Assembly (NCBI GenBank): GCA_005110395.1
Contig: DUDU01000119.1
Coordinates: 1-56,954, forward strand
Direction of reading: 5' to 3'
DNA: 56,954 nucleotides
Origin: Candidatus Melainabacteria bacterium
Lineage (GTDB): Bacteria; Cyanobacteriota; Vampirovibrionia; Caenarcaniphilales; Caenarcanaceae
Part shown: positions 1-56,954 of the stretch, piece by piece
Numbering within the stretch: the first letter of the stretch is position 1
How the letters are laid out: each line of letters opens with the position of its first letter
The notes under the pieces: model-generated
Seen by the model: only the letters and a program-made list of their open reading frames with translations
Told to the model about the DNA's origin: nothing
The model's database searches: none
Program-made: the position numbers and the translations under genes

Positions 1-71
1 TTTTTTTTCATTATGCCTAATAATGCTGACAATTCAATACTGAGGAACCTCATTTTTATTAACTAAACCTT

Positions 72-170
72 GTTCCGAACTTATTTCAGGAGTTTCTCAA
101 GATCGTTCTCAAAAACTTTGCTCTCTTTGAGAAATAGTGGATCATAAAATCCCGAAATAAGTTTGAGATC
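72..170. repeat. degenerate REP-like palindromic repeat pair
   Basis: GTTCCGAACTTATTTCAGG (72-90) and an inverted related copy ATCCCGAAATAAGTTTGAGAT (149-169); both resemble GTCATTCCGAACTTGTTTCGGAA at 56693-56715. Confidence 0.5.
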
Positions 171-267
171 AAAAATTAAATTTATAGAAGTTCCTCAAAC
201 AACATTTTTAGTCAATATTGAAGAATTTTCAAGCTTAATATTAAAAAACTTGAGCATAAAAACACAT

Positions 268-426
268 CTAGATTCTGCCCATAAAAAGCAATACAAGCAA
301 AATAATCAGAACTAAACCAATTCCACCACTGGGAAAATATCCCCAATTTCGGCTATGAGGCCAACTTGGCAAGACGCCGATAAGCATGAGAACAATAGTG
401 ACAATCAAAATTGTAGTTAAAGACAT
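268..426 (-). CDS. DUF3309 family small membrane protein (52 aa, absent from ORF track)
   Basis: Manual translation MSLTTILIVTIVLMLIGVLPSWPHSRNWGYFPSGGIGLVLIILLVLLFMGRI*; the LP.WPHSR.WGY.PSGG motif between two hydrophobic helices is typical of DUF3309; AAGGA RBS-like sequence upstream. Confidence 0.85.
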   Translation of the reverse strand: MSLTTILIVTIVLMLIGVLPSWPHSRNWGYFPSGGIGLVLIILLVLLFMGRI

Positions 427-503
427 AATTTTTCCTTTTTTGGTGGGATATATAAATTCAGTTATTTAAGAAAGAACTAATTGAAAAATCAATACATTCA
501 AAT

Positions 504-791
504 CTATTTAAATTTCGAAACGGCACTAGCTAGACCAGATCTAACTTCACCCCATAATTTATCTGCAGACTCTTTAACGCTTTCCCAAGCTTCACCGCTG
601 TGTTTTTGCAACTCAATCATTTTTTCGTTTGCGGCTCTTTGTTTGACTTCTAAAATAGCCAACTCCTCATGGTATTTATGCTTTATATCCACTGCTGCAC
701 TTTCAGCCTTAGCATTCAAAAGATCAATCTGAGCACCCCATAATTTAAGTTCTGAGGCAGCAGATTCGATATACTCATTTTTAGTTTTCAT
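504..791 (-). CDS. small coiled-coil stress-response-type protein (Sll1863-like)
   Basis: YIE...ELK.W.AQID.L.AKA...SGEAWE.VK...D.LW pattern; AAAGGT RBS-like sequence; co-oriented with the DUF3309 gene. Confidence 0.7.
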   Translation of the reverse strand: MKTKNEYIESAASELKLWGAQIDLLNAKAESAAVDIKHKYHEELAILEVKQRAANEKMIELQKHSGEAWESVKESADKLWGEVRSGLASAVSKFK

Positions 792-1376
792 GATTTACCT
801 TTTAATTTCATGCGTGTCTTCACGCTAGCTTTTGAATTCGTATTGCACAGTTTCCTCAACTCTTCGGATACAACTTCCATGCTATCACCCTTCAATTCAA
901 TTAGTTGCAAATTGTCAAAAGCAAAGGGCACCACTATAAATTCGAAAAAGGTGATTGAAAGGTTAAACACTGAGCAAATACAATTGATATTCGGCTCTGA
1001 ATGGTTTAGGATTGAGGATGTTGAAATAGAAAAATATACAAATTGTTTTTCATTCAGACTCAATTTGAAGAAAAAGTTAAAAAAATTGCAAAAGTTTTTT
1101 CAGATTAAGAAAATAATTAAACGGTAAAATTGCATTTATCGACGGTAATTACTGGATTTTTGCAACTAAGTTTGGGATTACTAATTCAGTAAAAACAGTT
1201 TCAGCCAAGACTTTATCAATGTTAAGAGTATAATGTTTTTAGATAATTTAAGAGACTTACACGTCCCAGTAAAAATCATCACTGCATGAGCCTACCCTCT
1301 TAACACTCAAGTTGTAATTACACTTCTCAACAGCTTTTACTGTTTCTTTAGTTTTTTTTAGAGCATAATGGTTAAA

Positions 1377-1678
1377 ATGAAATACATTATCCCGCTAATG
1401 ATTTCTATAGTATGGCTTCTTTTGGTGCCTTTGCTATGTCTGAATGCGGAGTACAAAACCCTTTTTGGTTTAGTTGCAAAAAAGATTCAGATTGCGTAGT
1501 GATATCAGATCCTTGCGGATGGCCTACGGCAACTTCAAATAATAAATTCAAAAATGATGCTAAGAATTACAATTATTGCCGAGGTGCAGTTTTGGATTGT
1601 GTTCAATATTTAGAAGTGCGTGATGGCAGATTTGTTGCGAAATGTATCAAGGGGCGTTGTTCGGCAATTAAGAACTAA
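1377..1678 (+). pseudogene. Cys-rich secreted-type protein, apparently frameshifted in its signal peptide
   Basis: ORF 1412-1678 has 8 Cys (C..DSDCVV..DPCG...C.G.C); an upstream ATG at 1377 gives MKYIIPLMISI in another frame that would join MASFGAFA into a signal peptide. Confidence 0.4.
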
Positions 1679-1925
1679 GGCTTCCACCTAATGCTGAAGA
1701 GATTAACGGATACTTTTGCTTTTGACCTCAAGTGATTAATTCTCAATAGTTTCGAGCATGAGAAAGCACATCCTTGATCTAACTTAATATTAGATAGGCA
1801 AAAAGTGACATGCTCTGAAATTTCATGTTGAGTACAATATGATCCTATCCTTACTCAAAGAGGGAAACTAAAGCTGTATTTATCCAGATAGAATCTTACT
1901 TGCCTTTAATGAGATAAGCTCAGAA

Positions 1926-2633
1926 TTAAATCAAATCTTCGATTTCATGATGAGACAGTGAACAAAAAATTTGAGCTAAAAATGGATCGAAATGAGTACC
2001 GGCACAACGTTTAATTTCTTCAATTGATTCTTCATGAGTACGTTGATAAGGAGGATATGGTCTAAAGCTTGTCATAGCATCATAGGCATCAACCAAACAA
2101 ACAACCCTTCCTGTTACTGGTATATCTAAGCCTCTCAGTTTATGAGGATATCCGTTTCCATCCCATCTTTCATGGTGATATTTTACTGGATCAACAAATG
2201 CCTCAAGTGATGGGTAATCTTCTAAAACTTTGCAACCAAAAAGTACATGCCCTTTAATTAATTCATATTCTTCTGCTGTAAGTCTTCCTGGCTTGTTTAG
2301 GATTTTCTCTGGTATATAAACTTTGCCTACATCATGAATCCATCCGCCATACAAACATTCTAGTCTTTCTTTCCAGTCCAATTTAGCTTTCTTAGCCAAT
2401 AAGGCAGCTAATCTTCCTACTCTTCCAAGATGTAAACCTGTTGGTAAGTTATGTTTTGAAGTAGAGGACATTAAACCATGAACTTGTTCAAGAGATATTA
2501 ATATTTGAGGTAAAAAAGCATCTTTTGATGGAATTGCATCAATGATTTCATCAAGCAATTTTTGACTGCCAAGATGAACCCATGCTGACGGTAATTTACT
2601 TGTTTCAGTTATGTCGATTAATACGTTTGACAT
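1926..2633 (-). CDS. stand-alone HD-GYP domain phosphodiesterase (cyclic dinucleotide)
   Basis: HDVGK, HHERWDGNGYP, DAYDAMTSFRPY and GTHFDP motifs. Confidence 0.9.
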   Translation of the reverse strand: MSNVLIDITETSKLPSAWVHLGSQKLLDEIIDAIPSKDAFLPQILISLEQVHGLMSSTSKHNLPTGLHLGRVGRLAALLAKKAKLDWKERLECLYGGWIHDVGKVYIPEKILNKPGRLTAEEYELIKGHVLFGCKVLEDYPSLEAFVDPVKYHHERWDGNGYPHKLRGLDIPVTGRVVCLVDAYDAMTSFRPYPPYQRTHEESIEEIKRCAGTHFDPFLAQIFCSLSHHEIEDLI

Positions 2634-2888
2634 AAATTTTTAATATATTTTGACTTGATTATTTAGGCTAAATCGAATGGTCTGGAAATAAGCATGTTTT
2701 CATTCTCATCACCAGAATATAAATCCACAAAAGCCCGTTTAAAGCTTTACTTACTAATTACCCAGAGCAGAACTTAGTAATTCGATAGAAACCCTTTAAA
2801 TAGTCAATTTCTGGGGCAAGCCAGAAGAAATGAAGTTGTAACTCTGTAGCATTTCCGCCTCATATTTTTCAGAAAGCATGTGATTAAT

Positions 2889-4076
2889 TCAGCTATTACT
2901 TTCAGAAGTTGCATGAATAGTTTTTGAAATACTTTCATTCAATTCTCTTGAAATCCATCCGCCCGCAATAATATATTGATTATTCAAATCATAAATTACA
3001 GCAGCTTGGCCTGGTGTAACCCCTAAAACAGGTTCATCAAAATCTATTTGAATTTGATTAGCTTCTATTGGGGTTACCGTGCAGATGGATGGCTCTGAAT
3101 TGTAACGGATTTTCACAAGCGCTCTGAAAGGCTCACTAAGAACAATTTGCCAATTAACACCATCAGCTATTAGATAATTATTTTGCAAATCGCTCTTTTC
3201 ACCGACATAAACAACATTATTAAAAGAATCTATTTTCACAACGTAAATTGCGTCCTGAGAAGATATACCTATACCTTTTCTTTGACCGATTGTATAGAAA
3301 TGAGTTCCCGAGTGTTTACCTAAAACTTTTCCTGTTCTAATGTTTTTTATTTCTCCAGGCTTTTCACCTAAATGTTCTTTCAGAAAATCTTTAGTTTTAT
3401 TTGGCACGAAGCAAATATCTTGACTTTCTTCTTTGTCCCAATTTACCAAGTTGAATTCTTTTGCCAATTCCCGGATTTCGTCTTTGTCAAAATTAGCAAG
3501 CGGAAAAAGGGTTCTAGAAAGCTGCTCTTGGCTTAAGCCCCACAACATATAAGATTGATCTTTGTGTAAATCTTTACTCTTACCAATTGAATATTGATAG
3601 GAATTATCAGTATTTTCAAATCCGAGAAGTCTGGCATAATGGCCACTAGCAAGATGAGAAGCTCCAATCGATTTAGAATATTCAAGCAATGATCCCCATT
3701 TGACTTCGGTATTACAGGGCATACAAGGAACTGGAGTTCTTCCAATTGAATAAGACTCTATAAAAGGACTAATAATAGTTGACTGAAATAATTTTTTGAG
3801 ATCTTGCACTTCATGGCTAATTCCTATAATTTCGCAAATTCTTCCTGCATCAAGCATACCTCCATCACAGCATTTACCTTTACCTTCCATTAACCAGCCA
3901 GTAATTCCAAAAACTTCATAATCCATTTGACTTAACAAAGCAGCAGCTACACTACTATCAACACCACCGCTCATAGCAATTGCAATCTTTGAGCCTTTTG
4001 GAGGCAATACGTTATTAATAGATACTTTTTCTAAGGCTTCTTTTATAAGAGCTGAAGCGGTTTTTAAAATTGGCAT
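2889..4076 (-). CDS. mnmA: tRNA-specific 2-thiouridylase MnmA
   Basis: AMSGGVDSS, PC..CN, SGHYAR, KDQSY, ESQDICF, TIGQRKG, TPGQAAV motifs. Confidence 0.95.
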   Translation of the reverse strand: MPILKTASALIKEALEKVSINNVLPPKGSKIAIAMSGGVDSSVAAALLSQMDYEVFGITGWLMEGKGKCCDGGMLDAGRICEIIGISHEVQDLKKLFQSTIISPFIESYSIGRTPVPCMPCNTEVKWGSLLEYSKSIGASHLASGHYARLLGFENTDNSYQYSIGKSKDLHKDQSYMLWGLSQEQLSRTLFPLANFDKDEIRELAKEFNLVNWDKEESQDICFVPNKTKDFLKEHLGEKPGEIKNIRTGKVLGKHSGTHFYTIGQRKGIGISSQDAIYVVKIDSFNNVVYVGEKSDLQNNYLIADGVNWQIVLSEPFRALVKIRYNSEPSICTVTPIEANQIQIDFDEPVLGVTPGQAAVIYDLNNQYIIAGGWISRELNESISKTIHATSESNS

Positions 4077-4353
4077 TTTACTTTGACAAATTCAGAAATA
4101 GGTTTAGAAAGTTCAAGAAATATATTTGTTTTAATAATAACTTGTTGTATTAATGGGACATTTTCTTTATTTAAGAATTAGAAAAATCAAAAAATAAACT
4201 TTATGTAATCTACATAAATTCCTCTGCAGTTTAGGGATTTTCATTAGTCCCCTTGATTTTGAGTCCTCAATTCACTAGAATCTACCGAAACTTATTGAAA
4301 CTATTTTTATTAAATCTAATAACACTTAAATCCGAATAATTAAGGAAATATAA

Positions 4354-5523
4354 ATGATAAGCACCGATAAAACACCAAGCAGAAGTAATAATTTACGTAG
4401 ATCTTATGGGTTTGATGAAATCTCATTAACTCCAGGTTTGCAAACAGTTGATCCGAGTTTATGTGATGTCTCATTTCAGCTGGGCCCTCACAAATTAAGC
4501 ACTCCTATACTAGCAAGCGCTATGGACAGCGTAGTCTCACCTCAAGCCGCAGCTAAAATGGGAAAAGAAGGTGTATTGGGTGTTCTCAATCTTCAAGGAC
4601 TTTGGACTCGCTATGAAGATGCTGAAAATAAATTGCAAGAAATCATTTCTGCGCCTGATTCAGACTTTGTGACTTTGATGCAAAAGCTATATTCACAGCC
4701 TGTTCGTGATGATTTAATTCAAAGGCGAATTGCAGAAATCAAAAACTCTGGTGTTTTGGTGGGAGTGTCTAGCGTTCCCCAGGATGCAGAAAGATTAGAA
4801 TCACTTATAAGCGAAGCTGGTGCAGATTATTTATTTGTTCAATCCACAGTAACTTCAACCAAGCATATTAGCCAACAACCAAGTTTAGACTTAGAAAAAC
4901 TCTGCAAAAAAAGTAAATTATCGATCCTAGTTGGAAATTGCGTTTCGTATGAAGTAGCTCTTCAGCTAATGGAAACTGGCGTTGATGGAGTTTTGGTAGG
5001 CATTGGACCAGGCGCAGCTTGTACTAGTCGAGGTGTACTTGGAGTTGGTGTTCCAATGGCTACAGCAATTATGGATTGTTCTGAAGCAAGAGATTATTTC
5101 GAATCAAAAACAGGAAAAAAAGTAGCAATTATTGCTGATGGTGGAATTGTTGTTTCTGGTGATATCTGTAAGTCATTAGCTTCAGGAGCCGATGCAGTCA
5201 TGATTGGTTCTCCTTTTGCCCGTGCTAATGAAGCTCCAGGTAAAGGTTTTCACTGGGGAATGGCAACTCCAAGCCCAGTACTTCCAAGAGGCACTCGTAT
5301 AAAAGTGGGCTCTGTTGGAACCTATAAAGAAATCATCAATGGTCCAGCAAGGCTAGATAATGGTTTTCACAATATGATTGGCGCCATTAAAACATCTATG
5401 GGAACGCTTGGAGCACAAAATATCAGAGAGATGCAGCAAGTCGAAGTGCTGATTGCGCCTAGTATTTTGACTGAAGGCAAAGTTTATCAGCAAGCACAAA
5501 AACTTGGAATGGGTTCTAGATAG
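4354..5523 (+). CDS. guaB3: GuaB3-family IMP dehydrogenase-related protein
   Basis: YGFDEI, ASAMD, GIGPGAACTSRGVLG, IADGG, WGMATPSPVLPRGTRI motifs; lacks CBS domains, as in cyanobacterial GuaB3. Confidence 0.9.
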   Translation: MISTDKTPSRSNNLRRSYGFDEISLTPGLQTVDPSLCDVSFQLGPHKLSTPILASAMDSVVSPQAAAKMGKEGVLGVLNLQGLWTRYEDAENKLQEIISAPDSDFVTLMQKLYSQPVRDDLIQRRIAEIKNSGVLVGVSSVPQDAERLESLISEAGADYLFVQSTVTSTKHISQQPSLDLEKLCKKSKLSILVGNCVSYEVALQLMETGVDGVLVGIGPGAACTSRGVLGVGVPMATAIMDCSEARDYFESKTGKKVAIIADGGIVVSGDICKSLASGADAVMIGSPFARANEAPGKGFHWGMATPSPVLPRGTRIKVGSVGTYKEIINGPARLDNGFHNMIGAIKTSMGTLGAQNIREMQQVEVLIAPSILTEGKVYQQAQKLGMGSR

Positions 5524-5627
5524 AAGCTGTTTATGAAAATCTTAATTGAGAATTTTTTCACTACGACTAAATAAAATAACATTACAATCACTTTTATGAA
5601 AGATTTTCATAAGTTATCTTCGTATTC

Positions 5628-6812
5628 ATGAAGCAAGAATCTCCAACAAGCAAGCCGCAAGCTAAGACTATTAAACCAATATTCATTATTGCTCCCATTG
5701 CAATAGCCTTAATTGGCTTTCTGATATTTAGATCAGCATATAAACAATATCAAGATGGTTTAACAGTTTCAGGAACAGTTCAAGCCTCTGAAGTGCAATT
5801 TGGCTCAAGACAAAGTGGAAGAGTTTCTGAGGTCTTAGCCAAAGAAGGTCAAGTCCTAAAAAAAGGCGATGTAATTGTTTTACTTGAAGCAAAAGAATTA
5901 GAAAATCAAAAAGATTCACTCAAAGCTAAAGTTAATGCGCAGAATAATTACTTAGCGGAACTCAAAAAAGGAAATCGAGTAGACCAAATTCAAGCATCAA
6001 AATCTAATTATCAATCAAGCAAAGCGCAATATGAGCTTGTCAAAGCTGGAAACCGTAAAGAGGAAATCAATTCAGCTCGTTCAGCCAAAGAGTCATCCGA
6101 AAGTGAGCTTAAAACAGCCAAAAATTATTATGAGCGCAGACAAACTTTATTTGAAAAGGAATTAATTTCAAGAGAGCAATTAGATGATGCTCAGAATAAA
6201 TTCAAAACGGCTGAAAAGCGGCTAGAAGAAGCTAATGAAAATTACAAAAAGATTTCAGCTGGCTATAGAAAAGAAGAAATTGATAAAGCTTATCAACAAA
6301 TGAAATCACAAGAATCGGTTTATCTTGATTTAGGCAAAGGTACACGCCCAGAAAAAATTGAAGCGGAAAACAATCAATTAAAAGTATATGAAGCACAGTT
6401 AGCAGAGCTCGAAACCAAATTGGCAGAATTACAAGTTACTTCTCCTTGTAATTGCGAACTGAGTGATTTTGAAATTGAACCAGGTACTTTAGTTTTGCAG
6501 AATCAGGTTTTAGGTACTTTAATTGATTTGGATGATATTTGGGTTAATGCCTATCTACCAGAAGAAGTATATGGAAAAGTCAAAAATGGTGACAAAGTAG
6601 AAGTATTATCTATGACTTATCCAAGCGAAAAGCTAAGTGGAACTGTTCGGCATATTAGCCTAAAAGCTGAGTTCACACCACGTAATATTCAGACCATTGA
6701 AGGACGAAAGCAACAAGTATTTAAAGTAAAAATTGCCTTAGACAATACAGAAAGACTTTATAGGCCCGGAATGGATTTAGATATGAAATTCAAATTTGCA
6801 AAGAGCAATTGA
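5628..6812 (+). CDS. HlyD/YbhG-like periplasmic adaptor (membrane fusion protein)
   Basis: N-terminal TM helix, lipoyl half-motif (SGRV..V..KEG...KKGD), long coiled coil, AEFTPRNIQT.E.R and RPGM motifs. Confidence 0.9.
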   Translation: MKQESPTSKPQAKTIKPIFIIAPIAIALIGFLIFRSAYKQYQDGLTVSGTVQASEVQFGSRQSGRVSEVLAKEGQVLKKGDVIVLLEAKELENQKDSLKAKVNAQNNYLAELKKGNRVDQIQASKSNYQSSKAQYELVKAGNRKEEINSARSAKESSESELKTAKNYYERRQTLFEKELISREQLDDAQNKFKTAEKRLEEANENYKKISAGYRKEEIDKAYQQMKSQESVYLDLGKGTRPEKIEAENNQLKVYEAQLAELETKLAELQVTSPCNCELSDFEIEPGTLVLQNQVLGTLIDLDDIWVNAYLPEEVYGKVKNGDKVEVLSMTYPSEKLSGTVRHISLKAEFTPRNIQTIEGRKQQVFKVKIALDNTERLYRPGMDLDMKFKFAKSN

Positions 6813-6831
6813 ATATTTGATAAACTATTAT

Positions 6832-7905
6832 TCATTTTAGAAGTTTTGAATACAAATCAATATGTCCTTGAATTAATTGATTCAGAGAGAAGATTTCAAA
6901 AGATTGATTGGACAGATTTTTGGACTTATTGAGTGAATTTGCAAAGTCTAAAACAGCTTGAGTATATGCGTGTTTATTGCCAGCCTCAATTAGTTTTGCA
7001 AATTCATAATTTTCCAACACCTCAGCTACTCCACCTGCTTTATAAGCCACAATGAGTTTACCAATGAGAGCTGCTTCCAACGCTGCCATGCCAAATCCAT
7101 CATATTTAAAAACATAAAGAAAAATATCTACTTGTTGCAAAATACTCAAATACTCATTTCTGCTTTTTTGAGGAAGCAAATATACCTGCCGATCTAATCC
7201 CTTTGTGAGTATTAATTCTTTTATTCGTATAACCTGAGACTCCTCTTCACTTGGGCCAATAAAATACAATTTTGCTTCTGGAAGTTTAGTAATAATTTCT
7301 TCAAATATTTCAATCAATTCATCTTGACCTTTGTAATAAGCTCCGCTCATCAGGAATTTAGGATTACCAGCTAGTTTAATACCTGAATCTAGAATTTCAT
7401 TATTTTCAATGCTTACACTAGGGTATACAACTTGGAGTTTTTGTTCAGTTAACTCAGAAATAGCTGAATCACTGTATATATCTTGAAAAACAGATTTGGT
7501 ATACAAAGAATTACAAATAATCAAATCAAAAAACTTCAGAGCAAATCTTTTTTTTGTTGGTTTTACATGTTGTGAAAAGACTAATTTAATTTGCGGATGA
7601 AATATTTTAGTAATTAAACTAGCTATTAAACCAAGCCACAAATCATGCTCACGATGAATATGAATAATTTGATACTGAGAAAAAATTTGCAGTATTTTAA
7701 ATAAATCTAGAATTCGATTAACTGTATAACTTTTGTATTTGGGATTATTACTAAACTCTTTTGGAAAGCGATCGGATGATATTGATTTAGGCGGAATAAG
7801 TTGCCCAATTTCAAAACCATTATTCAATAAACCATCTATGAGTTTGAGTAAGTATTCTTGTCCACCACCCCAACGCTTATCGAAATTAATAAAAAGTATT
7901 TTCAT
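6832..7905 (-). CDS. glycosyltransferase family 4
   Basis: WGGGQEY N-terminal motif; D-X7-E-type motif DGFGMAALEA; GGVAEV. Confidence 0.85.
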   Translation of the reverse strand: MKILFINFDKRWGGGQEYLLKLIDGLLNNGFEIGQLIPPKSISSDRFPKEFSNNPKYKSYTVNRILDLFKILQIFSQYQIIHIHREHDLWLGLIASLITKIFHPQIKLVFSQHVKPTKKRFALKFFDLIICNSLYTKSVFQDIYSDSAISELTEQKLQVVYPSVSIENNEILDSGIKLAGNPKFLMSGAYYKGQDELIEIFEEIITKLPEAKLYFIGPSEEESQVIRIKELILTKGLDRQVYLLPQKSRNEYLSILQQVDIFLYVFKYDGFGMAALEAALIGKLIVAYKAGGVAEVLENYEFAKLIEAGNKHAYTQAVLDFANSLNKSKNLSNQSFEIFSLNQLIQGHIDLYSKLLK

Positions 7906-7945
7906 AGCTTACTTATTGACAGACTCTTGAGGATTCTTAATCCAG

Positions 7946-9676
7946 TTATTTATTTGATAGTAATTTCGCTATTTGTTCTTTAAACCAATCGGTTCTAGAA
8001 AGTCTGTTCAAGGATATATTTTCTTGATATTTTTCCAAACAATCCTTTTTGAAATATTTCTTCATATTAAAGAAGCTATAAAAATCTTCAAACTGATCTG
8101 AATCAAGTTTTTCTCCAATGAATTTAGCGTAATTGTGATCCCTAATATTTTCATCTCTAATCAATAAATCACTCTTTCTATCATCTTTTAAATGTTGAAT
8201 TTTGATTTCTTCTTTTTGATTGTTTTTCTGTTGATTAATTTCTAATTTATACTCATTACTATTAAAACCTTCCAAATTTAGCTCTAAAAGGTTTTCTGGA
8301 TGATACAAGTAATTTTCAATACAATAAAATTTCAGAATAAATAAATTCTTGTATTTAGTTTGAGCCTTTGTGATTTCATTATCCGTTAAATAATCTCTGT
8401 CTCTAAGACCAAAGTATTTTGGATTGTTTTTCACTTCAATAAGCACTGCGTTTTTATCATGAACTCCTACAAACAACTTTTCACTTAATAGCATCGAGTT
8501 GAAAGTTGCATCATCTTGATTTTCACAAACAATAATTTGTTTTCCCCTAAATAAATCTTGAATCAAACCCTTTGGAACGGCAATTTCGTAACAATCTAAA
8601 GTTTTCTTTTCTGGTACCAACTCTTTCTTTTCATCAAAATTCAAATTATCAAAGTCAATAATTGCAGCATTGTCTGATTGCCTAGCATAATCAATAAAGC
8701 CAAGTGAGTGACTAGCAACCCAAACTTGACTATTTTCAGGAATCCAATGCTCCACAATTTCTTTCAATAAATCAAACTGCAGAGATGTATTTAAATGCAA
8801 ATCTATTTCGTCAAAAAAGTAGACTGAATCTTGAAAGAAATTTCTTCGTGCATAAAGATTAAGCAACAGATCAAATACCATCTTTTCACCAGCACTTAAA
8901 TAGTCATAGTGAATTCTTGAAGAGCCTTTTCTAAACCAGAATCTCACAGGTTCGCCATCTAAAGGAGAATCAAAATCTTCATATTTTAAAGAAGTCTCAG
9001 TATCTCCAAAAATATTGCTAAAGGCATTATTGAAAGCTGTATTAAATTTCTCCTGAGCATTATTCTTTTCCTTAATTTCTTTAAAGAAATCTCTGAAAAT
9101 CTGATCTATATCCGCATCCATCCGTGAAGTATCAAGATCAATATATGTTTTTGGTCTATCAACATCCTGAGAAATTTCTTTTTGACTTGTTCCAATTGAG
9201 GTTTTTGTTATTCGAGGAGTATATCTAAAAGAACTTCTCCCGTAGAATCTATAATCATTTGGAGACAACATAAAGTCTTCAGGATTTTTACTTGTGTTAT
9301 TTTTGAATGCAGTAAAAGCAGTGCCTCCTAGAGTTTTACTATCTGCTTTAATAGAAAGACCATTTGAAAAATCCACTTCTATACGTTCTCCGAAAAAATG
9401 AGTCTCCTCTGATGGATCTTTACGGTAATATTTTTTTTGCTCTTCACCGTATGAATTAGGATATGCATTTATTTTCCCTTGACATTTATTCAAAAACTCA
9501 AACGCGTCAAATACACATGACTTACCGCATCCATTTGCGCCAATCAAAAGAACCAATTTAGGAGCTTGTTGATTATTATCCAAACTCCCACTTTCAAGGG
9601 GGCTGGAGGGTAATAGATCAATAGTCAAATCTGTAAAACGTTTAAAATTTTTGAGTTGTAGTTTTTTAATAAACAT
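7946..9676 (-). CDS. ABC-type (AAA_21/OLD-like) ATPase fused to a C-terminal TOPRIM-like domain; putative nuclease/defence protein
   Basis: NFKRF start, Walker A GANGCGKS, signature LSAGEK, Walker B/D-loop FFDEIDLHL, H-loop ASHS; C-terminal IVCE, RDRD and IENYL motifs. Confidence 0.75.
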   Translation of the reverse strand: MFIKKLQLKNFKRFTDLTIDLLPSSPLESGSLDNNQQAPKLVLLIGANGCGKSCVFDAFEFLNKCQGKINAYPNSYGEEQKKYYRKDPSEETHFFGERIEVDFSNGLSIKADSKTLGGTAFTAFKNNTSKNPEDFMLSPNDYRFYGRSSFRYTPRITKTSIGTSQKEISQDVDRPKTYIDLDTSRMDADIDQIFRDFFKEIKEKNNAQEKFNTAFNNAFSNIFGDTETSLKYEDFDSPLDGEPVRFWFRKGSSRIHYDYLSAGEKMVFDLLLNLYARRNFFQDSVYFFDEIDLHLNTSLQFDLLKEIVEHWIPENSQVWVASHSLGFIDYARQSDNAAIIDFDNLNFDEKKELVPEKKTLDCYEIAVPKGLIQDLFRGKQIIVCENQDDATFNSMLLSEKLFVGVHDKNAVLIEVKNNPKYFGLRDRDYLTDNEITKAQTKYKNLFILKFYCIENYLYHPENLLELNLEGFNSNEYKLEINQQKNNQKEEIKIQHLKDDRKSDLLIRDENIRDHNYAKFIGEKLDSDQFEDFYSFFNMKKYFKKDCLEKYQENISLNRLSRTDWFKEQIAKLLSNK

Positions 9677-9938
9677 TTTGCTTTGCAGATAATTTCTTAA
9701 AATCTATAAACAGTGTCTTGCCAATTGAAGCTATGCGGATTTTATCATTTCACCTAAATTCTCAGTTTGAAATCCCAACTCAGAAATCATAAGCCTTCAA
9801 TTCAAGTCCTGAAATTCCAAGTTAATCATTCTCAAATAAGTTTCAACTTCAAAGACGTATAATCTCTCGAATATTTCTTTTTTCAATTGGACAGATTCAC
9901 TACTCATAACAATTATTCATATTAGACACTCAGGACTC

Positions 9939-10775
9939 ATGATAGAAAATACGATTACACCAACAATTCTCGACAAGATTATTAATCAAAAGAAAATTGA
10001 TTTAACAGAACAGAAAAAGGATTTGCCTCTGGATAGACTGAAAGAGTTAGTAAAAGAAAATGAGAAAAAGAATGAAAAATCTTTGTCTTTTTATGAATCT
10101 TTAGCTAGTAATCAAGGCACAAATATTATTGCGGAAATCAAAAGAGTCTCTCCATCCAAAGGACCGCTCAGACCAGATCTCAATCCAATAGACTTAGCCA
10201 AAGAATATGAATGCAGCGGAGCTAAGGCAATTTCTGTTTTGACGGAAGAAAAATTCTTTCATGGCTCGCTAAAAGACCTAATTGCCGTAAAAGAAAATGT
10301 GCAAATTCCTATTTTGCGAAAAGACTTTGTGGTTGATGAATATCAAATCTGGGAGGCAAAGCTCTATGGCGCAAGCGCGGTTTTGCTTATAGCCGCGGTT
10401 TTGAGTATCGAAGAACTGAGAAGTTTTTATGAATTAGCAAATAAACTTGGGATGGATGCTCTCTTTGAAGTTCACAATGAAGAAGAAATCAATAAGATAA
10501 TTTCATTAGAACCTAAAATAATTGGCGTTAACAATCGTAATTTGCATACTTTTGAAGTTAGCTTAGATACTTCATTCAGCTTGATAAGCAAATATGGTGA
10601 ACGATTCAAAAATGACAAATTCTCTACTCTTTGGGTGAGTGAATCCGGCATTTATGAAAGAAGCGAAATTGCAAGCCTAATGAATGCTGGGTTCAAAGCG
10701 TTTTTGATTGGCGAAAGTTTATTGAAATTCCCCACCCCCTCGGAGAAACTCAAAGAATTACTTGCTGAAACTTAA
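9939..10775 (+). CDS. trpC: indole-3-glycerol phosphate synthase
   Basis: IAEIKRVSPSKG, ISVLTE, LRKDF, GVNNRNL, SESGI, LIGESL. Confidence 0.97.
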   Translation: MIENTITPTILDKIINQKKIDLTEQKKDLPLDRLKELVKENEKKNEKSLSFYESLASNQGTNIIAEIKRVSPSKGPLRPDLNPIDLAKEYECSGAKAISVLTEEKFFHGSLKDLIAVKENVQIPILRKDFVVDEYQIWEAKLYGASAVLLIAAVLSIEELRSFYELANKLGMDALFEVHNEEEINKIISLEPKIIGVNNRNLHTFEVSLDTSFSLISKYGERFKNDKFSTLWVSESGIYERSEIASLMNAGFKAFLIGESLLKFPTPSEKLKELLAET

Positions 10776-10788
10776 TCAAATACTCAGA

Positions 10789-11916
10789 TCAAGTACTAAA
10801 TAAATAATCCTGGATTTCGCTTCCCATCACTCCTTTTAGCTTACGTAAAGCTCTAAACTCTAAACGTCTCACTTTGTCACGAGTAATACCAAGCTCTTCG
10901 CTTACTTCATCTATTGAATGAAACTGTTCGGCCTGATTAAAACCAAAACGCATTTGCACAATTTGCTTTTCTTGTTCATCCAAATAATCCAAAAATTTAA
11001 TTAATTGATGTTTGAGATTCTTCTGCTGCATCTCAAATTCGGGTGTTTTCTCCTCCAGGTCGCTAATGATCTCACTAAGAGTTCCTTCACTATTTTTACC
11101 AATTGGAGTTTCTAAAGATAAAGTTTCACCTTCAATATCTTTCCAAATACTCAAATCAGCAGTAGGGAAATCCAAACTTGAGGCAATTTCTGCATCGGTT
11201 GGCTCTCTGCCAAGTTTTTTAGTTAATTGATCAACCGATCTTTTTAGTTTATGCACCTGCTCCAAAGCATGAGTTGGAATGCGGATTGAACGCTCCTTAT
11301 CATTAATGCTTTTTTTAATTGCTTGCTTAATCCACCAAGTCGCATAAGTTGAAAAGCGATAACCAAATTCATAATCAAATTTTTTGACCGCTCTCAAAAG
11401 CCCAGTATTTCCTTCCTGAATCAGGTCTAAAAGAGGGATACTAGGCGAAGCATATTTCTTTGCAATTGAAACAACCAAGCGTAAATTGGCATGAACTAAT
11501 TTATTAATTGCTTTTTTGGAAATGTTTTCATCAGCTGAATAAATGTCTTTGGCAATTGCAAGCTCTTCATCAGCGGTTAGCAATGCAATTTTACCGATTG
11601 ATTTCAAATAAAGCTGAACTGAATTATCACTTCGTATATCAGCTTCTAGCTTTTCATCGTCATATTCAGCCTCCGAGTTTTTAATCAAGTCCTCAGGAAT
11701 ATCATCTTCATCAGCCAAATCAGATAGTTGTTTGCTTGCTTTTTCTGATGAAAGCTTAAGTTTTGATTTTCCCTTTAAATGGCTTGCTTCATCAGGGTTA
11801 TTGAGTATTGTATCTTTTGCTTCCTCATTAGCAGCTATAGAGCCTGTAACAGGAGAATTCATTTCTTTATGAGTCTCTTTTTGCCCTTTGCCCGATGCAA
11901 ATCTTTTACTAGACAT
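10789..11916 (-). CDS. RpoD/SigA-family sigma-70 factor (probably an alternative group-2-like paralogue)
   Basis: Region 1.2 (YLKSIG..LL..DEE), 2.1-2.4 ([37 protein letters not shown]), region 3 and region 4 HTH; diverged from primary-sigma consensus. Confidence 0.9.
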
Positions 11917-12103
11917 AAACTTGTAATTTAAAAATTTCGTGAATTTGCTTAAATCTTTTAATATTCACTTAAATACTTTCCTCGCAGAGAGAGTGAACTT
12001 ATGAGGGCTCTCATTAAACCGAACAATAATTTCCCTAATTTGAATTCAATGAGAGATACTTTTTGAATATAAAAACAAGAGAAACATCAGCGAATTCCTG
12101 ATA

Positions 12104-13555
12104 ATGACTTCGAAAATCAATCAAAAAAATTTTGCAATATTAGGTTTAGGCCTTAGCGGTTTAGCTGCTTTGAAATACTTAGTTGAGAATAATGCAAAAT
12201 CTATTCTTGTCTGCGATCAAACTCCCGATGAAAAGCTAAACCTAAATACTAGGGAAATCCTTAATAAATTAACTAAAGATACAAGTATTAAAAGTCAAAT
12301 TGAATTAGATCTTGGTAATTCAAATAATGAAAAATGCTTGAATTGCGACTGCATTATCGTGAGCCCTGGATTCAAGCCCAATCTGCCAATACTAAATAAA
12401 ACCAGAGAAGAAGGCATAGAAGTAATTACTGAAATTGATTTGGCGGTACAGGCTCTAACAGACTCAAGCCAAATACAAAAATCAAATTTTATCGGTGTTA
12501 CCGGTACAAATGGGAAGTCAACAACTACCGGTTGGATTTCCCATATTTTAGAAGCTCCCGCTTGCGGAAATATTGGGCTTCCTTTTATTCAGGCCATTAG
12601 TGAATTTCCCAATCGAGAAAATTATGTTTGTGAGCTTAGTTCGTATCAATTGACTCATTCCAATCAGCTAAAGCCAAAAATAGCCATGATAACCAATATT
12701 ACTCCTGATCACATTGATTGGCATGGTTCTTGGAAAGCATATCTGGAAGCCAAAACAAAAATTACTCAATTTCAAGACGAGCAAGATTGGTTAATATTAC
12801 CAACTAGTCAACCATTATCTTCAATAGCTCAAATAAGCAAAGCTCAGATTTTCTGGGTGAATTCAAGCTCAAAATCTGAAGTTGAGCAAAACGCCATTTG
12901 GATTAATCAAAACTCGGAAATTGTTTTTACTCTTAATGGAAAATCTCAGCTAATTGCAAAAACTTCTGAAATTCCTCTTCCAGGCAAACACAATTTAGAA
13001 AATGCCATGTTTGCAATTGTTGCTTCACTTCTTGCAGGTCAATCACTAGAAATTGTAAGAAAAAAGCTTCTTTCATTTAAAGGATTAGAACATCGAATTG
13101 AATTTGTGGCTGAGCTATATGGAAGAAAATATTTCAATGATTCAAAAGCGACTAATCCTGAATCAACAATTGTGGCGCTAAAAGCCTTTGATGAACCCAT
13201 TATTTGGTTGGCTGGCGGACGTGACAAAATGACTGATTTGACGGAATTGTGCCAAATTGCAAATCAAAAAGTTAGTACTGCTATTTTGTATGGCGAAGCA
13301 TCAAGCAGATTCAAAGAAGCTCTTCAATTAAATAAATTTGCAGGTTTAATTCTTGAAGTTGCAAATATTGAAGAGGCTTTTCTTGCAACAATAAACAAAT
13401 CTAATGGTGGAATTGTCTTGCTCTCTCCAGCCTGCGCTAGTTTTGATCAATTCAAAAATTTTGAGGAAAGAGGTAAGCATTTCAAAGAGCTAATTTTGAA
13501 AGCAATTTCAAATAAATCCCTTCCTGAATCTTCTTCAAAAGCTGCATGGGTATAA
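12104..13555 (+). CDS. murD: UDP-N-acetylmuramoyl-L-alanine--D-glutamate ligase
   Basis: GLGLSG, VSPG, GVTGTNGKSTT, ELSSYQL, DHIDWH, NDSKATN, LSPACASFDQF..FEERG. Confidence 0.97.
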   Translation: MTSKINQKNFAILGLGLSGLAALKYLVENNAKSILVCDQTPDEKLNLNTREILNKLTKDTSIKSQIELDLGNSNNEKCLNCDCIIVSPGFKPNLPILNKTREEGIEVITEIDLAVQALTDSSQIQKSNFIGVTGTNGKSTTTGWISHILEAPACGNIGLPFIQAISEFPNRENYVCELSSYQLTHSNQLKPKIAMITNITPDHIDWHGSWKAYLEAKTKITQFQDEQDWLILPTSQPLSSIAQISKAQIFWVNSSSKSEVEQNAIWINQNSEIVFTLNGKSQLIAKTSEIPLPGKHNLENAMFAIVASLLAGQSLEIVRKKLLSFKGLEHRIEFVAELYGRKYFNDSKATNPESTIVALKAFDEPIIWLAGGRDKMTDLTELCQIANQKVSTAILYGEASSRFKEALQLNKFAGLILEVANIEEAFLATINKSNGGIVLLSPACASFDQFKNFEERGKHFKELILKAISNKSLPESSSKAAWV

Positions 13556-13598
13556 TTAAAAATACAAAACTGTATCTAAACATAAAGACTGAAAAACA

Positions 13599-13916
13599 TT
13601 GGGTGAAGCTTTACCAAGAAATGTTTTTGAAATATTAGTCTCAGCTTTAGGAGATAGAAATAAGGCTGAGCATTTTTCCAGTGGTATTGAATCTCTTATT
13701 TCTGAGCAAGGGAAATCCATAAAATCAGAAGTTAAAGATGAATTGAGACAAGAATTAGTAACTAGAGAATTATTTTTAGTTCATGCACAACTCATGGAAG
13801 ATAAATTCAAAGCCATGGATTGGAAAATAAATGTTTTAGTTGGATTAGTGGTTTTATTCGGCACTTTCCTCAATCCCACTTTCTTAGCTTTTCTCAGGAG
13901 GCTTTTGAGAATTTGA
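13599..13916 (+). CDS. small coiled-coil protein with C-terminal TM anchor (DUF1640/Bdr-like)
   Basis: ELVTRE..L motif followed by coiled coil and a hydrophobic C-terminus; TTG start. Confidence 0.55.
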   Translation: MGEALPRNVFEILVSALGDRNKAEHFSSGIESLISEQGKSIKSEVKDELRQELVTRELFLVHAQLMEDKFKAMDWKINVLVGLVVLFGTFLNPTFLAFLRRLLRI

Positions 13917-14111
13917 GAAATAAACCAACTGTCTTGTCAAAGAATCAACTCGATTATTAAATCATAAAAATTAAATTAAACCAAAAGTCTGAGAGTCCAT
14001 CATTCAAATATCTTGAAATCGTTTGAATCCCAATAATCCTTGTTCTGCTTTAATAATCTTGATAATCTAAAGTAACACTATTAATAAATAGCTTCTTTAA
14101 AATTTACAAAT

Positions 14112-15698
14112 ATGACAAAAGTATTAATTACTGACTCTCTCAGCGAACTCGGCATTGAAATTCTCAAAAGTGTTGCTGAAGTAACTTATAAACCTGGCAT
14201 GAAGCCTGAAGAAATAATTCAAGTCATTCACGAATACAGTGGCTTACTCATAAGAAGCGGCACTACTGTCACCAAGGAAACAATTGATGCTTGCTCACCT
14301 AAAATGAAAGTTATTGGACGTGCAGGTGTAGGCGTTGACAATGTTGATCTAGGGGCTGCGACACAAAGAGGAATAATTGTTGTCAACTCACCTGATGGAA
14401 ATACAACTGCTGCCGCCGAACAAACTGTAACTCTCATGATGGCTTTAGCTCGTCTAACAGCACCTGCCGATGTTTCTATGAAAAACGGTGAATGGAATCG
14501 TAGTAAATTCACTGGAATAGAGCTTCAAAATAAAACTTTAGGTGTGGTTGGTTTAGGCAAAATTGGCACAAAAGTAGCCCAGGTTGCTCAAGCATTAGGC
14601 ATGAAAATAATCAGCTACGATCCAGTCGTTTCACCATCTAGAGCTGAAAGCCTTGACATCAAACTGGTTGAATTAGAGCAAATCTGGACTGATAGCGACT
14701 TTATTACTTTGCACATACCAAAAACTCCTCAAACTGCAAATCTGATCAATAAAGAAACCATATCTAAAATGAAAAAAGATGTGAGGCTTATTAATTGCGC
14801 TAGAGGAGGGATTATCAATGAACAAGATTTAGCTGATGCTATCAAAGAAGGAAGAATTGGTGGAGCTGCGCTTGATGTCTTTGACAAAGAACCATTAGAA
14901 GCAGATAGTCCACTCAGAAGTTTGGGAAACAAAGTACTCTTAACTCCGCATCTAGGAGCTAGCACAGAAGAAGCGCAAATAAATGTAGCAATCGATGTAG
15001 CAGAACAAATTAAAGAGGTTTTATCTGGTGGTTTTGCGCGCAGCGCCGTCAATTTACCAGGACTAAGAGGAGTTGCGATTGAAGAATTAAAATCTCATCT
15101 TGATCTGAGCAAATTACTTGGATCATTTTTAAGTCAATTCATTGGAACGGCCAGGCCAATTGAATTAATCATAGAAGTCGCTGGTGAATTAACTCAAAAA
15201 GAAATTTCACCACTGGTGCTTTCTGCCATTCAAGGCTTTTTGTCTGACAAAATCGAAGGTGTAACTTTTGTGAATGCAAAATTGGTTGCTGGAGAGCGTG
15301 GAATCAAAATCATTGAGTCAAAATCAGCCGATAAAACTGACTACGCCGAAGAAATCATACTCAAACTACAAACTGATAAAGGAAGTTTTGAGGTAGCAGG
15401 GACCTTGCAAAATGAAAAAACCCCTGTAATCACTAGACTAAATGGTTACAACTTCTCAGTAGTTCCAGCAGGTCATATACTTCTCACTTTGCACAATGAC
15501 AAACCTGGCGTAATCGCTAAAATTTCTAAGTTGCTTGGAGATAATGATGTAAACATTAGTGGAATGTCACTTGGTCGCAAAGCTGTTAGAGAAGAAGCTC
15601 TCATGATATGCAGCCTTGACAATCCAATTCCAGAAGCAGTAATCAAAAGCATAAAAGAATTAAACGAAGTACAAAAAGCAACTTGCATAAATCTCTAA
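14112..15698 (+). CDS. serA: D-3-phosphoglycerate dehydrogenase (with ASB and ACT domains)
   Basis: GRAGVGVDNVD, GLGKIG, NCARGG, TPHLGAST.EAQ, C-terminal DKPGVI ACT domain. Confidence 0.97.
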   Translation: MTKVLITDSLSELGIEILKSVAEVTYKPGMKPEEIIQVIHEYSGLLIRSGTTVTKETIDACSPKMKVIGRAGVGVDNVDLGAATQRGIIVVNSPDGNTTAAAEQTVTLMMALARLTAPADVSMKNGEWNRSKFTGIELQNKTLGVVGLGKIGTKVAQVAQALGMKIISYDPVVSPSRAESLDIKLVELEQIWTDSDFITLHIPKTPQTANLINKETISKMKKDVRLINCARGGIINEQDLADAIKEGRIGGAALDVFDKEPLEADSPLRSLGNKVLLTPHLGASTEEAQINVAIDVAEQIKEVLSGGFARSAVNLPGLRGVAIEELKSHLDLSKLLGSFLSQFIGTARPIELIIEVAGELTQKEISPLVLSAIQGFLSDKIEGVTFVNAKLVAGERGIKIIESKSADKTDYAEEIILKLQTDKGSFEVAGTLQNEKTPVITRLNGYNFSVVPAGHILLTLHNDKPGVIAKISKLLGDNDVNISGMSLGRKAVREEALMICSLDNPIPEAVIKSIKELNEVQKATCINL

Positions 15699-15722
15699 AA
15701 CACAGACAGAGAGATATTCAAA

Positions 15723-16469
15723 GTGTTTAAAAAGCTTAGAATCAATCCTCAGCTGATTTTCAAAGCATTATTTTTAAAGGGTCTGCCAAATTTGATTTAT
15801 GAGCCAATATGCCCATTTTCTAGACCTTGTAAAACTCTTAGCTCAGAATCGTGCTCAAATGACAATCCCTTTAAACAAACTTGCCAGCTCTGTCTTGAGC
15901 GATTCCATGACGATTCAGTAAATCTAAGAACCAATTTTAAACATTTGGAATATGTGATTTCATCAAGCAAATATTTGGGTGAAACAAAAAGAATTATTCA
16001 TTTCACAAAATGGGTTAGTCCGAGCTTGTCAGAGGCAATAGCCGAAATCATGGCATTAAGTCTTGAAAAGAAATTGAAAGATCTGAACTCAGAAATACCT
16101 CAAAAATTTTTTGACTTTATTGTTCCAATACCCGGAATCAATGATAAGAAGAAAGGCTGGATTACAAGTAAGATTCTAGCTAAACATTTAAGTCAATTAA
16201 CTCAAATTCCACTTTTAGACAATATACTCACAAAAACTAAAGAAACTAAATTTTATAGACTTACAAAAAAAGGAAGAAGTGAAACTATACAAAAAGCTTA
16301 TTCACGTTCAACGAATCTAGAAGAGCTTGATGAAAAGCCCAGGAAGATTTTATTGGTTGATGATTTGATTGCCAGCGGGCTTACCCTTGAAACTTGCGCT
16401 AAAGAAATCAAATCTAGAAATAATCAGCATCAAATATTTGGTATTACTTTTGCTAGAAGCTTTATTTAA
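15723..16469 (+). CDS. comF: ComF-family phosphoribosyltransferase-like protein
   Basis: N-terminal Cys cluster (C..C), VPIP, PRPP loop ILLVDDLIASGLTL, C-terminal FAR. Confidence 0.7.
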   Translation: MFKKLRINPQLIFKALFLKGLPNLIYEPICPFSRPCKTLSSESCSNDNPFKQTCQLCLERFHDDSVNLRTNFKHLEYVISSSKYLGETKRIIHFTKWVSPSLSEAIAEIMALSLEKKLKDLNSEIPQKFFDFIVPIPGINDKKKGWITSKILAKHLSQLTQIPLLDNILTKTKETKFYRLTKKGRSETIQKAYSRSTNLEELDEKPRKILLVDDLIASGLTLETCAKEIKSRNNQHQIFGITFARSFI

Positions 16470-16876
16470 AATTTCATAGAGAAAAGCAAACTTTCACATA
16501 CGCAAAACTTCCTTGAATTCAATCAAGCCTTAATAAAAGTCAAACATAATGAATTATTGAGTAGAAAGTAAGGAAAACCAAAATTTGCAAATAATTAATC
16601 ACACCTGTCTAACCAAATCTAACAAAGTACCAATAGTTGAGAAAACATTTACCTTCACATGAAAGAAAATGGGTGAAAGAATGATGATTGAAAGACAAAG
16701 ACCAATGACTAAAAAATTCCAAAGAGTACAAACAAAAATATAGACTTGGGAAAAGCAGCATTAACCAGCCCAAAGGAGAAAGTAACAAAATGTTTTATTA
16801 TGCATCTAAAGGTATAACCCACATAGACAATTAGTAACTCAGATACAAAAGAACTAAAAACCCTTAAAATATCAAC

Positions 16877-18319
16877 ATGTCAAAATTAGATAATAAGCTT
16901 AAATGTTCTTTCTGCGGCAAGAGTCAGGATCAAGTCCGCAAACTCATTGCTGGCCCAGGGGTTTACATTTGCGATGAATGCATTGATTTGTGTAATGAAA
17001 TACTGTCAGAAGAGCTTTTTGATAATTCATTTGCATCAGGCAATAATGCAATGAAAAAACCACCTTCACCAAATCTAAAGTCTCAACCAAAGACCAAAAC
17101 CGAAAACGAAGAGCCAGAAAAAGACGAAATTATTGAATTTGACAAAATACCAAAACCACATGAAATCACGCAACATTTAGGTCACCACATTGTTGGACAA
17201 GAGAGCGCAAAAAAGGTTTTATCAGTTGCTGTTTATAATCACTTCAAACGTGTTGCTTCTATTCAAAAAGCTGAGCTGGAAGCTATAGAAGAAAAAGCTA
17301 AAGGCAACTCATCCACAGAAAAAGAAGATACCTCTCCAAGTGGCGTAACAAAGAGCAAAGTAGAAATCCAAAAATCCAATATTCTTCTCATTGGTCCTAC
17401 TGGATCAGGTAAAACCTATTTAGCCCAAACACTTGCCAAGTTTTTGAATGTACCTTTTGCAATTGCTGATGCCACGACGCTCACTGAAGCAGGCTATGTT
17501 GGTGAAGATGTTGAGAATATTTTACTCAGGCTCTATCAAGCAGCTGACTACAATATAAAGCGCACTGAAAGAGGGATTATCTATATTGATGAAGTGGATA
17601 AAATTGCCCGCAAATCCGAGAATCCATCAATTACTAGAGATGTTTCTGGTGAAGGAGTTCAACAGGCTCTGCTCAAAATGATTGAAGGCACGGTTGCTAA
17701 TGTTCCACCTCAAGGAGGCCGCAAACATCCTCATCAGGAATTCATTCAAATCAATACTGGCAATATACTCTTTATTATTGGTGGTGCTTTTGTTGGGTTA
17801 GACAAAATAGTTGAGGAAAGAATTCATTCTCGCAAAACATTAGGCTTTGGTAATGCGCCCGTTACTAGAAAAGAAAAAGAAGAAAGATTGGAAAGAGCTC
17901 TTAGCCAAACTGCCCCTGAAGATTTAATCAAATTTGGCTTAATCCCAGAATTTGTTGGTCGTATTCCAGTTCTAGCTTCACTCAATCAACTTGATGTTGA
18001 TGCTCTCAAGAAAGTTTTAACTGAACCAGAAAATGCCGTCATTAAGCAGTATCAAGAATTACTCAAGCTCGATGGAGTTGCACTGAAATTCAATGACGAT
18101 GCAACCACAGCAATTGCTGAGCTAGCTTATAAACGCAAAATGGGAGCCAGAGCGCTTAGAAGTATAATTGAAGAAATCATGCTTGATATCATGTATGAAG
18201 CGCCTCGAAACAGAGAAGTCAAAGAATGCGTTATAACTAAAGAAATGGTTGAAAAAAGATCAAGTGGTGAAGTTCTTGAATTATTACATTTCAAAAAATC
18301 CAGACCAGAAATTGCATAG
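16877..18319 (+). CDS. clpX: ATP-dependent Clp protease ATP-binding subunit
   Basis: CSFCGK zinc finger, [29 protein letters not shown] loop, GARALR. Confidence 0.98.
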
Positions 18320-18340
18320 TCGGTAAAACCATACACGCCA

Positions 18341-18652
18341 ATGAAAAACAACAAATTCAATTTCTTAAAAGGAAAAAAAACACCATTAAAAAACTTAGTA
18401 ATTGGAGGACTTGCAGCTTTTAGTGCGGTATATCTTGTGGCTCCTACTGGTGGATTATTTGAATTCATTCCAGACATGGTGCCATTCATTGGCAATCTAG
18501 ATGAAGTAACTGCAACCATGATGCTTTTAGCAGCTTTAAAATATTTTGGTTTTGATCTCATGGAAATGTTTACTGGTGAATCAAACTCTAATGATCAAGA
18601 AATCAAACCTGAAGCGGGAGATCAACCAATATATTACCCGCCTAAAAGCTAA
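18341..18652 (+). CDS. DUF1232/YkvA-like small membrane protein
   Basis: Y..P....EFIPD.VPFIGNLDE motif. Confidence 0.75.
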   Translation: MKNNKFNFLKGKKTPLKNLVIGGLAAFSAVYLVAPTGGLFEFIPDMVPFIGNLDEVTATMMLLAALKYFGFDLMEMFTGESNSNDQEIKPEAGDQPIYYPPKS

Positions 18653-18686
18653 GATAGCCAATTAAATCAGGAAGTTGAGGTAAGGA

Positions 18687-18923
18687 GTAATATTACAAGT
18701 GGATCTACCAGAGCATTTATTCTAAGTTGGAGACCTTGGAACCGTTGTAATGATTCACGATAATGGAGCTGACTTTGAAGTTGAATTTATGACTCTTGGC
18801 GGTGATACTGTGGCTGTTCACACTCTTTTAGCTAATCAAGTTAGACCAGTAAAACAAAAAGAAATTGCGCATGTTCGTGAAATAGCCGAGAGCTTAGACT
18901 ATTTTCCCAATTCAATAATGTAA
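18687..18923 (+). pseudogene. DUF4926 domain protein remnant
   Basis: Manual translation VILQVDLPEHLF*VGDLGTVVMIHDNGADFEVEFMTLGGDTVAVHTLLANQVRPVKQKEIAHVREI; in-frame TAA at 18723-18725 and no intact start. Confidence 0.75.
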
Positions 18924-18937
18924 TAGAAAAGCGAAAA

Positions 18938-19657
18938 TCAATCAAGGTTACTTTTTCCTAAATTGCATGAGCTACAAAGAGTTTGTAGATTGATTAATTC
19001 TGTTTGTCCACCTTTACTCCATGCTTTGATATGGTCAATCTGTAAATTAATTGCAGGATTTTTTGCTGGACTAGCACCGCATATTGAGCAAGAAAAGTTA
19101 TCTCTTTTTAAGACTTGATATCTTATCCTCAATGAAGGATCTCTATTTGTTTTAATAGCCGAATTTGATTGAAATTCTAAAGAGTTTCTCGCAAAAAAGA
19201 CCTCCTTATCATTAACGTATGAGATAAATTCTTTAAGAGTGTTTGTCCAAGTACCAAAGCGCCTATGATACGGGCTAGAAGAAATTGTAGAAATACTCTT
19301 CCGATTTACATCCCTTCTAGTTGGTTGTTTACCAAGTTTTTGCCAAATGTTTAGAAGGTTTTCGAAAAGTTGTTCATCAGAATAATCAACGAAGTTGGAT
19401 ATAGTTAACTTAGCTTTCTCCAAAGCATTGTTCCATGTTCCAAATCTTCGTATATAAGTAGAACAATTGTATTGTCCATGTTGAGTATATATGCTCTGTG
19501 TTATTTTCGTGACATTAAGTTTATTTGCGATTATTTGTAAATCTTCAATAAGCTTATGCGAAGATAAAGGCTCATTTGATGGAGGAGAATACTCAAAATA
19601 TTCCATTTTGTATATTGGTGCAAACTTATTGTAAGAATATTTTAATTGATCTAACAC
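18938..19657 (-). CDS. HNH endonuclease with two N-terminal homing-endonuclease-associated repeats
   Basis: Two Y.RRFGTW repeats; C-terminal RY.VLKRDNFSC..CG...LQIDHI..WSKGG....NLQTLC..CN.GK; true start may be the ATG near 19606. Confidence 0.85.
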   Translation of the reverse strand: MLDQLKYSYNKFAPIYKMEYFEYSPPSNEPLSSHKLIEDLQIIANKLNVTKITQSIYTQHGQYNCSTYIRRFGTWNNALEKAKLTISNFVDYSDEQLFENLLNIWQKLGKQPTRRDVNRKSISTISSSPYHRRFGTWTNTLKEFISYVNDKEVFFARNSLEFQSNSAIKTNRDPSLRIRYQVLKRDNFSCSICGASPAKNPAINLQIDHIKAWSKGGQTELINLQTLCSSCNLGKSNLD

Positions 19658-19755
19658 CCTCCGACATACTAACTCCTCACTAATTGGAATATCCTGAAGT
19701 TGCTTTCAAGGCTAGGAATATAAGAGGATCAACCCTAAAGTTTTTAAAGACGATG

Positions 19756-19784
19756 TTGACTTGTACGGCTTTTGTGTGCACAAT
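19756..19784 (+). promoter_or_regulatory. sigma-70-type promoter with overlapping imperfect palindrome (TA autoregulatory operator candidate)
   Basis: TTGACT-N17-CACAAT 30 bp before the antitoxin ATG; TTGTAC...GCACAA imperfect inverted repeat spans the spacer. Confidence 0.5.
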
Positions 19785-19814
19785 GGTAATTGAGAATACT
19801 AAATAAAAAAAGCC

Positions 19815-20078
19815 ATGCAACGAACCGATAGAATTGATTTGAGGGTTTCTCCTGAAGATAAAAAAGCTTTGCAGGCTGTTGCTGAGCTTCAAGGAACCAC
19901 AGTTTCGACTTTCATTTTAAGTAGTGCATTAAAAGCCGCTAATGAAGAACTTGCTGATCGTAGACTCTTTAATTTAACAGCTGGAGAGTGGATAAACTTT
20001 CAGGAAGCGCTTGATGCTCCAATCTGTCCTAAACCTCGCTTAAAGAAACTTCTTTCTGAGCCAGGAGTATTTGATTGA
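19815..20078 (+). CDS. DUF1778 (TacA/AtaR-type) RHH antitoxin
   Basis: RIDLRV..EDK..LQ..A...G..VS.FIL..A, F..ALD.P..P..RLKKLL; 4-bp overlap with the GNAT gene. Confidence 0.9.
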   Translation: MQRTDRIDLRVSPEDKKALQAVAELQGTTVSTFILSSALKAANEELADRRLFNLTAGEWINFQEALDAPICPKPRLKKLLSEPGVFD

Positions 20079-20572
20079 AAAATTTCAGGATAGAAAAACT
20101 CGCTCGCATTCATGAAGTTGAGAATTTTGATTGTGGGCAAGCTGAACTGAACAAGTTTTTATACATCAACGCCTTTAATAATCAACTGGCGGGTAGTTCT
20201 CAAACTTATCTTGCTTTAAGTGATAGTAAAGTAATTGGTTTTTATTCTTTAGTTGTTGGTCAAGTCCTTTATAGTGACGCACCAGAAAGATTGAAAAAAG
20301 GTTTGCCTCGTCATCCAATACCCATTATGTTACTTGCAAGGATGGCTGTTGATAAAAACAGGCAAGGACAAGGAATTGGTGCTGGCTTGCTGAAAGATGC
20401 CATGTTGCGCACTCTGCAAGCTTCTGATATTGCTGGTATTAGAGCATTTATAGTTCACATCAAAAATCAAAATGCAAAGGCTTTTTACGAGCATTTTAAC
20501 TTTCAACCATCACCAACCGATCCATATCATCTATTCATACTTCTAAAGGATATAAAAGCTTTTTTGGAATAA
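20075..20572 (+). CDS. GNAT acetyltransferase toxin (TacT/AtaT-type)
   Basis: FDCG..ELN.FL, P.P..LLARMAVD, QGQGIG, A.AFYEHF.F motifs; directly after DUF1778. Confidence 0.9.
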   Translation: MKNFRIEKLARIHEVENFDCGQAELNKFLYINAFNNQLAGSSQTYLALSDSKVIGFYSLVVGQVLYSDAPERLKKGLPRHPIPIMLLARMAVDKNRQGQGIGAGLLKDAMLRTLQASDIAGIRAFIVHIKNQNAKAFYEHFNFQPSPTDPYHLFILLKDIKAFLE

Positions 20573-20743
20573 CTCTTCTTACTGACCAACTCACCACTAA
20601 GAGGCCCATCTACAATGCTTATTTCCTGTAAGCTTCACACTTTTGACTACTTCTATTTCATCCCATAGATTCAGATTGAAACAATATAGCTACAATTAAC
20701 TTGTAAATCTCATAATAATAGAAACAAATCAGGCTCAGAAAGA

Positions 20744-21943
20744 ATGAAAAGAGTATTTTTGATAGTAATGGACGCATGCGGAGTTGGAGCTATGCCAGAC
20801 TGGGAAAAGTTTGATGATCCGCATGGTGCAAATACTTTGGCTAATGTTTCTAAAGCATGTGATGGACTGCATTTGCCTAATCTTCAGAGACTGGGTTTAG
20901 GGAATATAACCTCAATTCAAGGTGTTGCTCCTAGTGATTCACCTATTGCCCTCTTCGGGAAAGCCGCTGAATTTTCTTTTGGCAAAGATACCACCACTGG
21001 CCACTGGGAAATGGCTGGACTTCCTCTTGATAAGCCGTTTCCTGTTTATCCCAAAGGCTTCCCAAAAGAGATTGTCGATCGGTTTATTGAGCTAACTGGA
21101 TGCGGGGGAATACTCTGCAATGAACCGGCCTCAGGTACAGAAGTATTAGTTCGCTTAGGCGAGAAGCATTTGGAAACTGGGTGGCCTATTATTTATACTT
21201 CTGCTGACAGCGTTTTTCAAATAGCCACAAATGCCGAAAAAATCCAATTGGAAACTTTGTACCATTGGTGCGAAATTGCCCGAGAAATACTTCGCGGTGA
21301 ACACGAAGCCAGCCGCGTTATTGCAAGGCCTTTCACGGGAAAAACGAGTAAAGAATTTCGCCGCCTCTCCGAGCATAGACATGATTACGCAGTCAAACCA
21401 AGAGGACAAACGGTTTTAGATTTTCTCTCAGCGCATAATTGTGAGACCGTTTCGATTGGCAAAATTGCAGATATTTTTTGTGAAGTCGGTATTAAGCGCA
21501 TTATTCCAGGCAAATCAAATGAAGCCTGCTTAGCCAATATACACGAAACCATACTTGAAGAGAGTAATTCCAATAAATTAATTTTTGCGAATTTAGTTGA
21601 AACTGATTCTCATTTTGGTCACCGCAATGATCCAATCGGTTTTGGTGAAGCTCTAGAGAAAATTGATTTGAGTCTTGGTGAATGGATAAAGGATTTGAAG
21701 GATACGGATTTATTAATTTTGACAGCTGATCATGGCTGCGATCCGACTGTGGCTGGAACGGATCATACTCGAGAATTTATTCCGATCTTGGCTTATTCAC
21801 CTTCAATGAAAGAAGGAAAGTCAATTGGTGTCAGAGATACTTTTGCGGATATTGCGGCTAGTACTGTTGATTGGCTCAATCTCTCCACTCGATGGCAAGA
21901 ACAACTTATGCCTGGCAAGAGTTTTTTGAGCAACAATATTTAG
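20744..21943 (+). CDS. deoB: phosphopentomutase
   Basis: LIVMD..GVG, GKDTTTGHWE, YTSADSVFQI, RVIARPF, GHRND, TADHGCDPT..GTDHTRE. Confidence 0.96.
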   Translation: MKRVFLIVMDACGVGAMPDWEKFDDPHGANTLANVSKACDGLHLPNLQRLGLGNITSIQGVAPSDSPIALFGKAAEFSFGKDTTTGHWEMAGLPLDKPFPVYPKGFPKEIVDRFIELTGCGGILCNEPASGTEVLVRLGEKHLETGWPIIYTSADSVFQIATNAEKIQLETLYHWCEIAREILRGEHEASRVIARPFTGKTSKEFRRLSEHRHDYAVKPRGQTVLDFLSAHNCETVSIGKIADIFCEVGIKRIIPGKSNEACLANIHETILEESNSNKLIFANLVETDSHFGHRNDPIGFGEALEKIDLSLGEWIKDLKDTDLLILTADHGCDPTVAGTDHTREFIPILAYSPSMKEGKSIGVRDTFADIAASTVDWLNLSTRWQEQLMPGKSFLSNNI

Positions 21944-22097
21944 AACGAATGCTATTTCACTATAATTTTGCGTAAATAATATATCCTTTAAAAAGTTGCA
22001 AATTTGATTTCACATAACGCTTTGTATCTTGAAACCAGTGTGATCTGCGAATTTTTTAATAGCTGATTTAAAATATGTTTGTATAAGAACTAGTTAG
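21870..22097 (+). repeat. direct repeat unit 1: deoB 3' 74 bp + intergenic region + attI-like site
   Basis: Aligns with 22742-22971 from ATTGGCTCAATCTCTCC to GTATAAGAACTAGTTAG. Confidence 0.9.
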
Positions 22098-22099
22098 TG
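22081..22099 (+). other. attI-like recombination site candidate 1 (GTATAAG-AACTA-GTTAGTG)
   Basis: Same TAA-N7-TTA geometry as the attI1 simple site CCCTAAA-ACAAA-GTTAGGC; similarity between the two repeat units stops right after GTTAG. Confidence 0.5.
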
Positions 22100-22699
22100 A
22101 CAATGCTAAAAGTCGACCGTGCTAACGATAACAAAATGAATAAACCAGTTTATAAACATCCTGACTTTGTAACCCAAACTGACGACAAACGAATCGAAAA
22201 AGAAAATAAACGTTTGTGGCTTTCTTTGAAAATTGACAGCAAATTAAAAGAAGGCTTATTAGTTATTTTAAAAAATCCAAGCAGAGCAACAAAAGACATT
22301 TCAGACAAAACGGTTTTCAATGTTACGAACTATATTTACAAAAACCGAGAAAAATACCGGCAATTTAAGAATATTGGGACAATAACAATATTGAATTTAA
22401 TCCCTTTTTATCAGACATATGCAGAACTCCTTGCCACATCTAACCTAAACATTGTTGACAAAGAAAATATTCAGACTATTAACGACCTAACATCAAAAAA
22501 TGAAAACGTAATTATTGCGTGGGGCGACCACCCAAAAGGACTTTACACAGAATATAAAGAACTCAAAAGGAGAATACTCGACATATTGATCGCAAATAAA
22601 AATAGTGTGTTTTACGTTGACAAACTTTCAAAAAATGGCAACCCTAAACATGGTCAAGTATGGGGTTACTCCAATGAACTAAAAGAATATAAAATATAG
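22097..22699 (+). CDS. DUF1643 domain protein
   Basis: LKNPS.A....D.T, LNL.P, IIAWG, GNPKH motifs; likely start ATG at 22136. Confidence 0.75.
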   Translation: MTMLKVDRANDNKMNKPVYKHPDFVTQTDDKRIEKENKRLWLSLKIDSKLKEGLLVILKNPSRATKDISDKTVFNVTNYIYKNREKYRQFKNIGTITILNLIPFYQTYAELLATSNLNIVDKENIQTINDLTSKNENVIIAWGDHPKGLYTEYKELKRRILDILIANKNSVFYVDKLSKNGNPKHGQVWGYSNELKEYKI

Positions 22700-22741
22700 C
22701 AAATGGACATTTATTTAATCTTCAAAATTGCTTTCACTATT

Positions 22742-22971
22742 ATTGGCTCAATCTCTCCACTCGCTGGCAAGAACAGCTTATGTCTGGCAAGAGTTTTTTG
22801 AGCAAAGATATATAAAATCGTATTGAATCTTCACTAAATTTCCTATAAATAATATATCTTTAAAAAGTTACAAACTTGATTTCACATAACGCTTAGGATA
22901 GTGAAATCAAGTTTGTTTTGCGAATGTTTTTAATAATAGATTTGAGATACGTTCGTATAAGAACTAGTTAG
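22742..22971 (+). repeat. direct repeat unit 2: orphan deoB 3' tail (22742-22815) + intergenic region + attI-like site
   Basis: Encodes WLNLSTRWQEQLMSGKSFLSKDI* versus deoB WLNLSTRWQEQLMPGKSFLSNNI*; 7 mismatches in 74 nt; more diverged downstream but ends in the identical GTATAAGAACTAGTTAG. Confidence 0.9.
22870..22916. repeat. perfect 16-bp inverted repeat (ACAAACTTGATTTCAC-N15-GTGAAATCAAGTTTGT)
   Basis: Read directly from sequence; degenerate in the unit 1 copy. Confidence 0.85.
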
Positions 22972-22973
22972 CT
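22955..22973 (+). other. attI-like recombination site candidate 2 (GTATAAG-AACTA-GTTAGCT)
   Basis: Identical to site 1 up to GTTAG, followed by unrelated sequence leading into the GIY-YIG gene. Confidence 0.5.
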
Positions 22974-22993
22974 GTAATTGTAAAACTATAGTT

Positions 22994-23821
22994 GTGGTAT
23001 TAAACGAACAGACAAAAATGATAACAATACAAGAGTTACTTTTTAATAGGAAACTTGCCAAAACTTGCAAAATCAAACTTGTAAGACACAAAGACAACAG
23101 ACGTGACTTATACAACTTATATCGAACTGACAAAGTAGAATTTTTAGCTTATCAAAACTCTCAAAAAAAAGACGTTTTTAATGGGGTTGACTATATCGTT
23201 TCATTTATCGGTGAAGAAGGGTTTCTTTCAAGATTTATAGGTGTTTACAAACTAACAGGTAAAGAACAAATCGCTGACGAACATTTTGAATATCAAATGG
23301 AAGAAGTAAAAGAACAGTTTGACGACTTAAAAGAACGAGTAATCATACGTTGGGAAAATCCTATTTCTTGGCATCAGTGGATTAAAAACGAAATGGAAGT
23401 ATTAGAAATTCACCCAGGACTTCATTACAAACAATTTACTGACTACTCAGACTTTATTTTAAACTTTGACGAACTAAAAGAAATTGTAACAAAGCAATAT
23501 CGCGACTGGAAAAAAATGCTCTCAGCGACAAAAGGCATTTATTTAATAAGCGACACGAAGACAGGTAAACTGTATGTTGGCTCTGCATATGGAGAAGAAG
23601 GAATTTGGGGGCGATGGACTAGATACGTTTCAACTAACGGACACGGTGACAACAAGACCTTAAAAGAACTTATTGCAAGCGACCCAATTCACGGAAACAA
23701 TTTTCAGTTTTCAATACTAATGTTATTACCTCGAACGATAACTGCAGACGAAGCAATTAAAAAAGAACAACTTTTTAAAAATAAACTCGGAACAAACTCA
23801 TTTGGACTAAACAACAATTAA
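22994..23821 (+). CDS. GIY-YIG nuclease family protein with N-terminal extension
   Basis: GIYLI.D..TGKLYVGSAYG..GIWGRW..Y, GHG.N, FQFSIL, E..FK.KLGT; likely start ATG at 23018. Confidence 0.9.
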   Translation: MVLNEQTKMITIQELLFNRKLAKTCKIKLVRHKDNRRDLYNLYRTDKVEFLAYQNSQKKDVFNGVDYIVSFIGEEGFLSRFIGVYKLTGKEQIADEHFEYQMEEVKEQFDDLKERVIIRWENPISWHQWIKNEMEVLEIHPGLHYKQFTDYSDFILNFDELKEIVTKQYRDWKKMLSATKGIYLISDTKTGKLYVGSAYGEEGIWGRWTRYVSTNGHGDNKTLKELIASDPIHGNNFQFSILMLLPRTITADEAIKKEQLFKNKLGTNSFGLNNN

Positions 23822-23834
23822 CAATGGACGAACT

Positions 23835-23966
23835 TTGGTTTGGCAATAATATGAGGTTCAGTGATTAAATCAAGCTATGTGTTACTATCAAAGCTTCTTG
23901 TTTTTTGACTATTGAAGTGCTTCGAAAACGTCGCCTCCGCCAAGCTACAAACATAAACCGTTAGGC
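23835..23966 (+). repeat. attC-like / gene-cassette-associated intergenic element
   Basis: Terminal arms GGTTTGGC...GCCAAGCT can pair and the element ends in a perfect GTTRRRY core (GTTAGGC, 23960-23966); resembles intergenic repeats I recall from Bacteroidota cassette-like arrays (unverified). Confidence 0.5.
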
Positions 23967-24023
23967 TAATAAGTAAACAACAAAAGCATAAAGAAAAAAT
24001 ATTTGCATTTGCTAAAAAAATAG

Positions 24024-25979
24024 ATGGAAAAAGATTTCAAATTTATTGATTTATTTGCTGGCATTGGAGGTTTTCATATAGCCATGCACAGACTGGGAGG
24101 AGAATGTGTCTTTGCATCTGAAATTGATGAACAAGCAAGATTAACTTATGAAATAAATCACAAAAAAATAAGTCCTAAACTTTTTGAAACTAATAATTTC
24201 AACAAAGACATTCGAGCAATAAACCCAAAAGACATACCTGATTTCGACATACTTTGTGCAGGATTTCCTTGTCAGCCATTCAGTCAAGCAGGTTTCAAAA
24301 GAGGTTTTGCTGACAATCACAATTCTGAAAGAGGAAATTTATTTTTTAATATCGTTGAAATTTTAGACACAAAAAAACCGAAAGCTTTTTTCTTGGAAAA
24401 CGTTCGTGGGCTTAAAACTCATGATAACGGGAAAACATTTAAAGTCATTAGAAACATCATTGAAAATGAGCTTGGATATTCGTTTTATTTTGAAATTATT
24501 CATGCATCAGATTATGGATTACCTCAATTACGACCAAGAGTATTTATGATAGGTTTTAGAGATGAGGGTTTGATGAAAGGTTTTCATTTTCCTCCATCAA
24601 TTCCCTTGAAATTCACAATGGATGAGGTATGGAAAGGGAAATGCTCAAGAAAAATTGGCTTTACAATTAGAGTTGGTGGCAGAGGTTCGAACATTACAGA
24701 CAGACGAAATTGGGATACTTATGAAGTTGACGGAGAATTACGAAGGCTTTCATACCAAGAGGCTCAAAAAATGCAAGGATTCCCAGACGATTTTGAGTTT
24801 CCTGTTAGTCCAACACAAGCCATAAAACAATTAGGAAACAGTGTCGCCGTTGATGCTATCGAAGCAGTTTCAAAAAGCATGTTGGAGCACCTAGAAAATT
24901 TAACACCAAAACAAACGACACTGAGATCGACAAAAAACAAAGGGGAATGGACAGAATTATTAGTCTTTATTAAACTTCTTTTAGATCAAAGACTCTCACT
25001 GTCTGATGAGAAGCTGAATGCAAATAATAATTCATTTAAAATAAATAAGGTAACTACTCATAATTTAGATATTGAATTTTTGTTATTAAATCTTTCAACT
25101 GTTGTTGTAAGAAACAAAGAAAGTAAATTAGAAAAAGAGATAAATGTCTCTGAAATAATTAATACAAAAATCCTTAATTTATTAATAGAAAAGATAAAAG
25201 AAAACGCTCAAACTTTTGATATTCCAGAGTTCAATATTATTCAAGACACACTAGGTTTTAATATAATCAAAGGCGGAAATAGCAATCAAAAGGCTGATAT
25301 TTTATTAGATATTGAAAATAATTTTATTCAAAAAGAAAACGAAGGTTTTGGTATAAAATCGTATTTAGGAAGCAAACCAACTTTGTTAAATGCTTCGGGG
25401 AATACCAATTTCATATTTAAAATCAATGGATTAAATAAAAAATTCCTTGATGATATAAATGCTATTGAAACAGCAACAAAATTAAAAGACAGAATTAATA
25501 AAATTGAAGAACTTGGTGGTGCTTTTGAGTACATTGGTGCCGAAAAAGAAACAATGGAATTTAACTTAAAAATGGTTGATAGTGAAATGCCAAAAATAAT
25601 AGGGCACCTTTTATTGTCTTTTTACAAGGATAGAACTTCATCTTTGAAAAAAATAACAAACTCCATTATTGAAAATATAAATGATGATGAAAAAACACTC
25701 TTTATAAACAAAATCAAAAAGTTATTAGTTGACATTTTACTTGGTTTTTTTGCGGGCACGAAATGGAATGGTAGTTACGAATCAAATGGAACTATTGTTA
25801 TGAAAAACAATGGAGATTGCCTTGGTTTTCACATAATAGAATTGGATAATTTAAAAAATTATTTATTTGAAAACATAAAATTAGACACTCCATCAACAAC
25901 AAGGCATCGATTCGGAAAATTATATTTAGAAAAAGACGGGAATATGTATTTCAAGCTAAATTTACAGTTGCGATTTTAA
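24024..25979 (+). CDS. DNA cytosine-5 methyltransferase fused to HpaII-family restriction endonuclease
   Basis: MTase motifs DLFAGIGG, GFPCQPFS, ENV, PQLRPRVF, QLGNSV in about aa 1-290; then NKGEW.E, KADI, GFGIKSYLGSKPTLLNASG.TNF, DTPSTTRH, YFKLNLQLRF typical of HpaII-family REases; single ORF. Confidence 0.85.
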   Translation: MEKDFKFIDLFAGIGGFHIAMHRLGGECVFASEIDEQARLTYEINHKKISPKLFETNNFNKDIRAINPKDIPDFDILCAGFPCQPFSQAGFKRGFADNHNSERGNLFFNIVEILDTKKPKAFFLENVRGLKTHDNGKTFKVIRNIIENELGYSFYFEIIHASDYGLPQLRPRVFMIGFRDEGLMKGFHFPPSIPLKFTMDEVWKGKCSRKIGFTIRVGGRGSNITDRRNWDTYEVDGELRRLSYQEAQKMQGFPDDFEFPVSPTQAIKQLGNSVAVDAIEAVSKSMLEHLENLTPKQTTLRSTKNKGEWTELLVFIKLLLDQRLSLSDEKLNANNNSFKINKVTTHNLDIEFLLLNLSTVVVRNKESKLEKEINVSEIINTKILNLLIEKIKENAQTFDIPEFNIIQDTLGFNIIKGGNSNQKADILLDIENNFIQKENEGFGIKSYLGSKPTLLNASGNTNFIFKINGLNKKFLDDINAIETATKLKDRINKIEELGGAFEYIGAEKETMEFNLKMVDSEMPKIIGHLLLSFYKDRTSSLKKITNSIIENINDDEKTLFINKIKKLLVDILLGFFAGTKWNGSYESNGTIVMKNNGDCLGFHIIELDNLKNYLFENIKLDTPSTTRHRFGKLYLEKDGNMYFKLNLQLRF

Positions 25980-26147
25980 AACGCTACGATCTAAGTAAGC
26001 AATCTTGAATCAGAGAAAAAAACATGAATGGAGGAAAGAAGTGTTTGAGAGAGGAAATTGAGAGTAGCTCGATCTCTCAACTCTCTGGCAAAAACAGCTT
26101 ATGCCTTGCTGAACCAGAAATAGTGAGCAGCACTGCAAAATCTGCCA

Positions 26148-27230
26148 CTAATTCACAACTAATTCTTGCAATTGTTTTTTCTGATCATAGGCAATCAGAG
26201 ACTGAATAATATTGTCCAAACTGCCTTCAAGCGTTACATCAAGCGAAAAATTCTGTTGCAGCCTATGCTCTGAAAGCCTATTTTCCTTAAAGTTATAAGT
26301 CCTGATTTTCTCAGATCGGTCTCCTGTTCCTACCTGCACAGATCTTGCCGAAGCAATTTTTTCTCTTTGCTCATTAATTTGCATTTCATAAATTTTGGAA
26401 CGCAACAAAGCCATTGCTCTCTCTTTATTTTGATATTGCGAACGCTCTTCCGTACAGAAAATATGAATTCCCGTTGGTTTGTGCACCAAATGAACAGCAG
26501 TTTCCACTTTGTTTACATTTTGCCCACCAGCTCCACCGCTTCGAGTAGTAGAAATTTCAACATCATTTGGCTCAATGTGAACTTCAACATCAGTTACCTC
26601 AGGCATTACAGCTACAGTTGCGGTTGAAGTATGTATGCGTCCAGAAGCCTCAGTCAGCGGAACTCTTTGAACTCTATGAACTCCCGCTTCATATTTGATT
26701 TTGCTATAAACTCTTTCCCCTGAAATTTCCAAGAAAACTTCTTTGTATCCACCAAGCTCAGCTTGAGATGAACTAATTACGCTGGATTTCCAACCTTGAC
26801 TTTCGGCATATCTTAAATACATTTTGAGTAAATCACCCGCAAAGAGCGAAGCTTCATCTCCACCAGTTCCAGCTCTGATTTCTACAATTACATCTTTTTC
26901 ATCATTAGGATCTCTAGGCAATAGCGATAGTTGCAGTTCTTCTTCTAGTCTAATTAAATTTTCTTTGACGCTTTCAATTTCTTCCCTAATAAATTCAAGC
27001 ATTTCAGCATCAGATTCAGAATTAACTAAGCTTTGATTGGACTCTAACTCTGCTTTTTGTTTTTTGTATTCTTGATATCTATTTACCGAAACTTCCAAAT
27101 CTTTTCTGGCCTTGGATAAAGTTTTGATCTGCTCATAATCATTCATCAATTCAGGGTCTGAAATTTTCTCGGTGATTTGATTATAGGTAACCAGAATTTG
27201 TTCTAATTTATTTGTGAGAATCGGATCCAT
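26148..27230 (-). CDS. prfA: peptide chain release factor 1
   Basis: [39 protein letters not shown]; PxT motif. Confidence 0.97.
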
Positions 27231-27295
27231 GATTTTGCTTAATGACTTACTGAGAGAGTGAAAGAATTGATTTTAAAATGGAAGTAGAAGTTTTG

Positions 27296-27940
27296 CTATT
27301 TCTTTTTACCAAAAGGCAATTGTTTATTGAATGCTTCTTTGTTCTTTTCTCTGATTAATTCGAGATATTGATAAGCCTCGAACAAACTACCGCCTTTACC
27401 TGGAGATTTGCAAGCAGCGTAGGCAGCGCAAGCCTGAGACAAAATTGCATTTGGAATTAAATTATCTTCAAATATCTTTCTGCGATTCATCCCCATATAG
27501 AACAAAAAGCCATTTGCACAAATCATGATTAACCAAAAGACAAAGTTAAAATCAGTGAATAGAACTTGAGGTTCACGTGATTGAGGAAAGCGAACAATAA
27601 AAAATATAATTGATGTAAGCAGTAAAAGGCCCCCAACAATCAAATAAAGTAAAACTCTGGGTAAATCTTTGCGCGAAGTTTGAAGAGAATTAGCGGCTTC
27701 AATCGCCATTTGCTGAGCTTCTTCATAAGTCATTTTTCGATTATCCATGCGTTGAATCAATTCTTTGCATATTTCTTTTTCAGAATCCTTTAGAGGCTTT
27801 CTTGTAATCATTGACTGAATACGTTTAATCCAAGAAATTTTGTTTTTTTTTGAAACCTGAATCGCAATCTGCACCCACTCGTCAGGATTAGATTTAACTT
27901 TCTTTGGCTTCTGTTTTATTTGCTGAAACTTTTTACTCAA
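27296..27940 (-). CDS. hypothetical membrane protein (2 TM)
   Basis: 214-aa ORF with two hydrophobic segments, co-oriented with prfA. Confidence 0.6.
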   Translation of the reverse strand: MSKKFQQIKQKPKKVKSNPDEWVQIAIQVSKKNKISWIKRIQSMITRKPLKDSEKEICKELIQRMDNRKMTYEEAQQMAIEAANSLQTSRKDLPRVLLYLIVGGLLLLTSIIFFIVRFPQSREPQVLFTDFNFVFWLIMICANGFLFYMGMNRRKIFEDNLIPNAILSQACAAYAACKSPGKGGSLFEAYQYLELIREKNKEAFNKQLPFGKKK

Positions 27941-28125
27941 TTTATTTAGCTCTTTATAGTTCTTGACTATTGATTGACAAAGAAATAATTTCCCTGATTA
28001 GGACTTCCATGAGCTTGAGGGCAAATTCGTGAATTCCACTCAAAATTAAACTCAAAACAATAAGCTTTAATATTAACTTATTGCAATTGACTTTATAGTT
28101 TTCAATTCTGAGTTTATATGCAAAT

Positions 28126-29559
28126 ATGCTGGAATGCTTGCAAGAGATTCATCTGAAAAGTCTATTAATTGTTCACAAATCATTATCGCCTACTAGCTAC
28201 AACTTGAAAAATTTGAATAAGTTCATCAAATCGAATAAATCACATCTTTTCTTTGGGGCTATTGTTTTCCTGATTTCCTTTATTTTACGTACTTATGATA
28301 TTGCTTCTCCTTATGGAAGAACAATGACTGCTGCTGGTTCAACCAATTTCTGGCATATAGCAGGAGAAAATTATTTGAAGTATGGATATTTTTCTCATTT
28401 TTTTACACCAATACTCAATACTGGCACTAATTTTCCACCTGAGTTGTACACGAGCCATCCATCATTCACCGCTTTTTATTTGAGTATATTTTATCTGCTG
28501 TTTGGATCAAGTGTTTTGATTACCAAGATAGCAGCTCTCATTGGTTGGTATGCCGTTAGTTTTCTCATTTTTAAAATCGCAGCACAAAAATCAATTCGAT
28601 TTGCATATTATGCATTGCTAGCTTCTTTTGTTTTGCCTTTTACAAATGGCTTTTCGCTTTGCATTGATAGTATTGGCGGGCCCCTAGTAGTTGTTTTCAG
28701 TTTGCTTTATTTTTATTGCTTAGAAACCAAAAAAAACAATTCATGGGTAGCCTTTAGCCTTATCCTGGCTGCTTTCACTGAGTGGAGCTTTGTACCATTG
28801 ATAGTATATTCATCTATTTCTCCTAGATACAGAAAATACACTCAGCTTATATGGATACTCGGGCTTAGTACTTATGCTTTTATGATATGGCTTTTTATTA
28901 ATCAAACTGAGACTCATACCTTTGCTACAGCTTTAACCAGAATGAAGCAACATGTTGATAATACTATTTCAATCGATAAATTTTTTAGTCGCATACTGAT
29001 AACTTATACTTTGACTTTATTCACTCCTTTTGTTTTTATTGGTGGATATCAACTTATTCAAAAATACAAATTCACTTTTATCCCTTTATTATTTCAGCCA
29101 TTAATGATGGTTTTAGCATTTCCTTTTGGTGCTTATAAACACGCTTTTTGGATTTGTACTTTGTGTCCTTTTGCCTGTTTAGCTATTGCTGAATTTTCAA
29201 CTTCTCAATTGGTAGCTTCTATATCTCAAGCTCTCATAAAGAAATACTCAAAACTAATACCCCAAATAATTATCATTGCCATTCTCATATTTTCAGGCTG
29301 GAACACTATTTATCACAAGGAAAGAGGCAAAACAGATTTTTATTTCAAAGCAGGTAATTTTATTAGAACACATAGCAATACAAAAGAAATCATAGTTATT
29401 CCCGCTCCAGGAATGGCTTCAGATGCAAATTCTGAGAGATTGCTATTAGGGTATTATGCCAAAAGAGATTTTATTATGCTTTCACCAATTCCTGACAATG
29501 AGGAAAAGTATTTCTGGAAATGCTCATCAATTAAATGCAAAAGAGTATTATTGAATTAA
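28126..29559 (+). CDS. multi-pass membrane protein, probable GT-C (ArnT/PMT-like) glycosyltransferase
   Basis: First TM ending in LR, periplasmic loop with YTSHP motif, many TM helices; adjacent to GT2 and GT39-like genes. Confidence 0.6.
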   Translation: MLECLQEIHLKSLLIVHKSLSPTSYNLKNLNKFIKSNKSHLFFGAIVFLISFILRTYDIASPYGRTMTAAGSTNFWHIAGENYLKYGYFSHFFTPILNTGTNFPPELYTSHPSFTAFYLSIFYLLFGSSVLITKIAALIGWYAVSFLIFKIAAQKSIRFAYYALLASFVLPFTNGFSLCIDSIGGPLVVVFSLLYFYCLETKKNNSWVAFSLILAAFTEWSFVPLIVYSSISPRYRKYTQLIWILGLSTYAFMIWLFINQTETHTFATALTRMKQHVDNTISIDKFFSRILITYTLTLFTPFVFIGGYQLIQKYKFTFIPLLFQPLMMVLAFPFGAYKHAFWICTLCPFACLAIAEFSTSQLVASISQALIKKYSKLIPQIIIIAILIFSGWNTIYHKERGKTDFYFKAGNFIRTHSNTKEIIVIPAPGMASDANSERLLLGYYAKRDFIMLSPIPDNEEKYFWKCSSIKCKRVLLN

Positions 29560-29597
29560 ATTCTCAAAAAGCAATATTGTTGATTAAGTATGTGAAC

Positions 29598-31145
29598 TCA
29601 AATAATAAATTTAATTTTTCTGGCTGCAAATAAACACATTTGTAAAAGTATTAAACCATGTTTGAATCGGGAAATATTGGTTGTACCATAAGTTCTCGCT
29701 TGATATCTTATTGGTAATTCTTCTATTTTTAAGTTGAGCTTAAAAGCACCAAATATAAGATCAAAATCACCAAAAGGATCAAAATCGCCAAAGAATTTTC
29801 TATTCTCAATTAAATTCGCATAATCATCACGAAATATAACCTTGGTACCACAAAGAGTATCGCTAATAGGCTGATCTAAGAGCCAACTCAGTAATCCACT
29901 AAAAAATTTATTACCCAACATATTAAGAAAACGCATTGCTTGTTTCTCCATTGGATAGACTAAGCGTGAACCCATAACAAAGTCTGAATGGCCTGATTGA
30001 ATTACATTAAAAAACTTAGGTAAATCTTCTGGCATAACTGTCAAATCGGCATCTAATATCATTAAAATATCGCCAGTTGCAATTTCAAAACCTTTTCTTA
30101 CTGCATCGCCTTTGCCTTTCCCAGATTGTTTATCTATTATAATTTTTCGGTTTTGTATAGACCGAGATTGAAATTCTTGATTATATTTTGCGGAAACTTT
30201 TTGAATTGTTTCCCAAGTATCATCAGTGGAATTTCCCTCTATGAAAATGATTTCTTGCTCTCTACCAAACATCGGTAGTCTTTGAATAGCATCTTCAATA
30301 TTGCCACTTTCATTCCTAGTGGGTATCACAATTGAAACTGAATAATCATTCTGTTTTGAGGAGACATTATTATTTGGATTTATTAATAATTCAGTATTTT
30401 CAGAAATGACATTAGGTTTAATTTGTTTTGCAAAAATATAATTATTAAGTGCTAAGTTCTCAATTAATGGGAGTTTTGACAGGTATTTATTGATGAAGTT
30501 AGAAACAATTGGTATATAAATGGGAAACAATATCCTTTTGGTATCTCTATATACTTCAAATCCTGCTAGATTCAATAAATTTGAAATATCTCTAGTTGAA
30601 AGCCAGTTTTGATCTGGGGAAGTAGTTTTGAACCCTAGCTTTTCCGAGAACCTCAAGAGTGGCTCCCAAAGATGATTATAGTGAGTAATTATTATTTTGG
30701 TTCTAGAATGCGAAACTTTATGCAATTCATTGAAAACAGCTTGAATATCTTCTAAGTATCCAACTAAATTAGAAAGAATGATTACGTCATATTTTTGATT
30801 CAGTGAAAGATTTTCAGCCGACATAATTTCAAAGTCAATATTTGGAAATTGCTTTTTAGCTTCCTGTATCATTTTTGGGCTGAAATCAATTCCTTTTTTG
30901 TATCCACCATTAAGGCCAGCAATTAGCTCTCCACTACCACAGCCAATTTCTAAGATGGAAGATGTTTTGGATACAAAATAATTACAATAGTCTTTTATCA
31001 AATTGTAATAGTACGAATATCTCTTGCGCGCTTTAATTCTAGTTGATGCAATTTTTTCGAAATAATCAAGATTAGTACTCTTAATCAATGATTTATTGTT
31101 GGATATAGTAACAAGATTTTCTTGGCTAATAGTTGACTGTGGCAA
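29598..31145 (-). CDS. SAM-dependent methyltransferase-like domain fused to GT2 (polyprenol-phosphate glycosyltransferase-like)
   Basis: ILEIGCGSG, GIDFS; then IVIPTRNE, GKGDAVRKG, ILDADL, GSR, DTLCGTK, ELPIRY..R..G. Confidence 0.85.
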   Translation of the reverse strand: MPQSTISQENLVTISNNKSLIKSTNLDYFEKIASTRIKARKRYSYYYNLIKDYCNYFVSKTSSILEIGCGSGELIAGLNGGYKKGIDFSPKMIQEAKKQFPNIDFEIMSAENLSLNQKYDVIILSNLVGYLEDIQAVFNELHKVSHSRTKIIITHYNHLWEPLLRFSEKLGFKTTSPDQNWLSTRDISNLLNLAGFEVYRDTKRILFPIYIPIVSNFINKYLSKLPLIENLALNNYIFAKQIKPNVISENTELLINPNNNVSSKQNDYSVSIVIPTRNESGNIEDAIQRLPMFGREQEIIFIEGNSTDDTWETIQKVSAKYNQEFQSRSIQNRKIIIDKQSGKGKGDAVRKGFEIATGDILMILDADLTVMPEDLPKFFNVIQSGHSDFVMGSRLVYPMEKQAMRFLNMLGNKFFSGLLSWLLDQPISDTLCGTKVIFRDDYANLIENRKFFGDFDPFGDFDLIFGAFKLNLKIEELPIRYQARTYGTTNISRFKHGLILLQMCLFAARKIKFII

Positions 31146-31243
31146 GGTTGAGAATTGATTGACTTATTTTAGCTGCTAAATAGAAACTGCCTGCAATAAT
31201 AGCATTAGCCCACTAATATTCTCAGTAATCTTATTCTTTGTAA

Positions 31244-31284
31244 TTGCGACTATTTAGTTCAACAATTGTCCTAAATAGTCGCAA
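31244..31284. repeat. perfect 14-bp inverted repeat between divergent glycosyltransferase genes
   Basis: TTGCGACTATTTAG-N13-CTAAATAGTCGCAA. Confidence 0.8.
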
Positions 31285-31388
31285 CTTTTGATTAAATTGA
31301 AACGCTTAAAATATTTAGATTTTTCAATTCATTCATTAGCTTTTCCTCAAGGGCGCAAAACCTATAAACGTTTTATCAACCTCAATTA

Positions 31389-33209
31389 ATGAAAGCAGAC
31401 TATTCAAAAGAAAAAGAAGTTAATTTATTCCACACAAAAAAGCAAAAGATATTTTTTTTTATTGGTTTAGTTTTTGTAATGAGCTTGTTTCTTAAATTGT
31501 GGAAGTTGGATTTTGATAGCCTTTGGCTTGATGAAATCAGAACGATTGATATTGCTAGTGCTGATAGTCGATCTTTTGAGAATAATTATGAATATTATTT
31601 CAATAAGCAATATCGTCCTCTCCCTGCTAGGGATTATAGCGAGGTCATTGGCTATTTAAACAAAGGAGGTGATTCTTCTCATTTCCCTCTTTATTACTGC
31701 TTTATGAGTAGTTGGCTTTCCTCATTTGTTCATTATCCAGAATCTTCATTACCCATTCAATCAATTAAAAATAATAGAATAAATGAAGAGCAAAATCTTG
31801 GATTCTCAAAAATCTCTAATCAAATATCCGATCAAAAATCTGAAAGTATTATTCGATTACCTTCCGTACTCTTCTCTATAATTGCTTCAATATTGTTGAT
31901 ATGCATTTGTCAAATACTGTTTCAAAAATACTATTTATCTTTGATTTGCGCATTAATTTCATGCACTTCTCCATATCTTTTCTATTATTCGCAGGAAGCA
32001 AGGGTTTATTCACTTCTTATATTGTTAGTTAATTTGACAGTATTTGTATACCTTAAGATGAAAATCGAGTTGACTTCCCATAAATCTTATAAAGTCAAAG
32101 CTTTTTATTTAAGTTTATACCTCTTCCTCATTCTAGCCATTTTAGCTTTAGGTATATCTCTTCACATGACTTTTATATTTTTCATACCCACACTTTTTAT
32201 AATTGGACTGATTGATTTCTCATATTCTATTTCAAATCTTAGAGAATTTTTAGCAAAGCAAATTAAAGACAAGTTCTATATCTTCATGCCCTTAATTGCT
32301 TTACTAGGAATAGCTTTCTATTGGTTATTAAACAAATTTGTTTTTGGTAATTTTATAAATCAAAATTTTAATTTCAAGGAAATCTCTAATATTGGCTATG
32401 TATTCAAAGTTGGGGTTTCTGCCATCGTACATTTTTCCTTATCAAATAGAATACCTTGGCCTCTTTATTTATCACTGATACCAATTATTTTTTCTATTTT
32501 TTCTTTTTATATTACTTCTGCTTTTAGTAAGAAAATAAAGCTTATTCTCAGCTCATGGCTACTACTTCCAATATTATTTAATGCAATTGCTTTTTTAATC
32601 TCAAATAGAAGCTTTTCGAATAGCCGCTATATGATTGTTGCCGCTCCTGCAATTTTACTAATTATCTCTGCAGGCATCTATTCATTAGGTAAGCTTTCAC
32701 TTAACAAATCTGAGCTAAGTCCAAAATTAGGATTAGCTGATTCAGTACAAAATTTGTTCAGTAAATTGAGATTGCGTGAATTGTCAATGACTTTCATAGT
32801 ACTGTCTTATTTATTGACTATAGGATGGATGAAATATACTCCACAAAAGCAAAATTGGAGATTATTAGGAGAGCAAATTGAAATAAAGGTTAATTTACAT
32901 GAAAAACCAACAAAAGTCATTACACAGAAAAAACAAGAAACTAATAAAGAAAAAGTTATAGTTTATCCATCTCCAACCTATTTACTGATACCTTTGAACT
33001 ATTATTGGAAGTCACCTCGACATGAAATCAAAGATTTAAAAACAAAATTATCCAATCCTAATGAATTGCCAAGGACTATTTTGATAGTTATGGAAAACAT
33101 GGATTTGTTTGATGAAGAGAAAAAGCTTTTACAAAATAATGGGTATATTGAAATAAGTCATGAAAAATTTACAGGCATACATCTCAAAACTTTTAAGCAA
33201 TCCAATTAG
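31389..33209 (+). CDS. GT39/PMT-like (GT-C) membrane glycosyltransferase
   Basis: SLWLDE, H.PLYY, RLPSVLF, YSQEARVYSL, RY motifs with many TM helices. Confidence 0.8.
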   Translation: MKADYSKEKEVNLFHTKKQKIFFFIGLVFVMSLFLKLWKLDFDSLWLDEIRTIDIASADSRSFENNYEYYFNKQYRPLPARDYSEVIGYLNKGGDSSHFPLYYCFMSSWLSSFVHYPESSLPIQSIKNNRINEEQNLGFSKISNQISDQKSESIIRLPSVLFSIIASILLICICQILFQKYYLSLICALISCTSPYLFYYSQEARVYSLLILLVNLTVFVYLKMKIELTSHKSYKVKAFYLSLYLFLILAILALGISLHMTFIFFIPTLFIIGLIDFSYSISNLREFLAKQIKDKFYIFMPLIALLGIAFYWLLNKFVFGNFINQNFNFKEISNIGYVFKVGVSAIVHFSLSNRIPWPLYLSLIPIIFSIFSFYITSAFSKKIKLILSSWLLLPILFNAIAFLISNRSFSNSRYMIVAAPAILLIISAGIYSLGKLSLNKSELSPKLGLADSVQNLFSKLRLRELSMTFIVLSYLLTIGWMKYTPQKQNWRLLGEQIEIKVNLHEKPTKVITQKKQETNKEKVIVYPSPTYLLIPLNYYWKSPRHEIKDLKTKLSNPNELPRTILIVMENMDLFDEEKKLLQNNGYIEISHEKFTGIHLKTFKQSN

Positions 33210-34266
33210 AGCTTTAAGTAAACCTTTCAATTCTTTAAACCTTTCAAACAATAAAGTGCATATTCCGAAACAAATACTTTTATTGATCGTAATAAGCTTT
33301 TTTGCATTTTCTACAACATTTAGTTCATTTGCAAAGGCATCTCTATCCACTGCTGCAAATCTAATTGAGAGTGGAAATGATAGATTAAAAAGAAAAGAAT
33401 ATTCTGAAGCCATCGAATTTTTTAGAAAGGCACTTGAAAAGGATCTTGGTAATCCAACAATTCACTTTAGTCTTGGAATAAGCTACTTAGGAGACAAAGA
33501 TTTAGAGCTAGCAACTGAACATTTTCTGAGAGCAATTGAGTTAAATCCGGCTATGCTCGAAGCTTATTACAGCTTGGCCTTGTGTTATCAAATGCAGGGA
33601 AAGAAAGAATTAGCTTTAAGTTCATTTAGGCAGGGTTTGGGCATTGATTTAGATAATAAATTGCCAAAGAGTATTTTCTGGAATGAAGTGATTCTCAGTA
33701 ATAATGAGGAGGATGAAAACAGAGCTGAAATAATTGCTTATAACAAACAAGAAGCTGAAGAAAATAATGGTACTAGCTTACATTTTCCAAAGGCTGAATT
33801 GAATCAGAGCCAAAGTAATATTGTCAATAATATATATTCTGATATTGAATCTTCTTCAATTGAATCATATAAAGAAGAATTGCAAGGTTACTTAGCTGAA
33901 CTCAAAAAAAGTCCTAATGATTCTCAGTTAATTTATAGAATCGGATTATTTTATTTGAGAGAAAAAAATTATGAAAAAGCTTATCAAATTGAAAAAAGAT
34001 TGGAAAAACTTGATGAATATTTAGCAGGTGAAATAAAGAACAAATTAGGTAGTAGATTTAAAGGTTTTGAAATAGCAAGCACGACAGTAATTATTGATTC
34101 ATCCAAAAGTAATTCTGAGAAAGTTTATTCTAAGCCACCCGAAATTCAAAGCGCGAACAATAAAAAGACAAGTGATAAAAAAGTTGCTTCAAGAAAACAA
34201 AAGGCTAGTAAACGAAGTATTTTCAAACGCAATAGAAATACTTCAAAATACAAATCTAAACAATAA
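33160..34266 (+). CDS. secreted TPR-repeat protein with basic C-terminal tail
   Basis: Signal-like hydrophobic segment, TPR patterns (AIEFFRKAL, AIELNP..EAYYSLA), Lys/Arg-rich tail; real start may be downstream. Confidence 0.75.
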   Translation: MKNLQAYISKLLSNPIRALSKPFNSLNLSNNKVHIPKQILLLIVISFFAFSTTFSSFAKASLSTAANLIESGNDRLKRKEYSEAIEFFRKALEKDLGNPTIHFSLGISYLGDKDLELATEHFLRAIELNPAMLEAYYSLALCYQMQGKKELALSSFRQGLGIDLDNKLPKSIFWNEVILSNNEEDENRAEIIAYNKQEAEENNGTSLHFPKAELNQSQSNIVNNIYSDIESSSIESYKEELQGYLAELKKSPNDSQLIYRIGLFYLREKNYEKAYQIEKRLEKLDEYLAGEIKNKLGSRFKGFEIASTTVIIDSSKSNSEKVYSKPPEIQSANNKKTSDKKVASRKQKASKRSIFKRNRNTSKYKSKQ

Positions 34267-34530
34267 TTGATTTGATAGTAGAATCTAAAATTCAATTGAA
34301 GAAACAGCTGGTGAATTGAGTGATCAACTAAACAATATAGAAGTAATTAAACACAATTATCAAACTTAATCACTAGACATCAAATTTGATAAGAATTTTC
34401 ATAAATCTCAGATCAAGTTAATTAAGCAAGTTATTAACAAATGCATTTGAATAAGTTTTGAGTAAGTGATTAATTCAAATTCTCCAATGCATTTTAGAAT
34501 ATAAAGACTTTTAAACAAAATATTTCATCA

Positions 34531-34974
34531 ATGACTTCCACCAAAATCACAATTGCAAGCGATCATGCAGGTTATTCTCTCAAGACTCATTTAGTCGAAT
34601 TTATTCAAAAAAATTATCCTGAAATTGAAATTACAGATTTTGGTTGTGATAATTCGACTGACTCAGTGCATTATCCAGATTTAGCCAGTTTGGTTTGTAA
34701 TTCTATAAATCAAGGAAATTCTGAGCGTGGGATTTTGATTTGCGGAAGTGGAGTTGGAATGTCAATTGCGGCTAATCGTCACAAAGGCATTAGAGCTTCT
34801 CTTTGTAATGAATTGCTCTCAGCAAGATTAACCAGGCAACACAATAATTCAAATGTTTTGTGTTTAGGTAATTGGCTGGTTACTCCCAAATTAGCCGAAG
34901 AAATTTTTGCAATTTGGTTTAAAACCGAATACGAAGGTGGCCGTCATCAAATCAGAATTGAACTATTAGGATGA
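34531..34974 (+). CDS. rpiB: ribose-5-phosphate isomerase B
   Basis: IASDHAG, YPD, ICGSGVGMSIAAN, HNNSNVLCLG, EGGRH..R. Confidence 0.95.
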   Translation: MTSTKITIASDHAGYSLKTHLVEFIQKNYPEIEITDFGCDNSTDSVHYPDLASLVCNSINQGNSERGILICGSGVGMSIAANRHKGIRASLCNELLSARLTRQHNNSNVLCLGNWLVTPKLAEEIFAIWFKTEYEGGRHQIRIELLG

Positions 34975-36026
34975 TCAAAGCTATCTCTGTGAGGCTCCAT
35001 AATTCTGTCCATTTCTTCTTGATTAATTCTTTTTATTTTGGTGGTATGTTTTTGCACTTGTAATTGCTTGACTTCACTGTCTATATGAACATGCCTCCAA
35101 GATTTTTGAATAGCATTGCTAACTGATTTTATTGCATGCTGATTGGCGGCCGCCACAACAGACAATATGCATGGACCCGACCCACTGAGAACTGCACCAA
35201 TTGCTCCAGAATCACGACAAGCAGTCAAAACGCGATTGAGCCCAGGAATTAAACTTGCCCGGGCACTTTGGTGAAGCCTATCATTCATAGCAATTCCCAA
35301 GCCCCGCCAATCTTTTTTGACTAAAGCCGAAATAAATAACGATGCACATTGAATATTAAATACGGCATCTTCGAAAGAAACATTTCTTGGCAATACTTTT
35401 CGCGCAGATTGAGTTCGGACTTTGATGTCGGGAATTCCAACTAAAATCGCCAACTCTTCTGGCCAATCAAGTTTTTCGGAATAAACACCATTGCGGTCTT
35501 TTGTTGAAATCGTAAAGCCACCTAAGATTGCAGGCGCTACATTATCAGGATGCCCTTCTAGCTCAGTTGCAATTTCAATCGCTTCTGACAAACGTAAATT
35601 CACTCCCGCAATTGCACCCGCAGCCAATATACCTGCAACTACAGCTGATGCACTTGAGCCAAGTCCTCGAGCAGAAGGAATTTCACTTATAACATTTACT
35701 TCTATGCCAGGTAATCCATTGAAACCAATGCAATCTAGGGTGTATCGATAAGCTTTGTAAACTAAATTTGTTCGGGGATTTTGCTTTAGCGAAAAATTAG
35801 CTCTGAAAACCAGCTCCCCTGGCTGATCTTCCATTACTCTAAAAACAAAACGATTATAAAGCTGCAAGGCTATACCAAAACAGTCAAACCCAGCTCCCAT
35901 ATTGGCGGAAGTTGCAGGAACATCAATTAAATAAATTTGAGATGAACCAAAGTCTTCCATTTGCGTGGATTGCGGCTGTAGTTTCGCTTGGGAAAAAAGA
36001 GTATTAGTATCAGAACTGTGTGGCAT
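34947..36026 (-). CDS. thrB: homoserine kinase
   Basis: VPATSANMG.GFD, IPSARGLGSSA, EGHPDNVAP, LSGSGP. Confidence 0.95.
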   Translation of the reverse strand: MPHSSDTNTLFSQAKLQPQSTQMEDFGSSQIYLIDVPATSANMGAGFDCFGIALQLYNRFVFRVMEDQPGELVFRANFSLKQNPRTNLVYKAYRYTLDCIGFNGLPGIEVNVISEIPSARGLGSSASAVVAGILAAGAIAGVNLRLSEAIEIATELEGHPDNVAPAILGGFTISTKDRNGVYSEKLDWPEELAILVGIPDIKVRTQSARKVLPRNVSFEDAVFNIQCASLFISALVKKDWRGLGIAMNDRLHQSARASLIPGLNRVLTACRDSGAIGAVLSGSGPCILSVVAAANQHAIKSVSNAIQKSWRHVHIDSEVKQLQVQKHTTKIKRINQEEMDRIMEPHRDSFDHPNSSILI

Positions 36027-36083
36027 TAATCTATAAGGCCTTTATGAATGAGGCTAAATTGAAAAACAATAAATACAACTGAA

Positions 36084-37025
36084 TTATACCGAACTAGAGA
36101 CAAGAGGCTGAGAGATTATATCCGCAAAGCCATTTAACTCATTAGTAGGATTACCATAAAGTGTTTTACTGTGAAGTTTAATCAGTTGAGTCACTGTCTC
36201 TTTTAGTTTTTTTCGGGAAATAACCAAATCAATTTGTCCATGCTCAAGCAAATACTCAGATGTTTGAAAATCTTTTGGTAATTTTTGACGAATAGTTTCT
36301 TCAATTACTCGAGGTCCAGCAAAACCAATTTTCGCTTTGGGCTCGGCAATAATAATATCTCCAAGCATTGCAAAACTAGCGCTAACCCCACCATAAGTCG
36401 GATCTGCTAAAACTGAAAGGAACAAAAGTTTGTTTTCTCTTAGCTTTGACAAAATTGCAGAAGTCTTTGCCATTTGCAGCAAGCTAAATAAACCCTCATG
36501 CATTCTAGCCCCACCAGAGCTCGAAATAATAATTACCGGTAATTTTCTTTCAATTGCAAGTTCGCAAAGTCTAGCTATTCTTTCCCCAACCACAGAGCCC
36601 ATACTGCCCCCCAGAAAAGGAAATTCCATAATCCCAAAAGCGGTTTCAAACCCATCAATTTTGCCAACACCAGTTACAATCGCTTCATTAGAGCCTGAGC
36701 GTTTTTTTGCAGCTTCAATGCTGTCTTCATATTTTTTGAGATCGACGAATTTCAGAGGATTACTTGGTTTAATGGAACAATTAATTTCTTCCCAAGTATC
36801 AGCATCTACCAAGTGTTCAATCCGATCGTAAGCACTCAGACGAAAATGATGTTCGCATTTTGAGCAAATCATCAGATTATTTTTTAGCTCTGCTGTATAA
36901 ATTGTAGTTTTACAACTTGGACATTGAGTCCATAACTCCGACAATTCCTGTTCAGAAATCATTTCCTGAGATGGCTTTATAGGTCTTGTTTTTCGCTTGA
37001 AATTAAATAAGTCTTTCAGTCTCAT
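36084..37025 (-). CDS. accD: acetyl-CoA carboxylase carboxyltransferase beta subunit
   Basis: LW..CP.C zinc finger, GGSMGSVVGE, SGGARM.EG, PT.GGVSASFA, GFAGPRVIE. Confidence 0.97.
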   Translation of the reverse strand: MRLKDLFNFKRKTRPIKPSQEMISEQELSELWTQCPSCKTTIYTAELKNNLMICSKCEHHFRLSAYDRIEHLVDADTWEEINCSIKPSNPLKFVDLKKYEDSIEAAKKRSGSNEAIVTGVGKIDGFETAFGIMEFPFLGGSMGSVVGERIARLCELAIERKLPVIIISSSGGARMHEGLFSLLQMAKTSAILSKLRENKLLFLSVLADPTYGGVSASFAMLGDIIIAEPKAKIGFAGPRVIEETIRQKLPKDFQTSEYLLEHGQIDLVISRKKLKETVTQLIKLHSKTLYGNPTNELNGFADIISQPLVSSSV

Positions 37026-37244
37026 GAATCTATTCTCGTTTTGTTTTGATTAGATCTGTTTGAATTAATTGTGCTTCATACCCTAATTGAATTGGATTCT
37101 AAAATCAACTTCTTAAATATGAATCTTAATTGAAATCAAAAAATTCTTATCTTTCTAGATATCTTAATTCATCATTTTACTGAAAGTTGAAGCATAAAAG
37201 TTTTTTAGGATTGATTCACTTTATGCACATAGTACGATTTTATT

Positions 37245-37440
37245 TTAGTTGCCGAAACAATCCTCAAATAAACCTTCTCTAACTAATTCGTCTAAAGCCA
37301 TTCTCTTATACAATGTTGGACACACAAAGTGATATATCAATATCGATACATTATGGCTTTTATCGAGGTATTCACTCTTTTTTCTCATTCACAAATTATA
37401 CGGCGATGCAAGCATCGGAGAATTTCACCCCCAGTGATTA
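37245..37440 (-). mobile_element. IS200/IS605-family remnant: truncated TnpA N-terminus (37245-37388) plus end hairpin
   Basis: MRKKSEYLDKSHNVSILIYHFVCPTLYKR.. resembles the Y1 transposase N-terminus (YH.V..PKYR); hairpin CGATGC-AA-GCATCG at 37404-37417. Confidence 0.7.
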
Positions 37441-37478
37441 AAGGAAATAGATGATCCAAAGAGCATATTAAGAATTGA

Positions 37479-37600
37479 GGATTCTTTGATGAACTAAAGA
37501 AAAAATTAGTAGAAAAATGCTTGGAAGCTGAAATGACTGATCATTTGAATTATGAAAAAAACGGTAACCGCAAAACAGGAGAAACGGATACAGCCCCAAA
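37479..37600 (+). mobile_element. IS256-family transposase N-terminal remnant
   Basis: GFFDELKKKLVEKCLEAEMTDHLNYEK, then frameshifted RNGYSPK. Confidence 0.75.
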
Positions 37601-37705
37601 ATCAAAAAAGTTTTCATACAAATCGCTTTAGAAGCCTTAAAAGAAAAAGAGATTGACGGACTTCAATTAAAGATGAGCACGATTTGAAGAGGGTTTTAAT
37701 GTGAT

Positions 37706-38365
37706 TTATTGATAATGTTCTACTTTCGGTAAGGGTAAGCTCAGATTTGTTAGTCTGCATGTTCTGCTGAAGTCTATCGAGAGCTCTTCTCGGCCTTTTA
37801 TGTTGTGAGGGATGATTGGATAGACTTGATTATCAGCCAAACTTGCAAAGTAGCGATTCCCCTGAGAATCTTTAAAATAAACTCCTTTATGATCGCCACC
37901 ATTAACGCCACCATTAACGCCACCATTAAAGCCATTACTCCAATAAGTTGAATATCCAGCATTAAGTATGGCTTCAGCGAATGGGCGACAAGGGGTTTCT
38001 ACAAGCTCTAATATTTTCCGATTCCTATAAGCATCATATTCACCTGGTTTGAGAAAGGTTCTATCCCCAGACTCTGCTAGTTCCTTGATTTGGTTTGCTG
38101 ATATCCCCCAACCTTGGGACATTTGTTTTAGGTACTCTTCATGAGTTGGAGGGAGAGTAAAGCCCCCTTGACGTACTCTTTTATCTTCTTGTGTGTACTC
38201 ACGACTAGTAAGCCTGGAAAGAGGATGTCCTTCAGGATAAGTAACTTTTTCAATTCTAAGTTTTGGTTTTGCAGTTGGTTGTTGGGTGCTTTGATCCGTT
38301 ACTGTAAATTTTCTTTTCGGCTGAAAAACGCTTTCCAGGTGAGGTGGTTTTGTAATACAAACCAT
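37706..38365 (-). CDS. orphan hypothetical protein
   Basis: 219-aa ORF with no family recognised; lies between the two IS256 halves. Confidence 0.5.
   Translation of the reverse strand: MVCITKPPHLESVFQPKRKFTVTDQSTQQPTAKPKLRIEKVTYPEGHPLSRLTSREYTQEDKRVRQGGFTLPPTHEEYLKQMSQGWGISANQIKELAESGDRTFLKPGEYDAYRNRKILELVETPCRPFAEAILNAGYSTYWSNGFNGGVNGGVNGGDHKGVYFKDSQGNRYFASLADNQVYPIIPHNIKGREELSIDFSRTCRLTNLSLPLPKVEHYQ
37894..37929. repeat. 12-bp tandem repeat x3 (CGCCACCATTAA), in frame (NGGV)
   Basis: Three exact copies within the orphan ORF. Confidence 0.9.
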
Positions 38366-38529
38366 TCTCTTGAATCCCAGTTATTTGAAACTTTGTCATT
38401 AATGAAAAGTTGGATTTGTCGCTCGATGTTTAGTTAATACTAATTATCTCTGAATTGGGCTTGTTTGTCAAATCAACTTCTAAGCCGTGTTGATAGCAAT
38501 TGAATTATCACCTGAAATCGCTGTAATCA

Positions 38530-38753
38530 ATCAAGCTATTAAAGTAATGAATAAGATTTTACGTAAGCCTACTCGAAATCGCCGAATATTTCCTGAAGAT
38601 GAATCGGTCTTCAAGACAATGTATTTGGCAATTCAAAAACATCCAAGCAGTGGACTATCCCCATTCCAGTATGGAAATCAACCATGAATTGGTTTGCCAT
38701 TCATTTTCAAGATAGATTCCCTAAATCTTTTACACATTTATCTTAACAAACTC
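38530..38753 (+). mobile_element. IS256-family transposase C-terminal remnant and right end
   Basis: AIKVMNKILRKPTRNRRIFPEDESVFKTMYLAIQ, frameshift, then WTIPIPVWKSTMNWFAIHFQDRF; ends TTACACATTTATCTTAACAAACTC, like IS256 termini. Confidence 0.8.
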
Positions 38754-38828
38754 TTGATCTGGTGTCTTGATTACCCCTTCCTGAATTTGTAAAGAATCTT
38801 TCTCATTACCTGAGGCTAAGTTAAGTTT

Positions 38829-39182
38829 TTAGTACTTAGCAATCGAAGAATCAATCTGATTGGACCAAGCATCAATACCGCCATCCATCGTATAAACTGT
38901 AGAAAATCCCTCAGTTGATAAATAGGCTGCAGCTTTTGCGCTTCTCACTCCATGGTGACAATAAAGCAATAACTCTTGTGAAGAGCTTATCTGTTTTTTT
39001 TCAAGCGCAGACAAGAAATCACTTAGTGGACAATTAATTGCTCGATCAATTCGACATATTTCAAATTCATGAGGCTCTCTTACGTCAACAATTCTAAGAT
39101 TTGGTGAATTTTGTTTTATTAATTCAGCAGCTTCAAAAACATCAACATGCTTGAATAAATCGTCTGAGTCATTGGATTGCAT
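38829..39182 (-). CDS. single-domain rhodanese-like protein
   Basis: VDVREPHE, YCHHGVRS, GGIDAWS. Confidence 0.92.
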   Translation of the reverse strand: MQSNDSDDLFKHVDVFEAAELIKQNSPNLRIVDVREPHEFEICRIDRAINCPLSDFLSALEKKQISSSQELLLYCHHGVRSAKAAAYLSTEGFSTVYTMDGGIDAWSNQIDSSIAKY

Positions 39183-39458
39183 AATAGAAATTAATTGAAA
39201 ATTAAACTTAGTTAGTGAAACTTATTTTTTTGAAATTTGATTGAATTACTTCTTAAAGCTTTGTTTCAGAGAATAGCTTTCATTGTACAAATTTATAAAC
39301 ACAATCTTAGCGATCAAATTTTGAATTACACAAAATGATTTTTCTCAAAATTATTTACAAGATTCTTATTCTTCCTATTGTGTTAATCCTTGTTCAAAAA
39401 CTACTTTTAGTGAAAAAATACAATTCATCTTAAATACAAAGTGAATTGCTTCAACTTA

Positions 39459-39500
39459 TTCATTAATTGAGCTTCATTAACTGAGTTTCATTAATTCGGC
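39459..39500 (+). repeat. 14-bp imperfect tandem repeat x3 upstream of pepA
   Basis: TTCATTAATTGAGC / TTCATTAACTGAGT / TTCATTAATTCGGC. Confidence 0.7.
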
Positions 39501-39543
39501 AATTTCTGTATATCAAAATCAAAACTAAAATCAATTTAATCGC

Positions 39544-41175
39544 ATGACAAAATCCGAACAAGCTAAACCTGTATCAGTCAAAGCTAGTCCTAAAGCCGCA
39601 AAAGTCGTACTCAAGCAATTAGGCAAAAATGAAAAAATAGAAAAGCTTAAAACTGATTTGCTTGTAATTGGAGTTTATGAAGATTCTTTCCCCAAAGACA
39701 AAGATGCAAAATTAACAGGCCTTTTATCAGATTTGAATAATTCCTTTAATAGTGAAATTACAAAGCTCGCTCTTCAAGAGCAATTTCAGGCTAAATTAGC
39801 AAGTACACTTGTAATTAATTCTCTGGATCGTATTAGTCCAAAAAAAGTTCTGCTCATCGGATTAGGTACAAAAAAAGATTTAAACAAATTAGATCAAATA
39901 CGCAAAGCAACTGCTAATGCCGCAAGAAAAGCCGATTCCTTAAAGGCAGAAAATGTAACTTTTATTCTTTATGACAATGAAAATAAATTAGCAGATTCTG
40001 ATGTCAGTAGAGCTATAACTGAAATTAGTTTATTGGCTCCATATAAATTTAATAAGTATTTGAATAATTCCAAAGATTCTTCATCAAAACAGGAAGACAA
40101 AAAATTTGATGGAATAAAGGAAATTAATCTTATTTTTCCCAGTGAATCAAGTAAAAAGGAATTTGATTTAGCAAAGGCAGAAGTCGAAAAGGGAATTGCT
40201 GGTGCTGAAGGGGTTTTACTAGCTCGTGAATTGATTATTGAACCACCTAATATTGTAAATCCAGAATATTTAGCCAAAGTCGCTGAAAGAGTTACCAAAG
40301 ATCAAAAAGATTCAGATTTGACAGTTAAGGTCTTAGGTGAAAGCGAATGTCGCAAATTGGGTATGGGTGCTTTTTTAGCTGTGGGTCAAGGTTCGGAGAA
40401 TGAATCGAAGCTCATTCATTTTCATTACAAACCAAAAAAAGCAAAAAAACATATTGCAATTGTTGGCAAAGGAATTACTTTTGATTCGGGCGGTCTATCT
40501 TTGAAACCAGCGAAGTCAATGGAAAAAATGAAATATGATATGGCTGGATCAGCTGCTGTAATAGGCTTAATGAGTATTGTCTCCAAAATCAAACCTGATG
40601 TCGAAATAACAGCAGTAGTTGCAGCTTGTGAGAATATGCCAAGTGGTGCTTCTTATCGTCCTGGTGATGTGCTTACTTCTATGAGTGGAAAGACAATCGA
40701 GATCAACAACACTGACGCTGAAGGAAGAGTAACTCTGGCTGATTCTGTTTACTATGCTTGCCAGCAAAAGCCAGATGCTGTAATTGACATTGCAACTTTG
40801 ACGGGAGCTGTAGTTGTAGCTTTGGGAGAAACTGCTGCAGGACTTATGACTAACAATTCTGAATTTGCAGATAAAGTCAAAAAAGCTTTTGAGCAATCAG
40901 GTGAAAAAGTCTGGGAATTACCATTGTATGAAGATTATGAAGATGATGTTGTCAAAGGTACTATTGCCGATATGATCAATTCAGGTTCAGGTGGTCAGGC
41001 TGGTTCTCAAAATGGAGCTTTATTTGTTAAGCAATTTGTCGGAGAAACTCCTTGGGTTCACTTGGATATTGCTGGTATATGTTGGCCTGAAAAAAGAGAT
41101 ACTCATCACACTCCAAGAAATAATCCATCAGGATTTGGTGTACTTGGATTCATAAGATATTTGGAAGGTATTTAG
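39544..41175 (+). CDS. pepA: leucyl aminopeptidase (M17)
   Basis: VGKGITFDSGG, MKYDMAG, NTDAEGR, ATLTGA, W.HLDIAG. Confidence 0.97.
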   Translation: MTKSEQAKPVSVKASPKAAKVVLKQLGKNEKIEKLKTDLLVIGVYEDSFPKDKDAKLTGLLSDLNNSFNSEITKLALQEQFQAKLASTLVINSLDRISPKKVLLIGLGTKKDLNKLDQIRKATANAARKADSLKAENVTFILYDNENKLADSDVSRAITEISLLAPYKFNKYLNNSKDSSSKQEDKKFDGIKEINLIFPSESSKKEFDLAKAEVEKGIAGAEGVLLARELIIEPPNIVNPEYLAKVAERVTKDQKDSDLTVKVLGESECRKLGMGAFLAVGQGSENESKLIHFHYKPKKAKKHIAIVGKGITFDSGGLSLKPAKSMEKMKYDMAGSAAVIGLMSIVSKIKPDVEITAVVAACENMPSGASYRPGDVLTSMSGKTIEINNTDAEGRVTLADSVYYACQQKPDAVIDIATLTGAVVVALGETAAGLMTNNSEFADKVKKAFEQSGEKVWELPLYEDYEDDVVKGTIADMINSGSGGQAGSQNGALFVKQFVGETPWVHLDIAGICWPEKRDTHHTPRNNPSGFGVLGFIRYLEGI

Positions 41176-41209
41176 ATTCAAGAAATCTATTCAGCGAATC
41201 AAGCTTTTC

Positions 41210-41242
41210 AATCCATTAACTTGCTCAGAGTTGATGGATTTT
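41210..41242 (+). terminator. probable intrinsic terminator after pepA
   Basis: AATCCATTAACT-N7-AGTTGATGGATT hairpin followed by Ts. Confidence 0.55.
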
Positions 41243-41261
41243 GCATTTGTCTTTCTTGAGT

Positions 41262-41296
41262 GCCCCTGTCAGGGGGACGCCGTAAGGCGGGGGGTG
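41262..41296. repeat. GC-rich double-hairpin REP-like element
   Basis: GCCCCTGTCAGGGGGA-CGCCGTAAGGCG-GGGGGT in an AT-rich convergent intergenic region. Confidence 0.6.
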
Positions 41297-41388
41297 TCGA
41301 AGCTAGACTCGTGCAAAATCCCTTACTGCTATAAAGATTTCAAAGAGGAATCTAAAAATCTTTTCAGATAAAGATTGATGAGGGATTT

Positions 41389-42678
41389 TTATTTTTTAGC
41401 AATCATTTTTTCTAAGAGCTTAATGTGCTCATTTGCAAATTGATAATCGGCACTTTTAGTAGCTTTTTGCTGATCAAATAAGGCTTTGGCTTTTTCAAAA
41501 TCTTCTTTTGCTCCAACATAATCTTTATTTAGATGAATCTTAGCTAAAGCACGATTATTATAGGCAATTGCAAAATTAGGATCAATTTCCAAAATCTTCT
41601 TGCAATCATCAATCATTCCTTGAAAGTCTTGCTGAGCAGCTTTTACCAAAACTCTACTATTGAGAGCCAAAATTGATTTGGGATTGATTTGTTCAATAAC
41701 TGTTGTAAAGTCTGCGACTGCTCCAGATAAGTCTTTGCTTTGACCTTTCAGTGAACCTCTTGCAAGTAATGCTTTTTCCGATTTTGGATTAATGTCAGCA
41801 ATAAATTTATCTAAATCAGCAATTGCCCCAGCTTGGTCTTTCAATTGAAGCTTGACTGATGAACGTAATAAATAAGCATCTTCGAATTGAGTATCAATTT
41901 CCTCAATTACTTTATTCAAATCTTGCAAAGCATCTTTGTTTTTGCGCAAAGCAATTCTGGCCGAAGCTCTATTCATATATGCATCTTTGAGTTTTGGATT
42001 GATTTCAATTCCTTTGGAACAATCATTAATTGCACCCTGAAAATCAAGCGTCATGAGCTTTGCTTTGCATCGATTGGAATAAGCGTTTTCAGACTGAGGA
42101 TCTAACTCTATAATCTTGTTGAAATCAGAAATTCCACCTTCTTTATCCCCAATTGATATTTTCAAAAAGCCTCTATTTTCATAAATTTCTGAGTTGCTTG
42201 GATTCATTTCAATTGCTTTATTTAAGTCTTCCAGAGCAGATTCTCTATTTCCTGACTCAGCTTTTACAATTGCTCTTTGTATATAACCCTCAATATAAGA
42301 AGGATCTAGTTCAAGTGTTTTGTCAAAATCAGTAATTGACTCAGCAAGCTTAGCTAAGTTGTTAGGAGGTAAAGTACTCTGAGCTAAATTGCTATTTGCA
42401 AGCCCTCTTTTGAAATAAGCATCACGAGAATTAGCATCTTTCTGAATGGCTAAATCCAAAACCTTGATTGCACCTTCAAAGTCTTTATCTCGCAACTTTT
42501 GATCAGCCGAACTAAGCAAATCAGACAATGAAGATTCCGCTGATAGATTCTGTTTACTATTCAAATTCAGTCCAATTTGAGAGCAAGCTTGAAGAGAAAA
42601 AAGTAAAAGAAGCGAAAAAGTAATTCGGCAAATATTTTGCATATCAATTGATTTTGATGATTTGAAGAATAGTCTCAT
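41389..42678 (-). CDS. TPR-repeat lipoprotein
   Basis: Lipobox LQAC; about 10 TPR units (AY..RG...GAI.DF.K.IE.P). Confidence 0.9.
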   Translation of the reverse strand: MRLFFKSSKSIDMQNICRITFSLLLLFSLQACSQIGLNLNSKQNLSAESSLSDLLSSADQKLRDKDFEGAIKVLDLAIQKDANSRDAYFKRGLANSNLAQSTLPPNNLAKLAESITDFDKTLELDPSYIEGYIQRAIVKAESGNRESALEDLNKAIEMNPSNSEIYENRGFLKISIGDKEGGISDFNKIIELDPQSENAYSNRCKAKLMTLDFQGAINDCSKGIEINPKLKDAYMNRASARIALRKNKDALQDLNKVIEEIDTQFEDAYLLRSSVKLQLKDQAGAIADLDKFIADINPKSEKALLARGSLKGQSKDLSGAVADFTTVIEQINPKSILALNSRVLVKAAQQDFQGMIDDCKKILEIDPNFAIAYNNRALAKIHLNKDYVGAKEDFEKAKALFDQQKATKSADYQFANEHIKLLEKMIAKK

Positions 42679-42862
42679 CTGAGGAGTATGAGAAGGAAGA
42701 AGATTTTATCATCGCATCTGCAAATTCTTTGTTTTTAGGATCACTTCAAAATTATCAACTTGAATATGAGCTTATTAATCTAAGACAAAACTTAGCTCCT
42801 CCTTTCAAGGAGATTATGGAGATATGCCAAATAAGCAGAGAGCGAATTAATACTCTAAATAG

Positions 42863-43780
42863 TTAAAGCTCAATTGAAGAATAGCCTTGAGTTTGAAGTT
42901 CAAAGGCTTTTACGGTATTAATCAACAAATGTGCAACTGTGAGTGGTCCGATTCCACCTGGAACTGGCGTAATAGCTTTTACTATTTGCAAAGCGGGCTC
43001 AAATTCAATATCACCAACTAACTTTCCACTTTCAAGGCGATTAATCCCAACATCAATTGCGATTGCACCAGGTTTAAGCCATTCAGCTTTTACAAATTCA
43101 GGTTGACCAATTGCAGCTATAACCAAATCGCTACTTTTAACCAGCTCAACAAGCTCATGATGAGGGGTTTTACTATGAACAACTGTAACGGTTGCATCTC
43201 TGGAAATCAGAAGTTCGGCAATTGGACGACCAACCAATCTAGAACGTCCAATGACAGTAGTTTTTAATCCTTTAGGATCAAATTTGTAATGCTGCAAAAT
43301 CCGCATTATTCCAAATGGAGTACAAGGAATAAGATTGGGATGTCCAGCCATAATCATCCCAAGATTAAAGGGGTGTAAGCCATCAACATCTTTCATTGGA
43401 TCAATTTGCAAAAGCAATGGCTCAGCTTCTAACCCCTTTGGAAGAGGTAATTGTACTAAGATTCCATTGATGCTTTTATCTTCATTTAGTTTTTTGATCA
43501 AATCATGCAATTCAGATTGTTTAATATCAGCTGGTAATCTGTGAGTCACTGATTTGATGCCGATTTCAGTAGCAGACTTTTCTTTGCTAGCAACATAAAC
43601 TTGACTAGCTGCATTATCGCCAATTAAACAAACAGCCAAGCATGGTTCCAGTCCAGTTTCTTCTTTTATTTTTGCGACTCTACTCTTTAAGCAGGTTTTT
43701 AAATCCGTCGCAACTTTTTTACCATCGAGAATAAGAGCGGACTTTTGATTTGTCATTGGAGCTGTATTCAAAGTATTCAT
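42863..43780 (-). CDS. folD: methylenetetrahydrofolate dehydrogenase/cyclohydrolase
   Basis: GILVQLPLP, KDVDGLHP.N, PCTP.G, IDVGINR, TPVPGGIGP. Confidence 0.97.
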   Translation of the reverse strand: MNTLNTAPMTNQKSALILDGKKVATDLKTCLKSRVAKIKEETGLEPCLAVCLIGDNAASQVYVASKEKSATEIGIKSVTHRLPADIKQSELHDLIKKLNEDKSINGILVQLPLPKGLEAEPLLLQIDPMKDVDGLHPFNLGMIMAGHPNLIPCTPFGIMRILQHYKFDPKGLKTTVIGRSRLVGRPIAELLISRDATVTVVHSKTPHHELVELVKSSDLVIAAIGQPEFVKAEWLKPGAIAIDVGINRLESGKLVGDIEFEPALQIVKAITPVPGGIGPLTVAHLLINTVKAFELQTQGYSSIEL

Positions 43781-44030
43781 AAATCAATTCACGACAAACA
43801 GAACATATAGTTTATAAAAAGTATTTTAGCTTTTTTAAGAACTCATGATGTACAAAATAATTATCATGGATATTAAGATAGTTTCTAAGACAAGCTGAAG
43901 ATGACTAGAGAAATATTATTTAGCACTTTGCACTACTAAATTCTTTCAGTATTCTTTCAGAAATTCAGTTCTCCGTTTATGTAGGTTAATCAGTATTCAC
44001 ATTAATAATTGGTGTATTCATGAAAGAAAG

Positions 44031-45167
44031 CTAAATCGTCACCTGTTGCAAAAGATATCTTGAGCGAGAATTCCTTTCCATGGTTTTCAGTTTGGGATTT
44101 TTTGTTTTTGAAGAGGACTCATCAGTCGAATCCTTATCTTTGAATGCTGTTTCTGGCTTTTTCTGAGCTGAAATTGGCACTTTTGTAGTTAATACTCTAA
44201 ATAAACTTTTATTTTTTAAGCTTTTTTCCAAACCCTCACTAATTCGATCAAGTCTTTGTATATTCACTTTGACTAAAGTAGGCACATCCTCATTTGGATC
44301 TGGGCTTTGAAGCTTTTCAGTAATTAATTTAACTTGTCTTGCAGCTTCACTAAAAACCTTTATATCCGCTCTGACATCATCAGGAGTAACAACTTTTGTT
44401 ATTTCATTAATATTGTTAGAAGCTGATTTTAATGAAGTCATTATTTCTTCAAGATCTTTCGAATTAACGGCTTTTAATTTCTCATTTGCGCCAACTGAAA
44501 AGGAAGAAACGCTATCGAGTGTATTTGATATTTTTGTTTTATTTGTTGAGAGTAATTGATTAGCATTTATTGACAAATCCCTGATTGAATGAGTAGAAAG
44601 AGAAATATCATTTGCAATAGAATCTATGGTGCCTTTTCTAGATAAATCACCTACCTTTGAAAACAATGGTCTGATTTCCATAATTGAAGCATCAACATTG
44701 GATAAAATACCCTTAAGTTGACCCAAAGCTTGATTCATGCTGTCAATTGTTTTTTCAGCTTTGAATAGAAAATCTTGCATACCTGGAGTTGACTGACCAA
44801 TAATGCTAGCTTTATCGCTTACTTCATGCCCTGTGCCGCCTGGAACAATAAAAATTTGATATTCAGATGCAATCGTAGAACTTGGCACAATAATAAATTT
44901 ATCGTTAGAGTGAATTTTTATATCAGGATTATTAATCAATATTTCAACCAAAATTCCATAAGAAGTAACTTCAAAATTTTTAACCTTACCGCAATCTAAG
45001 CCAGCATATTCAACCGAAGAGCCAATTGACAAACCATGAACATTTTCAAATAGAACATGAAGGGTTTTCTTTGGCGTAAAAGGATTACCTTTAATCCATG
45101 TAACAAATAGAAGTCCCATTGCCAAAAAGAATATAATCAGGGCCCCAACTTTGACTTCTTTATTCAT
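44031..45167 (-). CDS. MlaD/MCE family protein with long helical tail
   Basis: EVKVG N-terminal TM, F.NV.GL..GS.V.YAG...G.V MCE motif, coiled coil. Confidence 0.85.
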   Translation of the reverse strand: MNKEVKVGALIIFFLAMGLLFVTWIKGNPFTPKKTLHVLFENVHGLSIGSSVEYAGLDCGKVKNFEVTSYGILVEILINNPDIKIHSNDKFIIVPSSTIASEYQIFIVPGGTGHEVSDKASIIGQSTPGMQDFLFKAEKTIDSMNQALGQLKGILSNVDASIMEIRPLFSKVGDLSRKGTIDSIANDISLSTHSIRDLSINANQLLSTNKTKISNTLDSVSSFSVGANEKLKAVNSKDLEEIMTSLKSASNNINEITKVVTPDDVRADIKVFSEAARQVKLITEKLQSPDPNEDVPTLVKVNIQRLDRISEGLEKSLKNKSLFRVLTTKVPISAQKKPETAFKDKDSTDESSSKTKNPKLKTMERNSRSRYLLQQVTI

Positions 45168-45364
45168 AACTTAAGACTTGCTAGACTAATTTTCCAATTC
45201 TGCAGGGTTAATTGAGCCAACCTATTCTGACTTAATTAATTTGAAATATAATTGTGAGAATGATTTGTGTCATTCAAATTTACACTATTTATGTAGTGAT
45301 TGACTATTTTCAATATTTGAAGATTAAAAGTTTGATTTTTTAGAAATAGATTTTCAAGATTGAC

Positions 45365-46015
45365 TTATTTACTACCTTTCGTGACAGGCTCTTTGTCAAC
45401 GATTTCTATTTTAAGATTGCTAGGTTTTATTAGCTTTGAATACAAATAAACTATTCCCACCAGAATTATTAAAACAACTAGATAATCTAAATAATGTGTA
45501 TATTTTTTGATATCCGACCAGCGCTCCCTGAGAAGAAATCCTAGCCAAACCAAAAACATATTCCATGAAGTTGCTCCAACCAAAGTGTAGATTGAAAATT
45601 TCCAGAAATTCATTTGAGCCATACCCGCTGGAATTGAAATAAAATGCCTTACAACCGGGATAAAACGGCTAACAAAAACAGCTTTGTCGCCATATTTTGC
45701 AAAAAAACTTTCTGTGATTTCCAAATGATGATGATCTAGTAAAAAGTATTTTCCAAATTTATCGAGAAATGGACGTCCACCATAAAGTCCAATTGCATAT
45801 GAAAGATATGAACCAATCATGCTTCCAAGAGAGCTAGCGACAAGCACATACCAAATCAAAAATTTACCTTGTGCCGTAAGAAAGCCTGCAAATGGCATAA
45901 CAGCCTCACTTGGAATAGGTGCAATCATACTTTCCAGAATCATGAAAAAGCATATACCCAAATAACCTGTCTCTGAAATAATTTTAGTTATGAAATCAAA
46001 TAAATGTTCAAACAT
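45365..46015 (-). CDS. dedA: DedA family membrane protein
   Basis: LES...PIPSE.VMPFAG, FF.KYG, RFIPVVRHFIS.PAG. Confidence 0.92.
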   Translation of the reverse strand: MFEHLFDFITKIISETGYLGICFFMILESMIAPIPSEAVMPFAGFLTAQGKFLIWYVLVASSLGSMIGSYLSYAIGLYGGRPFLDKFGKYFLLDHHHLEITESFFAKYGDKAVFVSRFIPVVRHFISIPAGMAQMNFWKFSIYTLVGATSWNMFLVWLGFLLRERWSDIKKYTHYLDYLVVLIILVGIVYLYSKLIKPSNLKIEIVDKEPVTKGSK

Positions 46016-46091
46016 TCTTAGGAGTTAAATTCTGGGATAAATTCTACGTTCAATAAAAAAGTTAAATGAGCTTATCATCCTATAGGGTATT

Positions 46092-47903
46092 TTAGAGATA
46101 GCTCTTGGTTGCCAGTGTCTTCGTAGAATTCAAATGAAAATCAGTAAACAAGAATTCAGCATCTTGAGAATAATCTTTAATTTTTCCAAATTTATCAATT
46201 CTTGCTAATGGCCCTTTGTTTACAGAAATCAAGATATCTCTTCTGCCTTCAATTGCTCTAAATTTAGCGGCTGCAAGCATTTGTTCTGCAACTGTACTTT
46301 TATATTCATTAAACCAAGATGTGTCACCAATTACAACTATAGCTTCGGCTCCAGCTTTAATTTGCTTATGAAATAATTCAGGAAAAATCAATTCGAAGCA
46401 GATAAGGGGACTTACTCTTCCAAAAGGGAAATTGAAGGTAATAGCTTTATTTCCAGCATTAAAACTGCTTTTCCCAAGTTTTTCCAATTGAAGTTTTGCA
46501 AGGAGAGAAGTAACTTGTTTTTCGAATGGAGTATATTCTCCAAAAGGAACCAAGGCTTGTTTTAAATAAATTTGCTCTGAAGTGTTGAATTTAGAAGGTT
46601 GTTTTTTGTTTTCTGTTAAAGAGCAAAATGACTTATCTTTGCCCTTTGATGCACTTAAACCAAAGGCAGCATTAAAAGATTTATCGGTCTGGTTAAAATA
46701 AACTCCTCCAATTAAGCTGCTAAGCGGGCTTATTGATTGTATGGATGAATATAAATTCTTAATTTGATCACTCCAACCAATTGCTCCTTCTGGCATAACA
46801 ATCAAGTCTGGTATTTCTCTTTCATAGAGTGATTCAAAAAGATTCAAATAATTTTGATTATTCACTTCATCAAATCGACTTTCAAAAGCGCTTAAATTTT
46901 TCTGTATTAGTAAAGCTTTTGCAGAATTGCTTGCATCATAATTTTTGTTTTGAGCAAATACACTTATTCCATAAAAAAAAGTAATGGCGATTAGAAAAAC
47001 AGCTTGAGCAGAAGAAACAAAAGCAATTGGAAAATTTAAATCTTGGTTTCTATTCAATTTATTTTTTAGTGAAGAGGACAAAATAACCCATTGAGCAATT
47101 GCAAGATTTGACAGAATTAGTAAAAAACTAATAGCCGAGCCCCCGAACAAATCACAGACTTGAATCAAAAAAGTGTTATTTGCTTGGGTGTAATAATAAG
47201 ATGTCCAAGGAATACCTCCCGAAGCAAGAGCATTTGCAACTTTTTCTTGCCATACAATCCAAATAATTCCGCCCTGAATAGCAGTCCATGAACTAAATCC
47301 AATCGTTCGGTTCAAAAGTTTAAGAAATAAACCAAAAATGCCCCAATAAATAGCCTGATGAAGAACAGCAATTATTAAGCCTAAATAGCTAGCAATAAGA
47401 CTTAAATCATCAGGAACTCCTAGCCAAGAAAGAGGATGAATGCCAAGTAAAAAACGGAATCCAATTAAATTAAAAACAAGACCAGCCACAAAAGTACGAC
47501 CAAAAGCTTGCCACAAATCATCTGAAAGCCAAATAACTGCAAATAAAGGAGCTAAAGCAAACCAGGCAATAAATTCTCCGCCAAACTTCATCGGACTTCC
47601 AGGTAAACATAAACCTGCAATTAAGCCACTAAGACAAGAAATAATCCAATAATCATAATGAATACTGGCTAAAGCTAGAAACAGTCTAGAAAGGGTTTTA
47701 CTAATAAAAATGGATTTTTTGCTATACCATTTTTTCTTCTCTGGTTTTCTGACAAAAATTTTGCTAATAACTCGTAAGGCTTTGCTTATTCTCCTCACGA
47801 TTCCATCTTTTTTTTGCAAAGAAAATTTATTTTTTTCAGGCTTTATCGGATTTAATTTCCACCTTTTCTTTTTTTTAGTATTTTTATTCTTTGCTCCAAA
47901 CAT
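46092..47903 (-). CDS. lnt: apolipoprotein N-acyltransferase
   Basis: N-terminal TMs; nitrilase triad motifs VMPEGA, YLKQ.LVPFGEY.P, LICFE; RAIE. Confidence 0.85.
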   Translation of the reverse strand: MFGAKNKNTKKKKRWKLNPIKPEKNKFSLQKKDGIVRRISKALRVISKIFVRKPEKKKWYSKKSIFISKTLSRLFLALASIHYDYWIISCLSGLIAGLCLPGSPMKFGGEFIAWFALAPLFAVIWLSDDLWQAFGRTFVAGLVFNLIGFRFLLGIHPLSWLGVPDDLSLIASYLGLIIAVLHQAIYWGIFGLFLKLLNRTIGFSSWTAIQGGIIWIVWQEKVANALASGGIPWTSYYYTQANNTFLIQVCDLFGGSAISFLLILSNLAIAQWVILSSSLKNKLNRNQDLNFPIAFVSSAQAVFLIAITFFYGISVFAQNKNYDASNSAKALLIQKNLSAFESRFDEVNNQNYLNLFESLYEREIPDLIVMPEGAIGWSDQIKNLYSSIQSISPLSSLIGGVYFNQTDKSFNAAFGLSASKGKDKSFCSLTENKKQPSKFNTSEQIYLKQALVPFGEYTPFEKQVTSLLAKLQLEKLGKSSFNAGNKAITFNFPFGRVSPLICFELIFPELFHKQIKAGAEAIVVIGDTSWFNEYKSTVAEQMLAAAKFRAIEGRRDILISVNKGPLARIDKFGKIKDYSQDAEFLFTDFHLNSTKTLATKSYL

Positions 47904-47988
47904 GAAACTTTACAGATGATAATGATTAAAGGAAAATTTTTTGAGGCAATTCATTTAACATAGTTTATTAAAATCAATCTTTACTACG

Positions 47989-48486
47989 TTAATCCTTACT
48001 ACCTCTTGGTAACGCTATCTGGCCTGTTCTACAAATCGCCATAATATTGAATTTTTTCAACAACTCAACAATTGCAACTAATTTTCCTTGATCACCAGTA
48101 ACTTCAATAATTAAGCTCTCAGTAGAGACATCAACAACTCTTCCCCTAAACAATTCAACTATTTGAGATATTTCGAGGCGAGTTTGTGCATTAGCACTTA
48201 CCTGAATAAGTATTAATTCCCGATCAACAAAAGGAATGCTATCTAAACTCTGAACATCTAAAACATCAATTAACTTTTCCAATTGTTTTTGAATTTGCTG
48301 AATTTCGTCTTCATCAGCCAAGGCAACAATAGTCATCCGAGATAAACCTGGTTTTTCTGAGGTTCCAACTGCTAACGATTCGATATTGAATCCGCGGCGA
48401 CTAAACATGCCTGCAATGCGTGTTAAAACGCCAGACTCATTTTGAACTAAAACTGAAATTGTGTATTTTTTTTGAACTGACATCAA
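47989..48486 (-). CDS. ilvN: acetolactate synthase small subunit
   Basis: SVLV.N..GVL.RI.G.FSRRGFNIESL.V, RELILI, RTG.IAL.RG. Confidence 0.95.
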   Translation of the reverse strand: MMSVQKKYTISVLVQNESGVLTRIAGMFSRRGFNIESLAVGTSEKPGLSRMTIVALADEDEIQQIQKQLEKLIDVLDVQSLDSIPFVDRELILIQVSANAQTRLEISQIVELFRGRVVDVSTESLIIEVTGDQGKLVAIVELLKKFNIMAICRTGQIALPRGSKD

Positions 48487-48544
48487 GAGTTTAAATAAAA
48501 GACTTTATAAATGAACATTTAAGGGCAATACCTAGACCAATACC

Positions 48545-49924
48545 TTAGACAAAAACCTTGCAAATAGCCGCAACCAGAATAGAGACTAATGAAATCGGAA
48601 TCAAAACTTTCCAGGCTAAACTCATAAGCTGATCTGCTCTGAAGCGAGGCAATGTAGCTCTAATCCATATTGCTAGGGCAATCAGCAAATAGACTTTCAT
48701 CAACAAAATAAAACAACCAAATAACCAGCTCAAATTACCAATTGGTGTTGCCGTAAGAATTGAAGAAAAGAAAGTATCAATTGCAGGAATTCCAAAGTAT
48801 TGTCCACCCAAAAACAGAATTGCCAAAATAGCGCTTGCGATAAACAAATTAGTGTATTCTGCCAAAAAGAAAAGCGCAAATTTCATTCCGGAGAATTCTG
48901 TATTGAAACCACTTACAAGCTCAGACTCAGCTTCTGGCAAATCAAAAGGAGTACGATTGACCTCAGCGAGTGAGCAGAAGTAAATAATAAAAAGCAGTAA
49001 AGGAGAAAGCAAAAATTGAATAAAAAGGAAAGTTGCTTTTAGCGGAGATTGATAATTTGCAGGATTGCCTAAATCTCCTGCGGCAAAAACATTCCAAGTC
49101 CAGATTCCATTTGCTTGAGCATTTGCAATTTCTCTGAGATCAAGTGAGCCAACCAAAAGAACCAATGAAACTATACAAAGTATTAAAGGTAATTCATAAC
49201 TAATTGCTTGAGCAGTGCTTCTTAGACCGCCTAAAAGCGAATACTTGTTATTACTTGCCCAGCCTGCCATAACCAAACCCATTATTCCTAGCGAAGAAAC
49301 AGCCATTACAAAAAGTAAGCTAGATGGAAAAGCAGTTGCCGCAAAAGGCCCTACTCCATTTGAAGCCACAGATAGGATTGGCATAAAAACAATTACTGAC
49401 GGCATAAAGAAAAGAGCTGGTGCCAAAAAGAAAAGTACTTTATCCGCTTTGGCTGGAACAATATCTTCTTTGAATAAAAGCTTGAGTGCATCAGCAAATG
49501 TTTGCAAAAGACCATTGGGACCTACTCGATTCGGGCCAAGTCTGGTTGTCAGTAGTGCCAGCAATTTTCTTTCGAGCAAAACCAAAAACATTGCATTAAC
49601 TGGAACAAATGTCAGAACTGCAGCTAAAGGAGCAGTCGCAGCCGCAAAATCTAAAATGAATTGTGGTAATCCAAAGGGTTTGAGAAGAATGGGTGTAAGC
49701 GTAACAGCTGCTAGCGGAGCAACTAAGCCAGCTCCAAAAGATGCACCCACCCAAAAAGCTACGACTAAAAGAAATTTAATTGCTTCTAATAAAACAGGCT
49801 GATTGATGCGCTTTTCTCCACGATAGTTTTGGAGAAGATTCATATTTCCATCACGAATAAATAATTTATCAACACCTTTATCAGAGGCTCTATTCGTTGA
49901 TTGATCTATAGAAATTGTATTCAT
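48545..49924 (-). CDS. nuoH: NADH-quinone oxidoreductase subunit H (NdhA/NuoH)
   Basis: ERK, R.GPNRVGP.G..Q..ADALKL..KE, NNKYSLLGGLR, SYE, RTPFDLPEAESELVSG.TE.SG, RATLPRFR.DQL. Confidence 0.95.
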   Translation of the reverse strand: MNTISIDQSTNRASDKGVDKLFIRDGNMNLLQNYRGEKRINQPVLLEAIKFLLVVAFWVGASFGAGLVAPLAAVTLTPILLKPFGLPQFILDFAAATAPLAAVLTFVPVNAMFLVLLERKLLALLTTRLGPNRVGPNGLLQTFADALKLLFKEDIVPAKADKVLFFLAPALFFMPSVIVFMPILSVASNGVGPFAATAFPSSLLFVMAVSSLGIMGLVMAGWASNNKYSLLGGLRSTAQAISYELPLILCIVSLVLLVGSLDLREIANAQANGIWTWNVFAAGDLGNPANYQSPLKATFLFIQFLLSPLLLFIIYFCSLAEVNRTPFDLPEAESELVSGFNTEFSGMKFALFFLAEYTNLFIASAILAILFLGGQYFGIPAIDTFFSSILTATPIGNLSWLFGCFILLMKVYLLIALAIWIRATLPRFRADQLMSLAWKVLIPISLVSILVAAICKVFV

Positions 49925-50176
49925 TTCTTTTGCGAATGTTTTTGTGACTGGATTTTGTGGCTAGATTTTATGAAAAGGGAAACTGTTCAAATATGCAATT
50001 CAGAATAAACTAAAATATGATTTGACTATCGGTTCGAATAGAAGACGAAACCAAACTTATTTACTAAAACTCAAATTATTAACTTAAGTAATTAATGTCA
50101 TCAAGTCTCAATAACATAATCAATATAGAGTATATTCTTTCATCTAATGGGAAGCAGAGTAGCATAAAAAAGTTAA

Positions 50177-50980
50177 ATGAAGAAAGACTTTTCAAACAAG
50201 TTGTCCGAGCATTATTTGAAGCAAAAGAGAAAAGGAAAAACTTCTCACAAAGCTGAAAATCAATTCCCAATTCATAAGTTTAAAGCTCACAAATTCAACG
50301 CTCTATGTCATTTAACTTTGCAAAACAACCTGAATGTGAGTGAAGAAAGAAATTCAAATCATTTGCCTTTAGATTTGCTCATTCTTCTTATTCTCAATCA
50401 ATCAACTACCGATACTCTTTCAGACAGGGCTTTTCAACAACTAAAAAAAGATTATCCCGATAATAAACAAGTTAATTACGAAAAAATTCTTCGTGAAAAC
50501 AATCCCGCTAAACTAGTGAAATCAATTCAAATTTGTGGTTTAGCTTCAACCAAAGCTAAATATATTCTCAATGCTTTGCTATATCTTGCTGAAAGAGGCT
50601 GGCTAGATCTTGAAATGAGATTTGTCAATCAAATGTCTGATGATGAAGCCCTGAAAGCCATAACTGCGATTAAAGGTGTTGCCATCAAATCAGCTTCATG
50701 TTTACTAATGTTTGGTTTTGGTAGAAATACTTTTCCGATTGACACTCATTTATTCAGGATTTTCAAAAAAGTTGGCGGAATTCTTCCTCTAAAAACTGAT
50801 TCAGACCGAGCCCATAAATTGATTCAACCATTAGTTGAGGACATAGATGCTTTCACAATTCATGTTGGTTTAATTGAATTAGGCAGAAAGGTTTGTAATT
50901 CGCGCAAGCCACTATGTAATCAATGTTATTTAAACAAAATCTGTGATTATGCATTAGAAACTGTTGAAGAGATTTGCTAG
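50177..50980 (+). CDS. nth: endonuclease III / HhH-GPD DNA glycosylase
   Basis: IL.QSTTD, HhH KGV..KSA, PIDTH, 4Fe-4S motif C-X6-C-X2-C-X5-C. Confidence 0.8.
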   Translation: MKKDFSNKLSEHYLKQKRKGKTSHKAENQFPIHKFKAHKFNALCHLTLQNNLNVSEERNSNHLPLDLLILLILNQSTTDTLSDRAFQQLKKDYPDNKQVNYEKILRENNPAKLVKSIQICGLASTKAKYILNALLYLAERGWLDLEMRFVNQMSDDEALKAITAIKGVAIKSASCLLMFGFGRNTFPIDTHLFRIFKKVGGILPLKTDSDRAHKLIQPLVEDIDAFTIHVGLIELGRKVCNSRKPLCNQCYLNKICDYALETVEEIC

Positions 50981-51101
50981 AGATTAATTTATTGAGCTTA
51001 AATCATTGAATTTATTTTTCGAGCCTGACTTAGGCTTATGATTCTCGATATACTATATTCAAAATTAATAGAGTATTCACGATTAATAAAACTTTTTATC
51101 A

Positions 51102-51548
51102 ATGAAATCAAAAACAATTGACTCAGAAAATTTAATTTCTCAAGATTCTAAAGAAAAAAGACCTAACTTGAATAGCATTTATTCTGGTCTTTTTTCGGTT
51201 AAGTCAACACCCAAGTTTATTGCTAAAGAATCAGACCCAAGGGCTAATAAATTTGTTTTTGAATACACAATTGAAATACTTAATAAAGCCGAAACACCCG
51301 CGACCCTGACTGAAAGACGTTGGGTCATTATTGATGGAAATGGAAATCGTGAGGAAGTTGAAGGTCCCGGAGTTGTGGGTGAAACACCATTAATTCAGCC
51401 GGGAGAAAGTTTTAGTTATACAAGTTTTTGCCCACTTAGAACTCATTGGGGGACTATGGAAGGTTCGTATAAAATGCAAACTCAAGATGGCGAGTTTTTT
51501 GATATTGAAATACCAAGATTTTTCTTAGTTAGTAGTCAAAAAAGATAA
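51102..51548 (+). CDS. apaG: ApaG protein
   Basis: F.YTI.I.N, R.W.I.D.NG..EEVEGPGVVGE.P.I.PGE.F.YTS, GTMEG.Y. Confidence 0.95.
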   Translation: MKSKTIDSENLISQDSKEKRPNLNSIYSGLFSVKSTPKFIAKESDPRANKFVFEYTIEILNKAETPATLTERRWVIIDGNGNREEVEGPGVVGETPLIQPGESFSYTSFCPLRTHWGTMEGSYKMQTQDGEFFDIEIPRFFLVSSQKR

Positions 51549-51577
51549 TTCTTCTAAAAGCAGCTTTCAAATTTACA

Positions 51578-51732
51578 ACTCAAGTTACGTAGAATATTAT
51601 CCCGCTGCTTGAGATAGTTCCTGATATAAGACCAGAATGACAATAGCAATTTTTCTTCGTCATTTCGCCCTGGATTTATTTCAGGATTGATTCGGAAACT
51701 AAATAAAATCATGAGGCTTGCGTAACGTGAAT
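51578..51732. mobile_element. MITE-like element carrying REP-like hairpins, copy 1
   Basis: Imperfect TIRs ACTCAAGTTACGTAG / TTGCGTAACGTGAAT, flanked by 5-bp direct repeat TTACA (51573-77, 51733-37); interior aligns with 56612-56750. Confidence 0.65.
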
Positions 51733-51739
51733 TTACAAC

Positions 51740-52327
51740 TCAGAGAGATTTTCCTGCGTTTCTGATTTCTGAGAGCACCAAATATGGAAAGACTATGAGC
51801 ATCAAAATTGCTGAGTCTATACTCATAATGTTGACTAGACGAGCATTCAGAAAATAGTGAAAATATGTTTTTGGATTGCCAGAGATGAAACCCCAAATGA
51901 GCAGACCCACAATTGAAGCTAAAAGTGAAAATCTTAAAATATAAAGAAATATTATTTTGTGATTATTAGGTTTATCGTCTTCTTTGTTGTTTACTCTTTC
52001 AACTAGTGCTAACCATGGAAGGAGCGAATAACCACCAAGAAAGAACGATCCAATCCAAAAAGGAAGCGGATCAATATTAAATTGTTTTCGGAACGGAATC
52101 AAGTAAGTGCCGAGAAATAGCGGAACTATACCAAGGACATTGAATACGCAAATTATGCTCAAATCAACCTTGCCATAATCAAACGTAAAAAGTCCATGTA
52201 ATAAATGCTGCTCTAATTCAGGGTCTCTATTTGGAGATGAGATTATGGTATGTCCAATAAAAATCAATAAAATTACAAAGAATATATAAAACCTGATTTT
52301 AGTAACTGGTGGGATAATCTGTTTCAC
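51740..52327 (-). CDS. hypothetical multi-pass membrane protein
   Basis: 195-aa ORF with about 5 hydrophobic segments; FN.LG, PFW..SF..G...LLP.L, MS.D patterns. Confidence 0.65.
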   Translation of the reverse strand: MKQIIPPVTKIRFYIFFVILLIFIGHTIISSPNRDPELEQHLLHGLFTFDYGKVDLSIICVFNVLGIVPLFLGTYLIPFRKQFNIDPLPFWIGSFFLGGYSLLPWLALVERVNNKEDDKPNNHKIIFLYILRFSLLASIVGLLIWGFISGNPKTYFHYFLNARLVNIMSIDSAILMLIVFPYLVLSEIRNAGKSL

Positions 52328-52408
52328 TTTAAACTTTTTAGAACATAAACTTATAAGTACAACTTTTTGCTTGATTTATTTTTATTTTAGTTCCTTTTCT
52401 ACCCTTCC

Positions 52409-53452
52409 ATGAATATTTTCAATAAATTATTAAAACAGTTTCAGACTGGCGAAGATTTAAATCAAGAAACAGCGGAAGAATTCATTACTTTTCTCAGTGA
52501 TTCAGAAAGTACCGAAGAAGAAATGGGCACTTTAACTTCTGCATGGAAAGCAAAAGGCGAAAAGTCAGATGAATTGGTTTTTATCTCTAAGCACCTACTC
52601 ACTTTACTTGAGTCAATTCAAAATCAAAGTAATATTCTCGATTGTTGCGGAACTGGAGGCGACAATTCAGGAAGCTTCAATATTTCCACAACTAGTTCAT
52701 TTATAGCAGCAGCTGCTGGAGTAAAAATAGCTAAACATGGCGGTCGCAAAACTACCAGCGCTAGTGGAAGTATAGATTTTCTTGAAGCCCTTCAAATCCC
52801 AACTCTCACAAATAGCCAAGAAATAAAGAAGAATCTTGATGAAAAAGGTTTGGTTTTTATTGCATCACCAGCAACTCAAAGAATACTGGGCAGGTGGAAA
52901 GCTGTATGCCGCAAGCTTGAATTTTATGGACAAACGGGATTAATTGGAACTCTTACCAATCCAGTAACTCTGACATATCAAATTATTGGAGTTCCAAAAT
53001 ATGAATGGGGCAGTCTTATGATTGAATCTCTGAGTAAGCTTGGCCGAAAAAAGGCAATTGTAGTTTTTGGTGAGCCAGGATTGGATGAGCTTAGTCTCTG
53101 TGGTACAAATCATTTATGGTTTCTTGAAAATGGAAAAATTAATGAAATCACTTTAAGCCAAGCTGAATTGTATTCTCACTTAGGAATTAATGAGAACTCT
53201 CACTTCACGCTAGAAGATATAAAAGGTGCTGATCCAGAAACTAATGCCAAAATTTTCCTTGAGGTATTAAATGGAAAAGCTTCAAATGCAATTCTTCAAA
53301 CTATTTATGCGAATACTGGACTAATTCTTTGGATTGCAGAAAAAACCAATTCACTGAAAGCTGGAATGGAAGAGGCCAAACGCTTAGTTCAATCTGGTAA
53401 AGCAAAAGAATTTTATGAACATTATCAAAAACAAGCCGACAATGGGACTTGA
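52409..53452 (+). CDS. trpD: anthranilate phosphoribosyltransferase
   Basis: D.CGTGGD...FNIST, AKHG.R, SGS.D.LEAL, L.NP, GLDE. Confidence 0.9.
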   Translation: MNIFNKLLKQFQTGEDLNQETAEEFITFLSDSESTEEEMGTLTSAWKAKGEKSDELVFISKHLLTLLESIQNQSNILDCCGTGGDNSGSFNISTTSSFIAAAAGVKIAKHGGRKTTSASGSIDFLEALQIPTLTNSQEIKKNLDEKGLVFIASPATQRILGRWKAVCRKLEFYGQTGLIGTLTNPVTLTYQIIGVPKYEWGSLMIESLSKLGRKKAIVVFGEPGLDELSLCGTNHLWFLENGKINEITLSQAELYSHLGINENSHFTLEDIKGADPETNAKIFLEVLNGKASNAILQTIYANTGLILWIAEKTNSLKAGMEEAKRLVQSGKAKEFYEHYQKQADNGT

Positions 53453-53505
53453 ACCCACGACCTACGCTTTACGAGAGCGTCGCTCTACCACTGAGCTACG
53501 TCGGC
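53434..53505 (-). tRNA. tRNA-Thr (CGT)
   Basis: GCCGACGTAGCTCAGTGGTAGAGCGACGCTCT-CGT-AAAGCGTAGGTCGTGGGTTCAAGTCCCATTGTCGGCT folds as a cloverleaf; CCA not encoded. Confidence 0.95.
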
Positions 53506-53624
53506 ATACTTTATGATTTAACAAGTAAGCATTTAGCTTTTTTCAGCCCAAAACTATGCAGATGCAAAATCTCAAATAGTCTAACATTAATCAATCAGAG
53601 CTCAGTAAGAATAAATAAAACCAT

Positions 53625-55157
53625 TTGAAAATGCTATTGGAATTAAATCTATTGTATAGAGATTTTGTAATTAGTGATTTTTCTCCTGCTGCTAATCACT
53701 TCCTGATTGCATGTTCTGGTGGAGCTGATTCAGTTTTTTTATTACATTCCGTTCACAAACTTCTTGCTGAGCATAATCTACAACAAAATATAATCTGTGC
53801 CCATTTTAATCATCGCTGGAGTTCTTCTTCAGAAAAGCCAGTACAAATAGTCAAAAATTTGTGTCGAGAATTAAACATAAAGTTTGTATGTGGCAAAGCC
53901 AAAAATTCTGGGCAAAACAGTGAGGCTGAAGCACGTGATGAGCGTTATGCTTTTTTAACTCAAGCTGCTATTAGTCATAAAGCCAACATAGTTCTTACGG
54001 CTCACCATTTAGATGACCAAATTGAAACATTTTTTCTGCGTTTACTAAGAGGCTCTGGCACAGAAGGTTTGACTTGCATGCAAAAAGCCCGAAATCTCGC
54101 TCCTGAGATCAAGCTCCTAAGACCACTTTTGGAAGTTGACAAAGCCCAACTGATCGCATATTGTCAATCAAACAAACTTTTTTATTATGAAGATCCAAGC
54201 AATGATCAGCTCGATATAAAACGTAATCAAATCAGAAAACAAATAATTCCGCTTATTGAAAGATTGCAACCAAGTTATAAAAATCAAATTTCTAATCTCA
54301 TTGAGATTCTTAATCAGGAGTCAGAATTCATTAAAGATTATGTAAACAATCTCAATAAATCAAATTTCACAAATACAAAAAGTTTCTTGAAGCAAGAAAT
54401 TGCAATACAAAGAGAAATACTAAAAGAACTTTTGATTTCTCATTCAATTCCTCCATCCTATGAATTAATTGAGAGATTGCGTAAATCAATTTTGGAATGT
54501 ATGACAGAGAATCAAGGAGCGCTGGAGAAATCAGTCTTGGCAAAGAAGAAAATTTCATTAAGTAAAGAATTTTTCTTTGAATGTAATAAAAAGCATTTTG
54601 GTATTTTTTCTAATGCTCAGATAAATAATTTGAATAAAAGCTTGCAAGCAAAGTTTGTATTTGATCCTTTCAAGTTCAATTTGAAAGCTTCTGATTTATC
54701 ACCTCAAATAATAAATATTCCTCAAATCGGTTTATTGCTTATTAGCAAAATTTCTTCTTCAATTGATTTAAGTGATATTTCAAAAGAAAGAAATTCCTAT
54801 TCTGTTTATGTAGATTTAAGTGATTTGGAAAAGAGTAAATTTGAAATTAGACAAAGAATGCCAGGTGATATTTTTCAGCCCATTAATTGCGGATATTCTG
54901 TGAAATTAAAAAGTTTTTTGATTAATAGAAAAATTTCAAGTTTAAAAAATAGAAATAATTTTGCAATTCAAAATGAAAGTGAACATTTAATCAATAAAGC
55001 GAATTCTTTGGAAAATACAAAATACAAAGAGCATATAATCGTCATGGCGGTTGAAAACTCATCAAATGTTTTATGGATACCTGGAGTTGAGCTTTCAGAC
55101 TTAATTAAAGTTAAAGATAAAGCAACTCATTTATTAGAGCTGCAATATAAAAGCTAA
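53625..55157 (+). CDS. tilS: tRNA(Ile)-lysidine synthase
   Basis: ACSGGADS, HFNH, EAR..RY, TAHH.DDQ.ET..LRL.RG.G..GL, RPLL, DPSN, RN.IR; C-terminal R..GD.F.P and LKSFL. Confidence 0.95.
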   Translation: MKMLLELNLLYRDFVISDFSPAANHFLIACSGGADSVFLLHSVHKLLAEHNLQQNIICAHFNHRWSSSSEKPVQIVKNLCRELNIKFVCGKAKNSGQNSEAEARDERYAFLTQAAISHKANIVLTAHHLDDQIETFFLRLLRGSGTEGLTCMQKARNLAPEIKLLRPLLEVDKAQLIAYCQSNKLFYYEDPSNDQLDIKRNQIRKQIIPLIERLQPSYKNQISNLIEILNQESEFIKDYVNNLNKSNFTNTKSFLKQEIAIQREILKELLISHSIPPSYELIERLRKSILECMTENQGALEKSVLAKKKISLSKEFFFECNKKHFGIFSNAQINNLNKSLQAKFVFDPFKFNLKASDLSPQIINIPQIGLLLISKISSSIDLSDISKERNSYSVYVDLSDLEKSKFEIRQRMPGDIFQPINCGYSVKLKSFLINRKISSLKNRNNFAIQNESEHLINKANSLENTKYKEHIIVMAVENSSNVLWIPGVELSDLIKVKDKATHLLELQYKS

Positions 55158-55192
55158 GATTATTAGATTGAATTATTGATTAAAAGCAAACT

Positions 55193-56533
55193 ATGAATAA
55201 TCTTTCATCAATAGAGTCAAATCAGCCAATCTGCTCCTTTTTACATCTTGGAGATATTCATCTTGGTTATCGCCAATATAAGCTGATGGAGAGGGAGAAA
55301 GATTTTTATCGGTCTTTGCGTGATATATGTCGAGTTGGTGCAATCGAGAAAAAAGTAGATTTTGTTTTAATTGCGGGCGATTTATTTAATGTACGTGCAA
55401 TTTCTCCGCAAACATATAATGAAGCTGTTTTTGTTTTTAGTGAACTCAAAAAGGCAGGTATTCCTGTTATTGCGATTGAGGGGAATCATGATTTCAAAGA
55501 AACGGGAAATTTCAGCAGCTTGCGTGGCTCATGGTTTGAAGCTTTAGCCCAGAATGAACTTATTTATTTCCTTTATCCAGAGTACAAAGACAGTGAAATT
55601 GCTCTGAAACCATTAATCTTCAATCAAAAGTTTCTTGGTGGGGGCTATTTGGATTTACCAATTGGATCAAAAACTATCAGAATAATTGGTTCAAAATGGC
55701 AAGGTTTTAATGCTGGTAAATCATTAGAAATGTTTGCAGAATCTATTAAGCAAATTCCTTCTCCACCGGCAGATTTTTCGGTATTTATGTTTCACGCTGG
55801 AGGAGAAGATTATTTACCTGTGAGCAGAGGCGGTGTAAGTAATGCTGATTTTCAATGTCTGAACGGAGTAGTTGATTATGTTGCCCTAGGTCATATTCAT
55901 GAGCATTATGTAATCAAGAATGAAGCAGGTCAAGATTTCATTTTCAATCCTGGCTCTACAGAGGCAAACTCAATGGCGGAAATTGATATTAAACGTGGAG
56001 GACTGCTTGTTTCCGTTAATTCTGAAAAGAAAATAAATTATGAATTATTGACTAATTACAAACAGCGAAAGTTTATTAAGCTTCCTGATTTCAAGGCTAA
56101 TAAATTTCCAACACAATTACATCTCAATGAATTTATTTTGGAGAGAACTAAATCGGAATTATTACTCGCTAATGAATTATTATCCAATCTAGAAGACAAT
56201 AAGCCAATTGTTCAAATTAATATTATTGGACAGGCTGATTTTGTCAGGTCTAATGAAGAACTCAACAATTTAAAACAATCAATTGAGGAGGTAGGTGCAT
56301 TATATTGTCAAGTCAAATGGGATTTAGAAACGCAAGTAATAGTTACTGATCAAAAAATAAATATTCAAGACTGTCGATATGAAATTGAAAGACAAATCTT
56401 GGAAGGTATTATTGGGAATGACTCATCAATTGATGCTTCTGAAGAATTTGCCGAATTGATGATTAGAACTAAGGATTCTATACTCAAAGGAGTAGAAGAT
56501 CGTGAATTGTTAGAAGCCTTGGAGCAGCATTAA
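55193..56533 (+). CDS. sbcD: SbcD/Mre11-family metallophosphoesterase DNA repair nuclease
   Basis: HLGDIHLG, IAGDLF, GNHD, DYVALGHIH, NPGSTE. Confidence 0.88.
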   Translation: MNNLSSIESNQPICSFLHLGDIHLGYRQYKLMEREKDFYRSLRDICRVGAIEKKVDFVLIAGDLFNVRAISPQTYNEAVFVFSELKKAGIPVIAIEGNHDFKETGNFSSLRGSWFEALAQNELIYFLYPEYKDSEIALKPLIFNQKFLGGGYLDLPIGSKTIRIIGSKWQGFNAGKSLEMFAESIKQIPSPPADFSVFMFHAGGEDYLPVSRGGVSNADFQCLNGVVDYVALGHIHEHYVIKNEAGQDFIFNPGSTEANSMAEIDIKRGGLLVSVNSEKKINYELLTNYKQRKFIKLPDFKANKFPTQLHLNEFILERTKSELLLANELLSNLEDNKPIVQINIIGQADFVRSNEELNNLKQSIEEVGALYCQVKWDLETQVIVTDQKINIQDCRYEIERQILEGIIGNDSSIDASEEFAELMIRTKDSILKGVEDRELLEALEQH

Positions 56534-56611
56534 AAGAATTCGAGAGAAGACCCCAATAAAAAAGACCCTAGGAAATTATTTATCCTAAGGCCAATTTTTG
56601 AAGAATTAATT

Positions 56612-56750
56612 ACACATGTTACACAAAATCACTTTCTGTTTGCTGGGATAGATCCTGAGACAAGCTCAGGATGACAAGATTCAATTTTCTTTGTCATTCC
56701 GAACTTGTTTCGGAAACTAAATAAAACTATGCGATTTGCGTAAGATGAGT
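56612..56750. mobile_element. MITE-like element carrying REP-like hairpins, copy 2
   Basis: TIRs ACACATGTTACACAAA / TTTGCGTAAGATGAGT flanked by 5-bp direct repeat TAATT (56607-11, 56751-55); internal GATCCTGAGACAAGCTCAGGATGAC and GTCATTCCGAACTTGTTTCGGAA. Confidence 0.65.
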
Positions 56751-56769
56751 TAATTGAGGATTTTCAATT

Positions 56770-56954
56770 CTATTTAGCAGCGCTGACAGCGGTTTCTACT
56801 GCTTTATCGAGATCATCAATAAATTCAATGCCAGTTCCCTTAAGCATATCGCGTGCTTTATCTTGATTATTACCAAGTAAACGAACTACCAATTTGTGAT
56901 TTGGGCATTTCTTTTTAAAGTCAATCAATGGAGCTGCAACTTGATCGCATTCAT
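56770..56954 (-). CDS. sucC: succinyl-CoA synthetase beta subunit-like protein, C-terminal fragment (runs off window)
   Basis: Manual translation ..ECDQVAAPLIDFKKKCPNHKLVVRLLGNNQDKARDMLKGTGIEFIDDLDKAVETAVSAAK*; CD..A and VVRL.G.N motifs. Confidence 0.65.
   Translation of the reverse strand, partial: ECDQVAAPLIDFKKKCPNHKLVVRLLGNNQDKARDMLKGTGIEFIDDLDKAVETAVSAAK

What the first reader, a model, noticed from the sequence alone, without database searches (positions are those of the whole stretch)
21870..26000. Integrase-less, integron-like cassette array of candidate defence genes anchored on the 3' end of deoB
Seen: three co-oriented genes (DUF1643, GIY-YIG, C5-MTase::REase) each begin shortly after a GTTAG core (22093, 22967, 23960). 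The first two cores are the last bases of a repeated unit, and similarity between the units ends exactly after GTTAG. No tyrosine recombinase gene is present in the window. Established: integron cassettes insert at G^TTRRRY and often carry anti-phage genes. Inference: this is a housekeeping-gene-linked capture platform served by an integrase in trans or since lost. It appears to have grown both by cassette insertion and by repeating the whole platform. I do not know of this arrangement being described in this lineage.
Basis: partly seen in the sequence, partly recalled or inferred. Interest (0 to 1): 0.85.

Follow-up and report, generated by a model that had tools for sequence, protein, structure and literature searches.

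The report
Stacked decayed defence islets at deoB
Two tiny mobile islets carrying anti-phage genes were spliced one after the other into the end of the housekeeping gene deoB, and each still holds a fossil of the recombinase gene that once inserted it, so this is a decayed integrative-element stack and not an integron.

Summary
The repeat is real. A 228-nt unit, made of the last 74 nt of deoB plus a ~150-nt element I call E, occurs twice (21870-22097 and 22742-22971, 84% identical). A third, decayed copy of the deoB end lies at 26063-26138, just before prfA.

Three points of the finding fail:
- The third GTTAG (23960) is at chance level.
- There are no attC-like sites.
- The genome has no integron integrase.

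New results:
- The 5' half of E, read on the opposite strand, is the N-terminal remnant of a Xer-like tyrosine recombinase gene.
- E recurs on three other contigs. Every copy sits directly upstream of a different defence-type gene: DUF1643, UzuA plus an HpaII-like restriction-modification enzyme, DndB/DpdB-like plus GIY-YIG, type I restriction-modification, and AbiU/AIPR.
- In lake metagenomes, contigs from 3 of 4 runs join 21869 to 22742. They lack exactly the 872-nt DUF1643 unit, and the breakpoint is inside deoB, 224 nt from the GTT core.

Best reading: site-specific integrations stacked at the deoB 3' end, each bringing a replacement gene end. The recombinase then decayed, and E was kept as the region upstream of the cargo. 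The closest known cases are CIME-type accretion, pseudo-SCC arrays and tycheposon islands. I rate it a new variant of a known kind, of moderate interest.

The parts
20744..21943 (+). deoB (phosphopentomutase). Its last 74 nt (21870-21943) are repeat copy 1 and are probably element-borne.
   Evidence: Pfam Metalloenzyme E 7.1e-34. Family relatives are 59-70% identical. The C-terminus resembles those of relatives.
21870..22741 (+). Islet A (872 nt): replacement deoB end, then E1, then the DUF1643 gene, then a 42-nt tail. It is present or absent between natural strains.
   Evidence: Contigs in 3 of 4 laid runs (X17, X19, X20; three studies) join 21869 to 22742, with 22 nt that fit either side. 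X15 and X17 also hold the DUF1643 stretch.
21944..22097 (+). E1: conserved element ending in CTAGTTAG.
   Evidence: 83% identical to E2 over 142 nt. It is one of 5 copies in the genome.
21946..22013 (-). Recombinase N-terminal fossil inside E1. It has its own 1-nt insertion, and the NYSE codons are in frame.
   Evidence: Frame analysis against P0002.
22136..22699 (+). DUF1643 gene, cargo of islet A. Its function is unknown.
   Evidence: Pfam PF07799 E 1.6e-16. PHROG 3230, unknown function, E 1.8e-14. No PADLOC hit. No solved relative at E below 0.1.
22712..22731 (+). 20-nt tail motif of islet A, also found in the tail of the C52 islet.
   Evidence: 17 of 20 identical. The pattern occurs only twice in the 2.24-Mb assembly. 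Shuffle p is 0.015, uncorrected for 10 comparisons, so this is weak.
22742..26062 (+). Islet B (3321 nt): second deoB end, E2, UzuA, spacer, and the restriction-modification fusion.
   Evidence: Repeat boundaries. In strains lacking A, this deoB end is fused in frame to deoB.
22742..22971 (+). Repeat unit 2: deoB 3' end copy (22742-22817, 91% to copy 1) plus E2 (about 22812-22971).
22797..22889 (-). Recombinase N-terminal fossil inside E2. It carries a stop and a 1-nt deletion at codon 17.
   Evidence: Matches residues 2-32 of P0001 at 61% identity, E 4.8e-5. Frames.
22870..22916 (.). Perfect 16-bp inverted repeat spanning the fossil's start codon. It is specific to E2.
   Evidence: I9. Folding z is -6.1 in E2 and +1.6 at the same place in E1. 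The second arm is deleted in the C50 copy.
23018..23821 (+). UzuA (Uzume, single-gene defence), a GIY-YIG nuclease.
   Evidence: PADLOC PDLC03973 E 1e-93, residues 9-275 of the GTG-started ORF. Pfam GIY-YIG scores 21.8 bits, just under its cut-off of 22.6.
23960..23966 (+). Third 'core', GTTAGGC. It is at chance level and not part of any repeat.
24024..25979 (+). C5-methyltransferase fused to an HpaII-type restriction endonuclease.
   Evidence: Pfam PF00145 E 4.5e-77 and PF09561 E 3.2e-95. All 120 listed relatives of 7742 hits carry both domains at similar length. All 12 organism names given by sources are Bacteroidota, at up to 82% identity.
26048..26086 (.). Interrupted 13-bp palindrome at the islet B / displaced-end junction. 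It is a candidate recombinase core site.
   Evidence: Present in both the MFE and centroid structures on both strands. The whole-region z is only -1.0 and -1.5. The function is inferred.
26063..26138 (+). Copy 3: decayed deoB 3' end, the displaced ancestral end (attR-like).
   Evidence: 61% ungapped over 76 nt. 84% over 43 nt, E 2e-6 against the genome. In the deoB frame, about 13 codons read like the deoB C-terminus before an early stop (read).
26148..27230 (-). prfA, the right-hand core-gene boundary.
   Evidence: Pfam PCRF E 1e-72 and RF-1 E 5.4e-38.

Best explanation
The deoB-prfA interval holds two small integrative islets, stacked by successive site-specific integration (accretion) into the last ~25 codons of deoB.

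Each incoming element carried three things: a substitute deoB 3' end, a Xer-like tyrosine recombinase gene at its edge reading towards deoB, and defence cargo transcribed the other way from a shared intergenic region. The first integration displaced the original deoB end to 26063-26138, where it has decayed. Almost all of the recombinase gene was later deleted. What remains is its first ~25 codons plus the ~86-nt region upstream of its start. Together these form element E, which lies directly upstream of the cargo and probably carries the cargo promoter.

Related islets with the same E sit at three other loci with other defence genes.

Present-day gain and loss of islet A among lake strains happens at the repeat's left edge. 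It is spread by homologous recombination through flanking deoB sequence.

Shown: the repeats, the fossil, the other E loci, and the strain polymorphism. Inferred: the order of events, the promoter role of E, and the exact crossover site.
For: 1. There are three copies of the deoB end. Only the first is fused to deoB in this strain, and the outermost is the most decayed: 100%, 91% and 61%, and E 2e-6 for the third.
2. E contains a recombinase fossil.
- The C43 copy keeps about 127 codons. It is 59% identical (75 of 128, E 7e-53) to an intact 274-aa recombinase, P0002.
- Its best NCBIfam match is XerA-type (55.5 bits), then XerD (36). All matches are far below their cut-offs because it is a fragment.
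- Translated matches to the fossil lie on the minus strand of the window at 22797-22889 and at C50.
- One search shows the N-terminal reading in all 5 copies, with different lesions.
- The C43 fossil ends at the stop of miaB, so it too abuts a housekeeping gene's 3' end.
3. All 5 E copies are followed within about 40-80 nt by a co-oriented start codon. In four it opens the cargo gene (DUF1643, UzuA, DndB/DpdB-like, AbiU/AIPR). At C43 it opens a 39-codon ORF, and hsdM starts about 270 nt after E.
4. Natural polymorphism. Contigs of 3 of 4 runs from different studies skip exactly 21870-22741. The right-hand piece has no differences from unit 2. The left-hand piece has 8-17 differences; those listed cluster at 21625-21751.
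5. Cargo is foreign. The restriction-modification fusion is up to 82% identical to Bacteroidota proteins, whereas DeoB is at most 70% identical within the host's own family.
6. The pattern matches published accounts of accretion of decayed elements (passages read in PMC5704250, and bioRxiv 10.1101/2020.12.28.424599).
Against: - No intact recombinase of this family is in the assembly, which is 84% complete. None was found in 300 genomes of the class (one match, 24% identity). Activity therefore cannot be shown.
- No duplicated target-gene end was found at the other three E loci. Two of those islets run off their contigs.
- The two tandem units share the same junction between the deoB end and the truncated fossil. 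So the truncated module existed before the two islets diverged, and at least one islet arrived without a recombinase gene of its own.
- The E copies are mosaic. In the fossil part, U2-C50 identity is 0.91 but U1-U2 only 0.71, while the deoB ends of U1 and U2 are 91% identical. This needs extra recombination or gene conversion.
- The A-less haplotype is the same in all three runs, so it records one event, and that could be a deletion rather than an ancestral state.
- The promoter scan finds no sigma-70-type site at the 3' end of E. Over 21800-26300 there are 14 sites against 18.9 +/- 5.0 expected.
- deoB-prfA synteny is not conserved in the family (1 of 8 relatives, and on the same strand there). 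No empty site was available for comparison.
Confidence: 0.65

Rival explanations
1. Live non-autonomous mini-cassettes. Each unit (replacement gene end, E with its own promoter, and one or a few defence genes) is still excised as a small circle and re-inserted in trans. The recombinase would be a Xer-like enzyme encoded elsewhere in the population or by the host's own Xer proteins. On this reading the array is a working capture platform, a functional analogue of an integron built from different parts.
For: - Islet A is cassette-sized (872 nt) and polymorphic in nature, with the breakpoint inside the 22 nt that are identical at the repeat's left edge.
- Both tandem units share the truncated-fossil junction, so at least one moved without its own recombinase.
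- Loose ends (X19 at 22096, X15 at 22820) point to further E copies with other flanks in other strains.
- An interrupted palindrome lies at the islet B / displaced-end junction.
- A 20-nt tail motif is shared by islet A and the C52 islet.
- The genome has two full-length Xer-type genes on C68 and C12.
Against: - Only one haplotype lacking A was seen, so only one event is recorded.
- The SNP cluster left of the junction fits import by homologous recombination just as well.
- No circle junction can be told apart from the tandem junction in contig data.
- The left arms at the three junctions are only loosely alike (read).
- The tail motif's significance is weak (p 0.015 before correction).
- No recombinase partner has been identified.
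Confidence: 0.15
2. No site-specific step at all. E is a dispersed promoter-like intergenic repeat (a 'mobile promoter'). The tandem units arose by unequal crossing-over and illegitimate recombination, and the strain difference is a RecA-mediated deletion between direct repeats.
For: - E is found at 5 places upstream of unrelated genes.
- The copies are mosaic, which suggests gene conversion.
- No target duplication is seen at the other three loci.
- The repeat is long enough (228 nt, 84% identical) for occasional homologous deletion.
Against: - It does not explain why half of E is a recombinase N-terminus, nor why the C43 copy continues for ~127 codons up to the miaB stop.
- It does not explain a third, deoB-only, decayed gene end at the far side of the array.
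- The observed joint leaves a pure unit 2 (0 differences), so the crossover lay in the first 22 nt. Three other identical runs of 17-22 nt exist further along the repeat.
Confidence: 0.13
3. This is an integron-like array (a CALIN or a degenerate integron) in which cassettes insert at G^TTRRRY of an attI-like site at the end of E.
For: - The geometry resembles an integron. A tyrosine recombinase fossil lies divergent from co-oriented cargo. Strong conservation ends about 86-100 nt upstream of the recombinase start, near a GTT.
- Five different cargoes follow E.
Against: - No RYYYAAC...GTTRRRY pair lies in 21800-26300 on either strand. The whole window has 5 such pairs per strand, none here.
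- The two repeat-borne cores fail GTTRRRY.
- Spacers show no attC-like fold.
- No IntI over cut-off is in the genome.
- P0002 is 274 aa and matches TIGR02249 in two stretches at 164.5 bits (cut-off 265). It scores higher as XerA (213.6), XerD (180.1) and XerC (174.8).
- The strain-level breakpoint is 224 nt from the core.
- Weak homology runs past GTTAG.
- IntegronFinder and HattCI themselves could not be run.
Confidence: 0.04

Closest known systems
CIME / ICE-IME accretion at the 3' end of a housekeeping gene (ICESt1/ICESt3 family at fda in Streptococcus thermophilus; three-step model in PMC5704250 section 2.3, passage read)
   Same: - Site-specific integration into a gene's 3' end.
- The element decays to an integrase-less remnant that keeps its att-type repeats.
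- A further element integrates beside it, giving tandem units separated by copies of the target gene's end.
   Different: - No conjugation or mobilisation gene remnants are present, so descent from an ICE or IME is not shown.
- The units are far smaller (0.87 and 3.3 kb).
- The recombinase fossil is Xer-like.
- The same fossil-plus-intergenic module recurs at four loci in front of different cargo.
- That CIMEs of that family carry restriction-modification genes is recalled, not checked.
Tycheposon islands of Prochlorococcus (bioRxiv 10.1101/2020.12.28.424599; passages read)
   Same: - Cyanobacteria-related host with a small genome.
- Successive integrations at one site push older elements inward.
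- Fragmented integrases and partial target copies mark older events.
- Populations are heterogeneous for single elements.
- Cargo is defence or adaptation genes.
   Different: - Tycheposons target tRNA genes and leave partial tRNAs. Here the target is a protein-coding gene whose C-terminus is replaced.
- No replication or packaging module is present.
- The host is a non-photosynthetic, Vampirovibrionales-like lake bacterium. This is judged only from the best named DeoB matches, at about 50% identity.
SCC and pseudo-SCC arrays at the 3' end of rlmH (orfX) in staphylococci (recalled; only the search listing shows DUF1643 mentioned in SCC papers)
   Same: - Tandem cassettes at the 3' end of a housekeeping gene.
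- Each insertion rebuilds the gene end.
- Recombinase-less members are served in trans.
- DUF1643 genes are mentioned in papers on such elements.
   Different: SCC uses large serine recombinases (Ccr) and short direct repeats. Here the fossil is a tyrosine recombinase, and 74 nt of the gene end are carried by the element.
Prophages 21 and e14 in icd of E. coli (recalled, not checked)
   Same: Integration inside the 3' end of a protein-coding gene, with the element supplying an alternative 3' end and the displaced original end left at the far junction.
   Different: Those are whole prophages with an intact integrase. There is no tandem stack and no decayed mini-islets.
Mobile integrons and CALINs
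   Same: - A recombinase divergent from co-oriented cargo.
- Single-gene-sized units.
- Defence genes as cargo.
   Different: No IntI, no attC, no GTTRRRY at the two repeat junctions, each unit brings its own upstream region, and the observed breakpoint is inside deoB.
pdif modules of Acinetobacter plasmids and IMEX elements (recalled, not checked)
   Same: Small gene modules thought to move by Xer-type recombination, with no recombinase gene of their own.
   Different: Those are flanked by recognisable 28-bp XerC/XerD sites. No dif-like pair was identified here, and none was searched for with a model.

Membership tests
Integron (complete, In0 or CALIN) | IntI-type integrase with the IntI-specific extra domain | tested here: not met
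   TIGR02249 searched over the own genome gives one hit of 22.6 bits (cut-off 265), and that hit is the C43 fossil. The full-length relative P0002 scores 164.5 bits in two stretches and scores higher as XerA, XerD and XerC.
Integron (complete, In0 or CALIN) | attC sites: imperfect palindromes bounded by RYYYAAC and GTTRRRY at cassette 3' ends | tested here: not met
   0 such pairs 45-140 nt apart in 21800-26300 on either strand. The spacer 23822-23966 folds at z +1.3 and +1.5. IntegronFinder and HattCI were not available. The core consensus used is recalled.
Integron (complete, In0 or CALIN) | Cassette junctions at the G^TT of the core | tested here: not met
   The natural indel breaks at 21869/22742. 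The repeat-borne cores are GTTAGTG and GTTAGCT. Homology fades gradually after GTTAG.
Integron (complete, In0 or CALIN) | Promoterless cassettes expressed from a platform promoter next to the integrase gene | not testable with these tools
   E lies upstream of every cargo, but it is repeated with each unit. No RNA data were examined, and the sigma-70 scan is uninformative.
CIME-type accretion array (decayed integrative elements in tandem) | Direct repeats that contain the 3' end of the target gene at each element boundary | tested here: met
   Three copies, at 21870, 22742 and 26063.
CIME-type accretion array (decayed integrative elements in tandem) | Integration genes lost or decayed while the boundaries are kept | tested here: met
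   Recombinase fossils of about 25 codons in both units, with frameshifts and a stop. No PF00589 hit on the window's contig.
CIME-type accretion array (decayed integrative elements in tandem) | Descent from an ICE or IME (relaxase, oriT or conjugation remnants) | tested here: not met
   The ORFs of 21870-26147 are only DUF1643, UzuA and the restriction-modification fusion. I therefore call it CIME-like, not a CIME.
CIME-type accretion array (decayed integrative elements in tandem) | Excision or cis-mobilisation by a recombinase supplied by a partner element | not testable with these tools
   Only a presence/absence polymorphism of islet A is seen.
Xer-like simple tyrosine recombinase (for the fossil) | N-terminal core-binding (SAM-like) domain followed by the catalytic domain, with no arm-binding domain | tested here: inconclusive
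   The fossil covers positions 2-125 of the 263-position XerA model at 55.5 bits. Pfam Phage_int_SAM_1 gives only E 0.086. The catalytic half is deleted. The relative P0002 (274 aa) scores 213.6 bits on XerA, just under the cut-off of 220.
Uzume defence system (for 23018-23821) | Full-length match to the UzuA profile | tested here: met
   PDLC03973 E 1e-93, profile positions 2-278 of 278. Anti-phage activity was not tested.

The most novel reading that the evidence does not exclude
E-linked units form a previously undescribed cassette system. They would be minimal mobile units of 0.9-3 kb, each carrying a replacement end for a housekeeping gene, its own promoter region (a domesticated recombinase 5' fossil) and one defence system. 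A Xer-like recombinase supplied in trans would insert and excise them, so a streamlined freshwater bacterium can shuffle single defence genes at several gene ends. This would work like an integron but be built from unrelated parts.
Probability: 0.15. Interest if true: 0.75.

Novelty: new variant of a known kind. Interest (0 to 1): 0.45.

Why it matters
The finding replaces an attractive but wrong label (integron) with a testable history. It shows how an uncultured, small-genome lake bacterium, seen in contigs of runs from 16 studies, acquires and loses single anti-phage genes at the end of a housekeeping gene.

The unusual part is element E. A recombinase-gene fossil plus its upstream region has been kept at about 70-90% identity in front of five different defence-type loci. 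Either that region is under selection as a shared promoter or regulatory module, or the islets are still being moved in trans. Either outcome would be a useful addition to how defence islets are organised outside model bacteria.

DUF1643 in such a position is also a candidate for a defence or mobile-element function test.

Tried and rejected
- Rfam scan of 20500-27500 at E up to 1: only two sub-threshold snoRNA-model hits at 26102-26193, taken as chance.
- Consensus RNA fold of the five E copies: -8.96 kcal/mol with an unfavourable covariation term (+1.28). Two of 20 predicted pairs have a both-sides change. This gives no support for a structured RNA.
- Sigma-70 promoter and terminator scan of 21800-26300: 14 promoter-like sites against 18.9 +/- 5.0 expected, and 1 terminator-like site against 1.8. 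Uninformative.
- E in relatives by DNA search. 0 of 40 relatives matched. In 400 genomes of the class there were only short matches of 22-71 nt, all far shorter than E or the fossil; I take them as chance matches in AT-rich sequence.
- E pattern in viral contigs: 0 matches.
- E pattern in metagenome contigs: 2 contigs. Their ORF translations match those of the C52 and C43 loci in nearly every ORF (one residue differs in one short ORF), so they add no diversity.
- Recombinase relatives. In 300 class genomes, one match at 24% identity. In viral contigs, 3 loci at 40-42% identity, not followed up.
- A weak own-genome hit at C106 proved to lie in rpsO and was dropped as false.
- Target-gene end duplications at the miaB, GST-like and C50 loci: none found.
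- deoB neighbourhood in 8 family genomes: all differ. prfA is adjacent in 1 of 8, on the same strand, so no empty site was available.
- The MTase::REase fusion was considered as a curiosity and rejected. It is a large family annotated as HpaII family restriction endonuclease.
- Not tested: whether homologues of the three genes elsewhere are flanked by attC-like sites.
- Supplementary files of the papers were not opened. Element tables in the tycheposon and IME papers might list protein-gene targets that I could not see.
- Novelty searches: 'DUF1643'; 'cis-mobilizable / accretion / integrase'; 'Vampirovibrionia / defense systems / integrase'; 'tycheposons'; 'integrase / pseudogene / defense island / tandem / 3 end'. 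None of the listed titles or abstract openings describes this arrangement in this lineage. I did not read those papers in full.

Full report
**Anatomy.** On the + strand, deoB (20744-21943) is followed by three genes: a DUF1643 gene (22136-22699), a GIY-YIG gene (23018-23821) and a C5-methyltransferase::HpaII-endonuclease fusion (24024-25979). prfA converges from the minus strand (26148-27230). PADLOC identifies the GIY-YIG protein as UzuA over the full profile (E 1e-93) and the fusion as a type II MTase plus REase. DUF1643 has no PADLOC hit. It matches only a PHROG of unknown function and has no solved relative at E below 0.1.

**The repeat.** The repeat finder and a whole-genome DNA search confirm a 228-nt direct repeat, 21870-22097 versus 22742-22971 (84% identical, E 4.7e-60). 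Each unit is the last 74 nt of deoB (91% identical between copies) followed by about 150 nt that end in CTAGTTAG.

A third copy holds only the deoB part. It lies at 26063-26138, 61% identical ungapped and 84% over 43 nt (E 2e-6 against the 2.24-Mb assembly). Read in the deoB frame, it encodes about 13 codons resembling the deoB C-terminus and then stops early. This is what a displaced, decaying gene end looks like.

**Checks on the integron-type features.**
- GTTAG is not enriched: 50 in the window against 72.3 +/- 8.9 in shuffles.
- Only the third core (23960) fits GTTRRRY. The two repeat-borne ones do not.
- No RYYYAAC...GTTRRRY pair 45-140 nt apart exists in 21800-26300 on either strand.
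- The spacer before the MTase gene folds worse than shuffles (z +1.3 and +1.5) and is unrelated to the repeat.
- The genome has no integron integrase. The single TIGR02249 hit scores 22.6 bits against a cut-off of 265.

**The element E is dispersed.** The non-deoB part of the unit recurs on three other contigs of the same genome. Counting both window copies, all 5 copies are followed by a co-oriented start codon about 40-80 nt after the conserved CTAG. In four copies that codon opens the first cargo gene; at C43 it opens a 39-codon ORF.

| E copy | What follows |
|---|---|
| Window, unit 1 | DUF1643 |
| Window, unit 2 | UzuA, then the restriction-modification fusion |
| C52 | DndB/DpdB-like DGQHR protein plus a GIY-YIG protein |
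| C43 | 39-codon ORF, then type I hsdM about 270 nt after E; a HEPN/nucleotidyltransferase pair and hsdS on the matching metagenome contig |
| C50 | AIPR/AbiU-like protein |

E was not found in 40 relatives, in 400 genomes of the class beyond short matches of 22-71 nt, all far shorter than E or the fossil, which I take as chance matches in AT-rich sequence, or in viral contigs. The two metagenome contigs that hold it are the same C52 and C43 loci.

**E is half a recombinase gene.** The only hit to the integron-integrase model was next to the C43 copy of E, on the opposite strand. Translating there gives about 127 codons of a tyrosine recombinase N-terminal half.
- Its best NCBIfam model is XerA-type (55.5 bits), then XerD (36), XerC (26) and IntI (25.5).
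- It is 59% identical (75 of 128, E 7e-53) to an intact 274-aa protein from a public assembly, P0002.
- P0002 scores XerA 213.6, XerD 180.1, XerC 174.8 and IntI 164.5 in two stretches. It is a simple Xer-like recombinase, not IntI.

The first ~25 codons of this gene are the reverse complement of the 5' half of E. Translated matches to the fossil fall on C50 (79% identity) and on the window's minus strand at 22797-22889 (61%, E 4.8e-5).

Frame analysis of all five copies against the N-terminus of P0002 shows the recombinase start codon at the complement of the end of the conserved GATTTCAC block, and different lesions in each copy:
- a 1-nt deletion at codon 17 in unit 2, C50 and C43;
- a different 1-nt insertion in unit 1;
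- truncation after codon 17 in C52;
- an added stop in unit 2.

The copies are truncated at different depths. C52 is shortest, then the two window units (2-3 nt after the deoB stop), then C50. C43 is longest and runs to the stop codon of miaB.

So E consists of a recombinase 5' fossil of about 70 nt plus the ~86-nt region upstream of the recombinase start. The cargo leader follows.

**The boundary on the cargo side.** Mean pairwise identity is 0.81 in the last 40 nt of E (shuffles 0.59) and 0.53 at +5..+35 after CTAG (shuffles 0.50). One pair reaches 0.77. Conserved columns persist for about 13-17 nt past GTTAG. The boundary is therefore a fading module edge near a possible transcription start (a TATAAA/G hexamer lies 8-13 nt upstream; this is inference). 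It is not a sharp crossover point.

**Natural variation.** The stretch is held by contigs of 20 of 23 listed runs, from 16 studies of lake and freshwater metagenomes. I laid 4 of these 23 runs, chosen from four studies and not flagged as possible sources of the window.
- Contigs in 3 of the 4 (X17, X19, X20) join 21869 directly to 22742. They skip 872 nt, which is exactly unit 1 plus the DUF1643 gene, with 22 nt that fit either side.
- The piece to the right of the joint has 0 differences from the window over up to 2.1 kb.
- The piece to the left has 8-17 differences. Eleven of those listed lie at 21625-21751. The tool did not show 11 further rows of its table.
- X15 and X17 also hold the DUF1643 stretch.
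- The three A-less contigs share the same variant letters at all but two of the listed deoB sites, so they record essentially one haplotype and one event.

Two points follow. Gene content does switch in nature, and it switches inside deoB at the left edge of the repeat, 224 nt from the GTT core. The SNP cluster beside the joint looks like a homologous-recombination tract, by which the A-bearing version spread between strains.

Loose ends in the same call indicate further E copies with other flanks in other strains (X19 at 22096, X15 at 22820). I did not use those letters further.

**Mosaicism.** The deoB ends of units 1 and 2 are 91% identical, and both units share the same junction to the truncated fossil. 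Yet in the fossil part, unit 2 is 0.91 identical to C50 and only 0.71 to unit 1. In the intergenic part all pairs fall at 0.71-0.83. The truncated module therefore predates the two islets. At least one islet arrived without its own recombinase, and E copies have exchanged sequence.

**Candidate recombination sites (inference).**
- The three junctions share a core around 21874-21890, 22746-22762 and 26067-26083. That pattern occurs only at these three places in the genome.
- At the islet B / displaced-end junction the element's end forms an interrupted 13-bp palindrome with this core (26048-26086). This is the kind of dyad a Xer-type enzyme binds.
- A 20-nt motif 11 nt before unit 2 recurs only in the tail of the C52 islet (p 0.015 uncorrected).

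**Origin of cargo and host.**
- The restriction-modification fusion has thousands of relatives. All 120 listed carry both domains. All 12 organism names given by sources are Bacteroidota, at up to 82% identity.
- The host's DeoB is 59-70% identical to the eight other genomes of its family. It is about 46-53% identical to the best named records, which include Vampirovibrionales/Melainabacteria MAGs.
- Downstream neighbours of deoB differ in all eight relatives, so no empty site could be compared.

**Interpretation.** The simplest history runs in four steps:
1. A small element carrying a Xer-like recombinase, a substitute deoB end and defence cargo integrated into the deoB 3' end and displaced the original end to 26063.
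2. The recombinase gene was deleted down to its first codons.
3. A second, related, already truncated unit carrying DUF1643 was added at the rebuilt site.
4. Variants now spread by homologous recombination through deoB.

This is the accretion-of-decayed-elements pattern described for CIMEs (PMC5704250, section 2.3, passage read) and for tycheposon islands in Prochlorococcus (bioRxiv 10.1101/2020.12.28.424599, passages read). It is also the pattern I recall for pseudo-SCC arrays at rlmH and for phage 21/e14 in icd.

Two things are less ordinary: the very small unit size, and the retention of the fossil-plus-intergenic module E in front of five different defence-type loci.

**What remains open.**
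- Whether the units still move in trans.
- Whether E is a promoter.
- What DUF1643 does.

Noticed in passing
window 22797-22889 (-); C50:2103-2186; C43:1619-2032: In 3 of 5 fossil copies, the 1-nt deletion at recombinase codon 17 lies in a heptamer of the X_XXY_YYZ type that is in phase for a -1 ribosomal slip. Such a slip would restore the recombinase frame. Units U1 and C52 keep the unshifted reading, so a plain deletion is the simpler explanation.
   Followed up: partly
window 24024-25979: The single-chain C5-methyltransferase::HpaII-endonuclease fusion belongs to a large family. All 120 listed relatives carry both domains. All 12 organism names given by sources are Bacteroidota, at up to 82% identity, so the cargo was acquired horizontally.
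   Followed up: yes
window 18938-20572: Just upstream of deoB lie an HNH endonuclease with homing-endonuclease repeats (18938-19657, -) and a TacA antitoxin / GNAT-toxin pair (19815-20572, +). The toxin gene carries a cluster of 16 strain differences at 20138-20323 in all four laid runs.
   Followed up: no
window 21625-21751: A cluster of 11 listed single-base differences lies in the last 320 nt of deoB in the contigs of all four laid runs; X17 also holds a window-like contig over part of it. The right-hand piece of the A-less contigs has none over 2.1 kb. This looks like a recombination tract brought in with islet A.
   Followed up: partly
L099 11830-14523 (same locus as C43): In the type I restriction-modification islet after E there is first a 39-codon ORF of unknown nature. 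A HEPN-like / nucleotidyltransferase-like pair then sits between hsdM and hsdS; this is judged from the translations only and was not scanned.
   Followed up: no
window 22712-22731 and C52:13330-13349: A 20-nt motif (17 of 20 identical) occurs only twice in the assembly, each time in the tail of an E-type islet. It may mark a shared right end.
   Followed up: partly
C135:1-1787 (L003): A short contig holds the C-terminal end of one tyrosine recombinase, a small helix-turn-helix-like ORF, and the start of a second recombinase-like ORF in tandem. It is unrelated in sequence to the E fossil: no match with P0001 at E up to 10.
   Followed up: no
window 22870-22916: Unit 2 alone has a perfect 16-bp inverted repeat with a 15-nt loop across the fossil's start codon (z -6.1). 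Unit 1 lacks it (z +1.6), and C50 has the second arm deleted.
   Followed up: partly
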